Source: Syncephalis fuscata S228
Taxonomy: Eukaryota; Fungi; Zoopagomycota
Direction: 5' to 3'
Assembly: GCA_025786725.1 (NCBI GenBank)
Contig: JAHLTZ010000032.1
Span: 186,001-250,000, forward strand
Length of the DNA: 64,000 bases
Part shown: piece after piece, positions 1 to 64,000 of the stretch
Layout of the letters: every line of letters begins with the position of its first letter
Position numbering within the stretch: position 1 is the first letter of the stretch
Notes under the pieces: model-generated
Seen by the model: the letters and a program-made list of their open reading frames with translations, nothing else
Told to the model about the DNA's origin: nothing
Databases searched by the model: none
Program-made: the position numbers and the translations under genes

Positions 1-10
1 ATTTAAGTAG

Positions 11-1558
11 CTGGGCCAAGACGAGCTACCCAAGTGTTCGTTTCACATTCATACTTAGCCGGCCACAAATTCGTAAAGTGCCGTTTGGTACTGTGCTAAT
101 TATGGGAGCGTGGAACTATCCGTTGGTGCTATTACTGGCACCATTCGTAGGAGCCATGGCTGCTGGCAATACGGTTGTCATCAAGGTAGGCTGGCTTGTC
201 GATTTTTGCGTTATTATTCAAACTAACTGGCTCAAAAATAAAAAGCCTTCAGAATTAGCGCCTCATTCGGCACGTGTCATTACGGAACTATTGCCACGTT
301 ATCTGGACCAACGGGCCTATCGTGTAGTCAATGGCGCTGTGGATGAGTCCACTCAACTGTTGGCCACCAAGTTTGACTACATTTTCTACACGGGATCCAG
401 CCAGGTTGGCCGCATTGTCATGCAAGCAGCCGCCAAAAATCTCACACCTGTTTCGTTGGAATTGGGCGGAAAGAGCCCATTTATTATTCATCGATCATGT
501 AATCTATCCGTTACTGCCAATCGACTCTTTTTTGGCAAATACTTGAATTGTGGCCAGGTAAATTGGAAACCATTGTTATTTACAGTGGCTAACAAATGTA
601 TTATTCTACACAACACTACAGACTTGCATTGCTCCAGATTACGTGTTGTGTCCACGCGATTTAATCGAGCCATTAACACAGGAGCTACGCAGATGTTATA
701 AGAATCTTTATGATAGCAATGCACTTGAGTCTGATTCGTATGGCAGAATTATTAATGAACGTCATTTTGATCGTCTTATGAATTTGTTTGAAAAAGACAA
801 GAAAGATGGATCTAAGGTCCTTTTGGGAGGAGCTAGCAATCGTGATGCCAAGTATATCGAGCCCACTGTAGTTCTTAGTAATCCGAATGCAGCTCTAATG
901 AAAGATGAAATTTTTGGGCCATTTATGCCAATTATTGAAATGGACTCAGTCGACGATGCAATTTCATTCATCAATCGTCGGTAAGTGTTTAATTTAAACA
1001 TTAATCCATGTAAATATTCATTGTTTTTTATTTAAACATTAGCGATCAGCCATTGACTTTGTATTTGTTTGCAACGGATAAGAAGGTCATTAAGAACGGT
1101 GAGTTATGTTTATAAGGACAACAACGACAGCTATTAATGATTCAGCCATCTAGTGAGGGAATCAACTCGTTCTGGATCCCTATTAATTAACGATACTATG
1201 GTCCACTTTGGCAGTAAGTTTTAGTTTATATTTGTAACTTGCTGCTTATTTAGTCTCATTTATAGTTCCCCAAATTCCGTTTGGCGGCTGTGGTTCAAGC
1301 GGTATGGGCCGCTATCGTGGCAAGGCAAGCTTTGATACATTCTCGCACCAGCGCTCGATCCTCCATAGTGGATATGCCGACGAGCCTGTCCGCACCAGTC
1401 TATTGTACCCGCCGTATAACATGAAGCGAATCCCTATTGTTTTGTTTAGTTTGTCACGATATGCGCCATGGAGTTTGAAACTCAAAAAGGCATTTGTGTT
1501 AGTATTGGTATTAGTGCTGTTCGGATTTGTGGCAAAAGCGCGTGGGCTTTTGAATTAG
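11..1558 (+). CDS. HFD1: Fatty aldehyde dehydrogenase (ALDH3 family), 5' end outside window, multi-exon
   Basis: Motifs GAWNYP, FYTGS, LELGGKSP, catalytic GQ|TCIAPDY across an intron, EIFGP, PFGGCGSSGMGRY; GT-AG introns; C-terminal hydrophobic anchor. Confidence 0.92.
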
Positions 1559-2026
1559 TCGTCGTACTAAAGCCATGGCAACATGGCAGTTTTCTTAGTT
1601 TGTTTTTAATCATGTGCTATTCTTATGTTTAGATCAAAGCCATCAAACAAAAAAGAATGTTAATCAATTGCTATTGTGTGCGTTTTATATAAAACAGCAA
1701 TTGGCAGCTGTTAAATATGTTAGTCCACCAATAATTTGTATTTCAATATTTAATAATATGTCAATGCTATATAGATGCACTAATATTTGTCGGTCCAGCT
1801 TTGTCTCACCTAGACTATTACTAAAAATCAGATTACTACAGTATAATAAAATAATAAAAGTTTATAAATTATAAATATTTGTTACACGCCACACTATTAA
1901 TGCTATTTTTAAGTAATATATGTAAAAGCACGGTTTATATTATAAATACTAGCTTTTAAAGATATTATCTCCCGTAGTTCAAGGCTATCGAATGCTTTAA
2001 TGCATATAAGTAATAAAAGTTTTACG

Positions 2027-2990
2027 TCAAAATTGAGAATATCCAGGTACATATTTGGTTTTTGGACGATTAGGAATTCTATTAGGCTTCCGTGTGCTAT
2101 TGCAATGTTTGACCAAAATGGTGTTTACGATTATTCTAGTTCTATGTAAGCATGTTGTATCTATCAGTTTGCTAGCACTTACGAATCGACAGAAAAATAC
2201 AAATCAGAATGACTCCCGCCTACTTGAAATGCCAATAAAATGCAACAAGTAATATTGCATAACACGGCTAAGCACATTGTTTGGACGCCCTTTTGTGCCA
2301 TCTGTCCCATGCATTTGATCCATGTTTGCGATATTGCTGCAGCGCAATATGACAAAAAATGGTTGAAAACAGTACGTTGATTGGTAAAGTAACGCCGAGC
2401 CAATACCAGATTAAAGACATATAATAGTGTAAGGTACAGCCGGTTTCTATGTCTAAAACGACAAAAGCGAAACAAATAGTAGCAACAAAGTACCCAAACT
2501 GCAATAGCAGTAACGGAATGCCCGTGTATAATAGCCACTTCTGGCGGCATAGTATTAGATATGCTTTCTGTAGCAGTATCATACTGTTGCAGACATAGGT
2601 GATGGATATTCCAAACGTGGATGTCCATATCAAAATCCGGCAATTAGCAAAGAAGCCAAGCTCCATTCCCATAAAAACCACCTCAGTTAACAAATTTAAG
2701 ACGCAAGGAACCAAACAGCACCATGGTGCTAAGAGACGTGGACGGTGCATTACCATTTTGCTGGAAATAATAAAGTTGCGCACAACAATCAAGCTAACTC
2801 CTGTGGCAAATAAGATCTGCAATTTATTGCCAAATAACTGGTTGTGTCGTGTATCTAAATTATTGACCACTTGTAAATAAAAATTAAATAAGTTTACTTC
2901 GCCTTGCGGATGAAGGTGGATACCCCATAGTGTTGTAGCGTTGCTCCTCCACTCTATTTCCGCTGGGTTGTTTTCGTCAATTATCGGCAT
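2027..2990 (-). CDS. Lineage-specific multi-pass (7TM/GPCR-like) membrane protein, copy 1; apparent 1-nt deletion near 2301
   Basis: MPIIDENN start; clear paralog of 30751-31742 with shared WGIxLHPxGExNxFxFY, LAPWCCLxP, LLQKxYLIL and the same 3' intron. Frame switches from ORF 2268..3140 to ORF 2179..2643 at AWDR/AQKGVQTMCLAVLCNI. Confidence 0.8.
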
Positions 2991-3802
2991 TATTAAAAGC
3001 AAATAGCAAAAATTTAAGTAAATTGAAAAAAAATTAAACGGCTCGATGAATGCGTTGCAGCTACTAAAAAAGCTACTAGAGTTGCCTTTGCCCGCAGCAA
3101 ACAGCAATGAACATACAACTGGAACAGGCCTTACAGCCAAGTCGGGGCAACTTATCGACTTGTATTATGCTTCCAGAGCTACTTTACTTTGACTCTCTAT
3201 TCTTAAACTGAAGGACAAAAAGATTCGTAACTCAAATAACTGTCGATTAGTTTTTAATACTGAAAAGTGGTATTTGTTGAAGCAGTGCCACATCAACTCC
3301 GATTAATGCAAGTAAAGATGGACTAGTCTGCACAATTTTCAGTATTTGATATTATTGTTGCTGTAAAGTATTCAACGCATTATAATTTGATTATTTAATG
3401 TCACCCACCATCCAGTTCCATGTTTAGTAGAACAACAAATGTGTAGTTCAATCAAGTAAAGAATGTCAATTTTGATCTTTTGACACTGAATTGCATGAAT
3501 CTATTTATTAATTATTTACATTAATGAGCTATTTTACTTGGACTTTCATACTTTTATCTATCCATTTCACCCCTTCGCTTTTAAATACAATTAAACACTC
3601 ATTCATTACTATTCCATGTATAATATTACATCCAATATTAATTGCTTTATATGTAATTAATTAGTTATCTTTATTATTGCTTTAATATATATATATATTG
3701 TCATTATGATATTAATTGTTCAAAATGCCATTTATTTAGTCAAATTGGCCATAGGGAAAATGGCTGTTAATAAACAGCTTTTATAATAACTATATTAATC
3801 TT

Positions 3803-4008
3803 GATCTTACATCACAAATATGTCCAAAATATAATAGTAGAATATTAGAACACAGAAGAAATCATTCAGATGCAATAATTCATGCTGTACGTAGATGCAA
3901 CGACTGCGGAGCGATATGGAATCGTGACCAACGGCTTTTATTAATACTTGATCAATTTTCTACACATAGCCAACAACAATGAACGGCCTCAAATATCTTA
4001 AAAAATAA
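3803..4008 (+). mobile_element. Decayed Fanzor (eukaryotic TnpB) C-terminal fragment, copy 1
   Basis: Manual translation from 3806: LTSQICPKYNSRILEHRRNHSDAIIHAVRRCNDCGAIWNRD, then after frameshifts TAFINT*SIF / LHIANNNERPQ. Matches the TnpB/Fanzor Zn-finger plus RuvC-III pattern. Confidence 0.75.
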
Positions 4009-4078
4009 ATATATAGTATGTTACATTATTTATTTAAATCAATTTATTAACAACATCTTAATAGAAAGTAATATAACT

Positions 4079-4151
4079 ATGTCGTGCATAACAACGACAT
4101 GACTCTAATTGGAACAAATTATGCTATGGTGACTTTAAATGTGGGAGTCAA
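4079..4151 (+). ncRNA. Candidate Fanzor omega-RNA scaffold / right end
   Basis: Just downstream of Fanzor copy 1; perfect stem ATGTCGT(4079-85)/ACGACAT(4094-4100); second stem GACTC(4101-05)/GAGTC(4145-49); ends in TCAA. Confidence 0.35.
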
Positions 4152-4386
4152 AGTAAGATGCAATCAAAGCAGTAAAGTTATAATGCCGATGCTTATAGCT
4201 TGAACAAACAATTTTATGTAATAACCATCATCATCTCTAGCGTAGTATGGATTTTTTGCTTGAAACTTTCATTTACTAAATAATCCCGAGCATTAATACA
4301 GTCTTAATTTGGCTACAACCATTAATAAAATTTAAAACAAAAACCGTATTTTACCTCATAGATTGTAATTAGTCTGGCCAAACGCG

Positions 4387-4616
4387 TTAACTTTTTTGCA
4401 AATGGAACGGTAATGTTTGTGGACGATCCATTTTGGCATAGACAAAAACATTGTGTATATTTTTAATTGACATCACATCACAATTCCATACTATACCACA
4501 AGTTTGGCATTGAAATGCAGCATGTATTTTACGCTTTAATCCAATAGCCTTCATATACTTCAGTTTTCTTTATTACACTCATTACAGACCTGACTTGCTA
4601 AATATTCATTGACTTT
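4387..4616 (-). mobile_element. Decayed Fanzor (eukaryotic TnpB) C-terminal fragment, copy 2
   Basis: Reverse-strand translation: KVNEYLASQVCNECNK (1-nt shift) KLKYMKAIGLKRKIHAAFQCQTCGIVWNCDVMSIKNIHNVFVYAKMDRPQTLPFHLQKS*. Contains RuvC-II Glu, two CxxC pairs and RuvC-III WN(R)D. Confidence 0.85.
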
Positions 4617-5085
4617 AAATTCAATAGAACTATTAAAGTGTCATTTTATTTTCATTTCTATTATTGTTGTTACATTAATAAATATGTATCATATGTTACT
4701 TCATCCTCAATATCTATCTTTACGAATTCATGAACATTGTTATTTCTTTGTCTATTAAGTCAAATAACCTGCGTTTATCAAATATAATTTTACGTACATT
4801 TAGCATTATTGAGCAATTTATTTTATATTAACAATCAAATCATTGCTATTGTTTTGTATACTTAGAATGTAGTATTTATCAAAAATATGTTTAGTATTGT
4901 TACATAAGTCATGTTATAATAGTAAAAATCATTGGATTTAACGACTAGCGATCGTTCTTCCCTTCCAGAACAAATACAATTATAACACGTTGCTTTAATT
5001 GAAAGACTGGCATTGCCATATTCAAACACGTTTAACTTGATATAGTTGATATGACCAGCCATTATTGCCAATTTAAATAAATAAT

Positions 5086-6316
5086 TTATAACATCGTAAA
5101 ATATTTATTATTGTCAAAACATTTATACCTGGGTAATCCCGAAAGACGTCTGGCAGGTGCCTTAGTTCGTCTAAGTGAAGCCAAGTAGCTTGATGGCGAG
5201 GGACGTTGTTCTGGGTTGGGAACCAGCAATGCTTTCATAACATCGATTACTGGCTTCAAAGCAGCATTTATTCCAGCAAAATGTGAAATATGGAATGTCT
5301 GTGGAGGAATTCCAGTGTTAAGTGTATTGGCAATGGATTGTTGTTGATAACCGTCCAAGGGAAACAGGTATTTTCCGGTCATTAAGAAGTACAAAGTTAC
5401 GCCGATAGCCCACGCATCTTTCTTGGTGGGATCCGCTGCAATGTTTTGATAAATCTCGGGCGGTATAAATGGAGGACTTCCACTTTTATTGGTTTCCAAT
5501 GCAATTTTACCATTAGTTACGCTAATGGGAGAAGCAAGGTCAAAATCAATGATCGTGGCTTTTGGCCGTGTTGGATCATTTGGATAAGGGAAGCTGATCA
5601 TCACATTGTCCGGCTTTAAATCATTGTGAATCAATCCGGCGTTATGCATGTAAGCTGCACCTAATAAAATCTGCTTTGCTACATCTTGTAGAAAATCAAC
5701 TCGTTGTTTTAAAAACATAGCCTGAGTGTACTGGCGTGAGTTTGTGGCACCGTCGTAAGAGTACACAAAGCAAAAAGAATCTTTGATTCCAAAATGTATA
5801 TATGGCTCAGAGACATTTTCACGACCAACCGCCCGCATGCCTGTTAGTTGACTTGTTGCCGTATAAAGTATCTAAAAATATTAGTTTAACTACTGTTTAA
5901 TATTTAGTAGTATTAATGCTTACCTGAAAAGCTTTTATTTCTTTATTAATAGCTGAACGGCGGCCTGGTATTTCACGGCCATTAGCACTGTAGGCAACAC
6001 ATTTGACAAATGCATATTTTTCTTTATATTTGCCGAGGGCAATATCCATGCCACTGCCTGCGCCGCCCCCTCCTAGAACTCGAATAATTCTAAGATCAGC
6101 TTTACCGAAAGCACTGGGTCCATTTAGTTTTTGGCCCAAAAAGTTATCGGTTTGAATGCCATCTATATAATAATTAGTCAACTGCAGGCATCATACCGTT
6201 CAACACTTACATGGATCGACTTTCATCCTAAGTGACAAAACAGTGGTAAATGAAGTAACGGAAATAACAGCGCATACCTTCAAGGCAGCAGCTAATAGAC
6301 GCCAGTGCCCATGCAT
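5086..6316 (-). CDS. Secreted Ser/Thr protein kinase, copy 1 (3 exons)
   Basis: Hydrophobic N-terminus MHGHWRLLAAALKVCAVISV; Gly loop LGGGGAGSG, AFVK, HNDLKPDN, DFD, PPE, DAWAIG; GT-AG introns at about 6210-6163 and 5924-5873. The paralog suggests the true stop is near 5123. Confidence 0.88.
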
Positions 6317-6979
6317 ATCAATAGCGTTTGAAGAGTATTCGTGATGGAAATAAGAATCGTGATGGAAATAAGAATCGAAAAGTGTATTGAAGATTTGCAA
6401 AACTAATCACAAAAATGAAATCTTTAAATATGATAATCAAATCAAGATAAAAAATATTGCCACGAGCTAGAACCAAAAGTCCGAATAGTTGCCATGTCTT
6501 AAAATATATACGATATTTCTATATTTAGGATATGTAGATAGTATAAACTTAATATAGACACCACATGCTTGCTTATCTTTAACAAGGTATTAATATTCAC
6601 GTTATTACTATTTCAGCATTATTTATTCAAGCTTAGTCACAATAGTATTAAGTTGGAACTATTATACTGAGAGCACACTATTACCAAGTTTTTAAAACAT
6701 AATTATTGGAATTTAATAAGACAATCGATAGAGGCGGTGAATATGATATAAAAATAATATTTTATTTAATACATAATAGGTGCTGTATTTATGGCGGCAA
6801 ACAAATAAAAAAGATGGGATGCTTGGTGCATTAAGTGGTTAATGATGTAATAGAATTCCTATTGTGTTAAATATCGTAAATCGTGCTACCATCGGGATAT
6901 GTAAATATTTGTATTTGGTAATTAACACATGGTAAATTATGTGTGTGCTTTTGTGACATCTAGCACATAATTCCAATAG

Positions 6980-7397
6980 TTTTTGCCATATTGGATTTAA
7001 GCAATATAATATATATGGCTCGGACGCATGGAAACGGTTGGCACGCGATGGAATTCAAGCAATGTGTCTAGCTGTACTATGTAACATTGTGTGCTGTATC
7101 CTGGTAGCGCTACAAGTAGGCGGAAGCCGCTCGGATATGTTTTTCCCTATGGATTGGTAGGTACTAGCAAGTATCTACATCTAATTTACTTACATTAGTG
7201 TAGGATCACGGTTAACACGATACTGATCAATCATTGCCAAAGCATGCGAAAGACTATACGTGTTTCCAATCGTCCAAAAACTAGCCATATACCTGGACAA
7301 TCGCAATTTGAACATATTGGCACTATAGACCACAATTGACACAAATAATACTTATTAGCTGTAACACTGCCTTACACCAATATACCATTTAGAATAG
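6980..7397 (+). pseudogene. 5'-truncated, near-identical duplicate of the 3' end of the 7TM gene at 31383-31800
   Basis: Constant offset of 24403 nt; one mismatch seen (6994 G vs 31397 C); includes end of exon 1, intron, exon 2 and 3' flank; no homologous 5' part. Confidence 0.9.
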
Positions 7398-7817
7398 CAA
7401 ATTAGTATTCATGTTAGAAATATCAAGTTATATTATACAAAGTCAAACTAATGCTGTTACAACAATATTGTAATAGCTAATAATGCTAAACAATAATTAA
7501 AAGATAATAATTTGTTATAAGCGATTAAAAAATACATCCTACAAGTATTCATACACGTTAAATGTTTATAAATGAATAATGGATATTAAGAATATTGCGA
7601 ATTAACTTGTTTCTATTTAATTCGTATATTAAAGCATAACATTGCATTGACAAGTCTTACTTCTCAGTAGTAAAGACTGAAGATTATTTGGTATTATTTC
7701 TTGATCATACCTTTGTGACATTGTTTACATTTTTACATAAATAAAATATATTAATCACCATTTAGACCAATGGTATAAACAAAATACCAATATATTTATT
7801 GCTCAATGCTGATGCAA

Positions 7818-8447
7818 CTATTTCTTTTCCGGCTTACGAGCGCCATATTTACTGCGAGATGTTGTTCGATTGACAACGCCTTGTAAATCAAGTGCACCTC
7901 GGACAATATGATATTTAACTCCGGGCAAATCTGGCACCTTACCACCACGAACAAGTACTACCGAATGTTCCTGTAAGTTATGACCTTCGCCTGGAATATA
8001 AGCAGTAATGGTACGGCCATTAGTAAGTCTTACACGCGCTACTTTACGCTGAGCCGAATTGGGTTTTTTCGGCTTTGTAACGTAAACTTTGGTGCAGACG
8101 CCTTTACGTTGTGGTGCGTGTTCAAGAGCAGGTGAGCGCACTTTAACTTGACGTGTTCGTCGACAACCACGAATCACTTGATTCAGTGTAGCCATAGTAG
8201 CGCGTTGTTCCAATCTCATAGCCATAGTTAGTGGTCGGTCTGCCAATAAGCTACTGGGCGGTGCGGTACGAGAGGCTATACACGACAGTTGACGTGAACC
8301 ACCTAGTACACTCAGTTTCGATGCGCCGCCCAGTAGACCAACACTATTGTTGCCGACCACAGGCAACAATGACAGGGAGCGGATCCCCAGCGTTGGTCCT
8401 GCCGTTTGACGCGTGATGAACGACAAAGATCGAAGCGTACACAACAT
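7818..8447 (-). CDS. MRPS12: Mitochondrial ribosomal protein uS12m
   Basis: [46 protein letters not shown]; Arg/Ser/Leu-rich presequence. Confidence 0.96.
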
Positions 8448-9280
8448 ATTGTCGTTCGTCAATAATAATTAATAAATGAGAGAAGAAAAAGAGCGTAAAT
8501 CTATTAGCCAATAAAACTCCTACAAACAATGATGTAAAATGTGATGTATTTGCCACTTGAATTAATCTTTATGAGCTATTGATCCAAATACACAAATTTA
8601 TAGAACAATATGTAGGAACTAGTGCTTAATAATAACATTGATGCATTGATGCATTTCTATTTAGTATAGATACATCATAGTTAGTACCAAAGAAATAGCC
8701 CTTTAATAAACAAACATAACAAAAGTGCTAAATATAATTGTCAAACACTACTTGTTAATTATTTAAATCCAAAATTTACATAAATGTTTGTAGTTCAAAC
8801 GATTTAGTATTTACTAAGGTATAATACTTTTGCTTTTAAGTTAATTATATAATTACAATAAATAGCTGAATAGTTTTTTACAAAAGGTTATTTATTTATG
8901 TAATAAAATAGAATCGATAATACTAGTATCTTACCTTTAAATTTCTATGCCAAGCTAATCGTATTGATAACGATGTGAGGCAAGTATTATCAGTTAATTA
9001 ACAAGCTTAGCAATAATGCTAAATAATTATAGTTAAACCATTTATTTATAGTATAATATCCCATATAGCATAGTATCAGTAAATACCAGCATTATAATAA
9101 ACAATAATCCCTTAAATCAGCTATTGAAAGCGTTGTAAAAGTCCGCAATGAATGAAATAATAAAATAAAATTACAAAATCTTAAATGTTGAGTTACCAGG
9201 TTTTTTATTTCTAAATTCCTTTCAATTGTTGTTACTGCTCTCTCTCTCTCAGTGTACTATTATTACTATTATTTATAGTC

Positions 9281-10132
9281 ATGACGGAACAGCATTCTCT
9301 ACCAACATCGGCGGTACTTGGTCTTAAAACGCCCGCTATGGACGTCTCTTTACATAGCACGAATACAGGCCACACGCTTATTAAGGCAATGCACGACCCG
9401 CTGGCCCTCATAGACCAGACCATGGCCGACCACCGCTACTCGTACGGCCTACGAGTCGACCCATACGCAGTAAACAACCCACGAGTAATCCTTCACCGTT
9501 TGAAGCAAGTAATACTCATCATTCATCGCGGGATTATAGCTCTACAAGTCACGCCGTAACTGAATTCGAGTATTCGGTTCATGGCACCAACGGTGCAATG
9601 CATGACGAACTCACCCGAGTATTTCCGTTTGAGCAGTTATCGGCAACGGAACGTGATACACGCCGGTCCAACCTAAAAATCATAATGACCTTTCAACGGT
9701 GCCGTAACGACCTTGTAGGTATTGGACCACAAGTTGAATTGGAGAAAGACGAACGCTTAGAAACCGTAAGCTATAATATAGATACAGCTACATTTTGTTT
9801 ATCTAACTATTTAACACTGCTAGTTCTTTCAAATGGCTGAATATATTCATTATCAATTGAATAGTCGTGGTTACTGGGTCGATTTTACTGATCCTTCATC
9901 AGGCTATCCAGTCTATTCGCCACGCGGCTCTACCTATTTCCCCGATGTCGTAGCTACTGAAATACTATTAGGCTATGACGTATTGTGGACTGGTTGCTGC
10001 AAAGTACTTGTACATCCTCGATGGGATGCCAAAGTTTATCCAGCAAGTCTATTTACTGATGCACCCATTGAAGATATTCAACAAGTCATCGATGATGCTT
10101 GTGGCCATCGATCAACAGCCCATAAAAATTAA
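9281..10132 (+). CDS. MMADHC: Cobalamin trafficking protein CblD (MMADHC-like); apparent 1-nt deletion near 9472
   Basis: EFEYSVH..ELTRVFP, TFQRCRNDLV, GYWVDFTDPSSGYP, GCCKVLVHPRW, YPASLFTDAP; intron 9766-9823. Confidence 0.85.
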
Positions 10133-10258
10133 TTAACTATTCCTAGCCACCTGTAATCTCTACTATTAACATTTTACATCATTAAATAAAAATAGATCAT
10201 TTTTAATACAAAAGGGTCATACAAATAATCAATAATAGCAAAGTAAAAGATAGACTAA

Positions 10259-13200
10259 TTAAAAGGATCGACCTTTACGTAGTGTACGATGACCATCAAC
10301 ACCTTCATCATCGTCATTTGTATCTGATGGATCCATCATTGTATATCGACCGGTTTGTGGATGTAAGAATTGCGATACTGCTGGTGTTGCCACTAATACA
10401 GTCGGTGCTGTAGGACTCGTTGGTTGTCCATGATGATGATGATGATTAATACGGGAACGAGAGGTAATACCGCGAGATTGACCCATGGACGTCAGTGTTA
10501 GTGTAGAGGGTGTAGTACCTTGACGTACAACAGGTGTATGTATAGTCAATGATGTATTGGCTGATGTATTTAGATCATATCCCATATTGATAGCCGGTGG
10601 TGTATGGCCCGGTCTATCTCCAGGTATATATCTTGATATATTCTCTTCACTGCTACTATGATCTTCGTTGTTGCTAATAAATGGACGATAAGCAAATCTA
10701 TCTTCATGACTAGGTGAATAATAGCGGTCATGATACTGCTCACTTGATAAATCCTCTTCATCTTCTTCGTTTAAATGATAAGATGGTTGATTGTGCATCA
10801 ATTCACGTTGAGCCATCGAATGCGTAGTAGCAGCCGATGAAGGTCCCGTTTCAGTCAAATGGATATCAATTGAATAGTTTTCCATTTCCATATCCGTTGA
10901 TAATGCATACTGTGCACCTGTAATACTACCCGATAGACTGTTGGATAGACTGTCATTTAAATGATCGGTATGTACGTCAATTGGATGATCTTCATCATCT
11001 CATCTTCATCTTCATGAATATCTTCAGGTCCATTAAGTGATTCGGCATAATAGACACTGCCTGTACCATGTTGTCCATTAGTAGATTGTTGACTCAATGA
11101 ACTTTGACGTGACAATGATCCATGAGATCTACCCATGGGCGGTACACTTAGTGTATGGGATGATACTGCTGGCGGTGGTTGTAATGCTATAGACGAGATA
11201 TTATGTTGATTTAATGATACAGAAAATGTCGGTGTTCTACTTGGATCAGAGTCTGTAATAGAAGATAGATCAGGTGAATGTGATATGACTGTATTCTTTC
11301 TCCATCGATCATCTAATGATGGATCTTGTGACAAAGATACAGAAGGCAAATTAGAATGACTATTAGACATATCTAACGATTGAGCATAATAACTACTTGT
11401 ATCATCTGTAAATGAGGCTCGTTGTTGTGATGATACAATAGCTGGTGGTGGTGGTGGCTGTTGTTGTTGTTGTTGCTGCTGTATCACTTCATTATGACGT
11501 GTATCTCTGTTATCTGTATTCATAGTATTTCCATGATCAGTATTTGCTTCTAATGCTTTATCTGATTTCTGTCTTCTATGACGCCTATTATCTGGATCTG
11601 GACTCGTCGTTCTTTCCCATTGATTGGTCATTCTTCTAACGATACCCGGTGGAGTGCGTGGTTCTTCATAGGCCATTCTTTGTGTGGCAGGTGATCTACT
11701 ATGACTGCCACTTGGTTCATCTTCATCCAATAATGGTTCACGACGCCAATCTGATTGTAATCGACGTGGTGGTGGATATACCGATGAACCAGTATATTCA
11801 TCTCGATATTGACGATGATTGGAGGTATATGGATCGATTGGAGGGGCTAATGGAGGTGAGAGTGGTGCCGGTGGTTCAGGTAGATTCATATAGGTGAGTG
11901 ACCGTGAATGTCGACGCTGTGCCGCTTCATATCTACTCAACTCTTCATTATAACGTTCAAGTCGACGCATATATTCATCATACGCTCTACGCGACTCCAT
12001 ATATTGATAATAGTCATAGGCCGCCCTATCTTCGTCATGGTCATTATAGGATGCCATGGGTGGATATCGACGTGATGCCATAGTGGGAGATGAAGGCGAA
12101 GAAGCCGTATAATATCCACGTTTATAATAGCCACGGTCATTAGATGATTGACGATGATGTTGCCTATAATATCTTTGTTGATATTCATCTTCTTCGTGAC
12201 GATGATCGTATGGATGACGTCTATCGTCTGATCTACGATGTGATGGTGGAGAGAATCGATAATCATAATCAGGATAATTCGATGAATCCATATCATAACT
12301 AGGTCGAGATGATCGTTTATCTTCAGATCGTTGTCGTCGATGTTGTTGTTGTTGTTGTTGTTGTGTTGGTGGTGGTGGTGACATTTCTGTATTTCTACTA
12401 ATCCTATTGTTATTATTCTCTGGTAATGAAGGTGATCGTGTATGATAACGATGACGATGTGTCGATGTTGATTCAACTGGATAACTGTCATCATTGACGT
12501 CATCTCGTCTGTACGGATCATTAGATGAATTTGTTCTTAATGGTGGTTGACGAGATGAATTGTTATCTGTTTCAGTTAAATGTTCAGGTAATTGAGGTCG
12601 ACGTGTATTTGATTTGCCTTGATCAATACTTTTACGTGAATGTCCATTACTGCCATATTTATTTCTTGATCGAACACTGCCTGTATTAGAGTCATGATGT
12701 TGATGTTTAATATCTTCTTTTCTTCTTACACTGCCACTTGCTATATTATTAATCGATGGTGGTAGAATGGCTGAAGCAGATGATGAATTACGAGTCATTT
12801 TAACCGTATCTTTATCGTCGACGAATGTATTGGCCCGCATTTCTTGTGGTATATAATCATCCAATAGAATAATGTCTGTTTCATGATCATCCTTAACTAA
12901 GCGTTGTCGTCGTTTCATCGAGGTGGGTGGCGGTTCAATAAGCGAGTTTTCAATAGTGACAGCAGTTGTATCGCCGCTATCTTCAATGATTTTGGTCTTT
13001 TGACGATTAGACGTTGACTGACGGCCACCATGATCAACGCTCATTAATCGATGGAATCGACCACTACGTGAATGTTCAAGCATTTGTATTGTTGAATTGG
13101 GCCGACTGAGTATCATGCTGCCTGGGCGGGCCAATTCCATCGATGCGGCAATATCCATGGTGCCACGGACATCGTCGTACTCGTTACGAGGCATGGGTTT

Positions 13201-14465
13201 ACCGCGTATATTATACCAAAAGTAACGGATACCAAATAGAATTTCTCGTATAGAATCGATAGGATTAAGTGAATCAACTAGGCCACGCCACGCATGAGTG
13301 CGTTTCCTATTCTCGGGACGGTAGGGACGGTAATCAAATGCTTTAAGATGCAATATGGCAAATGCAATCATTTCAAAACATACAACGATCGAGTTAAGAC
13401 CGTTGGCGATATTTGCTTCGGTCCAGTATTCAGTTTCGTGAATAAAACCGAAACTGGCCAGTAAACTGATGGCGACATACTGCCAGAAACAAAAGAAAAT
13501 GATTAATTTGACGCAGAGAAATTTGCTAAATGGTTTGTACTGCTTCAAATCATCACTAACCACCATGTAGAAGGTAATAAGCGCGTACATAGCAACAGTG
13601 ACGGACATAAATCCTACAAGTACCACGTAGAGATGTACGTGGAATGGACTATAAGATTCGGGACAGTAGATGTTGAATAGCTGGGCAATCATCGATACAA
13701 GTGTCGTGATGGGCTTCAATATGGTATACTGTAGAATGCCGTACTTAATGCCCCATAGGAAATGAGTTGAGGCTGGACTATAAGCTATACAGTTGAAAGG
13801 AAAGGGGAACTTCTTAAGCTCCCAATGAGCTTTAACAGCCGCCACTTGATCTTCTGTACTATCGCCGAGATATTGTAATAATAGAATAAAGAAAGATGCA
13901 ATAACAAATGCTTCATAGCAATCACGTAATACTTCATAGTATACAGATTGTCGATAATAAAAATAGGATAACCATGAAACGATAGCATATATAGGTACCA
14001 TTAAACAAATACGGATAATATAACGTTGCTGATTAGGCTATTCAATATCAATGTATATAATATATATGATATATAATATATAGATTAGATTAGACTAGTA
14101 TTAAAAGTGAATAAGCACACTTACTTTGGTATAATACTGAGCGTGTTTATAAATGAGAAAGAAAGAAATAATACTGGCCACTGCCGCAGCTGCACCTGAC
14201 ATGATCCATCCAATACGAGAAGCTAATTAAAATGTATTAATATTGTATATTGCTAATATTTATGTATTTATATTTAATCCATGTAACACTTACCTGATGC
14301 TAAATCGTGTAGACTGCTTACTTTGTTGGGATTAGCATCTTTAAGCTCGAAACAAACAGCATTACTAAAGAAACCGCCTGCTGATTCACTGGCCAAGGCA
14401 ATGCCTACAAATAGAGCCTGAAAGGTAAAGGCAACGGCAATCCATAATGGTCCAGTAGATAACAT
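10259..14465 (-). CDS. TMEM184 / OST-alpha family transporter with very long disordered C-tail; apparent 1-nt deletion near 11000
   Basis: QQRYIIRICLMVPIYAIVSW, RDCYEAFVI, GILQY, KFLCVKLIIFFCFWQ, CFEM; two 5' introns; ORF 10259..10891 continues the tail after the shift in GAAGAT repeats. Confidence 0.9.
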
Positions 14466-16182
14466 TCCACAATAACAACAATACTACGATAGAATCAATT
14501 TAAAAATGGTTGACGGGAATAGTATCCGTTGAATGTTAATTGACTGAATTGTGTTACGGCAATGCTGTTGTTGTTATTGTTGTTTTGGTTATTTCGTTGA
14601 ATTGATTAAATCAAAAAGGCCATAAAATATACAAACAATCGTTAGTTCACTTCAATAAGTGTGAAACAGAAAAAAAAAGACCACTAAGTGAAAGAATAAA
14701 GAAAGAAGAGGAGAGCGAGGAGAGAGGAGAAGGAGTACTTGATAGTTAACGTAGGCTGTTAATAGATTATAAAGTAAAAGGGCATATCCGGTTTATAACT
14801 TCATTCATTAGTACGACGACTTGTTTAAAGTAGTAAATTATGGAATTTTTAATGCTGTTGTCGTATCTATTGTGACGTGGAGTCGTTTATCCACATGATG
14901 GACATGCGATAATCAGGTGATCCAAAAGGCCCATGTCTATACATATACGTACATCCACCACATAATACACAAACACGTATATACATACGTAAGATACATA
15001 TAAATATATATAAGATGATATCATATAAAATGGATAAAATGATTATAAATAAAAGGATAGCCAAGCGGAGAATGCCAAGAATTATCTACTGGCAAATAAT
15101 AACCACACCTATTTATCCAACTATTTACTTACTCTAATCACCAAACATGTAATATTGTATAGATTGTGTACTGGCTATGCCGGCAGCGTTTGTCCAATCA
15201 ATGGTAATACGACGCTAGACACAAATAGGAATAGTAGTAAGATCGCGTAAGCTATAGATCAATACGGTTAATACTAAATCACGAGATGAATAGTGCTATA
15301 GACCATGAACGTGGATGGCAAAGAATAAAATACGAAACCCGGAAAGAAGAACTGCGACAATAACAAGAATAGCCGTAGCAGTAACACGGCAACTGCTACT
15401 GTTACGAGATAAGTAATAGTAGAAACAAAGTTCCAAAGATGAGCACACTGCAAGTATCAAAAAGGGCGAGTAAATAATAGACGGCAATAATAAAAGAATA
15501 TGCCCAGTTGAATGTAGAGACAAAAGCACGCTTCTATCTAAACGGTGTTGTTAACCAACCAGTCAAGACGGTGTATGATAATACTACGAAGAGATAGAGA
15601 TATAATTAAAGAACAGGCTAAAGTAAAGCTTAATAACAGTAATAAATAATAACAAAAGACAAGTGTCGGACTTATTGTTGTAACTAGTATCAATAATGAA
15701 CATTAAAGACCCGATGGTAATAAAAAAGTGGGTATTTTAATCAATGGGGCACGGTATTTATTTTACCGTTGACTATTACACCTTCACTTCTCTGTTTCAC
15801 TCAATAAGAGGCGTGTCCTTAATAGGATGACTGTGTGTTTGTTTGTGTACATCAATTACTATAATAATACGAATAGAAAGGTTGATATCTATAAAATTGT
15901 CTATTTTATCTATAAACGATGAATAGCCAATGAACATCACGTTTTACTTGTTCTAAATTAGATCGCTTTGTTTAATAGTGAACATTAATATATAGCTTGA
16001 ATTATTGACAGTAATTTAGACTGTATATTGAATCTACCTTATCTCTCTTTCTATCTACATAATATAGGTATTAAGTATCTAGCTAGTTATACTATAGTAT
16101 ATCTTGCAAGTATAGTCTATCTATTGAGTGTAGTGTATTGTACATGATCGTATTTGACAAGAAAGAAGTGTAAACGTCTACG

Positions 16183-19100
16183 ATGAATTCGGTAGCCACT
16201 TATGCTGCTATTGCCGTTACGGCTATTATAGCCCATATTGGTGTATTAATTACAGTTAAGAATAGGCGATTTGGTGATGAGACGCGCGATCAAGAGTCTG
16301 AACGATCGGGTAATATTGAATTCAATAGTTGAATAGTCATTGGCATTAATGGGATACTATATATTGATATTGATATTGATATCAATATAGAAGGTCGCGT
16401 TGGATGGGCATCATTGGCCGCACTTGCTCATGCCGACGATTTAAATGTTCAAAAAAAGTGTGTACATGTAAATTGAATATTATTTAACAGACATACTAAT
16501 TTATATTAATAATGTCATTAACAATGACTTAGTGCCATTCGATTATTGGTAGAACATGCTATTTCTGGTAATTGTTAATAATGGCGTAATTATATACACA
16601 ACTAGCCAACACATTTATATAAATATCTATATTTAATAGATAAAGAGAATCTAATAGGTATTGTACGGGCAGCACGACAATCATCCAATGCCACACTAAG
16701 GTTACATGCCTGTACTGTACTTGATATGCTGGCCCGTCAACCGGATAGTCAACAGCCATTATTGGCCGCTGGTGCGCTTGAAGCCATTGTACTAGTATTA
16801 AAAGATAACAAATCTGATTCAGTCATGATGCATGCCACACTTGTATTGTGTGTACTTATTGAACAGGAACCTGAAGCCTGTCGACAAGCAATGCAACTTG
16901 GTGCGGGAGAAGCGCTGATACGTATTCTACGTGACCGCAAACCACTTGATGACCTTTTATGTGGCTATACTGTTAATGCACTACAACATCTAGCCTGTAT
17001 TGAAGAACACCACCAATGGCTTATTGCAGCCGAAGCTATTGAAGCACTGGCCAGTACACTTGAATTTCTATTCGGTAAATCAATTACCGTTTTAAAATTG
17101 TGTATGCAGGCTCTCGATGTACTTATTCGGTCACTCGATGATCAAACAGCAGCATTAGTACTGCCATCACTGATCGAACATCATGTTGCCGATATTATTT
17201 GGTGTAATTTACGTGTAGAGAATGCCGAGATGCTATGTTGGACCGTACACTTTCTTAGTCAATTAGCCTGTCGTAAAGTTGGGCGTGAACAACTACAACG
17301 TATTCCCGATCTTGTCGATTTAGTTGGTATCTGGATTAATCCACGCGAACCATTACTGGCCCGTGATGTACTACGAACACTGTATGTACTATCGCATGAC
17401 GATGAAGCATTACAAAATGATATTGCTCGCCCAGTATTCTTACACGGCTTATCGATTGTATTCATTTAAGTGATGAACGCGACTTGGCATTTTCTGCCTT
17501 AGTAGTACTACAAGTAGTGGGCAGAAAAGGTATGCTCAGTTAATAGATATTAATATGTAAAGTATTGATCAATCGACATCGAGTAGAGGAAACACAAAAT
17601 ATAATAATGGAAAAGAATGCCGTTAAAGACTTTTTAGCCTTAGCCGATAGTGAACTATTACAGAATGAACAGCGTATTGCTCAACATCAAGAAGCGTTGA
17701 ATTCAAACAATTTATCACCAGAAGAGCGCGCCGTTATCATAGAAGAGATTGAAGAGATGCAGACTGAACTTGTTCGATCTGATCCATTTATTACTGATTT
17801 GTTATGTACATTAAGTGGTGGAGGTAAGTTGTTTGCTAAGGTATATACATATCTACATATATATTATAACAAACGATAGCGGTCTATGGGCAATCTACTG
17901 AGAAATGTCGTCAATTGTCTGAGATTGAAGGCATATGGAATCATTTAAGACGATACATTTCATCGAATCAAACTTATCCACGATTTCGGGCCATTTGTAC
18001 ATTACGTCAGTTGAGTAATGTGTCACGTAAGTCTTTAACTAATGTTAATATTAATTAATTATTAATAACATTAATAATGATATGGTAGCATTTATTACAT
18101 GTCAATTATTTCAATCGTGTTGCGGACCAGAATTGATGCGCTTAGCTTATGCATGTGATGATCATAGTACACGTCATAATGCAGTCATTGCTCTATTATT
18201 GCAAGCAAATCAGCGTAAGTATTTAAATACACAGTTGATCATTTATACAATTAATTACTATCGATAGTTGGCTCAAAACCAGTATTTCCTTATTATTACG
18301 AAGAATTAATAACACTTATTACTACTCAGACAATTAAGCCAATGATACGTAAGATTATCTCGTTAATTCATGTTATCTACGCCCAACCTATTATGGGTGA
18401 ACGGGCCCGCCCTGCTCTACCTATGATATTTGGCCTCGATGTTGTGCAAGCTCAAGATACACTGCCCACCATAGAACAATTAAGTAAAATAGCTGAACTG
18501 GATACTGAAGATCAAAATGAAATAGAAAAGAGGAGAAAAAAGAAAGAGCCCACTACTGCAAATGACCACAACAACACTATTAGTAATGACGACGATAATA
18601 ATGAAGTATTCTCCAGACCCATTACACCAGCCAATACACCGGTGAATGAACGGGATCTTGAAGCCACCGAGTATACCGATGATCTATCGGGTAATCCATT
18701 TAAAATGATCAAAATACGCGAATTAGTTACAGATTTTACCAATTCAATTCGTTTACTCATGATGTTTGCTATTCATTCGTCATTTAACGACATTATTACA
18801 ACATTATCCCTTGGATCACCGGAAGAATTACCAATTGATCCTGCCTCTTTGTTAGAATGGATTGATGAAATGGAACTACTTGGGGCAGGCGGACATCGAC
18901 CCTTTCGTGTATTACTAAGTCTATTATTACAAATGTTATGGATTCCATTTGTTCATTCTGGTCAATTATCAGCAGAGGATAGAACGTTTATTCGTACTAA
19001 AGTGTCACATACGATGTTAACGGGTAATTTATCAGGTGTCGATCAATTAGGCGACTATATTAAACGGACACTACAACTATCGGTTGCTTCGCCGTCTTCT

Positions 19101-21158
19101 TCAATATCGACTTTGGCTTCAACCTCTTCTTTACCTTCTTCTCCAATACCTGCAACGTATGAACCAATGACAATTGATGGCGATGAAGGGCCACTCGAAT
19201 GGAAGGATGCTTGTTTTGCTTATTCAGCTCAACTTTTAGTTTGTTTTATGAGATCTGGTAAGTAGTATCGCTATTATGTATGTATCCATTAATGTCTATT
19301 ATCTACTAGATTCGGTATCTAGCTTTATTGATAAAGATCGATTCATTCATCTATTACTGGATATCAGCAAAGTAAGAGCAAGTGTTCAACCAGTCATTTA
19401 CGCGGTATTAGCTCAACTAGTCTGGCAAAGTAAGTCATTAATATGAGTATTAATAGTTGGTCTAATTAATAATAATAGTGAAGAGTATTGAATTGATTAA
19501 ATATCCTGAACTTATTGACATTTCTCGCCGTCTACTTATTAGTAGCAGTAAATTAATTGGTACAACATCATCTAAAGACACAACGAATAAATTAGATGAT
19601 AAACTGAGTCAATCATGGACACATCAATTCTATGCCACATTAATTATGGATCGGGCTATCAATGACACACCACGCAATAGTTATACATCACTTGGACTAT
19701 TTACGCCTAATATATATAGTGTAGAAGGAGCATCTATGGTAATTAGACTACTTTATACTCTACTCTACTAATTATTAATTGATATTAGATATATAATCCA
19801 CACTGGACATTTGAGACTTTTCGTAGTCAATATGGTGTCGCTAATGAAGGTCAATGGGCCTTTGAAGTGATTATTACGGTGAATGGACTGGTACAAGTAG
19901 GATGGTCAACTTATGAGGCAGATTACCAACCAGAATCAGGTGGCGGTGTTGGTGATGACAATGCTTCCTATTCTATCGATGGACATCGATGTATGAAATG
20001 GCATGGCACCATACCGCCTATTAAAGTAAGTTGTTTTATTATTAATATATCTTTATATTAACCACTATTTATATATATATATATATAGAATGAATATGGT
20101 GAACGATGGCATATAGGCGATGTTATTACTTGTGTAGTTGATTTCTCAGCTTGTTCGCTTATTTTCTACTTAAATGGTCGATGTTTAGGACCTGCTTTTA
20201 CCGATATTGATCCCCACAAGATGTTATACCCGGTAATTAATATTATAAATATTTATATTTATTATATTTATATTTATATTTATATTTATATTTATATTTA
20301 TATTTATATATAGTCTATTTCTTGTTCGGCACATCAAGGCTGTAGAATTCGATATGGTCATTCGTGGGATCCATTACAGTAAGTTGTGCGTTTAGTTTAA
20401 ATTGAATAGTATAATAATAATAAATTTTATTATAGATATGCTCCATCGGATTGTCAGCCTATTGCTAGTACTATTACTTCAATTTCATCAACTATATCTT
20501 CTACCAATACTAAACTATTCAAACCATCACTATTATTACGCGATCTTTCACCCATACTATACTATGAAATACGTATAGGTGCTTATACTTTAACAGATAC
20601 CTAGTAAGTCATTTATTTATTTATTATATATACACATATATTCATTGATCTATTTAATTCCAGTCCTATCATTATTGGATGTCGTGATTCAAGTGGTTAC
20701 TATGAAGGTCTTATGTTAACCGAGCCAACCTGTCACTATCAATGTGGTCACTCTCAATCACCTGTCAAACAAGCATCCATCTTGGAACAAACCACAGATT
20801 CTACTGTTACACCTATTGAGCCAGTTACACCAGGAGAAGTGATTGGCTGCATGGTCACCTTGGATCAAGTGATATTTCATTATCAAGGATTCTCATGGCA
20901 GCGTAAGTTATGAAGAAAAAAGAGAGAAGAATGGAGGGAATGAGAGAGAGAAAAGGCGAATGAATCAAGGCGTGGCTGCATGATTCAAATCAAATGATGA
21001 TCAGAATTTAACCTTGTAATTTAGAAGATCACGCATTGACAACAAAGACCGCCACGGCCACAAATCGTGCTGCATTGGCTATTTATCCATTGATAGCAAA
21101 TTTAAGCGACTATCATGTCAATTATGGACAAGAACCATTTGTCTACTACTCATATTAG
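16183..21158 (+). CDS. N-terminal TM + ARM-repeat + SPRY domain protein (RSPRY1/RNF123-type SPRY), many exons
   Basis: Hydrophobic N-terminus; ARM-like helical repeats 16726-17460; SPRY motif HWTFETFR..WAFEV..GLVQVGW..GVGDDNASYSIDGHRCMKWHG..GDVITC; ends YHVNYGQEPFVYYSY*. Confidence 0.72.
20255..20308. repeat. (TTTATA)n microsatellite in an intron
   Basis: Tandem hexamer repeats read directly. Confidence 0.9.
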
Positions 21159-21407
21159 AGTGATAAATGATCTGACCAGTTTAATGTATAAATATGTACG
21201 TAGTGCACTAGTCATTCTCTGTATAACTATGCGTGCGAATAAATACGAGTACGTCTACAATGCATGTAGGGCGAGTCTGTATGCGCGTACGTACGTATAA
21301 TAACATGTGTAGAAACATATGGGTGTGATAGTATTTATTAGTTATTAATATTAATCATTGGATTAGTATGAATACCATTCATTATTAATACAATTATTGT
21401 TATTGTA

Positions 21408-21503
21408 GTTGTTGCTGTTGCTGTTGCTGTTGTCGTTGCTGCTGTCGTTGTTATTACACCGTCGTCGTCGTCGTCGTCGTTGTTGTTGTTGTTGTTGTTG
21501 TTG
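21408..21503. repeat. Compound (TGY)n/(CGT)n/(TGT)n microsatellite upstream of the F-box-like gene
   Basis: Read directly; produces the spurious poly-L/R/C N-terminus of ORF 21409. Confidence 0.9.
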
Positions 21504-21615
21504 TCACTTACATTGCATTTCTATTACTGTTACAGTTCAGTTATCTATTTGTTTACTTCACTATTTCACCTGTTGTTCCATCTTCCACTTAGTTTACCGT
21601 CCTTACAACACCTCC

Positions 21616-23274
21616 ATGCCGTCCGGCTTGGAGTCTTTACTCCGATTGTTACCACCTGCGGACCAGCGTGGTTTACTATTAGAAATCGGTCCAATAGTAT
21701 GTTGTCAGCTACAACAGACTAGTTCTTTGTTATTCCGTTTGATTGCTTTTAATAATGTATTATGGCAGCAGCTCTACGGTAATTCGTTCAATTTTGAGGA
21801 CGAAAAAGAAGTCGAGGCGCTAAGTGTATTTAAAGTGCTGTTGGCGGGCTTGCCTAAGCCAGACGACGATACGGTATTGTTCGTCAACAGGGATGATGAT
21901 GATGATGACGCTAGCAGTAATATTAATAGCCAGAATATTACTAATGGCGTAGCCCATATTTCTCCGCGTCAAATTGCTTGGTGGCAGCGTGCTTTTGCCC
22001 TTCGACATCGGCTGGCTGGTCGATGGCGTAAAGGCGATTATCAATTGCAAGCGCTGCCTTTTCCTACTTTTCTCGGCCATTTACCACGACCCAGTGCAAG
22101 CTACGGTCCATGGATTGTTGTGCATGCCGTGGACCATCGACTGTATTTGGGCGATATGACTACTATTACTCTTTGTAATAGTAACAGTATCAGTGGTGGC
22201 TATAGTAATAGTAGTGTTAGTATTAATAGTGTTAGTAGTAGTAGGAGTAGTAGTATCAATAGTGTACGTAAAGACGGCCAATCTACACGAACGATGGCAT
22301 GGCATGAATTACCGATAAAGAGAACTTGGAATGATAGATCGTTAAAGTTTATATTTTCCGCTTCAATGAATGACCGTTATGTAGCAACAGTGGTTGAGTA
22401 CGAAGGACAGAATGTATTGTATGTATGGTCAACGACTACACGACAGCCTGTCTATGTGCTTGCACTTTGTGGCAAGGAAAGTATTGATCAAATATACGGC
22501 CATTTTATTGTTATGAATCCGCCATCAGGCGAAAATTCTCTTAAAATTGTAGATGTGTTACGTGGCATTTCTGTGCCCATTAACAAATTGGTACAAGGTT
22601 CACACTGGCATTTACAACAGCAAGTGACACGACACCAAATTGGCCTACGTATTTACATTGCCACCGAACAAGAGGGCATTATTGACTGGTCACTTTTGCA
22701 GCTTGATGTTGACACGGATCGACAGGTTCGATGGACAAAAGTACAATCTGGTCGACTTGAGCTGCTGTCGAATCAGCACCGGCTCTATGAGACCAGTCGT
22801 ATTGATGATCATCGCGTGTTGATCTCTATGACTTTTTTTGAACATCGTAGTATTTCACATATTGGTCTTCATGATCTACGTAGTGGCACACAGGCACGCG
22901 TTGAATGGTCGTATGCAATTAGTGGACAGGTGATTGCGCCTATTGTTTCGGAGAATTTGCTACTATGTCACGGCAACATCTATACGCTGGTGTGCCTTGA
23001 CGAAGGATTCGCTACCTGCCGGCTAAATAGTAAACATGCAAGTGGGCTGCAACGCGTACTTGGCCCACTGGCTGGTGAAAGCTTTACCCAACAATCCCAC
23101 TCTATTCTAATTACTGATGTGAATACGGGTAAAATTGTACATCAACTGAACAACCGACTTACAAAATCGACTGGCCGGCGATACTACTGGAGTTTACGGG
23201 CTAGCTACATGCTCGAGATGTTTGCTAGCGAACCAACACTTTATGTGTGGAATTTTATTTCCCAAGAAAAGTGA
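21616..23274 (+). CDS. Intronless F-box-like protein with beta-rich (propeller-like) C-terminus
   Basis: MPSGLESLLRLLP..CCQLQQTSSLLFRLI..NVLWQQLY resembles an F-box; W..AF..R..L..RW..G linker; repeated LYVW/IVDV/ITDV strands. Confidence 0.6.
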   Translation: MPSGLESLLRLLPPADQRGLLLEIGPIVCCQLQQTSSLLFRLIAFNNVLWQQLYGNSFNFEDEKEVEALSVFKVLLAGLPKPDDDTVLFVNRDDDDDDASSNINSQNITNGVAHISPRQIAWWQRAFALRHRLAGRWRKGDYQLQALPFPTFLGHLPRPSASYGPWIVVHAVDHRLYLGDMTTITLCNSNSISGGYSNSSVSINSVSSSRSSSINSVRKDGQSTRTMAWHELPIKRTWNDRSLKFIFSASMNDRYVATVVEYEGQNVLYVWSTTTRQPVYVLALCGKESIDQIYGHFIVMNPPSGENSLKIVDVLRGISVPINKLVQGSHWHLQQQVTRHQIGLRIYIATEQEGIIDWSLLQLDVDTDRQVRWTKVQSGRLELLSNQHRLYETSRIDDHRVLISMTFFEHRSISHIGLHDLRSGTQARVEWSYAISGQVIAPIVSENLLLCHGNIYTLVCLDEGFATCRLNSKHASGLQRVLGPLAGESFTQQSHSILITDVNTGKIVHQLNNRLTKSTGRRYYWSLRASYMLEMFASEPTLYVWNFISQEK

Positions 23275-23488
23275 ATTCAGCCAAATCGGCTTGATCAGGC
23301 CAAGCCTGGTTGGCTGGTTAAAGCATTTGTTTGATTCATATTGATGTACTCATGTTCCGCACTATACATGCAACTTTGCATACACGCCGTTTCCTCTATT
23401 ACTATTACTACTATTTCTACATTCTTGTTTCATCGCATAAACATCTTTTCCTTGCAATATAATAACTTACTCTTTATAAACATCGACG

Positions 23489-25830
23489 ATGGATGACTTG
23501 TCCGATGAGATTTTGGCATTGATGAATGGTGATATGGGAGGAGGGTCGACGAATGGTGGCGGTGGTGGCAATACAAATAGTGCAAGTAGTGGTGGCAATC
23601 GTAATAAACGAGCTGCCAGTAAAACAGATGGGTAAGCATAAGAGCATGTAGTCCACTAAAGCTGTAACCATAATAACATTGCCAATTTAATACTAATACT
23701 AATAATAATATGATATAATATGATATAATATAATATATGTTATGGCTAATGTTACTAGACGTAAATCTAGGAAAACTGCTTCTATATCCAACGATGAGGA
23801 AAGTGATAGCGATCTTGACCTTAGTCGTGTTGATGAATATGGGCCAGATCTAATGGGCGATGAGGAGGATCGTTACCGGTAGGTGCATATATACCTACCG
23901 GACCACTATAATTACGAATGATAACGAACAGATTGGCGCGTATGACAGAGTTTGAGCGAGAGCAAGTATTGCATGAACGTGCGGAACGACGACAGCAATT
24001 GATAGAGCGTGCAGAGGTCAAGCGTAAACTGAAGACAAGTGAGCGTAGACACGGTGGTAGTTCAAGTGATAAACGACGTAAGTCATCGATGGTTTAATTA
24101 TTGAATATAAAAAACTTACACGGTATTGATTAATAGGTTCAACACGTATTGTACCAGCAAGTGACGAGCAATCACGTGGTATATCAGAATTGAAGCGTAG
24201 ACGAGAAGAGAAGCAATCGCGTAGTTGGGTAATTATAGCTGTTATTTGCACAATTATAAACCATTGTTAATAATGAGTATATGATAGAGAGATCATGCAT
24301 ACGATGATGACGATAATGAACGTGGCGATGGTAATGACGATGATGATGACTATTATTATGGTGGTGGTAATTCGACGAATAAACGTCGTTCGCGTAGTCC
24401 AAGAGATCATCGTTCGCGTAGTCAAGAAAGACAGCAGCAACAGCAACAGCAACAATCTAAGGTAATTCATTAATGCTTATAAAGCACACTGTTCTAATAC
24501 ATAATGTGTATATATTATATGTACTATAGAGGACATCGACATTGGATGAGTTAAATACAGTTCGAATGACTCGAGACATGATAGAAAAATGGGCACATAC
24601 TCCATTTTTTGAACAAGCCGTAATTGGTTCGTTTATTCGGGCTAGTATTGGTCCTGGACCAGATGGTAATATGGTCTATCGTATTTGCCGTGTTGAAAGT
24701 AAGTAAATTGATTATTTAAAGCTATATATTATAGTCATATACTAAATAATTAATGAATAGAATTGGATTCACAATCACGATCGTATATGGTCGGTGCCAT
24801 TACCACGAATTTGGTACTGAATTGTTCGCATGGTAAAGCGAATAAAGTATTTAAAATGGATACTATTTCAAATGGTCCTTGTACTCAGGTAGGATTAGAA
24901 CAAATCAGCCGATTGATCAAATGAAAGATAAAAGGATAGTATATCTAATAGAAAGTGTATATATGTGTAGAGAGAATACGATCGATACATGGGCACACTA
25001 AAGCATGAGCAGCTAAAGCCGATTACATTGTCTGATGTTGAAAGGAAACAAAAAGATTTGGAATTTGCACGCAATTACGTGCTTAACGATGTAAGTTATA
25101 AACCTTACACTTACACACAATGCATTGATAACTAAATCATGTCTTTGTTGGTATTCAGCAAGAGGTTGAAGAAATGGTCAAGGTAAAACAGTCATTAATT
25201 ATGTTTAACCCAACATTGGAGAAGTCACAATTGATACGAGAGCGTGAAAGGGCCGTAATGAACGGCGAACAGGAAACATATCCTTTATTAGCATTGAGCA
25301 ATAGTTGTTGCTGCCATTTATATCGTTAACCTAAACTATACTGTAAAGCGGTATGATACCGAAATTGCCGAAATTGATCGTATTTTGGAGGCTCAGACAA
25401 ATGAGCGACAACGAGCGCTCCAGCAGCTGAATGAACGTAACCGCAAGCTGAATTTAATGGAAATTCGCAAGGCTGAAGAAGACATACGACGACAAAGACG
25501 TAAAGGTAAATGAGAGTACATATTAATTGGAAAATACTGTTTATATTGTTTAATCTAATATCGATTATTGTAGAAATTGAAGAGCATCATCAACAACTGG
25601 CTAAAGCAGCCGCTGCTGCAAATGCCAGTGCAAATGAAGCAGATGGTAATACTACTATGGCTGATATCTCAGCGACAAATAATGCACAGGATTCAAGTCT
25701 TACGGCGCAGCAGCAGCAACAATTGGTGTCGTCATCAGAACCGCTGGCAAATCTATCCTCATTTGAACAAATGATTGCTGGTGCATCTCAGACAACGTTG
25801 GACGTAGACTTGGATGAATTATTGGCCTAG
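23489..25830 (+). CDS. RTF1: Paf1 complex subunit Rtf1 (Plus3 domain)
   Basis: YGPDLMGDEEDR..MTEFEREQVLHER; Plus3 LNTVRMTRDMIEKWAHTPFFEQAVIGSFIR..YRICRV; LNERNRKLN; about 10 introns, one AT-AC. Confidence 0.93.
25278..25341 (+). other. U12-type (minor spliceosome) AT-AC intron in RTF1
   Basis: 5' ATATCCTTT; branch-like TCGTTAAC at 25323-25330; 3' TAC; removal restores NGEQET|VKRYDTEIAEIDR in frame. Confidence 0.9.
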
Positions 25831-26184
25831 TCGTCGTATTATAACAATAAAAGAAAATAGATGTAGATGAAATGAGTACATGCTGTTTTATTTGGTCAAT
25901 AGTATATGTAGTTATTATTAGCAAATATTAATGTTAACATTTTGAATAATCTATATTAGCAAATGATTGTTCTGTATTAAACATGAATATATAATAGCAG
26001 CAAAAGTTGATTAAACATTATTATTAATAGAATAATCGAATGTTTGAAGATCAAGACTGCTTTTACTCTATAGCAAGTATTTAATTGCTGTAACAGTGTA
26101 TAATAAACAAACAAGCAATTTATTTGGATTACGTATTCATGCGCGCGACAATCCCATACTATACTTTACTATTAATGTACTGAT

Positions 26185-28986
26185 CTATTCGTATTCAACA
26201 GATCTGGCAGCACATCGTCGTGCACTGCGTGCGTATTGACGCCGCTCGTCTGCAGTACCAAAGTAAAGCGCTGCCGCCTAAATGGTGCAAGTTTGTTAAT
26301 TTGCTGCTATAGCCTATTTCATCAACATCAAATAATACCTTAGTATTAACATGTGTGGCCGGATTTGGCGATGGATCTTCGGCGAATAATGCGGCTATTT
26401 GTTGCAAATGCTCTTTTAAATCTTCTTCTCGCTTCACACTATTAGCAATATGGCATGTATCAGCTTATTGTATTTACTCGAATAAATAAATAGAACAGTA
26501 TCGCTTGGAATACCTTATTACTTACCGATAATAAGGAATGCCGTCCTCGGTAACGTGGCAATGATAGACGGGTGTGCGGAATACGGCTCGCGGCCATACT
26601 TCAGGGAAATCTTTGTGAAATACAAGTTTTAGCTGAAAGAAGCCGCCATCATAATTGCTAAATAGTGTAATATTGTTTGGATTAATTGATAATATATGTG
26701 CCAAGTGTTAGTGTTATCCAACTGCACAGCAGTGGCTATTTCTTACGTCATTGGTTTGCCAAAGATGGACACGTTCCAAATATATGGATTGTCATCTTCC
26801 AAAGACAGTTCCATACCTATGAAATGTAACATGTATGCGTTATTAATAAACTATATAAATATGTGATTCATCAGCCATATTCATGCTTACCTTCCAAACT
26901 ATTCGAGTTGATAATCTGCTGTAATTGGCCACGTAAATTATCACCTGTCCCGCACTCGTCTTTAATCCACTCCTTTGACTGTTCCTCCCATGTGCATTGC
27001 TCTTTTAGCAGTATTTGCTTAATATTTAACAAGCGTTCAACCAATTGGCTGTAGTTGAATATCCCACTCATTCCATTATGTTTACTCTCAAACGGCATCA
27101 TTTGAAATGGTGATCTGTCCTCAATCAGCCTAGATTCTGCCTCGCAAATAGCCTATGTTTAAATTAGAAATACAGGAATTAAAAGCAATTTAATGTGTAT
27201 CTACCAAATAAGCGTTGAAATGCCATAAAAATAGTCGTTTACTAATATCGGCAAAATCATCGGTGTAAATACCCGATCGATATGTGTATGGCATTATAGT
27301 GGTTACTTTAACATTGGATGGCATGTCGGACGGTATTCTTTTAAACACTTCACAGTTCATTGATGTGTGATGTTTTTTGCGAATACCTAATAGTGTCTCC
27401 AGTCGATCGCAGACTGATATGCGAATGGTTTCTAAATGTGTAAGAACATAGTTAAATCGTGCTTTATATTTGCGTTGATTTTATTAATTACCATGTGTAA
27501 TCTTACGGTTATAGCGCTCCTTGCATATATTTAGTTCTTTTTCTGAATTACCACGAAATTTTATATTGCTATGCCAATTTTGCATCAATTTAATTTTACA
27601 CTTGTGCTCCTGTGTAGTTTATTTGCTTCTGTAGCTTTGGTCTTGTCAGTAGTATTCATTTCATTTGGACTCTCATTTTCTGTTGTGTCCATGGAATTTG
27701 ATGCTGCGTCATTAGCAATGGAACTATGACTACTTGATGGCTGCACCGATACCGGCGATATACATATGGTAGCGTTTATCGATGCTGTATCTTTGGAATT
27801 GATTACCTCGTTGTCATTGTCAACCAGCATTGTTGTAGTTGACGGCAATTCAATCGATTCCACGTTCTTGAAATCGACCAAATCATTATCTGCTATCGTT
27901 GTTTCTATTGATTCAGATTTAGTTTCTACAACATCCTTGGAATCCATTGTGTCATCGCTCGTCACCATTGTCATAGATGCTGGTGCAACCTCTGCTGTAT
28001 ATTTAGAATTGATTGCATCGCCATTAGATGCCATTGACGTAGATGATGTTGACGGCTCAGCCTCCATCAAATCAAGACCCTGAGTATGTTTTTCAGTGGA
28101 TGTTTCCGATTTTGAGTTTCCACCAGTCGAACTGCCAAGTATACCAAATACATTATTAAGATCAAGTGGTCCATAAATCGTTGGTTTATCATTCTTGCCA
28201 TAGCCTGGCTCATTTTCAAACTAAAAATAAGTTCAAATAGGAAACAATACTAAATAATATTTATATTTTGCTATTAATTTACTTACTGGCGTTTCAGACA
28301 TGATGCTTTGGATTGATAATAAAACTGAGGAAACGCCGTGTGCCGAAGACCCTATTATCAATAGTAATAAATCAATATACTTTTCGATATCCATCGAGTT
28401 ATTTACATTGTTCACCTGCTGATCCGGTCCAAGTGCCTAACAGTGACCGCCAATTTGTTAGTTAAAAAATTAAACTAGTTATACATTATTTACCAAGAAT
28501 ACTAAGACACACTTTGCCATCGGCGTATAACTACACATATTAACAGAATGGTTAATATACCAAATATTTATCAGTAATGGCAAAGTGCTTACATTGGGAT
28601 TAAATCGTGTTTGACCTCCATCAGTTGTCTACATTTTATATTAAATACCAATAAGCCGTTTTATTTTAATTGCTACTTACAATAATTCTTACTACAGGCG
28701 GCACTGATGGATATTGGCGTGGAAATTCCATAAGAAATTCAAACATGCCTAACGCATAACTAAGTAAAGAATCGTGTCATAGTCAGTAAACTTTGACAAA
28801 GCCTTGCTTTACTGCCAGCATTGTAATTAGTATTTTCTCAACTTACGGCGTGTGGACTGGGCCAACAATAAGAGCTCGTACTTTCGTAATATTGTCATCT
28901 TGATACTTAATAAATATCTGCTCGTCTGGTGCACGAAGATACTCAAGCAATTCGCGCTGTAGACGAAGTAATGCTTGGTCAGACAT
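26185..28986 (-). CDS. UBE2Z-like ubiquitin-conjugating enzyme with a second, UEV-like UBC domain; apparent 1-nt deletion near 27590
   Basis: [71 protein letters not shown]; second domain NPYIWNV..NYDGGFF..FPEVWP..VYHCHV. Confidence 0.88.
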
Positions 28987-30750
28987 TGTCGCTACTACTG
29001 TTACTAAACTTATTGCGTGAAGTGGTATGTAAAATGTGGCAAAACGGCTGGTTTGAGACTACGTAATAAAGATATTGACAAAGAATAAGACAATAGAAAT
29101 TTAAAAAGGCAACGCTCCACTAGTGCGGGGATGATAGTGCCAGTCCACTGCATATGAATGGTGTGACTCATACGTTGTACTTGTGATGTGTGCTATATCT
29201 TTTAAATCCCATGCTTGTTGCTATATTATTCTTTAGTTATAAAAAATTAGTAAAATTTGTTACTTGAACATTGTTTAGATAAAATATAAACGTAATCTAC
29301 CTATAAAAATCTGGTTATTTTTATACTTTAGTTGTGTATCTGACGCAAATTAAATCAATGTCACCCGAATATACCGTTAATTACATATGTGCTATGTTAT
29401 AAAATTTAAAATATTGAGAGCGCACTTGATATCCATAAAAATATTACAAAGCTTCTAAGATAATTTGATTCTATTGTAGCGGTGGTGAAGTTGTATACAA
29501 AAATAAATGTACTTTTTGTATAAATACGCTGTTTACTAAATTGTAAAATTTAACGACACAAAACGCTATAGTTTGTGTTGTATATTTTATACTACAAGTG
29601 CAAGATTTAGCGCTAAATCAAGTAGTAACAATTGTTTTTAATAACACTTAACACAAAAATACTAATAGCTACAGTAGTTCAGCGTTTAACAGGAATAATT
29701 GACATTAATTTTTCAATTAAATATACAGAACCACAATTGTTATCAAGTTACTACTGATGTACAAACCAATCGCTTATATTTAAAGTATTCTACAATATTG
29801 TTTTGCCATTTATAGCGCATTTCATTATAGCTTGCAAAGCACAATAGTATAAAATAGCTATTATTTTTGATATGACAACGCTAAAACACTATATCGTACA
29901 ATCTTAACAGTAAAACCACTATGTGTAACTGAGGATCAATGGCATGCAGTTAATCACATGATGGATAAAAACATTATTGCTGGTCACGAATTAGTGCGAG
30001 TTAAGGCCATAGTTTTGCGATTATCGCACATAGTACATTTCACCAGATTAAGTTGATATTAACATGGGGTTTAAATGTAGTATATTGTTTATTTTCCAAA
30101 AATGTAATAAATACCATAAGAAAAACGTATTGCCAGAGATTGTAGCCAGTCAATCTTGGATATATTTTTATTTCTGTCAAGCCAACAAGCATTACTATTG
30201 CTAATTTTATGCATGTATGCCTTGAGAGTAAATTGTTAAAAGAGTACGTTTAATTCACTAAAATCCTGTGTCGTTGCTTAATACAAGGCTATAGGTGCAT
30301 ACACTGGCATGCACTACTTTATCACAACCATGCATAATACGACCAATGGTCAAATGCAAAAGAATATTCTATTTTATAAAAGCCACTTTAAGTTGTGATA
30401 CCTCGATGCATTGGAGAATCGCTTAAATCACTGTATTGAATAGATTTGAGTAAACAAAATGATTTTAAAAGCACACATAATGTATTTACAACACTAATAA
30501 ATGTCTTTACACTGATATGATATTATTAATTTTTGTAAACTATATGGCTAACGGATTTGGGGATTTGCAGGTACTTGTTGTAGTGTATAGCATGCTGAAT
30601 TACCGGTTTGATACATAAACAGTGTAAGAATGCCAGCACCCATCGTTTGGTTGGCGGCACAAACATAAACGGCTCTTTTATTCTCCTACTTTACAACATA
30701 TTTCCAATACTACAAATACTTTTACTACTAGATAAAACAGTATAGCATTA

Positions 30751-31742
30751 ATGCCAATTATTGACTACAGTAATCTAAATCATACAGAATGGATCGAAGA
30801 TGCCAGGAAGCTGTGGGGCATTCCATTGCATCCACTTGGCGAAATGAATATATTCGATTTCTACATGGGCATTTCCAACAGCTTAAATGAGCAGCGTAAT
30901 CGGTGGGCTGGTACCAAACTTGAAACAGTACTCGCTATGATGATGATGTTTATTGTTATCCGCAACTTTATTATATGCATCAAAATGACGAGAGATAATC
31001 CGCGCATTCTTGCTCCTTGGTGCTGTCTTATTCCTTCAGTTTTAGGTCTGGTAACTGGCGTGATGTTTATAATACTGGATCTCGGCATGCTGTTTAATTG
31101 TCGAAATCTTCTGTGGGCGATTGTATTCAATGTTCCTTTGATATACTTTTGCAACAGCTTGATATTACTCCAAAAAACATATTTGATCCTTTTTCGTCAC
31201 AAATGGGTGTTGTACACGGGTATTTCGCTCATGCTGCCACAGGTAACCTATGCATTCCTTTGTATATACTATTCTTTTGTTACCATAGAAGCAGAAGCCG
31301 GATGTGTGATGTATTACCCTTCATTCATAATCTGGTATTGGGTTATAATTACCATACCAATCAATATACTATTATCAAGTATTTTTTGCCATATTGCATT
31401 TAAGCAATATAATATATATGGCTCGGACGCATGGAAACGGTTGGCACGCGATGGAATTCAAGCAATGTGTCTAGCTGTACTATGTAACATTGTGTGCTGT
31501 ATCCTGGTAGCGCTACAAGTAGGCGGAAGCCGCTCGGATATGTTTTTCCCTATGGATTGGTAGGTACTAGCAAGTATCTACATCTAATTTACTTACATTA
31601 GTGTAGGATCACGGTTAACACGATACTGATCAATCATTGCCAAAGCATGCGAAAGACTATACGTGTTTCCAATCGTCCAAAAACTAGCCATATACCTGGA
31701 CAATCGCAATTTGAACATATTGGCACTATAGACCACAATTGA
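30751..31742 (+). CDS. Lineage-specific multi-pass (7TM/GPCR-like) membrane protein, copy 2 (2 exons, intact)
   Basis: 270-aa ORF with multiple hydrophobic segments; intron 31560-31606; exon 2 ITVNTILINHCQ..DHN*. Confidence 0.85.
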
Positions 31743-32464
31743 CACAAATAATACTTATTAGCTGTAACACTGCCTTACACCAATATACCATTTAGAATAG
31801 TATTTTGAACAATAAATATGCACTTTAACAGTAATTATTTAGCTGCATAATAATTGTATCCAAGCTATATAACATTAGTAATATCAGAATGATCACACAT
31901 ATTAGTGTAACAATCATAGCAATAAAACTGAGGTGTTTTAATTGTTTACTTTACCAATGGTTTTGCTGATAAAAAGATACATTTATAATAACAAATTAGT
32001 ATTCATGTTAGAAATTTCAGATTATCATAAGCGATGCCCAAATAGTAATAGTGTAGATAGTTTAACATTTGCAACTAGTATTGTTTAATCATTAATGTTA
32101 TCATATTCATATGCAAGTTATTTAGATTTTAATTATTTGGATATTATAATAACAAGCACTACTAGCAAAATTCGTTTTTTGTGTAATTCAATACTTTTAT
32201 GCTTAATAGCATATTATTAGTAAATAATGATATTTTAAATTAACAACAGTCAACAATTAGTATTTATTGTGTTGATTTATAGCTTCAACAATAAATTTAG
32301 CTATTTATACACCTTTACAGATATCGAATACAGTTATTTAAACATGGCCAAGTATAGCTTCGTTTAAACATATTTAATTCACTATAACTGATATGATTAG
32401 CTATTATTGCCAATTTAAATAAATGGTTTATAATATTGTAAAATGTTTATTATCGTTAAAACAT

Positions 32465-33663
32465 TTATACAGTGCGTGGTCCCGAAAGACGTCTAGTAGG
32501 TATGCTAACTCGTCTAAGTGAAGCCAAGTAGCTTGATGGCGAGGGACGTTGTTCCGGATTGGGAACTAGCAATGCTTTTATAGTATCGATCACTGGCTTT
32601 AAAGCAGTGTTTACTGCGGCATTTGGCGTGATCTGGAATTGAGTCGAAGGAAATCCGGCATTCATTGTGTTGACAACGGATTGTTGAAACTGAGACGAAT
32701 TGTTTATGGGAAACAAGTACTTTTTAGTCACTAAAAAGTACATGATTGCACCAATGGACCATGTATCTTTCTTGGTAGGATCCGCTGGTATACCTCGGAA
32801 AACCTCGGGCGGATGATATGGATAAGTGCCAGACCTATCGCTTTCCGGTTTAATTTTACCATTAGCGTAGCTAATGGGAGAAGCAAGGTCAAAATCAATG
32901 ATCGTGGCTTTTGGCCGTGTTGGATTATTTGGATAAGGGAAACTGAGCATGACATTTTCTGGCTTCAAGTCATTGTGAATCAATCCGACTTTGTGCATGT
33001 AAGCAACACCTAGTAGCATCTGCTTTGCTACATCTTGTAGGAACGCAATTCTTTGTGGTAAAAGCGCAGGCTGTGCATATTGGAATAGGTTTGTGGCGCC
33101 GTCGTAGGAATATACGAAGCAAACAGCACCTGGAACTCCGAAAAACATATGTGGCTCGGAAACGTTTTCACGACCAACTGCTTCCATGCCTTTTAATTTA
33201 GTTTTTGCATCAATAAGCATCTGCAAACAGTTTGTTAGATGATATCTCAATATTTACTAGCATTCGTATTTACCTGAGCAGCTTTCATTTCTTTGGCGAT
33301 AACAAGACGGCGACCTGATATTTCACGGCCCTGGGTCATAAAGGCAACACATTTGATAAATGCATCTTTTTCTTTATATTTTCCAAGGGCAATATCCATG
33401 CCACTGCCGTCACCGCCTCCCAGTACGCGAGTGATCCTAAGATCAGCTTTACCGAAAGCACTGGGTCCGTTTAGTTTTTGACCCAAAAAGTTATCAGTTC
33501 GAATGCCATCTATAGAATAATTAGCCAAGTGCAGCCATTATGACATTTAAAACTTACTTGGATTGATTTGGGTCAGAAGTGGCGAAGCAATGGCAAATGA
33601 AGCAATGGAAAGAAGGGTGCATACCTTCAAGGCAGCAGTTAATAGACACCAGTGTCTACGCAT
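32465..33663 (-). CDS. Secreted Ser/Thr protein kinase, copy 2 (3 exons, intact)
   Basis: Signal-like MRRHWCLLTAALKVCTLLSIASFAIA-SP; LGGGDGSG, AFIK, HNDLKPEN, DFD, GTYPYHPPE, DTWSIG; same intron positions as copy 1. Confidence 0.9.
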
Positions 33664-34655
33664 ATTGATGGGGATTGGAGCGTGGTGGTAGTGAAACCGA
33701 GTGTTTATGAATGTAGTAAAGACTAGCAAAACTAGCTGCAGAAGCGAAGCCTTTAAATACATGAATCGAATCAAAGATTAAAAGATACATCTATCACGAA
33801 GTGTTCAAACTATGTTTTATGATGTCGTGTATTAAACGTATCCATATTGTTTTACAATTTACTTAAACGGCCTTCTATTTCACCATATACATTTTAAGCT
33901 CGAAATAAAACGTTTATAATGCCATAATTGTAGATGGTTGATACAAAAAACGTTTGCCACATGCTACATGAAACATCATTGCCCAATAGGCCCAGCATGG
34001 TGTTATAAAACCACCTGGATACTAGATAGCTCCAAGCTGTATGACGTCTATTGTAAACATTGTCACAACAATCCAATCAAATAGTTGCTTAATTTGTAAA
34101 AGAATTCCATTAATCCGAAACGTTTTTTGTAAACAATATTATTGTAGCAACCTTACAATCACTCCTAAATCAATAGTATAGATAATATACTAATACTTTT
34201 TTGCCAATAATCAATACAGCTATTTACTATCTATTTTTATTGACAATTTTTATTAAAGATATCACTAATCATATATCGATTCTAATAGATCAAATATTCT
34301 AGTTTATTGATCACAAATCAACGATGATTATTCTCATTATTAATATTTCTCACCGCCCAGTTTCATATTCAATAGAACAAATGTCAACTTAGTTGGATGA
34401 ATATTATTGAATTTAGTCGTTTGGCCATCAAATGGTTATAAATAGTTGGTAGATTGTATAGTAATGTCAAATGCCACAAAACATATTATGTAATTAATAC
34501 ATTTTATTTAACTAGTAAAATAAATAGTATAACTTATTGCTTATTACGCATTACTTACTAGTATCAACATTGCAAATAGCAATAAATAAACAAGCCAAAA
34601 CATTAAACATTTGCTATTATTTAAAATCCACTCATAGTATGTAATTTAATCATTA

Positions 34656-35845
34656 TTATTTCGATGATGCATCACGCACAGTTTCCAAGAAAACACGAAG
34701 AGCTTCAGGATCATGATTAGGCAACATACCATGACCAAGATTTGCAATATGCGCACCACCTGCAGCAGTAAACTGTGCTATCATTTCACGGGTCCGACTG
34801 CGAATAAGGTCTGGTGGTCCAAATAGCACACTTGGATCCAGATTGCCTTGCAGCGTCACTAGTGGTGCAGCCTTGTCCGATGTACCCGATGCTATTTGAC
34901 GACGTACTTCCACTGGCGATAATGTCCAGTCGAGAGAAACGACATCGTAGCCAGATTGAGCCAATGCAGGTAGTGCATAGTGAACATTTTTAGCAAACAC
35001 CACCATTGGCACAGCACGTTCACCCAAGCGAGCACGTACTTGCTGTGCAACTTGACGCAAATACGGAAGGGAGAATTGCTCAAAGTCTTTGGGAGCCAAT
35101 TCACCAGCCCATGAATCAAATACTTGCAGAATCTGTATCATTACATTGATTAATAAATAAACATTTAATACTATCAAATTTCTTTTTAGCCAATTACCTG
35201 AGCACCAGCATTAACTTGGGCAACCAAGAAATCAACAAGCACTACAGTTAAACGTTCCAGCAGTTTTGCGGATGCCTCAGGATATTGATAAAGCCACGTC
35301 TTTGCTTTACTAAATGTTTTACTGCCTCCACCTTCTATCATATACGCCATAAGCGTCCAAGGAGCACCACAGAAACCAAATAGCGGTACACGTCCATCGA
35401 GCTGTTTTCGGGTAAGTGTGATGGCATCGAGCGCATAACCAAGCTCGGCGATGACATCAACGTTCTCCGTTAAACGGGCCAGGTCGTCCGGTGTTTGTAG
35501 GGGTTCGGGGAAATGAGGCCCCTTACCAGGCACCATTTCTACCGTCATGCCTAATGCTTGTGGAATAACCAGAATATCGCAAAAGATAATCGATGCATCA
35601 AGTAAACCTTCAAAGCGCTCTATGGGCTGTAGAGTAACGCGGGCAGCTAGCTCGGGTGTGCGACAAACACGAAAGAAATCGTGTTCGGCCCGCATTTCAC
35701 GAAACTCTGGAAGATAGCGACCCGCTTGACGCATCACCCACACAGGGGTACGTTCAGTTTGCTCTCCACGAGCAGCACGTAGTAAAAGATCATTACGCAG
35801 CGGAGGAAAGTCCGCGTCCGTTAGAATACGCTGTGAAGTGGCCAT
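34656..35845 (-). CDS. HEM12: Uroporphyrinogen decarboxylase
   Basis: [53 protein letters not shown]; one intron. Confidence 0.97.
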
Positions 35846-36055
35846 GTCTGTAAAACAAAATAAAGAAAGATAATTGCTCGAAAGGAAGACAATTTATGCG
35901 TTGTTAACTGATAAGTGTTAGTTCAATAATGAAATAAGCAGTTATTATAGTAGTAATCGTTTGATGTACACTAATTGATTTGAATTATTTTACGATAAAA
36001 TATTAATTACTATTTGTAATTAAACTAATTGTCAAGATTAACAATTAGTTTGTCT

Positions 36056-37096
36056 TTATTCAGTATCAACCCGTTCCACTTCCAATCCACTGCGCAGTAG
36101 ATTGATAATGTCATCAAGACGATCGACTGCGTGGTCGGCCAGTGGTATAAAGTCGCTATTGCCATCATTATTAACTAAAATACTGACTGCTCCAGCATTT
36201 TTGGCACAGTGTAAATCATCCAAATGATCGCCAACCATTAGCAGCTCATCAGGACGTACATTCTATAAGCTGTTAGTTAAACTCATCAAATATCACAGCA
36301 AGCTCTTACCCATGTCTTTGCAATATGCAATAGTGGATCGGGCGCTGGTTTGGGTGGCTGGAACTCACGCGTCACTAATATCTCGAATTTATGCGCTGGT
36401 TCTCTTAAAGAAAGAAAATGGGCTACAGTATCTGGATTATTACGTGTCAATATGGCCTATAAACAAATTGTGTTAGCCATAATTCCTATTTCTATCAACA
36501 ATGACATTACTTTTGGTAATTGAGCTGATTCCAAATACTAATAACATTAATATATTAATGTAATGATCATTTACATAACATGCATTATTGTTACCGTAAT
36601 AAGTTCATCAAGTCCTAATCAACTATTCATTAGCTATTGTTAGACTATAGTATATACCCCTGTACCTGGCTGTATTTCAATACCAAGCATAGCCTCATCT
36701 TCAATACGCTTGATTAATTGCTCTGCAGCAATTCTTTCATTTCCTTGTAAAGAAGCAGTGTGTGTCAATATATCGACTCCTTTTTCTACACCTAGTTCAC
36801 GTCGCATTCGGCTGATAAAATTCTACTTTACTATTAATAAACTACCTCTACTATACAATAATAAACATGGCATTACTTTTTGCGGAAGCGTTAATGTGCC
36901 ATCCATCTATAGGTCAGCGTTAATATACTAGTCAGAATATCAAGGTATAACATGCATCAAAAACAACGCCACGAATATATCGTGTCTCTTTTGCCAAAGT
37001 GGCGGCATCATTGCTTTGCGCAGAAAGAGCAGCCAAGGCTGCACTGGTATAAAAAATCTTACGCGATAACTGCGTCATGATAGTTGATATTGACAT
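36056..37096 (-). CDS. HAD-superfamily hydrolase (YOR131C-like)
   Basis: GVVFD|MDGTLT motif I across a GC-AG intron; AILTRN; PKPAPDPLLHI; MVGDHLDDL..AGA. Confidence 0.88.
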
Positions 37097-37154
37097 GAAA
37101 GAAGAGAAATGACAGATAATACGTCAGCATTTTTATTTCTTTATTCATTTCAAC

Positions 37155-37502
37155 ATGACTTCGGCACCTGTTGTAGCTGCAGCTTACCAATGTGTAAGCA
37201 GTGGTGAATCTCACGTTTTACAAGTGCCAATAGCACAGGACAAATCTGAAGGGCCCCGTCAGTATCTACAACTGCTACAAGAAGCCACTGAACAATTGCG
37301 TATCAATTGCAATGCATATCTTACTAGTCTTTTACCCTCAAAAGAAATAGAAACTACCACCAAGGCAGGAGACGACGACGACGACGACGAAGAAGAGGAG
37401 GAAGAGGAAGAAGATACGACAAGTAGTGAAGCCAGTAAACGTACTGAACCAGCACCTTTGACTGATCGCGCTATTGATCCCAAGAAACCAAAACTGGCTT
37501 GA
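37155..37502 (+). CDS. Small acidic protein, KEOPS subunit Gon7-like
   Basis: AAYQ..YLQLLQEATEQLRINCNAYLT resembles Gon7 YLxxLxxxxxxLxxxxNxFLT; acidic tail; basic end PKKPKL. Confidence 0.55.
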   Translation: MTSAPVVAAAYQCVSSGESHVLQVPIAQDKSEGPRQYLQLLQEATEQLRINCNAYLTSLLPSKEIETTTKAGDDDDDDEEEEEEEEDTTSSEASKRTEPAPLTDRAIDPKKPKLA

Positions 37503-37735
37503 ACAAGCACGTACTGTAGAAACAATACAACACAATCTAGCACACGACTATTGTCACCTGACAGAACATAGCCTCTGCTAATAGCCATATTAATAAACAA
37601 ACCAGTACTACTATGGTTATTGTTGTTGTTGTTACTACTACTATTGCTGTTACTGTTACTATTAATACTTATTAAAGCGATTACTTCTTACTTCTAGCAC
37701 ACTTTCCTTTATTTGTACCGCTGCTACTTACTGTG

Positions 37736-40695
37736 ATGCTTGAAGAACACACCATATCATTCGATACAGCATTGGCTCAAATACAAGATGGTCTTCACCG
37801 TCTATACCATGTTGTTGGTTTAAATAATATGTCAGGCATGGCGCTTTACCGGTAAGCCGTCGTGCTTAATCTCTAATAGCCAGGTCAATTATTTACAAGA
37901 ATATTAGACTAGTCTACAATTTATGTAATGCAGCACCTAACTCATATGCAGAGCCGCTATTCTCCTCTATTGCTATATTTCTCGACCAACATGTTGACAA
38001 GCTGTATCAGGTAACAGATTAGACGAGTTAGACGCGCTAGAGTAACACCTTTAATATTTAGGATATGGTAGTGGCACATGATATATTATCGATGTACGCT
38101 TCGGCTTGGAAGCGATACAGTCTTGCTTCTCAGTCGGTTAATGTCATCTGTGCCTATATGAATCGTGTCCTTCTCGATACGCGTATGTCGGATGGACGGG
38201 CACTTGGCGAGAAAAGCTCTCGATGGAGGTGTAAATATCGACGACAATCAGTACTTAATGTAGGCCCCACTAACGATAAACACCATAATGATATATTAAC
38301 GTAGTATTAATGTAAATACCATTAGTTGGCCTATACAATATGGCGTGAACGACTTGTTATGCGTATTAGACGAGAGTTAGATGATCGTTTGGTGGGTCAA
38401 TTACTTGGTGCACTTGAAAATGATCGAGATGGTGTGTGGCACCAATCAAGTGAAATATTACAGCAAGTAATAAGATCATTAGGTAATAACAAATCAATAA
38501 CAATAACAATAACAACAATAATACGTAAATGTATTAATACTGTGTTGATCTAGTTGATTTGGGGTCAGAAACAAAAGAGCCACTTATTGTTTATCAGAAA
38601 TTATTTGAAGCAGCTTGGATATTTCGTACTCGTAGCTATTATGAACGAGAAGCTAAACATACTGTGGCTACACTAACCTTGTCGGACTTTATACGCAAGG
38701 TAGAAACAATTATTAGAATTTACTTATCACTTTGTTCATACTAATAAGCATGGCTAGGTGTACAAGCGATTGGAAGAGGAATCGGAGCGGTGTCAGCGCT
38801 ATTTAGATCCATCATCACATGATAAAATACTACATCCTATGATTACAGAGTATATTGTTCAGAATGCCGATATGATTTATGCTGATTTCCGATCTATGTT
38901 GGTTAAAGAACAGCAACAAGGTAGAATTAACTATGATTATGTACATTATTAAGTAGTCTAATAATGATTAGATTGCTTTATTGTTTATACTTTATTACTA
39001 CGTGTCAAGGACGGTGTTTTACCATTGCAGACAACGTTTGAAACGTTTATTACCGAAGAATGCCGTCAACGGCTGATTACACTGGACTGGTCCTCTCCTA
39101 AAGTAAATAGTAATTAATAATGTCGAATGTTTACTTATTACATATTAGATTATTAGTGATTACGTTAATCATCTTATAGATCTTTATCAACACTATGCAG
39201 CGATGTGCGACAAGTTCTTTGCAAATGATCCAGGATTTATTGCAGCATTTGACAAAGCATTCCATTCTATACTTAATGATCGAGTAAAAATACGGCAACC
39301 AGAGATATTGGCTCGCCATTGTGACCAGCTATTACGACGAAAGACGCGAGAGACAGACCAGGTGCTCGAGGAGCGTCTAGTCATTATGATAAAGCTATTT
39401 GGCTATCTTGATGACAAAGATATATTCCAAAAGTTCTATTCGCGGGCGATGGCCAAACGTCTAATTGCCGATGCATCTATTTCGGAAGAGTTGGAAATGA
39501 TGGTGATTGCCCAGTTGCGGGTAAGTAAAATGAATGGTTTACAAATCGATGGACTAAAATAAATGTAGAAATTATGTGGCGTAGACTTTGTAGGGAAACT
39601 GCATCGTATGCTTACCGATATCGAACTGAATCGTGATCTTAATACGTCGTGGCAACAATGGCCGACTAACAATACGCATAAAGATACGCTAGGTAATTGA
39701 CTATTGCACATATACCAAAAGCAGCCATGATACTTATAACATACCAATTAGATAAACCAACTGATTTGCATCCATTAATTCTCACAACAGGTGCTTGGCC
39801 ATTATCAAATACTAGTCAGTCTCAATTGATACTACCGACGATGGTAAGCTGCTAGAGTGATTTTATAGTTAAATAGTTAATTTGTTTTATAGTTGGAACG
39901 TAGTCTAACTGATTTTACTAGCTTCTATCAAGAGAATTTACAGGCCGCAAACTGACTTGGTTCTGGCATTTAAGCAAAGGTAATAAATGTTTGTATAATC
40001 TATTTTAATTTAATATTAATATTGGTATTGTTGGTTAGCTGATATTAGAGTACACTATTTAAAACGACGCTATGAATTATCGGCTACTCTATATCAATTG
40101 GCCATTCTTCTTTGTTTCAACCACAAGAGCGAATGTCTTTTGTCAGAGATTAGACGACAAACCGGTCTACTAGCTGGTGATTTAATACGCACTGCAAGGG
40201 TAAACTAGCTACTCTGGTATATATTTACTAGCACTCATCATATGATTAGTCACTCGTGGACTGCGGTATTCTAACATCAAATACAAAACTTGATACTGAT
40301 CCATCGGAGGCGTTGTTATCGCTTAATCTTCAATTTGAAAGGTAATCTATATTACTAGATTTATAGCTGTATTAATACGTTATTGCACACTTAGCAAACG
40401 AACAAAAATTAAAATCAGTACACCACTACAGGTTGAAAGTGCCCAGGAACAAACCACGACCGTTAAAGCCATCGAAGATGATCGTCGATTATTCCTACAA
40501 GCTGTTCTGGTGCGCATTATGAAATCCCGACGTGAACTATCCCATCTAGATTTGATTAGTGAGACCATTCAGCTGGCCACTGCTCGATTCAATCCAGAAG
40601 TTGGTATGATTAAACGATGTATTGAACAGTTGATCGATAAGCAATTTATAGAACGAGATTTAAAAGATCGTGATCTTTACCGCTATGTGGCTTAG
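37736..40695 (+). CDS. CUL2: Cullin, CUL2-type
   Basis: VYNLCNAAPNSYAEPLF..FLDQHV; LDDKDIFQKFYSRAMAKRLI; neddylation VRIMKSR; C-terminus ARFNPEVGMIKRCIEQLIDKQFIER..YVA; about 13 introns. Confidence 0.8.
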
Positions 40696-40781
40696 TCTAC
40701 TTTAATAAAATATAATACATAATAAACGTGAACGGTTACAACAATAATATAGAGAGAGTTTATTTAGTATTAAATGGCTGG

Positions 40782-42736
40782 TTAAGCAGGTGTTTTACGT
40801 AGACTTTGACTACGTTTGGCCACTTTACCCGTAAACTCATAAGGTAGCAGAGCCGGTCGAGTATAGACACCAACACCATTGGGCGACCAAGTATGTAGAG
40901 TAACTGGAGGGAATCGACCAGCAAGAGCAATCCAGCCGATACCCGACCAAACAATATCTAAACTGGCCATCGTATCATGCTGACCATATGCCGATACGTT
41001 AAGGGCCGATTTTAGTGGTGGATATGGCTTTAGTCGCATAATACCCGCTTTTGGTGGGCTAAGTGCGCCGGGCCATTTCGAGTCGGGCTTGGCAAGTTGA
41101 GCAATTAATTCATCGGCCCGTTTAATATTTGTAAAATGGGGTCGAAGTGCACTCGTAAGCGTCATAAGCATGGGACGACTGCCTTCCGTATAGTCAAGTC
41201 GGGCCAATCCACCGAGTAAGACAGATTCACCTAAAATGGCTTCTATTAATCCATTGACATAGCTATTAATAAGAGTAGCCTACCTGGTAGAATACGATAA
41301 GTTAGTGGTTTGATCCGATGTCTAGGCAGTACATGCGATAGTTCTTGTGGTTCTAAAAAGTTGATCAATTGATCGGGTGCAATAATACCAGGCATATCGT
41401 ATAGCATACGTTCTCGTGAACGGCCACGATTTTGAGGGGCCAATGCAGCTGGATCAAATATCCGACCTAGATCCTCACAACTGATGCCTAGACCCGCCAT
41501 AGTAGTGCCAGGGATCGGCGATGTTGTCAGTGTTAATTCTTTGGTACGTTGAGCCGATCGATATGCCCGACTGTATCGAAGAAATGCATTGATCAAAGCA
41601 GATTTGCCGGCATTCACACTACCAATAAGATAAAGATCTTCATCGCCGGTACGTAGTTTCTGTATACGTTTTACCAGTTGGTGTATGCCCACACCGGTAT
41701 GCGCACTCACTGGAACTACATCACTAATCTTTTTTATGCCCATACGATTCAATTCTTCAGTAACATATTGTTTTATACGTTTATGTCGTGTCTTCTCTGG
41801 TAGAATATCCATTTTGTTGACCACCACTAAAAGCTGTTTACATTGAGTGACAATATCCACCAATGCCGGTGGGATTGAGCCGGGAAAGTCAAAGATATCT
41901 ATGACAAGAATGGGCATAACCCCTCGTCGTCGATGCAATATATCAATTGCTTCCGAGGTGAGTGCTGGTGCTGTACTGCCCCATAGTTCCGTTTGCGTTG
42001 AAGGCAAGCAGTGCTGATAGCGTAGAGTATGGCAACGTTGACATATCCTAGTAGGCAATTGAGTAGTTTCAGCAAGTGCTTCTTTTGTAATTTCATCAAT
42101 ATTTTCATCGATATTTTCATCAATATGAGTTGGTTTATCGCTTAACTCTTCATCGATTACAGCATGATCAGTAGATTCCGTTGTATTCGTCGTTTCTACC
42201 TCTAAATTACTAGCTGTCGGTACAAATTCTTTACGTAACTCTTCTGGTAATTCTGCCACTAAACGATCAAAGTCTTCATCGCCCAATGATCGATGTGTAC
42301 TTTTTTGTGTCCTTCGACCTTTTCTCTCTTCAGATAGAGATGCTAGCTGTGTAGTTGATTTGGCTAGTGTATCTGGTAAATAACCAGGCAGAAATGGATC
42401 TTCTTGTTGTAATTGAATGCCACAGCCTGGACATTGTCCTAATGGTGGTAAATCTTCCTCCTCTTCCTCTTCCTCTACTTCCTTATTTTCGTTAGTCAGT
42501 AAAGTATCTGTTGTCAAAGTCGTTAGTGCCTGTCGTTGTAATCGGGGAAGTATTAAAGCGCGATGTAATAGACGAGTAGTTCTAGCCGTATGAGCGGTAC
42601 ATGAGTACTTTGTAAAAGAGCGTACTGCGCATCCGTGCAACAAAGTATTTCTTTCGACGCGTATACCGCGAGCTATTGCCGAGTAGGCCACACGGACGTA
42701 TAATTTGCCCAGTGAAGTGTGCGTCGTTGATGACAT
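40782..42736 (-). CDS. GEP3: Mitochondrial circularly permuted GTPase (YqeH/NOA1/Gep3 family)
   Basis: CPGCG..CQRC Zn motif, DIFDFPGS, NKMD, SAHTG, GSVNAGKSALIN, PGTT, DMPG, GIGWI; presequence; one intron. Confidence 0.9.
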
Positions 42737-43299
42737 GAATTCAAATATAAAAACAATCGTGAAATAATGTTCTATAATAAAATAAATAAAATATTAACGA
42801 AATGTAAGAAAAAGTTTATTTTAATCACTGAGGTCACTCACCACCCAATTCATCTTCATAGATTGAATGTCTAGTTCAATTACGCGGATATTATTGTGTA
42901 GTCATTTGACCCCAAGCTATACTATAATAATAATAAATTATATTAGTAATGTTAACTAGTGCACAGTATATATGCCATAAAAACATTATTATTAAAATAG
43001 CTGGTATAGACTTGGTTATATTGGATGTAGCTGAATGTAATATGGTCATTTTGGCAAAAAGAAAAGATGCTATCTTTATTTATTTTACTTCAAATTTGTG
43101 AGCATATCCATTCCTATTGTATAATAGATATCTACCAAGAAAGGGATAGAGAGAGAAAGTAATGGATAGAAAAAACGATAAAGTAAGAGTAGAAGCGGGA
43201 CGCAATATTGGGCCTGGTAAAATAGATATAAGCAAGAAAATATTATCCACAATAGACCGGAGTGGCGTGGTGGTGTAGTAATAGTAGTAGTAGTAGTAA

Positions 43300-45199
43300 T
43301 TATCTTAGATCGCTCATATTAGAATGAAGCGGTACTAATCGGTCGGATGGATCGATGGCCGATGTACTTGATCCGTGTGAAATGGGCGCTTTTGGACGAC
43401 GATGCGGCCTTTTCATAGTAGCCCGTACTTCATCGTCATAGCGGTCCTCATTAGCGTTATCGTCGAAGATATCAACGATGGACGTGTCGGGTAATGGCCA
43501 GCAACGTAGTTCTTGCCATTCTCGTATCATGTCTTTTAAAGCAGCGATGGACACGCGTGGAACAAGATACTCAAATCCTGTTAAGGCATATAGTTTTGTT
43601 CCGTCGACTTGTATGGCCGGCGGCACCAAATGATACCGATTAAAGTAGGGCGTCAATGGAGCGTCTTGAATGCCTGCATGTTTTAGTAGACGCGACCAGG
43701 CTGGAACCACTTTGGAATTGGCTTCAGAAATGGCTCGATTGGACGTCTATAGGACAATGATGTGTCAATACACACTATAACACACGTGTAAATGTATACA
43801 TACCACAGATGATGTTAAAATCTTGGATACAAACCACCAATGGAACTTGACTGTTACATTGAATAGACGTGAAATAATACTCCATAAAGATCCGTTGGCT
43901 ATATCGAATAAGTAAAAGAAGTATTAATTAGACTGTTACTTACTTGAATCATAAAGATCGGTAACATTAAATATTTCATGGCCTTGACGTCCACTATCAC
44001 GATACCACAATGAGACGTGCCATAATGCACGGGCCAAATCATGTACATGAACCGTGTTTAGAAAACGATCTGGCGACGAGTAGGAGTAGACGGACGTGTG
44101 TGCCTCTCGGTGTACACGACCCACTACCATCATTTGTGCTATTATTTAGTAACATACAGAACGATACAAATAAAAAAATAATTGTTAACAATGCAAATAA
44201 CAAATCAATCGTTAATAATGTAAATAAAATAACTGATACAATCAACCTACCAATAAGACTTAGGTCACCAGGACCGTAAACAATGGATGGCCGCATAATA
44301 ATTACATTGAGACTGGTGGATTAATGATCACAGCGTATATTAATTATAAACATTATTTACATTTTATTATAAACTTACTTTCTCATTTTCAGCAATGCCT
44401 CATCTGCTCGATAAAAGTATTTCGCTGCTGCATTTAACGACGAAAGATGCGATGGGTCAATTGGGTCTTCTTCTCGACTGTGTGTCTAGCAAAATAAACA
44501 TAAAAGATTACATTTAATAACAGATGGGCCATAGTTGGACTGCCACTTACATGGTGATCCGAATAGACACTGGCCGACGAGACTTGGACAAATAGCTTTG
44601 CTTTGCCTCGAGCTGCCTCATTGGCACATATAGTAGTGAGTGTGCAGATATTTTCTTCGTAGGCCTAAAGCGTTGTTGTATAAGCGGTGATTCATTAGTA
44701 TTAGGTACATTGACCGTGATTATTCTCCGCTGCTGTCGGACTTACATGCTCAGATACTTCGGGTCGTCGCTCGCATGCCAAGTTGTACACAACATCCCAT
44801 GGTTCGCCGTCACTTCGTTTAAAACCTTGCTTTACTGCATCTAAGGTGGGACAAACCATTTTGACGTTAAACAGTTGATAGACGTACAGCCTTTGCTGCT
44901 ACAGATTTTAGAACCACCACCCCGTCCAGCTGTCCATAGCCGGATTTGGCGTGATACAAGGTAGCAGCAAACACCCATCCCTGTGACAATGGTTGGTTTT
45001 ACTTACCAGTTAGCGTAAGATTGCATTGCTGGAAATCAATTTCCTCGAAAGCACGGCGACAGCGCCGAGAGAGCAAAGAGCATTCGGGAGGTATTTTGTC
45101 TAGTACACGAACATTGCCTGTTTTGTAGTTCTCTACAAGATAGGTAACGAGCCAGCGGCCATAGAAGCCTGCACCACCAAGGATGAGCACACGAGGCAT
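43300..45199 (-). CDS. NAD-dependent epimerase/dehydratase (extended SDR)
   Basis: VLILGGAGFYG, VVYNLA, FVQVSSASVY, MRPSIVYGPGD, NTVHVHDLARA; about 7 introns. Confidence 0.85.
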
Positions 45200-47441
45200 A
45201 GTTGTATTGGGAAGTACTAGGGAAACAGCAATAAAAACAGTAGAGTAGAGCGTTGCGGCAGCACTGTAATGACGACAAACAAACGAAAACTAGCGTGTAT
45301 TCTAGATGGCGTAGTGACTTGACAAGGAATTGCAAACAAGTACGGTAATAAAGATAAGAGCGTAATGACAACGAGAGAAGAATGAGACACTCTAAAACCG
45401 TATGGGTATGGTCTGGCCAGAAATATAGGGAATGCGAGCGTAGTTTAAGAGCAGAAAATACTAGAGAGTGAGAGGTAGAGAGATAGAGAGAGGTGCAGCA
45501 GCACCACCACCAATAACAATATAACGATACTTAACCAAAGACTTGGCTGTAGGAAGAATAGTCGTTGACTAGTGGGGGAATTGGTGGAAAGTCAAGTAAT
45601 AGGATAGGGCACACCCACATGTACACATGCACGGATATACACACTAGACTAAATAGATAGACTATATGGCAGTGTATAATTGAAGGGTGGGTACAGTCTT
45701 GATACAGGTAATAAACGGATAGGAGCAAGGCAGGATCAAGCAATGGGTGAAGGGGATGGAATAGATGTGAGCATGCGAACGAGCAATAAAGAGAATAAGA
45801 ATAAGAGTGGATAGGGGCGAAAGAGCGAAACGGGAACGAGAGGGACGAAAGAAGGTGCGAGTGTTTTGAGCAGGTATGGACATAGACTGGCATGGCTTGC
45901 TTTACCATTTTTCGGCGATTACTTTGTTTAGTGATATGACGAGAATATTCCGCGCCACATACGGCCTATTAGAGTGCGGCCCTGTGTAGAGAAAATAGCC
46001 TTGGTCGTACGGACACGCGGATATAGAAGTGGCCATTGCAGACGTGGGTCCCTTCATCTCAAACGGTTTAATTGACTACTCTAATCCGGTAATCGACGGG
46101 TACATTCCGCGTAACCAATCATCACCACTGGATAAGCAAAGAGTGCGCAAACTCGACTAAAGAAAGCTTTCCTATCATCGGGGGTCCATAGAGGATATAC
46201 ACTTTTAGATGTTCACAGCAATGCATGACGAAATAGTTGCCATTACTATTGACAAAAATACAATTATAACTGTTATGAGTCCGCTTTTGGCGCGACATGA
46301 GTGTTGAAAGACGGCACACACGCACACACACGTATATTACTTGTAACAACAAGTCAAGATTGCCATTCACTGTGTATCTGTACACAGTAGTATTGTGTTT
46401 GAGATTCAATGTTTTGTGAAATAAGCTTTTTATTAATTTCAGTGCAAGGACCATTCCATAACGGGATAAGCACTAAAATGGTTGGTCAAGCTGGCCGGAA
46501 AAATACTTTTAAATATGTCCAGTTACTGCCGTAAATAAAAAGTGTTAGCTACAATACTTAATACAATGCTTTGTATATTACTTACTCGAATACTTCATTT
46601 CCCTTTTTATTCCTCCATCCTTCTACGGGAAAAAGAATATCCAACTTTTAAAAAAGAATGGCCGTTTTGTTCACGATAAAAATAATGTTTAATCCTACTT
46701 AAAATTGAAAGTGTGATTATCCACATTACGGTGAAAAAATCGATGATTGATTGGTTTTACGTCTAAATTCAATTGAACTTGGACCATTATTTTTTGCTTT
46801 GTATGTAAAAATATCATGTATATTTTTAACTGCCACTACATCGCGATTCCATATTGTATAAGTTTGACATTTGAGTACGACGCGTATTTATGCTTTGACC
46901 CAACAGTTGCCATATTTTCCAATGCTCTATTTTTACTACTGTTGTTATTAAACAATTATTAAACATAGAGTATATTTTGTTTATTAATATTATATATAAT
47001 TTAATTCAATATTTAATAAAATAGTTAATTCTGCTTATACTAGCGCAATAATATAATGTAGATCAGTATCTAACTGATATAATTTTGTTAAATAAAGATT
47101 ACTATTATAAGAGCGTTATTAGCCAGGAATGTAATCTATAACATGTCGTACATTTTTACTATATTTTTACTATGGAGTAGTTATAGCTATTTGGGCAGGA
47201 AGAAAAGTGTAAACATATTAGCAGCAAGACTGTCGGTAGCTGCAACATACCATTCAGTTACTTGAATTGCATTACATGTTATCATAAATAATATACATTA
47301 ATATTATTGTTCTCTTTTCATGCGTGCAATAATTATAACGAATTTACTGCATCTTTACGGCCATGGTAGAAATATTTCAAAAATATAAACATAAGCTAAA
47401 TAACAACTGAAAGTATATTTATTACATAAAATAAAACGAAA

Positions 47442-49870
47442 TTACGGCTTTGTTTTGCTACGGATAAACAATTAGATGCAACATAATGGATTTATTATAC
47501 TTACCGTGTTGTTTTCTTTTTGCTCTTTTGACGTTTTCTCTGCCATAATGGCATTGGAGTGGCTGTGATAGCATTATCCCGCATGCTAGAATAAAACTCC
47601 TGAACCTCTTCGTGACAAGTAACGTGTTTTTTATCGAAATTCAACAGCTCCAATCCATCCTATGATGCATATTAGCCATTAATACTATCAATATCAATGA
47701 TACACACCAGAGACCGAACACGACTAAGTGCCACGTATGCTTGACCAGGAGCAAACGCTTGATCAAGAGAAATCTACAATGCTGTATTAGTCGTGCAATG
47801 CTTATTGCTATATTTATTATTTACCTGAACACAATCTAAAGACAATCCTATATTATTACCACGCTATTAATAAAAACACATGTTATAAGTTATACAACAC
47901 ACCTTGACACTATGTCAGTTGCTAATTAGTAAGTAAAATGATTAAATGCTATAGCACTAACCTTGTGAACGGTAAGCGACCAGGCAAGCTTGAGCGGAAT
48001 TTGCTCACGAAAAACAATGGTGCGATTAAGTAGCTCTACTTCGTGTATAATAGGATAGATAGCACATTCTTGTCCATTAGCAAAACGAACCACCGGAAAG
48101 CGGCGATTGTCCATATTCCAATGCGGGCTCCAAGTTTGTAGATGACGACTTTTCGTCGTGCGCATAATACGCAGCATCTTTCGATGTACATCTCTTTCCG
48201 GCACAAAACGAGTAATTACCCCACGACTGCCGTTAACTAGACCTCGGGCCAGTGATAAATTGGCTAGATGCCAAATGGTTATTATTTAAGTATAGGTATG
48301 CACCATTTGATTATTCTTACTTAACAGCATCACTTGAGCACCGACTTTAAGCTCTAAACAGCTTTCTAATCGAACATCTTTAAGTCCATATTCAACTATT
48401 TGATCTGGTAAGCTATTGGGACCATCAACGGCATCGTAGACAAATGTAGGGCCGGTAGCTTATTGAATAAACTGCGATTTTCATCTGCCACTTGAGCGCG
48501 CGTAACGTGCAATTTAGTAGGCTATAAATCATATTAACACATCAAAACAAAAAAAACAGCTACAAGCTTACTAATACGCCTAAAAATGAGTTCGTTCGTG
48601 TGGCAAGTGGCACACGACATTGATCAAGTAGTTTCATTGCTTTCGATGTCACATTGCCTTTACGAATTTCATTGAGAATTGATACAAAATCTGCGTCAGT
48701 TTGACGAAACACCGTCTGTAATTCAATACAGGCCAATTCGGCTGCCTTCCAAGCGGCCGATTGAAAAGCAAGAATTTCCATTTTATGACCGCAATCTCCA
48801 CAAGTCACTGATGAAACGCCCGATTTTTTATCACTCGCCTGTAAACGAGTACCGCAAGCTGAACAATCTATAAAACGTGTCACTATACAAGCATTAACAT
48901 TTCATTATAAATGATAAAAGTGCCAATTATATTTACCTGGAGGCAATTGAAAGAAATCGCCACAGAACAAAAGCTGAATACCACCAAATGGCAAGGCTGA
49001 TTTTTTAATATGCTGAGCTATTCTGTCCAACTTATCAAGCATGTCTGCTCGCACCATACTAATTTCGTCAATAATCAATACTTCAGTCTTCTTCCATCGT
49101 CGAACTGCTTTTTTATTCGTCAATGTGTGCTCTAGCAATGCCTCTGTACTGCCATCAGCGAGTCCTACACCGGCAAATGAATGCAATGTTTGTCCACCAA
49201 TATGAACTGCCGCAACACCTAATTATTTATTAGATAATAATTACTGTTTCATTTCATCTTACCAGTGGATGCTGTAATAGCAACATTTTTACCAGTCAGT
49301 TGTAATCGCTTAATTATACTTTTAAGTAGAAATGTTTTACCAACACCAGCTGATCCAGTAAAAAATACATTTCTACCTGCCAATGCTTGATCTATAACAT
49401 ATTTTTGCTCTTTTGATAATAATTGGTCTTCTTCAGCAATTTTTTGACGTAAATCTTCTTCCCATTCCTGTGTGTCTTTTCGTTGACTTTTGTCGCGATT
49501 CCAAACAATAACACCATAGTCTTGGCTATCCCTTTTATCACTTGACTGTTCTATTTGTCATTACTGGTTAATATTAACTTGAATAATGATATTCAGCTAA
49601 TGGTGACGTATGACATTATTATTAACACTTACCCATACATTCCACTTGTTGCATCGAGTTTATAGCAATTTGCTTTTCTTGCTGCCTATAAATACTTGGT
49701 CCAACTACCGAGGATTGCTCTGCAGGCAGTGCATTTCTGTATGGAACGGCGGTTGACAAACTGACTCGTCCTAGAATACGAATGGGTTGTCGGCTAGACT
49801 GGCCGAAAGGTAGAGCAAGCGTTAAGCGTTTATCCGCCAAAAGCGCCCGACGGAATAGCGCTAATTTCAT
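47442..49870 (-). CDS. PIF1: Pif1-family DNA helicase, probably mitochondrial; apparent 1-nt deletion near 48455
   Basis: FTGSAGVGKT, LHSFAGVG, IIDEISM, PFGGIQ..GDFFQLPP, VFRQ, GAQVMLL, LVNGSRG, QIPLKLAWSLTVHKCQGLSLD, GQAYVALSR; Arg-rich presequence MKLALFRR. Confidence 0.93.
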
Positions 49871-50032
49871 TTTTATATTCAATTAAGGACCATAAATTCT
49901 ACGAGTATTAGAAGTGTTGCAAGCTAGATTACAAGGAATTAGATTTGTAAGGTCAATAACAGAAATTGCCAATAAAAAGTATGGAAAAGTTTGTTATAAT
50001 TTGATGAATTAAATCAATTGACGTTGAATTTA

Positions 50033-50313
50033 GGGAGGCGTGTGGCCTAAACGGTCTTTAAAGTAGGAAAATGTTTTCGCTAGTTCGAATTTGTTTCAGG
50101 AAATGCGTGATGGATCCTTCCGTAGAAGAATGGTCGATATTCCAACACGTGAGGAGACCAACGGTTTCAGTTGTAGATGGCAGGTTCTGCGTTGCGCGGA
50201 TATTCGAATGAACGTCTATTCTCCTAGGGTGGCAGACAATGCTGCAAATGCGCGTTAGGTCCACGGACCGTTGTCTCACTTAAGCTAATAAATTCAAATT
50301 CAAATTCAAATTC
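50033..50313 (+). mobile_element. tRNA-derived SINE-like retroposon with 22-bp target-site duplication
   Basis: Identical flanks AAATCAATTGACGTTGAATTTA at 50011-50032 and 50314-50335; 5' GG start, A-box-like TGGCCTAAACGG, B-box-like GTTCGAAT; 3' tail (AAATTC)4. Confidence 0.85.
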
Positions 50314-50883
50314 AAATCAATTGACGTTGAATTTATTTCAGCTTTATATCTCCGCGCTTATCATAATAAAAATGATATCATCTTTCGTTGTGCCTTTTTT
50401 ATTAGATATAATCATACTAAGTAAATTTAACATTAATAAAACATGCGAAGTAATAGATACGCACAAGAAAGCATAAGTACTACCTGCTTACAATGCTAAC
50501 GAATAAACTGATTGTTAACCGCGCTAAACGTGTCTTATTATCTTTGTCATCTTCTATATATTGACGGCACATTGCCACACCGTACAATAATGATTGTTAA
50601 AATGAACAGTGTCAATGTGGTTGTATTAAATGTAACTAACTACAATATTTTTATTTTTTTATTTGATTAATAAACTAAATAAGATATATAATACCATATT
50701 GTTACTATTCTACTTAGATTAAAACAATAAACATATTATTAACACTCACTAGTCTTGAATGATCTGTAGTAAAGCTTATTAGTATGCTATAATACTTAAA
50801 CATATCAATGGTAATTAAAACATGACAAGTTACGCATATGATTGTACACGAATCAGCACACAATTACAACAAATAATTATACT

Positions 50884-52413
50884 TTATAAATAAAGTCCTA
50901 AGACTCCAAAAACAAAAACAAAAACAGCCACTAAATTAAACGTTTTATAGGCAGGATTTGCCATGGATACTTGATGGCTTGCAGTGATATTAGATGCTGC
51001 TTTGGCTGTTGTATCAAAATCTTCTACATCACTGGCATCATTGGCCGCTAATACACGCCAATAAACTGCCATACCTGCCATCATATGATCATCTACATGG
51101 CAATGAAACAGCCATTTGCCAGGGACATCCGGTACCATATCAACAGTGTGAAATGAGCCCGGCAATAGATCAACGGTATCCTCACGTGCACCGTGTTCAA
51201 CCATAGTAACGCCGTGGAAATGGGCCGTATGCAAATCCATCATTGAGCCAAACTGTATAGTTGAAATAAATATTAATTAAAGATGTAAGATTAGTTATGT
51301 TCCTACCGTAGCTAAATACCAGCGTACACGCTCGCCCACACGTGTCACCAAACCATCTAGATTGCCGTATACGCGTCCATTAATGGCGTGCATCATATTG
51401 CTTTCCATGAACTTGGGATCGGTTAAATCGTAGATTGTGGCATTCTGTGCCTCCCCTGGTACCGGTAAATTAGTTCTATTATGAGCAAATTGTGCAATAT
51501 TCTGCCGTATGTAAGGAGAATGATTTTCATCGCCTATAATAAACATTGTCACATATTCCCGGTCAAATTCGCGCTCTTCTGATGTAGGTGGTGGACCAGA
51601 AGAAGCAACGCCGCCTACTTCTGGTCCACTTCCAGGCAGCAGGCCACGACGATAAATAATAATAGGCCCTACAAGACCTGCGCAAAGATCTGATAGTTCA
51701 TTGACATGCGAGTGATATCCCCATAGAATTGAGCCACGATCGCGCTGTGCAGGACCAGCACGTGCTGGCACTTCCCAGGTATATAGAAAGCGTCCACCTG
51801 GTGCTACATAGCCACCTCGCCCGCCACCCGAATACCAGGCACCCTCCGAGTCCAGCTGGTAGAGTACGCCATGTGGATGAATTGAGTAAGGGTGGCTAGC
51901 ACGATTCCAAAACCATACGCGAATAATATCGCCAACTTCTGCGCGAATAGTCGGTCCTATATTTCCTTGCCATTCTGGACGTGGCAAACGTTTTGTAAAG
52001 CTTGAATCTGTGTAGCCGTAATAAAGCGCCTTGCGATATTTATGTCCAATACGGCCCGGACCATTTACGGTTAATATACGCGCGGATTCCGAATCCTCCA
52101 AGCGAAGACCGCGGATACGATCCTCGTTGCTGGGTGCATAGTCCCACACTGTCTCCTCAGCTGTAATGTAGTAGTTGCGAATAGTACAGCTACTTGGCGA
52201 AGTAACACATCTGGGTGGCAAGTCGGTTGTAATAAAAGCGCCAGGATTGTCTACACTGAGACCATTCGCTCCAGCTACGGAAGGAATAGTGTGCTGTGGT
52301 ATAACTGGGTCAAGTGCAACAACAACGCACGAATTCAGCCACCATTGAAGGCTTCTATTTAGTGCAAACCAGGTGCAGTAGACGAATAGGACGTTTAGGA
52401 TAGTATGCTTCAT
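50884..52413 (-). CDS. Two-domain ceruloplasmin/hephaestin-like multicopper oxidase, subunit A (complete T1/T2/T3 ligand set)
   Basis: Signal peptide; YYITAEE..WDYAP; GPTIRAEVGD; SIHPHG; YHSH; FMESNMMHAING; DLHTAHFHG; WLFHCHVDDHMMAGM; C-terminal hydrophobic anchor; one intron. Confidence 0.92.
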
Positions 52414-52608
52414 TGTTTAAACAAACAAACAATGAAGATCGATAATAGAAAAGGGTATACTTAAATTATCCATAACGGAGTTTGAACAGGCCTTATTTGC
52501 TGCAGTTCTAAAACGCGAATAGAACCGTTTAAAGTTCCGATCGTCAATAAATTGCGCTCCTTTACAATACGCCGCTTAATTTATTTTACTAGATTATTTA
52601 CAATTCAA

Positions 52609-54385
52609 ATGTTTACGCGCCAGTTCGTTTTAAATACTATCCAACTATGGCAGTTGTGCACAAGTGCCTTTGTTGGAGCTACGCCTTCGCTTTATGGTCA
52701 TGAATCGCCTATTCAGCTAAGAGCTTTAGACAAAACGGCCACAACTTTGGTCGACAGCTGTCAGCCGCCGAGTTGTACTGTGCGTCGATATTACATTGCA
52801 GCCGAGGAAATACTATGGGACTATGCGCCTTCTGGACAGGATATGATTCAAAATAGAATATTTCCTGATATTGTTGCGGCGTATGTATTGATTATTTGAT
52901 AACAATTAAGGCTTATTTAAACAGCACTTATTAGATTAAAGCAGATTGAACGACGCACCTACAAGAAAGCAGTTTATCGTGGCTATGAAGATGCTACATT
53001 TAAGAAAAGAACACCACGAGAAGAGGTAAATAATTAGTATTTATTACTTGTTTAATTAAAACGCGTCGTTTAGTGGCTAGGTATTCTTGGCCCAACTATT
53101 CGGGCTGAAGTAGGCGATGTCATTGAAGTAAGTTGCATATCAATTGTTGGTTTAATTTAACTTGAGCTTGATTAGATTTTATTTCGTAATATGGCCAAAG
53201 AGGCGTATTCTATCCATCCGCATGGCGTTTTCTATACACCTGAAAACGAAGGTGCTTTATATGTAGATGCTACAGAAGGTGCAGGAGTACGGCCTGGCCA
53301 AACATTTACTTACCAGTGGAAAGTGCCTGGTAATTAGCGAATAGATAGAATATTAAAGTAAATTTTAACATTCAACATTTGCAATAAATAGAGCGAGCAG
53401 GACCCGCTTCTGATGACCCAGGATCTATTCTATGGCTTTATCATTCACATCATAATGAGGTTAAAGACGTAAATGCTGGTTTAACAGGTTCAATTGTAAT
53501 TTACCGAAGAGGGTGGCTGCAATCAACTGAAGAAGCGCCGAGTGTACTTAATGCAACTGCTGCCCAACTGGACAAGATAAAACAGTCGCCATGGATAGCA
53601 CCTGCACCTACCTATCCTGACATATCCCCAGACACTTATCCACGAGCATCTACACGTTACTATGCGCGTGATACTGATCGAGAGTTTATTATCTGGCTTG
53701 ATATTCTTAATGAAAACAATACACCTTACTATTTCGAAAATATGCAACTGGTGCAAGAAGGTGCGCTTATACCACAGGATGGCAGTGCAGATGCCGATGC
53801 TCCTGGCATTGACATCAACCAACTAAGACGCCACCAATTCTTTGCCATTAACGGCCGTATTTTTGGCAATCTTGCTGGCCTAGTAGCACAGAAAGGTGAA
53901 CGCGTACGCTGGCACTTGGCTGCTCTAGGAACAGAAGATGCACTGCATCATATTCAATGGAGTGGGCCGGCTAGCGCCGTTACTGAACGCGGCTACCGGA
54001 AGAATGGCGCCTCATTATTGCCGGCCTCTTTTCACACTGTAGACTCGTATATGGATATAACCGGTCGCTGGTTCTTTGAGTGCCAAACAAGCGAACACTT
54101 TCTACGAGGCATGTCTGCTTGGTATGAAGTTATAGCACGCTCAGCAAATACTAAAGATGAACAAACACCCAATGCAACTGGCATCGTTAATAATTTGACA
54201 TCGATACAAGATCAATTTGTATTAGATGCCAAAATCGATGCTGCTATTCAGAGTGGCAATTGGAACGCTATGACTACCCCACTGGCCGTTCCTTCGCTTC
54301 CTTCAATGAGTACAGCCTCCTGGATTATGTTGATAGGCGTGGCTATTTGTTGGGTTTTTGGTATTACTCAAATAATTTATTCTAA
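52609..54385 (+). CDS. Two-domain ceruloplasmin/hephaestin-like protein, subunit B (T1 only in domain 2); stop position assumes a 1-nt deletion in the T run near 54358, otherwise 54512
   Basis: Signal peptide; YYIAAEE..WDYAP; WLGILGPTIRAEVGD; SIHPHG; YHSH; domain 2 LGTEDALHHIQWSG and FECQTSEHFLRGM; C-terminal hydrophobic segment; 4 introns. Confidence 0.88.
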
Positions 54386-55459
54386 TAGTTGCATCTGTAA
54401 TATTGGTATATATGAAATTCTATGGCTATTGTTTTATATTTATTATTTTATAATAAATTATTATATTAATATCGACTTTTATTATATTATGTTTAATTAT
54501 TTAATATACTAACTATTTACTAACAACTCGTTTTATAATAATAAGTAGTTTTGATGTCAAATGACATCATTATTATTAATTTGTGTATAACAACACAACA
54601 TACAATCTACGTCATCACACCTTCCCTTCTTTTTCTTCGCGCTTTATAGTATTTATTTAGTGCATATATTACTACGCACTATATATGCTACTTAAATAGT
54701 AACAATAATTGATTGATTACTAGTTAAGTTCTAACACTTTTTATACTATGTACTTGCATTACTCTTTTATAATCTAACCTTTTTTAAAAATCACTTTCTT
54801 CACTTCGATCGTTGATATTAGCAACCTTATTGGCATAGTAAGTGCATTTTTAATTTTGTTTTATATTATGCTTTTTACTAAGTATTTATAATGTATATTT
54901 CAAAAGCTTTTCTACAATCATCATTAAATAGCTGATTGTTTTATTCAATTGCTTGGTAATAATGTCGAGAACTAGCATCAATCTGTTGTTTGTGCAACTA
55001 TATCTGTCAGATAATAAATTCTTAATCTTTGTTATAAATTATTTGTATTTTGTTTAACTGCTATGCTTGTGGGTATTGTGTCGTATACTTTTAGAAGCAA
55101 AACTTATTTATTAGCTATTATAAACCATGGTATCATTGTATTACTTTTTGCTATTAACATATATATATATATATATGTATAAATGTCAGCGGCTATATCA
55201 CCTGTTAACAAGTAATATAGTTATTATAGATGTGGTCGTTGTATTATTTATATATACACAAATTACCACTGTATGACACTATGGCTATTGTTTTTGTATT
55301 TATTTTCTTTATATTAGTAAATAATTTGAATTATGCTAATTGCCAACAATTAATTCTTGGTGTTTTGATTTTTCTTTTTTTCTTCTTCACGACCTTTTGT
55401 TTTGCCTCTTTTACTATTATTGCTATAGCTTTTTGGAATCTGCTTAGCCGATGGTTAAC

Positions 55460-57281
55460 ATGTCGGCAGATCCCAGCTCAAATGAGACGGCATTTGCTAA
55501 GAAATTAGCTTCTAATGGTAAGCTACTATTATTTTGTTGAATTTGTTAATAAATACTAACATTATTGTTTACAGACAAGAAAGAACGCGATCGAGCCGTA
55601 AAGTCACTTCGCAAATATTTGACACACCGTCGCGAGACAGAAGAAGTAGAGCTACTTAAACTATGGAAAGGCATATTTTATTGTATGTACAGACGGCTCA
55701 TTAGATAGTTTACTAATGAAAATAACCACGACTAGGCATGTGGATGTCGGACAAACCGTTAATACAGCAGCAGCTATGCGATGATCTGGCTGGCCTGGTG
55801 AAGTTCCTGCCCGTTGAGCGCATTATGCCTTGGTTAAGCGCCTTCTGGACTACAATGTGCCGGGAATGGTCAGGGGTTGATAAGCATCGGTAATAACACA
55901 CGGTACTGTATCAAATAACAAGGACCATTAATTAATCGGTAATCCTTTAGAGTTGATAAGTTCTATTTACTTATGCGTCGATATGTAAACTCCAGTTTCC
56001 AGGTTCTTCAATCGAATCAATGGGAACCGTCCTTGGTGAGTGCCTACTCGGAACTATTAGTTAGTGGTCCACTTGGGTAAGTGAATAGCCAGTACTAGAA
56101 TACACATAATAACTATTAACAATTTATACATTATTATAGTCCCTACGACGATACAGTTCCCTGTGCCATTCAATTGCATATTTCAGATATCTATATTGAT
56201 GAATTGGAAAAATTAGTTAATGCTGAGGTATTATTTTGCTTAATTGCTACCTTTCTATTCGTTGTACTAAGGCTATTTATAGGAAATGGCCATTATTCCA
56301 ACTGCTACACTCCTTACACCATTTTGCCTATTAATGGCTCATTCACGTGTAACTGGTGTATGCTCACGCATACGTGAAAATGTTTTTATCAAAGTAATAG
56401 AACACACAACACGAGGCAAGTCAATACAGGCCTTGAAAATAACCATAACATATTTATTATCAGTTTAACAGATATATACACAACTGAAGAGGAAGAGGAT
56501 GGAGAGAAACCAGAACCACTACCATATGACTTGTTAGGATTGAGTGATATCTTGTTTGAAGTTGGCTCCGACTCCAGTGTAAATGCTGCAGGTAGAAAAC
56601 GAGTATATAAGTTATCCAGCACTTTGAAAGAAACAGCAAATACAATTATCAATTCTATGGGCGATGAAGACGACGTTATGGATGAAGTAGAAGTAGAGAA
56701 AGAAGAAGAAGAAGAAGAAGAAGAAGAAGAAGAAGAAAATGAAAACGATGATGAAAACGATGAAAATGAAGATGAAAATGGCAATATTGAAAATGATATT
56801 ATGGATGTTGAAGTAGATGAACAGTCTGAAAGTGAAGAAGATAAATTAACAATAGTACAAGCAGTACAGGTATATAGATAATATTTGATAAAATATAGAT
56901 AAAATGCTTATTAATGATTAGACCACAAGTATTGTAACAAGATCGGCTACGAATAAACAAAAGAACATGACGGTAAATCAGAAAACTACGTCAATTAAAA
57001 AGAAGGTTGTATGGAATTTAAAGGCTGGTACAGTCAAAAGTAAGTAATTATGTCCATACATTATGATATGTAATTAATGTTACTTATTTAATCTAGGCTT
57101 CCGCAAAAGAGTCCCAATTGCTTTTATGCCAGCACCTATTGTGCCCAGACCACCAGGCAAAAGTGTTCTTAAACGACGCCCCAACGACATACCACAAGCA
57201 CCTGCCAATGGTATTGATAACGACGAACAACTACAACTGGGGAAACGTAAACGAGGCAAGGCCAAACGAAAGACGAAATAA
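55460..57281 (+). CDS. RRP1: Pre-60S rRNA processing protein Rrp1/Nop52
   Basis: [58 protein letters not shown]; acidic tract; includes a GC-AG intron. Confidence 0.93.
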
Positions 57282-57557
57282 ATATATGATCATTGTTTAC
57301 AATAATACCAATAGTAATAAAAAATACTATTAATAATAATGTATAATAATGTATAACAGTAATTAAATAATTAGTATATTATACAATCACACAAAAACTG
57401 TGTCTGAATGTGTGTGTGTGTGTGTGTGGCGAGTGCATCAATCACACCCACTCACCCACATCATCCACGAGTTGGTTCCTCCTCCTTTCCACTATTGATT
57501 CCCAGACGCATCTCGTATCGCTCGGGATACATATCCGTCTGCAGATAAATCATCGAT

Positions 57558-58450
57558 ATGACTCAGCCGGTTCGGTAAGTAGGAATACAACATACGGTTA
57601 TTGATGGGACGAATAGAACGGTATAAGATGGATGGAATTATATATATATACATGGATACATATGCCTAGGTCATAGAATGAAATACAGATGGATGGATGT
57701 ATACATCGATTGAGGTCATTGCTACGTGTGTATATCAATCTATATTCATCTGGTTAGATATCATTTATTTGATAAGATAGATAGATAGATAGATGGATGG
57801 ATGGATGGATGGATGGATCTTGTAGAGATAGACGAATATACGTGTAGACGAGCAGATGGATAAGTCGCTGATAACTTGTTCAATATGACTATTATTATTA
57901 TCATCCGTATTACAACTAGCACTATAATACTAGTGCATAATAAGCCTAATAATAGGCATAATAGCGGTTGTAGCCATAGAAGCCATAGTGAATTCAGTCA
58001 TAGTATTACTAGACTTGCTAACCAATATTACTATTGATTCGATATTATAGTCTTTACTGCAAAGGCCGCATTCAAGGCTTCAAGCGCGGTAAGCGCAACC
58101 AGAGCCCAGATACCACGCTTGTGCGCATCGAGAACGTGCAATGCAAAGAGGATGCTACCTTCTACTTGGGTAAGCGCATAGCCTATGTCTACCGCGCCCA
58201 AAAGGAAACCAATGGCTCCAAGTTCCGCGTTGTTTGGGGTCGTGTTATGCGTGTCCACGGTAACAGTGGTATCGTCAAGGCCAAGTTCCGTACCAACTTG
58301 CCAGCCAAGACTTTCGGTGCCAGCGTCCGTGTGGTAAGTAATAGTTACAATAATAATAGTAATAGTTGTTATTTTATATTACGTTACTAATTATGGTTTT
58401 ACTATTTAATTTTACTTTTTATTTAGATGTTGTACCCATCCAACATCTAA
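57558..58450 (+). CDS. RPL33: 60S ribosomal protein eL33 (L35a)
   Basis: MTQPVR|[46 protein letters not shown]|MLYPSNI*; introns 57575-58050 and 58334-58426. Confidence 0.97.
57777..57817. repeat. (GATA)n(GATG)n microsatellite in RPL33 intron 1
   Basis: Read directly. Confidence 0.9.
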
Positions 58451-59079
58451 ACACGTACTGATGTGTTTGTGCGTGTGTATGTGCTTGTATGCACGCGTAG
58501 GTGTTTTGATTAAACAGATGATAACCACACATGTTTTACACATCTATCTATATAGTCGCGATAAGAACGATGTAGGCGTGTCGTATTCTCTATTCCAATA
58601 ATGGATAATAATAGTCTAGATCTTTAAAGTTACAAAGTAATCAAATTATTAATGAAAATAATGATTATTGAATATTGCTATTTCTTTTACCACTTTTATT
58701 TATCCACATACATACATACATACATATCTCTATATATTAACTGAAATACAACAATGAATAGTAAGGCTTATAGAATAGTAATCAATTAGTTAATTAATTA
58801 TAATCATAATACTGGTAATTAATGATTAATATGGTTATTATGTCTTACAAATATTAATAGTAACGCACAGACCCATTGATATAAGAATTATATATATATA
58901 TATATTAGTAAAGTATGATACCCCGTATATTATATTTTATAGTGTAATAGATACTCAATAGTTATAATTTATCTTTATTATAAGATAAATGTATCAATTT
59001 ATAAAATGAAAAAGTATTGTCTTATTCATTATAGTACTGCCATTTCACTAATACTGTACGGCCATTGATGTTATAGTAA

Positions 59080-61686
59080 TTAACGTGACAAGAATGTAGA
59101 ACGTGCCGTTTCAGAAGTAGTTAATGCAGGTGTGCCGCCATTTTCCTTATTGGCATTGCCCATTTCATTAACTGTCTTTTGGAATTGTGTCCATTCTTCC
59201 ATACGAGGATTACTCAACTATATTGTATAGCATATTCATTATTATTAATAAATACATATGTATATTACCATTGATATCATTTATAAAACATACCTCGCCA
59301 ATATCATAAACGTAGACGTGTCCATCTAATGAGCTGACTGCCGCTTTACGGCCATCCTTCTCCCAGTCTATCTTGTTAAGAGCACGGCCTGTACCGGTAG
59401 CGGTGCTTACAATAGGCACATCTGTGTCGACGTTCAAATTCCATACATTAAAGTGGCCTGTACCATCAACTGAACCAAACACCGCTGGATGACTAGGTGA
59501 CCACGCTACATCATACACGTAGTCGGCCGAGTCTTCAAACGAGTAGATTGGCGTAATTGTTTGAGGTGTAGCCGATGGTTTAGAAACCGACTAATTAAAC
59601 ATAATCATCATTAGTACTTCATTTAACCATGTTAACTAATCATTGCCTAATTACCTTAGCACGCCATAGCTTAACTGTCCAATCAACCGATGAAGTAAGG
59701 AATAGATCGGAAAAGTCGACTGGACCAAATAGCGGATGGAAATGAAGGCCAGTAATAGCGCCATGATGGGCACGGTATACATCGTTGGGATTGACACCAG
59801 CCTTACTGGCTGCTCGATCATATCGATTGGCTTGGTAAATGTTGCCTTCTTCAGTACCTGTCCAGAATGTTGTAGTTTCATTGTCAGGGAATCCGATACA
59901 AGTAATAGCTACTTCATCAGTACGTGGATGGGCTGGATACATAATATCGAGTGTTTCCTATACACAAAAATAATAAAATTGGTTTATAATCTACTATAGT
60001 GCATATTTAATTACCTGCGGTTGAGCCAGCATATCCAACTGCCAAGAGCATACTAGTCCATCGGTACTTGCTGTAATCAAATTGTGGGCATTCTGTGTAC
60101 CAACCATACTCATCGAGTAGACAGGATGTGTATGGCCAATTGCCGATAGAGGTGTACGTAGAACAGGCAGTGCTTTGGCTCTAGTATCCCATAGTAAGAT
60201 TTGTCCACTGTATGTACCGCCAATTACTAGATTAGTATGGAAGTCGGAGAATCTAGCTGATAGTACATCCGACTAGTGTACAGTTAATTAACGTTTCGTT
60301 ATAATAGCTATTGAATGCTTACTTGAGCATGAAAGGTAAATTCTGGTCGTTCTACTAAATGAACATTCCATACCATAACTAAACCATCAGGTTCATTAAT
60401 TGCCATTGGATTGTTATTATAAGATGCAACCAATAGTTCTGGGTGCTAAATGATACAGCTGGTTAATTGGTGTATGCTATCATGTCAATACTAACTACTT
60501 ACCTTGGGTGACCAGTGAACATCGGTAACTGCTCGATTCTGGCATAATTTTTCATCATAGAAATCACAAACCAGTTTGACAACATTGCCCGTATCCGCAT
60601 CGCTATTTAGTGTTGTTGTATTAATAGTAATAATATCAATTGCCATTTAATAGTAACCTACCCATCTTCATCGTGTAATAACGTATAATCTTTCATAAAG
60701 TCATATTTCTCATTAAGAGCCCGTTCAATGACCTTTGTCGAATAGTCTACAAAGTCAATGAATTCATCCGAAGTGAGAATGCTCTTTTTTTCCTCTTCCG
60801 ATAAATCTATATATCTGTTTAATTAGATAAATACTTGTTATTATAATGCAAATTACCGCGAATTAATGCTGCTTCTTCAGCTTGTTTACGACGACGCTCT
60901 TCTTCTTCGGCAGCTAGCTTTGCCTGTCTTTCTTTCTCCCGTTCAGCATTTAATCGAGAGCGTACTTCTTGTTCCAACGCTTCAGGATCTGGTCGATCAA
61001 AGAATTCACCCGTTGTTTGTGCCTCTTTGCTGTATACAACACGCTCCTTCATAACTAATCAGTATTTCGTAGCAAACTAATTCTAATTAATTACCTTAGG
61101 CGGGAAATCAAATATAACTTCCTCTAATGTAGAAAACTCGGGAATAAATCGAACACCGCCATGACTCCTATCATATAGCAATATTATATTAGTATGCATA
61201 TAGAATGAATGCCAACAACTTACTCGCTTAATGATAGACCAATTGAAGTGGGCCGTGATCCAGTAACTGTGGTAGGTGTACGCGCTGATCCAGGCTCAGA
61301 TCCAGTATCTGATGCAATGCTTGATTGTGATCCACTGGCTGCATGTCTTGAATGAGGACCAATCAAATCATCAATGAATTTATCGATACTTGGCCGCTTC
61401 ATGTTAGCCAGACTCTATTAACTCGACATATATTAATAAATAATTAAGTCGTTAGATAATTAATATTTTAATGGTCAATTGTCAATTGTCAAGTGTGACT
61501 TACCTCGCCAGCAGCGACATTTCCTCTCTCGCTACCACCACCACTAAGTGTAGGTGGTAAGGTAGAGCCAGTTGCTTGTGGATTGGTCTGTCCCAGTATC
61601 GATATACGACGAATTTCTCGCTGTTGACGTAATTCCGCCAACTTCTGACGCTTTCTATTCAACTCTTCTTGACGGCGATTCTCCAT
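59080..61686 (-). CDS. Cytoplasmic dynein intermediate chain (WD40)
   Basis: N-terminal coiled coil [17 protein letters not shown]; YSKEAQT light-chain motif; STKVIERAL; [12 protein letters not shown]; GHTHPVYS; [13 protein letters not shown]; [10 protein letters not shown]. Confidence 0.93.
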
Positions 61687-62152
61687 GGCTAAACTAGGCT
61701 GTCCATCGATAAACGTCTTAGTAATCTATACTTGTGGCAGTAAAGCTGCATACCTTTTGGTCAATCGTTGATGGAAAAACAGCGACACTAATTCAAGGTG
61801 ACGGGCCAGATGGGTAAGCTATTTAAACCAAGACTGATTTATACTATAGTCGTTATTGTAGCTATTGGCCTATGGCATTTTATGTTACTTACCAATAGTT
61901 GACGATAGGAATAATAACAATAGCTATTGATGTAGACTATTACCGATAAACAAAAAGGATAAGCTGTAATAGTGGCAACAGTAGCAACAGTGGTGGCAGG
62001 TAAAGAAGTAGGAGAGATTAATGAATAAATACCGTCAAGTATATCCAATCATATTAACGTGTATTGTGTAAACAGTGCATACAACGCACACAGTATGTAT
62101 TCATTTTGTTTCTTCTTCTTTTTCTTTTATAACTACAAGTAGAAAGTTAAAT

Positions 62153-63961
62153 ATGAATCCATCGGCACCAAGAAGTAGTAGTAATCGTGCTCCGTCACGT
62201 ACGGTGTTTGGTAGGCAGCAGCGATTAATGGAGAGAATAAATTGCGATCAGTAATCTAACAGCTATAACAGTGGGCAATATTCCTTATGACTTTACGGAA
62301 GAGCAGCTAGTGGATATCTTTAAGGAAGTAGGGCCGGTCAAGTCACTTAGGTAATTAGTTTGCGTTCTACATGAGTGGATAGAATGGAAACTAAATAGCA
62401 ATATCTAACACTATAATAGACTTATGTTTGACCGTGAAACGGGAAAGCCGCGCGGCTATGGATTCTGTGAGTTTTTTGATGCCGAAACTGCTGGTAGTGC
62501 CGTAAGAAATTATAAGCTATTATGGTATCCTTTATTATTAGTGTTGTTACGTAAATACACGTTACAATAGGTATTAAACATAGCTGAGAATTACAGCGGT
62601 CTCTCTGGACATGAATGAACAAACGAACAAACGAATGAATAGCCATTGGTATTTATTCTATAGCAATACGTCATAGACGTATCAATGCTATGTAGTCAAT
62701 GGAGGCGGCAATCTAAATGATTATCCACCTACCAATTCTTCTTCTTTACTGAGTAATTACGATGTAGGAGGCCGTCCATTACGTGTAGACTTTGCCGATG
62801 TTGAAATGACCCGACCCACTGGACAAGATGGACAACAACAACAACAACAGCAGCAGCAGCAGCAGCAACAACCTCCATCTCAATCAGGTTTGCCACCACC
62901 ACCATTACCTTCATCTCAAATGGCACCATCTTCAATGGCTCAGTCAGGTCCTGGCTCTTTAGGTCAACGTGGACCACCACCAAATACAAGAGATTATCGA
63001 CCTTATGACGAGGTATACATATTAATGAATCATTTGTCATTTATAGCTTACAAGTGATAATACCCATAGCGACCACGACATGCCGGTCTACCCGATGATA
63101 GTATGGGCCATCCAGGTGGACAGTCCTCACAGCCACCGACACCCAATGTACCATCTACTGAACTTATTGCCAAAGCATTGGCTAATTTAAATCAGTCGCA
63201 ATTACTAGAAGTTATACGGCAATTAAAGGCAAGTATATTTTTTTAGTTGCTTACTATACAATTAACTATAACAATCTGTATATCATATTAGGCTCTGGCT
63301 GTAACACATCCTCACCAAGTACGTACTCTACTACAGCAAAATCCACAGCTATCCTACGCTGTGCTAGATTGTCTAGTCAAGTTGGGGCTAGTAGATACAA
63401 TGGCTATTCAAGTAAGTTATACCAATACAATAATAGCTATGCAGTTGAATCTAAATAATGCCATTTATTCTACTATAATACATAGAGAGCCCAAGGTGGA
63501 CAGATGACTGGACATGCTATGGGTGGACTTGCTCAGCCAGCAGCACAGCCACCACCACCACCACCAACATCACTTCAATCGGCCTATGATTTAGTTAATA
63601 CGCTTAATCTTTCTATGCCACCACCACCACCAACAGGAGGAGGAGTGTCACCCAATCAACTACCACCGCCACCACCACCTAATGTAGCTGCACTAGGTAA
63701 GTAATTATATTACAACAACAATCAATTGATTATATATATGTATATGTATGTCCAGGCGGTGCAGTGGATCCATTACAGCAACAAGCAGCCTTGCTTCAAT
63801 TGTTCAGTCTAACTCCTCAACAAATTGATCAATTGCCACCAGCTGAACGAGCCATTATATTGCAACTGGTAAGTATCGACTATTACGCTATTATAACAAA
63901 CGTTACTGACTAGTTGAACCGATGATAATAGCGTAGCCAATTGGGCGCTGGTTCAGTATAA
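62153..63961 (+). CDS. RNA15: Cleavage stimulation factor CstF-64 / Rna15
   Basis: [32 protein letters not shown]|[16 protein letters not shown]; hinge [11 protein letters not shown]; C-terminal [21 protein letters not shown]. Confidence 0.93.
62512..62749 (+). other. Probable AT-AC intron with U2-like donor in RNA15 RRM
   Basis: Only the junction AAT T|ATAAGC...TTTAC|TG AGT restores the conserved AVRNLxxY helix; 238 nt long. Confidence 0.7.
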
Positions 63962-64000
63962 TCAGCAATGCTTATTGTGCTATTACTTGAATAAACCAAA

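What the first reader, a model, noticed from the sequence alone, without database searches (positions are those of the whole stretch)
50884..54385. Head-to-head pair of two-domain ceruloplasmin-like genes with complementary metal ligands: a possible split ferroxidase
Seen: two divergent genes with start codons about 195 bp apart (52413 and 52609). Each has a signal peptide, only two ceruloplasmin-type cupredoxin domains and a C-terminal hydrophobic anchor. Domain 2 of A looks like ceruloplasmin domain 6 (LHTAHFHG, HCHVDDHMMAGM, and the Fe-site pattern ESNMMHAING). Domain 2 of B looks like domain 2/4: T1 His/Cys/His/Met are kept (EDALH, ECQTSEHFLRGM) but the trinuclear HxH ligands are lost. Established: ceruloplasmin's domain-6 labile Fe site uses E935, H940 and D1025 plus E272 from domain 2, four residues before the T1 His; six-domain MCOs are thought to derive from trimers of two-domain MCOs. 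Seen: A has the E/H/D equivalents but Met at the E272 position (GSMMDLH). B has exactly that Glu (GTEDALH) and lacks its own E/H. Inference: A and B co-assemble, probably as a trimer, into a surface ferroxidase resembling the proposed precursor of ceruloplasmin/hephaestin and unlike three-domain fungal Fet3/laccase.
Basis: partly seen in the sequence, partly recalled or inferred. Interest (0 to 1): 0.88.

Follow-up and report, generated by a model that had tools for sequence, protein, structure and literature searches.

The report
Paired complementary two-domain ceruloplasmin-like oxidase genes
Two neighbouring fungal genes encode half-size relatives of the blood copper enzyme ceruloplasmin, and each keeps the metal-binding residues the other has lost, so they probably work only as a mixed complex; similar complementary pairs also turned up in soil bacteria.

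Summary
The window is Syncephalis fuscata, a zoopagalean mycoparasite. Gene A (50884-52413, minus strand, 1 intron, 491 aa) and gene B (52609-54400 or 54512, plus strand, 4 introns, about 514 aa) start 195 bp apart. Each is a two-domain ceruloplasmin-like multicopper oxidase, and they are the only such hits in the genome.

- **Gene A** keeps all copper ligands and the equivalents of ceruloplasmin E935, H940 and D1025. It has Met at the position of the Glu supplied by a neighbouring domain (E272/E971).
- **Gene B** keeps the four domain-1 cluster His, its type-1 site and that Glu. It has lost the domain-2 cluster His and the E/H pair.

New evidence:
- The B pattern holds in five zoopagalean loci, and the head-to-head layout in four.
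- B is under purifying selection (dN/dS about 0.10).
- Among 195 two-domain homologues, E+H and the Glu go together. The only three exceptions are A orthologues.
- In ceruloplasmin, one unit supplies both the domain-1 His and the Glu to domain 6. This matches what B has kept.
- Acidobacteriota carry overlapping tandem pairs with reciprocal ligand loss, found independently.

Co-assembly is well supported but unproven. Ferroxidase activity, stoichiometry and expression were not tested. A and B are fungal paralogues, so they parallel ceruloplasmin's evolution and are not its ancestors.

The parts
50884..51252 (-). Gene A exon 2 (residues 370-491 plus stop). It holds most of domain 2: M373 (51241-51243) at the ceruloplasmin E971/E272 position, T1 His H377, cluster His H380/H382, H419-C420-H421, D424, H425 and M430. 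It ends in a C-terminal hydrophobic tail.
51253..51306 (-). Gene A intron (54 nt, GT..AG, phase 0).
   Evidence: The spliced product equals P0001.
51307..52413 (-). Gene A exon 1 (residues 1-369). It holds the hydrophobic N-terminus, a Cys pair, domain 1 with H179/H181 and H234/H236, the linker, and the start of domain 2 with E337 (51403-51405) and H342 (51388-51390).
52414..52608 (.). The 195-bp spacer between the two start codons, presumably a shared divergent promoter. A GATA element lies about 27 bp from A's ATG, and a similar one is present in two other Syncephalis spacers. No longer motif is conserved.
52609..52880 (+). Gene B exon 1: hydrophobic N-terminus, Cys pair, start of domain 1.
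52935..53025 (+). Gene B exon 2.
53074..53127 (+). Gene B exon 3.
53176..53329 (+). Gene B exon 4, with domain-1 cluster His H153 (53215-53217) and H155 (53221-53223).
53392..54512 (+). Gene B exon 5. It holds H208/H210, a long B-specific interdomain linker and domain 2. Key residues are R336/F341 (no E/H), E372 (53934-53936, the Glu four residues before T1 His H376), Q379/S381, E420-C421-Q422, E425, H426 and M431. A hydrophobic anchor follows. The NCBI model leaves this frame at 54353 and stops at 54400; the unspliced frame stops at 54512.

Best explanation
A and B are paralogous two-domain ceruloplasmin-like multicopper oxidases. I propose that they are secreted, anchored in the membrane by C-terminal hydrophobic segments, and assembled into a mixed ring (most simply a trimer) like the pseudo-trimer of ceruloplasmin.

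A plays the part of ceruloplasmin's D5-D6 unit. Its domain 2 carries the type-1 copper, four of the eight cluster histidines and three iron-site residues (E337, H342, D424).

B sits next in the ring and plays the part of D1-D2. Its domain 1 gives the other four histidines, completing the trinuclear cluster with A's domain 2. Its domain 2 gives Glu372, which completes A's substrate site and links it to A's type-1 histidine. B's own domain 2 keeps only a type-1 copper, as ceruloplasmin domains 2 and 4 do.

**Shown:** the gene models, the fold, the residue equivalences, their conservation, the linkage, and selection on B.

**Inferred:** co-assembly, ring order, stoichiometry (A2B would use every conserved feature), Fe(II) as the substrate, and surface location.
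For: 1. Residue mapping to 1kcw.
2. All five B-type genes keep the four domain-1 His, the Glu and the type-1 ligands. All have lost the domain-2 cluster His and the E/H pair. The five are S. fuscata, S. plumigaleata, contig L017, Thamnocephalis and Piptocephalis gene 2. B cannot build a cluster with itself, so conserved domain-1 His make sense only beside an A-type domain 2.
3. B exon 5 has dN/dS 0.10 at dS 0.73, against 0.07-0.09 for A.
4. Of 195 two-domain homologues, 106 have E+H together with the Glu, 74 lack both, and only 3 have E+H without the Glu. Those three are the A orthologues.
5. In ceruloplasmin the D6 iron site is E935/H940/D1025 plus E272 from D2, and E272 is hydrogen-bonded to the type-1 ligand H1026 (PMC3738974). 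D1 belongs to the same unit as D2 and supplies the cluster His.
6. The head-to-head pair is kept in S. plumigaleata, Thamnocephalis and contig L017, even though both flanks are rearranged between two Syncephalis species.
7. An independent parallel exists in Acidobacteriota. Overlapping tandem genes show reciprocal loss: gene 1 has domain 1 intact and domain 2 degenerate, and gene 2 is the reverse.
8. A and B are the only multicopper-oxidase hits in the 29.4-Mb genome.
Against: - There is no direct evidence of interaction or co-expression.
- A has all eight cluster His and could be a self-sufficient homotrimeric oxidase.
- In Piptocephalis the A-type gene keeps its own Glu, and the two genes are 3.6 kb apart and convergent. 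B therefore existed before A needed it.
- The covariation count is one evolutionary event on each side, so it is not 195 independent observations.
- One A orthologue has Gln at the E935 position (P0002).
- The D1025-position residue in B varies (E/L/D), and ten homologues without E+H, the three B orthologues among them, also have the Glu.
- No FTR1 or ferroportin was found, so there is no obvious partner for a ferroxidase.
Confidence: 0.55

Rival explanations
1. A alone is the enzyme, as a homotrimeric two-domain oxidase. B is a non-catalytic paralogue with a separate job: a type-1 copper protein acting as an electron carrier, a copper store or sensor, or a surface or structural protein. The adjacency simply reflects tandem duplication.
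For: A has the full ligand set. Known two-domain oxidases are homotrimers (PDB hits; PMC11761707). In Piptocephalis the A-type gene is fully self-sufficient and not head-to-head with B. B has a long stem branch (0.39 + 0.79) and a B-specific linker, which fits a new function.
Against: This reading does not explain why B keeps all four domain-1 cluster His and the Glu in five lineages under dN/dS 0.10 while losing their partners in its own domain 2. It does not explain why the only E+H proteins without the Glu sit beside B. The bacterial reciprocal pairs show that paralogues of this family do become interdependent.
Confidence: 0.25
2. Whatever the assembly, the substrate is not Fe(II). The pair would oxidise Cu(I), Mn(II), phenols or amines, and the E/H/D/E site is a general cation or substrate site.
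For: No FTR1 or ferroportin was found in the genome. JGI labels bacterial homologues variously as 'hephaestin' or 'manganese oxidase'. A has Met pairs around the site (ESNMMH, GSMMDLH, DHMMAGM), which recalls the Met-rich sites of cuprous oxidases (my own knowledge). One A orthologue has Gln for E935. Ceruloplasmin itself oxidises amines (PMC3738974).
Against: The E/H/D triad is identical to the ceruloplasmin iron sites and is kept in four of five A orthologues. Its tight covariation with the Glu across the family indicates one conserved four-residue site. The Met pairs are not conserved in the Thamnocephalis or S. pseudoplumigaleata A proteins.
Confidence: 0.3
3. B is a decaying duplicate with no function.
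For: B has lost four catalytic His and the E/H pair. It evolves faster than A (64% against 77-78% amino-acid identity between Syncephalis species).
Against: B keeps an intact reading frame with conserved introns in five lineages spanning three genera. Its dN/dS is 0.10. Its type-1 site, domain-1 His, Glu and anchor are all conserved.
Confidence: 0.03

Closest known systems
Vertebrate ceruloplasmin / hephaestin (six-domain ferroxidases; PDB 1KCW, 4ENZ, 2J5W)
   Same: They are the best sequence and fold match. Each two-domain unit aligns over its full length at about 38-47% identity. The same type-1 and cluster motifs and the same E/H/D plus trans-Glu iron site are present. As in ceruloplasmin, there are units with a type-1 copper but no cluster ligands (B against D2/D4), and S. 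plumigaleata B even has Leu in place of the axial Met, as in D2.
   Different: Here the units are separate polypeptides from two genes, not one six-domain chain. A and B belong to a fungal clade distinct from the animal units, so B's degeneration is convergent. A keeps domain-1 His, which ceruloplasmin D3 has lost entirely and D5 only in part.
Homotrimeric two-domain multicopper oxidases (SLAC and other small laccases, e.g. 3CG8; Nitrosomonas 3G5W; Nmar_1354)
   Same: Two cupredoxin domains, type-1 copper in domain 2, and trinuclear clusters built between domain 1 of one chain and domain 2 of the next.
   Different: They are only distantly related (E about 1e-13, 15-19% identity in fold alignments). 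All known examples come from one gene. The 'heterotrimer' of Nmar_1354 is a proteolytic variant of a single chain. None has a partner lacking half the ligands.
Two-domain ceruloplasmin homologue FOYG_17127 of Fusarium oxysporum and its bacterial/archaeal relatives (Zhang et al. 2020, PMC6994591)
   Same: A two-domain ceruloplasmin-like protein in a fungus, modelled as a trimer on 1KCW.
   Different: It is a single gene on a lineage-specific chromosome, ascribed to horizontal transfer and modelled as a homotrimer. No complementary paralogue was described. I did not compare its sequence here.
Fungal Fet3p/Ftr1p high-affinity iron uptake
   Same: A surface-anchored copper ferroxidase. In many fungi it is also encoded head-to-head with its partner gene (my own knowledge).
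   Different: Fet3p is a three-domain laccase-type oxidase whose partner is a permease. No Fet3-type oxidase or FTR1 hit exists in this genome. Here the divergent partner is a second oxidase subunit.
Tandem reciprocal two-domain oxidase pairs in Acidobacteriota (found here, loci L020-L033, L049)
   Same: Two adjacent paralogues of the same family. One has domain 1 intact and a domain 2 with type-1 copper only, like B.
   Different: The loss is fully reciprocal, because gene 2 has lost its domain-1 His. The genes overlap by 4 bp in one operon. They belong to a subfamily without the ceruloplasmin E/H/Glu site, and they arose independently.

Membership tests
Multicopper oxidase superfamily | Cupredoxin domains matching Cu-oxidase Pfam families | tested here: met
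   PF07732 and PF07731 are found in both A and B, exon by exon. They are also precomputed on P0001 and P0019.
Multicopper oxidase superfamily | Type-1 copper ligands His, Cys, His and an axial Met | tested here: met
   A has H377/C420/H425/M430. B has H376/C421/H426/M431.
Multicopper oxidase superfamily | Eight His of the trinuclear cluster (HxH, HxH, HxxHxH, HCH) | tested here: not met
   A meets this with all eight. B has only the four domain-1 His; Q379, S381, E420 and Q422 replace the rest. B alone is therefore not a complete oxidase.
Two-domain multicopper oxidase, type-1 copper in domain 2 ('type B') | Exactly two cupredoxin domains per chain, with no type-1 Cys in domain 1 | tested here: met
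   AF2 models show two beta-sandwich domains. The domain-1 motif is HSH and not HCH.
Two-domain multicopper oxidase, type-1 copper in domain 2 ('type B') | Trimeric ring with clusters at the subunit interfaces | not testable with these tools
   No multimer prediction and no coordinates were available. The ring is inferred from homology to the ceruloplasmin pseudo-trimer.
Ceruloplasmin/hephaestin-type ferroxidase | Six cupredoxin domains in one chain | tested here: not met
   The chains are 491 and about 514 aa with two domains each.
Ceruloplasmin/hephaestin-type ferroxidase | Iron site of Glu, His and Asp in the type-1 domain, plus a Glu from a neighbouring even-numbered domain | tested here: inconclusive
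   A has E337/H342/D424 but Met373 at the Glu position. B has Glu372 but R336/F341. The site is complete only if A and B are neighbours.
Ceruloplasmin/hephaestin-type ferroxidase | Fe(II) oxidase activity | not testable with these tools
   This needs an enzyme assay.
Fet3/laccase-type three-domain oxidase | Three cupredoxin domains with the cluster between domains 1 and 3 of one chain | tested here: not met
   There are two domains only, and the best matches are ceruloplasmin and factor V/VIII rather than laccases.

The most novel reading that the evidence does not exclude
Two-domain multicopper oxidases can exist as obligate hetero-oligomers encoded by adjacent paralogues that have split the catalytic ligands between them. 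This would have arisen at least twice: in zoopagalean fungi (A/B) and in Acidobacteriota (tandem reciprocal pairs). These would be living examples of the 'differentiated trimer' stage long postulated between homotrimeric two-domain oxidases and single-chain ceruloplasmin. They would show that the units specialised before, and independently of, gene fusion.
Probability: 0.45. Interest if true: 0.85.

Novelty: new variant of a known kind. Interest (0 to 1): 0.75.

Why it matters
Ceruloplasmin, hephaestin and clotting factors V and VIII are thought to descend from a trimer of two-domain copper oxidases. No natural enzyme has been described in which the three positions of such a trimer are filled by different, specialised subunits.

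This fungal pair, and the bacterial pairs found alongside it, are concrete and clonable candidates for that missing stage. They make several things directly testable:
- whether the cluster and the substrate site can be shared between different polypeptides;
- how dependence between duplicated subunits ratchets up. Piptocephalis has a self-sufficient A plus B, whereas Syncephalis and Thamnocephalis have an A that lacks the Glu.

The pair also appears to be the only multicopper oxidase in a mycoparasite that seems to lack the usual fungal Fet3/Ftr1 iron-uptake system. That raises the question of how these obligate parasites handle iron and copper.

Tried and rejected
- **Conserved promoter motifs.** No k-mer of 8 or more bases is shared by the four orthologous spacers. 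Only a GATA element near A's ATG recurs in the three Syncephalis spacers, and I found no Fep1, Mac1 or Aft1 consensus worth claiming.
- **Exhaustive search with B**. It found only the known B orthologues (P0121, P0249) among multi-unit animal proteins, and no further B-type lineages.
- **Endogone P0101.** This gene has partly degenerate ligands, but no partner oxidase lies on its 8.3-kb contig.
- **Fungal genes as sister to animal ceruloplasmin.** The tree is an unrooted three-way split of animals, fungi and prokaryotes, so neither vertical descent nor ancient transfer can be chosen.
- **B as orthologue of ceruloplasmin D1-D2 or D3-D4.** Rejected: B lies inside the fungal clade, and its domain 2 scores best against D6.
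Rejected because it is out of frame.
- **dN/dS between S. fuscata and other species.** Synonymous sites are saturated. I used the closer pair, S. plumigaleata against contig L017, instead.
- **Literature.** Searches for heteromeric two-domain oxidases or zoopagalean ferroxidases found nothing relevant.
- **Spliced models.** They were never typed or sent to a search tool. Searches used single exons by reference or the database proteins P0001 and P0019. Exons were joined only inside scripts, to check the frame and map codons. For the tree, Piptocephalis gene 2 and the L017 B gene were each represented by one exon only.
Full report
**1. What is in the sequence**

The window is eukaryotic DNA of about 37% G+C. 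The translated exon 1 of gene A is 100% identical to a 491-aa protein annotated 'Cupredoxin [Syncephalis fuscata]'. Gene B is a 514-aa protein on the same 312-kb contig. The organism is therefore a zoopagalean mycoparasite.

- Gene A lies on the minus strand: exon 1 52413..51307, a 54-nt GT-AG intron, exon 2 51252..50884.
- Gene B lies on the plus strand and has five exons: 52609-52880, 52935-53025, 53074-53127, 53176-53329 and 53392 onward. All introns are GT-AG and in frame.
The NCBI model removes a 35-nt 'intron' after 54353 and stops at 54400. The unspliced frame runs to 54512, and its first residues after the hydrophobic segment match the C-terminal tails of the S. plumigaleata, L017 and Thamnocephalis orthologues. 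I therefore doubt the short intron.

Spliced models were never typed or sent to a search tool. I used single exons by reference and the database proteins P0001 and P0019. Exons were joined only inside scripts, to check the frame and map codons.

**2. Family and fold**

- Pfam finds Cu-oxidase_3 and Cu-oxidase_2 in both genes.
- Against the PDB, A exon 1 hits ceruloplasmin at E 7e-141, with all three two-domain units aligning end to end. Factors V and VIII come next, and Streptomyces two-domain laccases reach only 1e-13.
- AF2 models built with an 82-row alignment give pLDDT 83.1 (A) and 80.3 (B). Each shows two beta-sandwich domains, a disordered linker and terminal helices.
- Foldseek ranks ceruloplasmin first for both models.

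**3. Residue equivalences**

The 1kcw chain uses mature ceruloplasmin numbering.

| Ceruloplasmin position | Gene A | Gene B |
|---|---|---|
| E935 | E337 | R336 |
| H940 | H342 | F341 |
| D1025 | D424 | E425 |
| E971/E272 (Glu, four residues before the type-1 His) | M373 | E372 |
| Type-1 ligands | H377/C420/H425/M430 | H376/C421/H426/M431 |
| Domain-1 cluster His | H179, H181, H234, H236 | H153, H155, H208, H210 |
| Domain-2 cluster His (H978, H980, H1020, H1022) | H380, H382, H419, H421 | Q379, S381, E420, Q422 |

A review confirms the two iron sites. The domain-6 site is E272 (from domain 2) with E935, H940 and D1025. The domain-4 site is E597, H602 and D684 with E971 (from domain 6). E272 is hydrogen-bonded to the type-1 ligand H1026 (PMC3738974).

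**4. Ring logic**

This step is an inference from the ceruloplasmin structure. Ceruloplasmin's trinuclear cluster lies between D1 and D6, and the D6 iron site is completed by D2. D1 and D2 form one two-domain unit. The unit that follows D5-D6 in the ring therefore supplies both the four domain-1 His and the Glu.

B has kept exactly these two things, plus a type-1 copper as in D2 and D4. It has lost everything that would be used at its own domain-2 interface.

An A2B ring would use every conserved feature of both proteins. An AB2 ring would leave A's conserved domain-1 His idle. The stoichiometry cannot be decided here.

**5. Conservation**

B-type genes exist in five places:
- S. fuscata;
- S. 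plumigaleata (P0122, locus L003);
- a Syncephalis-like metagenome contig (L017);
- Thamnocephalis sphaerospora (P0121, locus L001);
- Piptocephalis tieghemiana (L015, gene 2, 10893..9387).

All five keep HPH and HSH in domain 1, the Glu, and the type-1 His/Cys/His with Met or Leu. All five have lost the first His of the domain-2 HxH, both His flanking the Cys, and the E/H pair.

At the Glu position, A-type genes have M (S. fuscata), I (S. pseudoplumigaleata), M (S. plumigaleata) and Q (Thamnocephalis). The Piptocephalis A-type gene P0013 still has Glu there.

The head-to-head layout is present in S. fuscata, S. plumigaleata, L017 and Thamnocephalis. In Piptocephalis the two genes are 3.6 kb apart and convergent, with an aldehyde dehydrogenase gene between them.

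Between S. fuscata and S. plumigaleata both flanks of the cassette are rearranged. PIF1 and the Nop52-RPL35Ae block change sides, while A and B stay together. This is weak evidence, because the spacer is a small target for a breakpoint.

B exon 5 has dN/dS 0.10 at dS 0.73 between S. plumigaleata and L017. A has 0.07-0.09. B is therefore not decaying.

**6. Phylogeny**

The tree has 56 rows and 362 columns and was built with IQ-TREE under LG+C20.
- The fungal two-domain genes form a clade (99/93). It includes chytrids, Ramicandelaber and Endogone.
- Inside it, an A group has support 98/93 and contains A orthologues, Piptocephalis P0013 and a third Thamnocephalis paralogue, P0008.
- A B group that includes Piptocephalis gene 2 has support 97/94.
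- The animal units form their own clade (99/96), and the prokaryotes form another (90/93).

The duplication therefore dates to the zoopagalean ancestor or earlier. B has a long stem. B's likeness to ceruloplasmin D2/D4 is parallel evolution and not ancestry. The three-way split is unrooted, so I cannot say whether the fungal genes are vertical or anciently transferred.

Rows left out or represented only in part:
- S. plumigaleata A and L017 A were omitted.
- Piptocephalis gene 2 and L017 B are each represented by one exon.
- Vertebrate D5-D6 units are missing, because the proteins retrieved at that point were truncated; only the arthropod HEPHL1 unit (Hephl_scorp_ub) may be one.

**7. Family-wide covariation**

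I aligned 195 two-domain homologues, mostly prokaryotic proteins of about 380 aa at 45-49% identity.
- All 195 keep the four domain-1 His.
- 106 have E+H together with the Glu.
- 74 lack a complete E+H pair and also lack the Glu.
- 12 have the Glu without a complete E+H pair. These include the three B orthologues.
- Only 3 have E+H without the Glu. They are exactly the A orthologues of S. fuscata, S. pseudoplumigaleata and Thamnocephalis.

The rows are related, so this is not a probability. It does show that the four residues behave as one module, and that the only place in this sample where the module is split is between these adjacent genes.

**8. An independent bacterial parallel**

I followed the few bacterial members with degenerate domain-2 ligands (P0213, P0157). 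Each is followed by a second two-domain oxidase gene that overlaps it by 4 bp.

A scan of species-representative genomes returned at least 13 acidobacterial loci with both genes intact (Vicinamibacterales and relatives; L021-L033), and a frameshifted copy in L049.
- Gene 1 has HPH and HSH intact in domain 1. In domain 2 it has H-x-(L/R/E) and (H/R)-C-Q.
- Gene 2 has lost two to four of the domain-1 His, while its domain-2 HWHG and HCH are intact.

Only the interface between gene 2's domain 2 and gene 1's domain 1 can hold a cluster. These proteins must therefore be hetero-oligomers with a single cluster, like ceruloplasmin. This shows that paralogues in this family do become mutually dependent, and it raises my confidence in the fungal case.

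**9. Physiological context**

In the 29.4-Mb genome only this locus matches multicopper-oxidase models or protein A. No FTR1 was found. Ferroportin was not found either, but that control was silent. Three NRAMP loci and ferric-reductase-family genes are present.

These six-frame searches ignore introns, so absence is not proven. If it is real, the usual Fet3/Ftr1 route is missing and the role of a surface ferroxidase is open. The substrate itself is uncertain: one A orthologue has Gln for E935 (P0002), and S. fuscata A has Met pairs around the site.

**10. Prior knowledge**

Two-domain ceruloplasmin homologues have been reported in a few ascomycetes. They were treated as horizontally acquired single genes and modelled as homotrimers (PMC6994591).

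Searches for heteromeric two-domain oxidases or zoopagalean ferroxidases found nothing. The '{alpha}{alpha}{alpha}' heterotrimer' of Nmar_1354 is a proteolytic form of one chain. The scan's own notes hold nothing on this.

**11. Verdict**

Co-assembly with B completing A's cluster and substrate site is the best explanation (0.55).
- The main rival is a self-sufficient A homotrimer with B doing something else (0.25).
- Iron as the substrate is plausible but unproven.
- The pair is a new variant of a known kind, and a parallel to the ancestor of ceruloplasmin rather than a relic of it.
- No RNA evidence could be obtained, and no multimer model could be run.

Noticed in passing
L021-L033, L049 (also L020); e.g. 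L024:3971-5227 and 5218-6600: Acidobacteriota (Vicinamibacterales and relatives) carry overlapping tandem pairs of two-domain oxidase genes with reciprocal loss of trinuclear-cluster His. Gene 1 keeps domain 1 and loses domain 2. Gene 2 loses domain 1 and keeps domain 2. This implies obligate hetero-oligomers with a single cluster, and I found no report of it in the literature searches.
   Followed up: partly
alignment of 195 homologues: Across the two-domain ceruloplasmin-like family, the E935/H940 equivalents and the Glu four residues before the type-1 His occur together (106 with all, 74 with neither a complete E+H pair nor the Glu). This suggests that many prokaryotic homotrimers carry three complete ceruloplasmin-type cation sites.
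   Followed up: partly
whole genome G000: The S. fuscata assembly gives no hit to FTR1 or to any Fet3/laccase-type oxidase. It has three NRAMP loci and ferric-reductase-family genes. The classical fungal reductive iron-uptake pair may be absent in this mycoparasite.
   Followed up: partly
window 54354-54512: The annotated 35-nt last intron of gene B is doubtful. The unspliced frame continues with residues homologous to the orthologues' tails (a hydrophobic segment, then a short Cys-containing tail). It then runs about 37 codons further through AT-rich sequence to a stop at 54510-54512, as if the ancestral stop had been lost.
   Followed up: partly
window 47500-58340 versus L003:738-10203: Between S. 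fuscata and S. plumigaleata the PIF1 gene and the Nop52-RPL35Ae block have swapped sides of the A-B cassette, and the latter block is inverted. A and B stay head-to-head.
   Followed up: partly
window 52436-52446; L003 about 5603-5612; L017 about 4170-4180: A GATA element (ATCGATAATAG, TTGATAGTAG or ACGATAATAAG) lies 20-27 bp upstream of gene A's start codon in all three Syncephalis-type spacers. It may be a site for a GATA factor, possibly an iron-responsive one. Nothing else is conserved.
   Followed up: no
P0008 (Thamnocephalis, separate 18-kb contig): Thamnocephalis has a third paralogue in the A group. It has all copper ligands but Trp at the H940 position, Phe at the Glu position and Ser at the D1025 position, so it probably has a different substrate.
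   Followed up: no
L017:4199-5311 (P0002): The A orthologue on this metagenome contig has Gln instead of Glu at the E935 position (QSNTMH). The iron-site triad is therefore not invariant even among close Syncephalis relatives. Its exon 2 lies beyond the end of the contig.
   Followed up: no
L019:3349-4985 (Endogone P0101): A single Endogone two-domain gene has partly degenerate ligands (HTVVFHG, HCG, Arg at the H940 position). No second oxidase gene lies on its 8.3-kb contig.
   Followed up: partly
window 51070-51405 (gene A domain 2): S. fuscata A has Met pairs at three places around the putative substrate site (ESNMMH, GSMMDLH, DHMMAGM), where the family consensus has L, EV and I-x. They are only partly shared by other A orthologues.
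   Followed up: no
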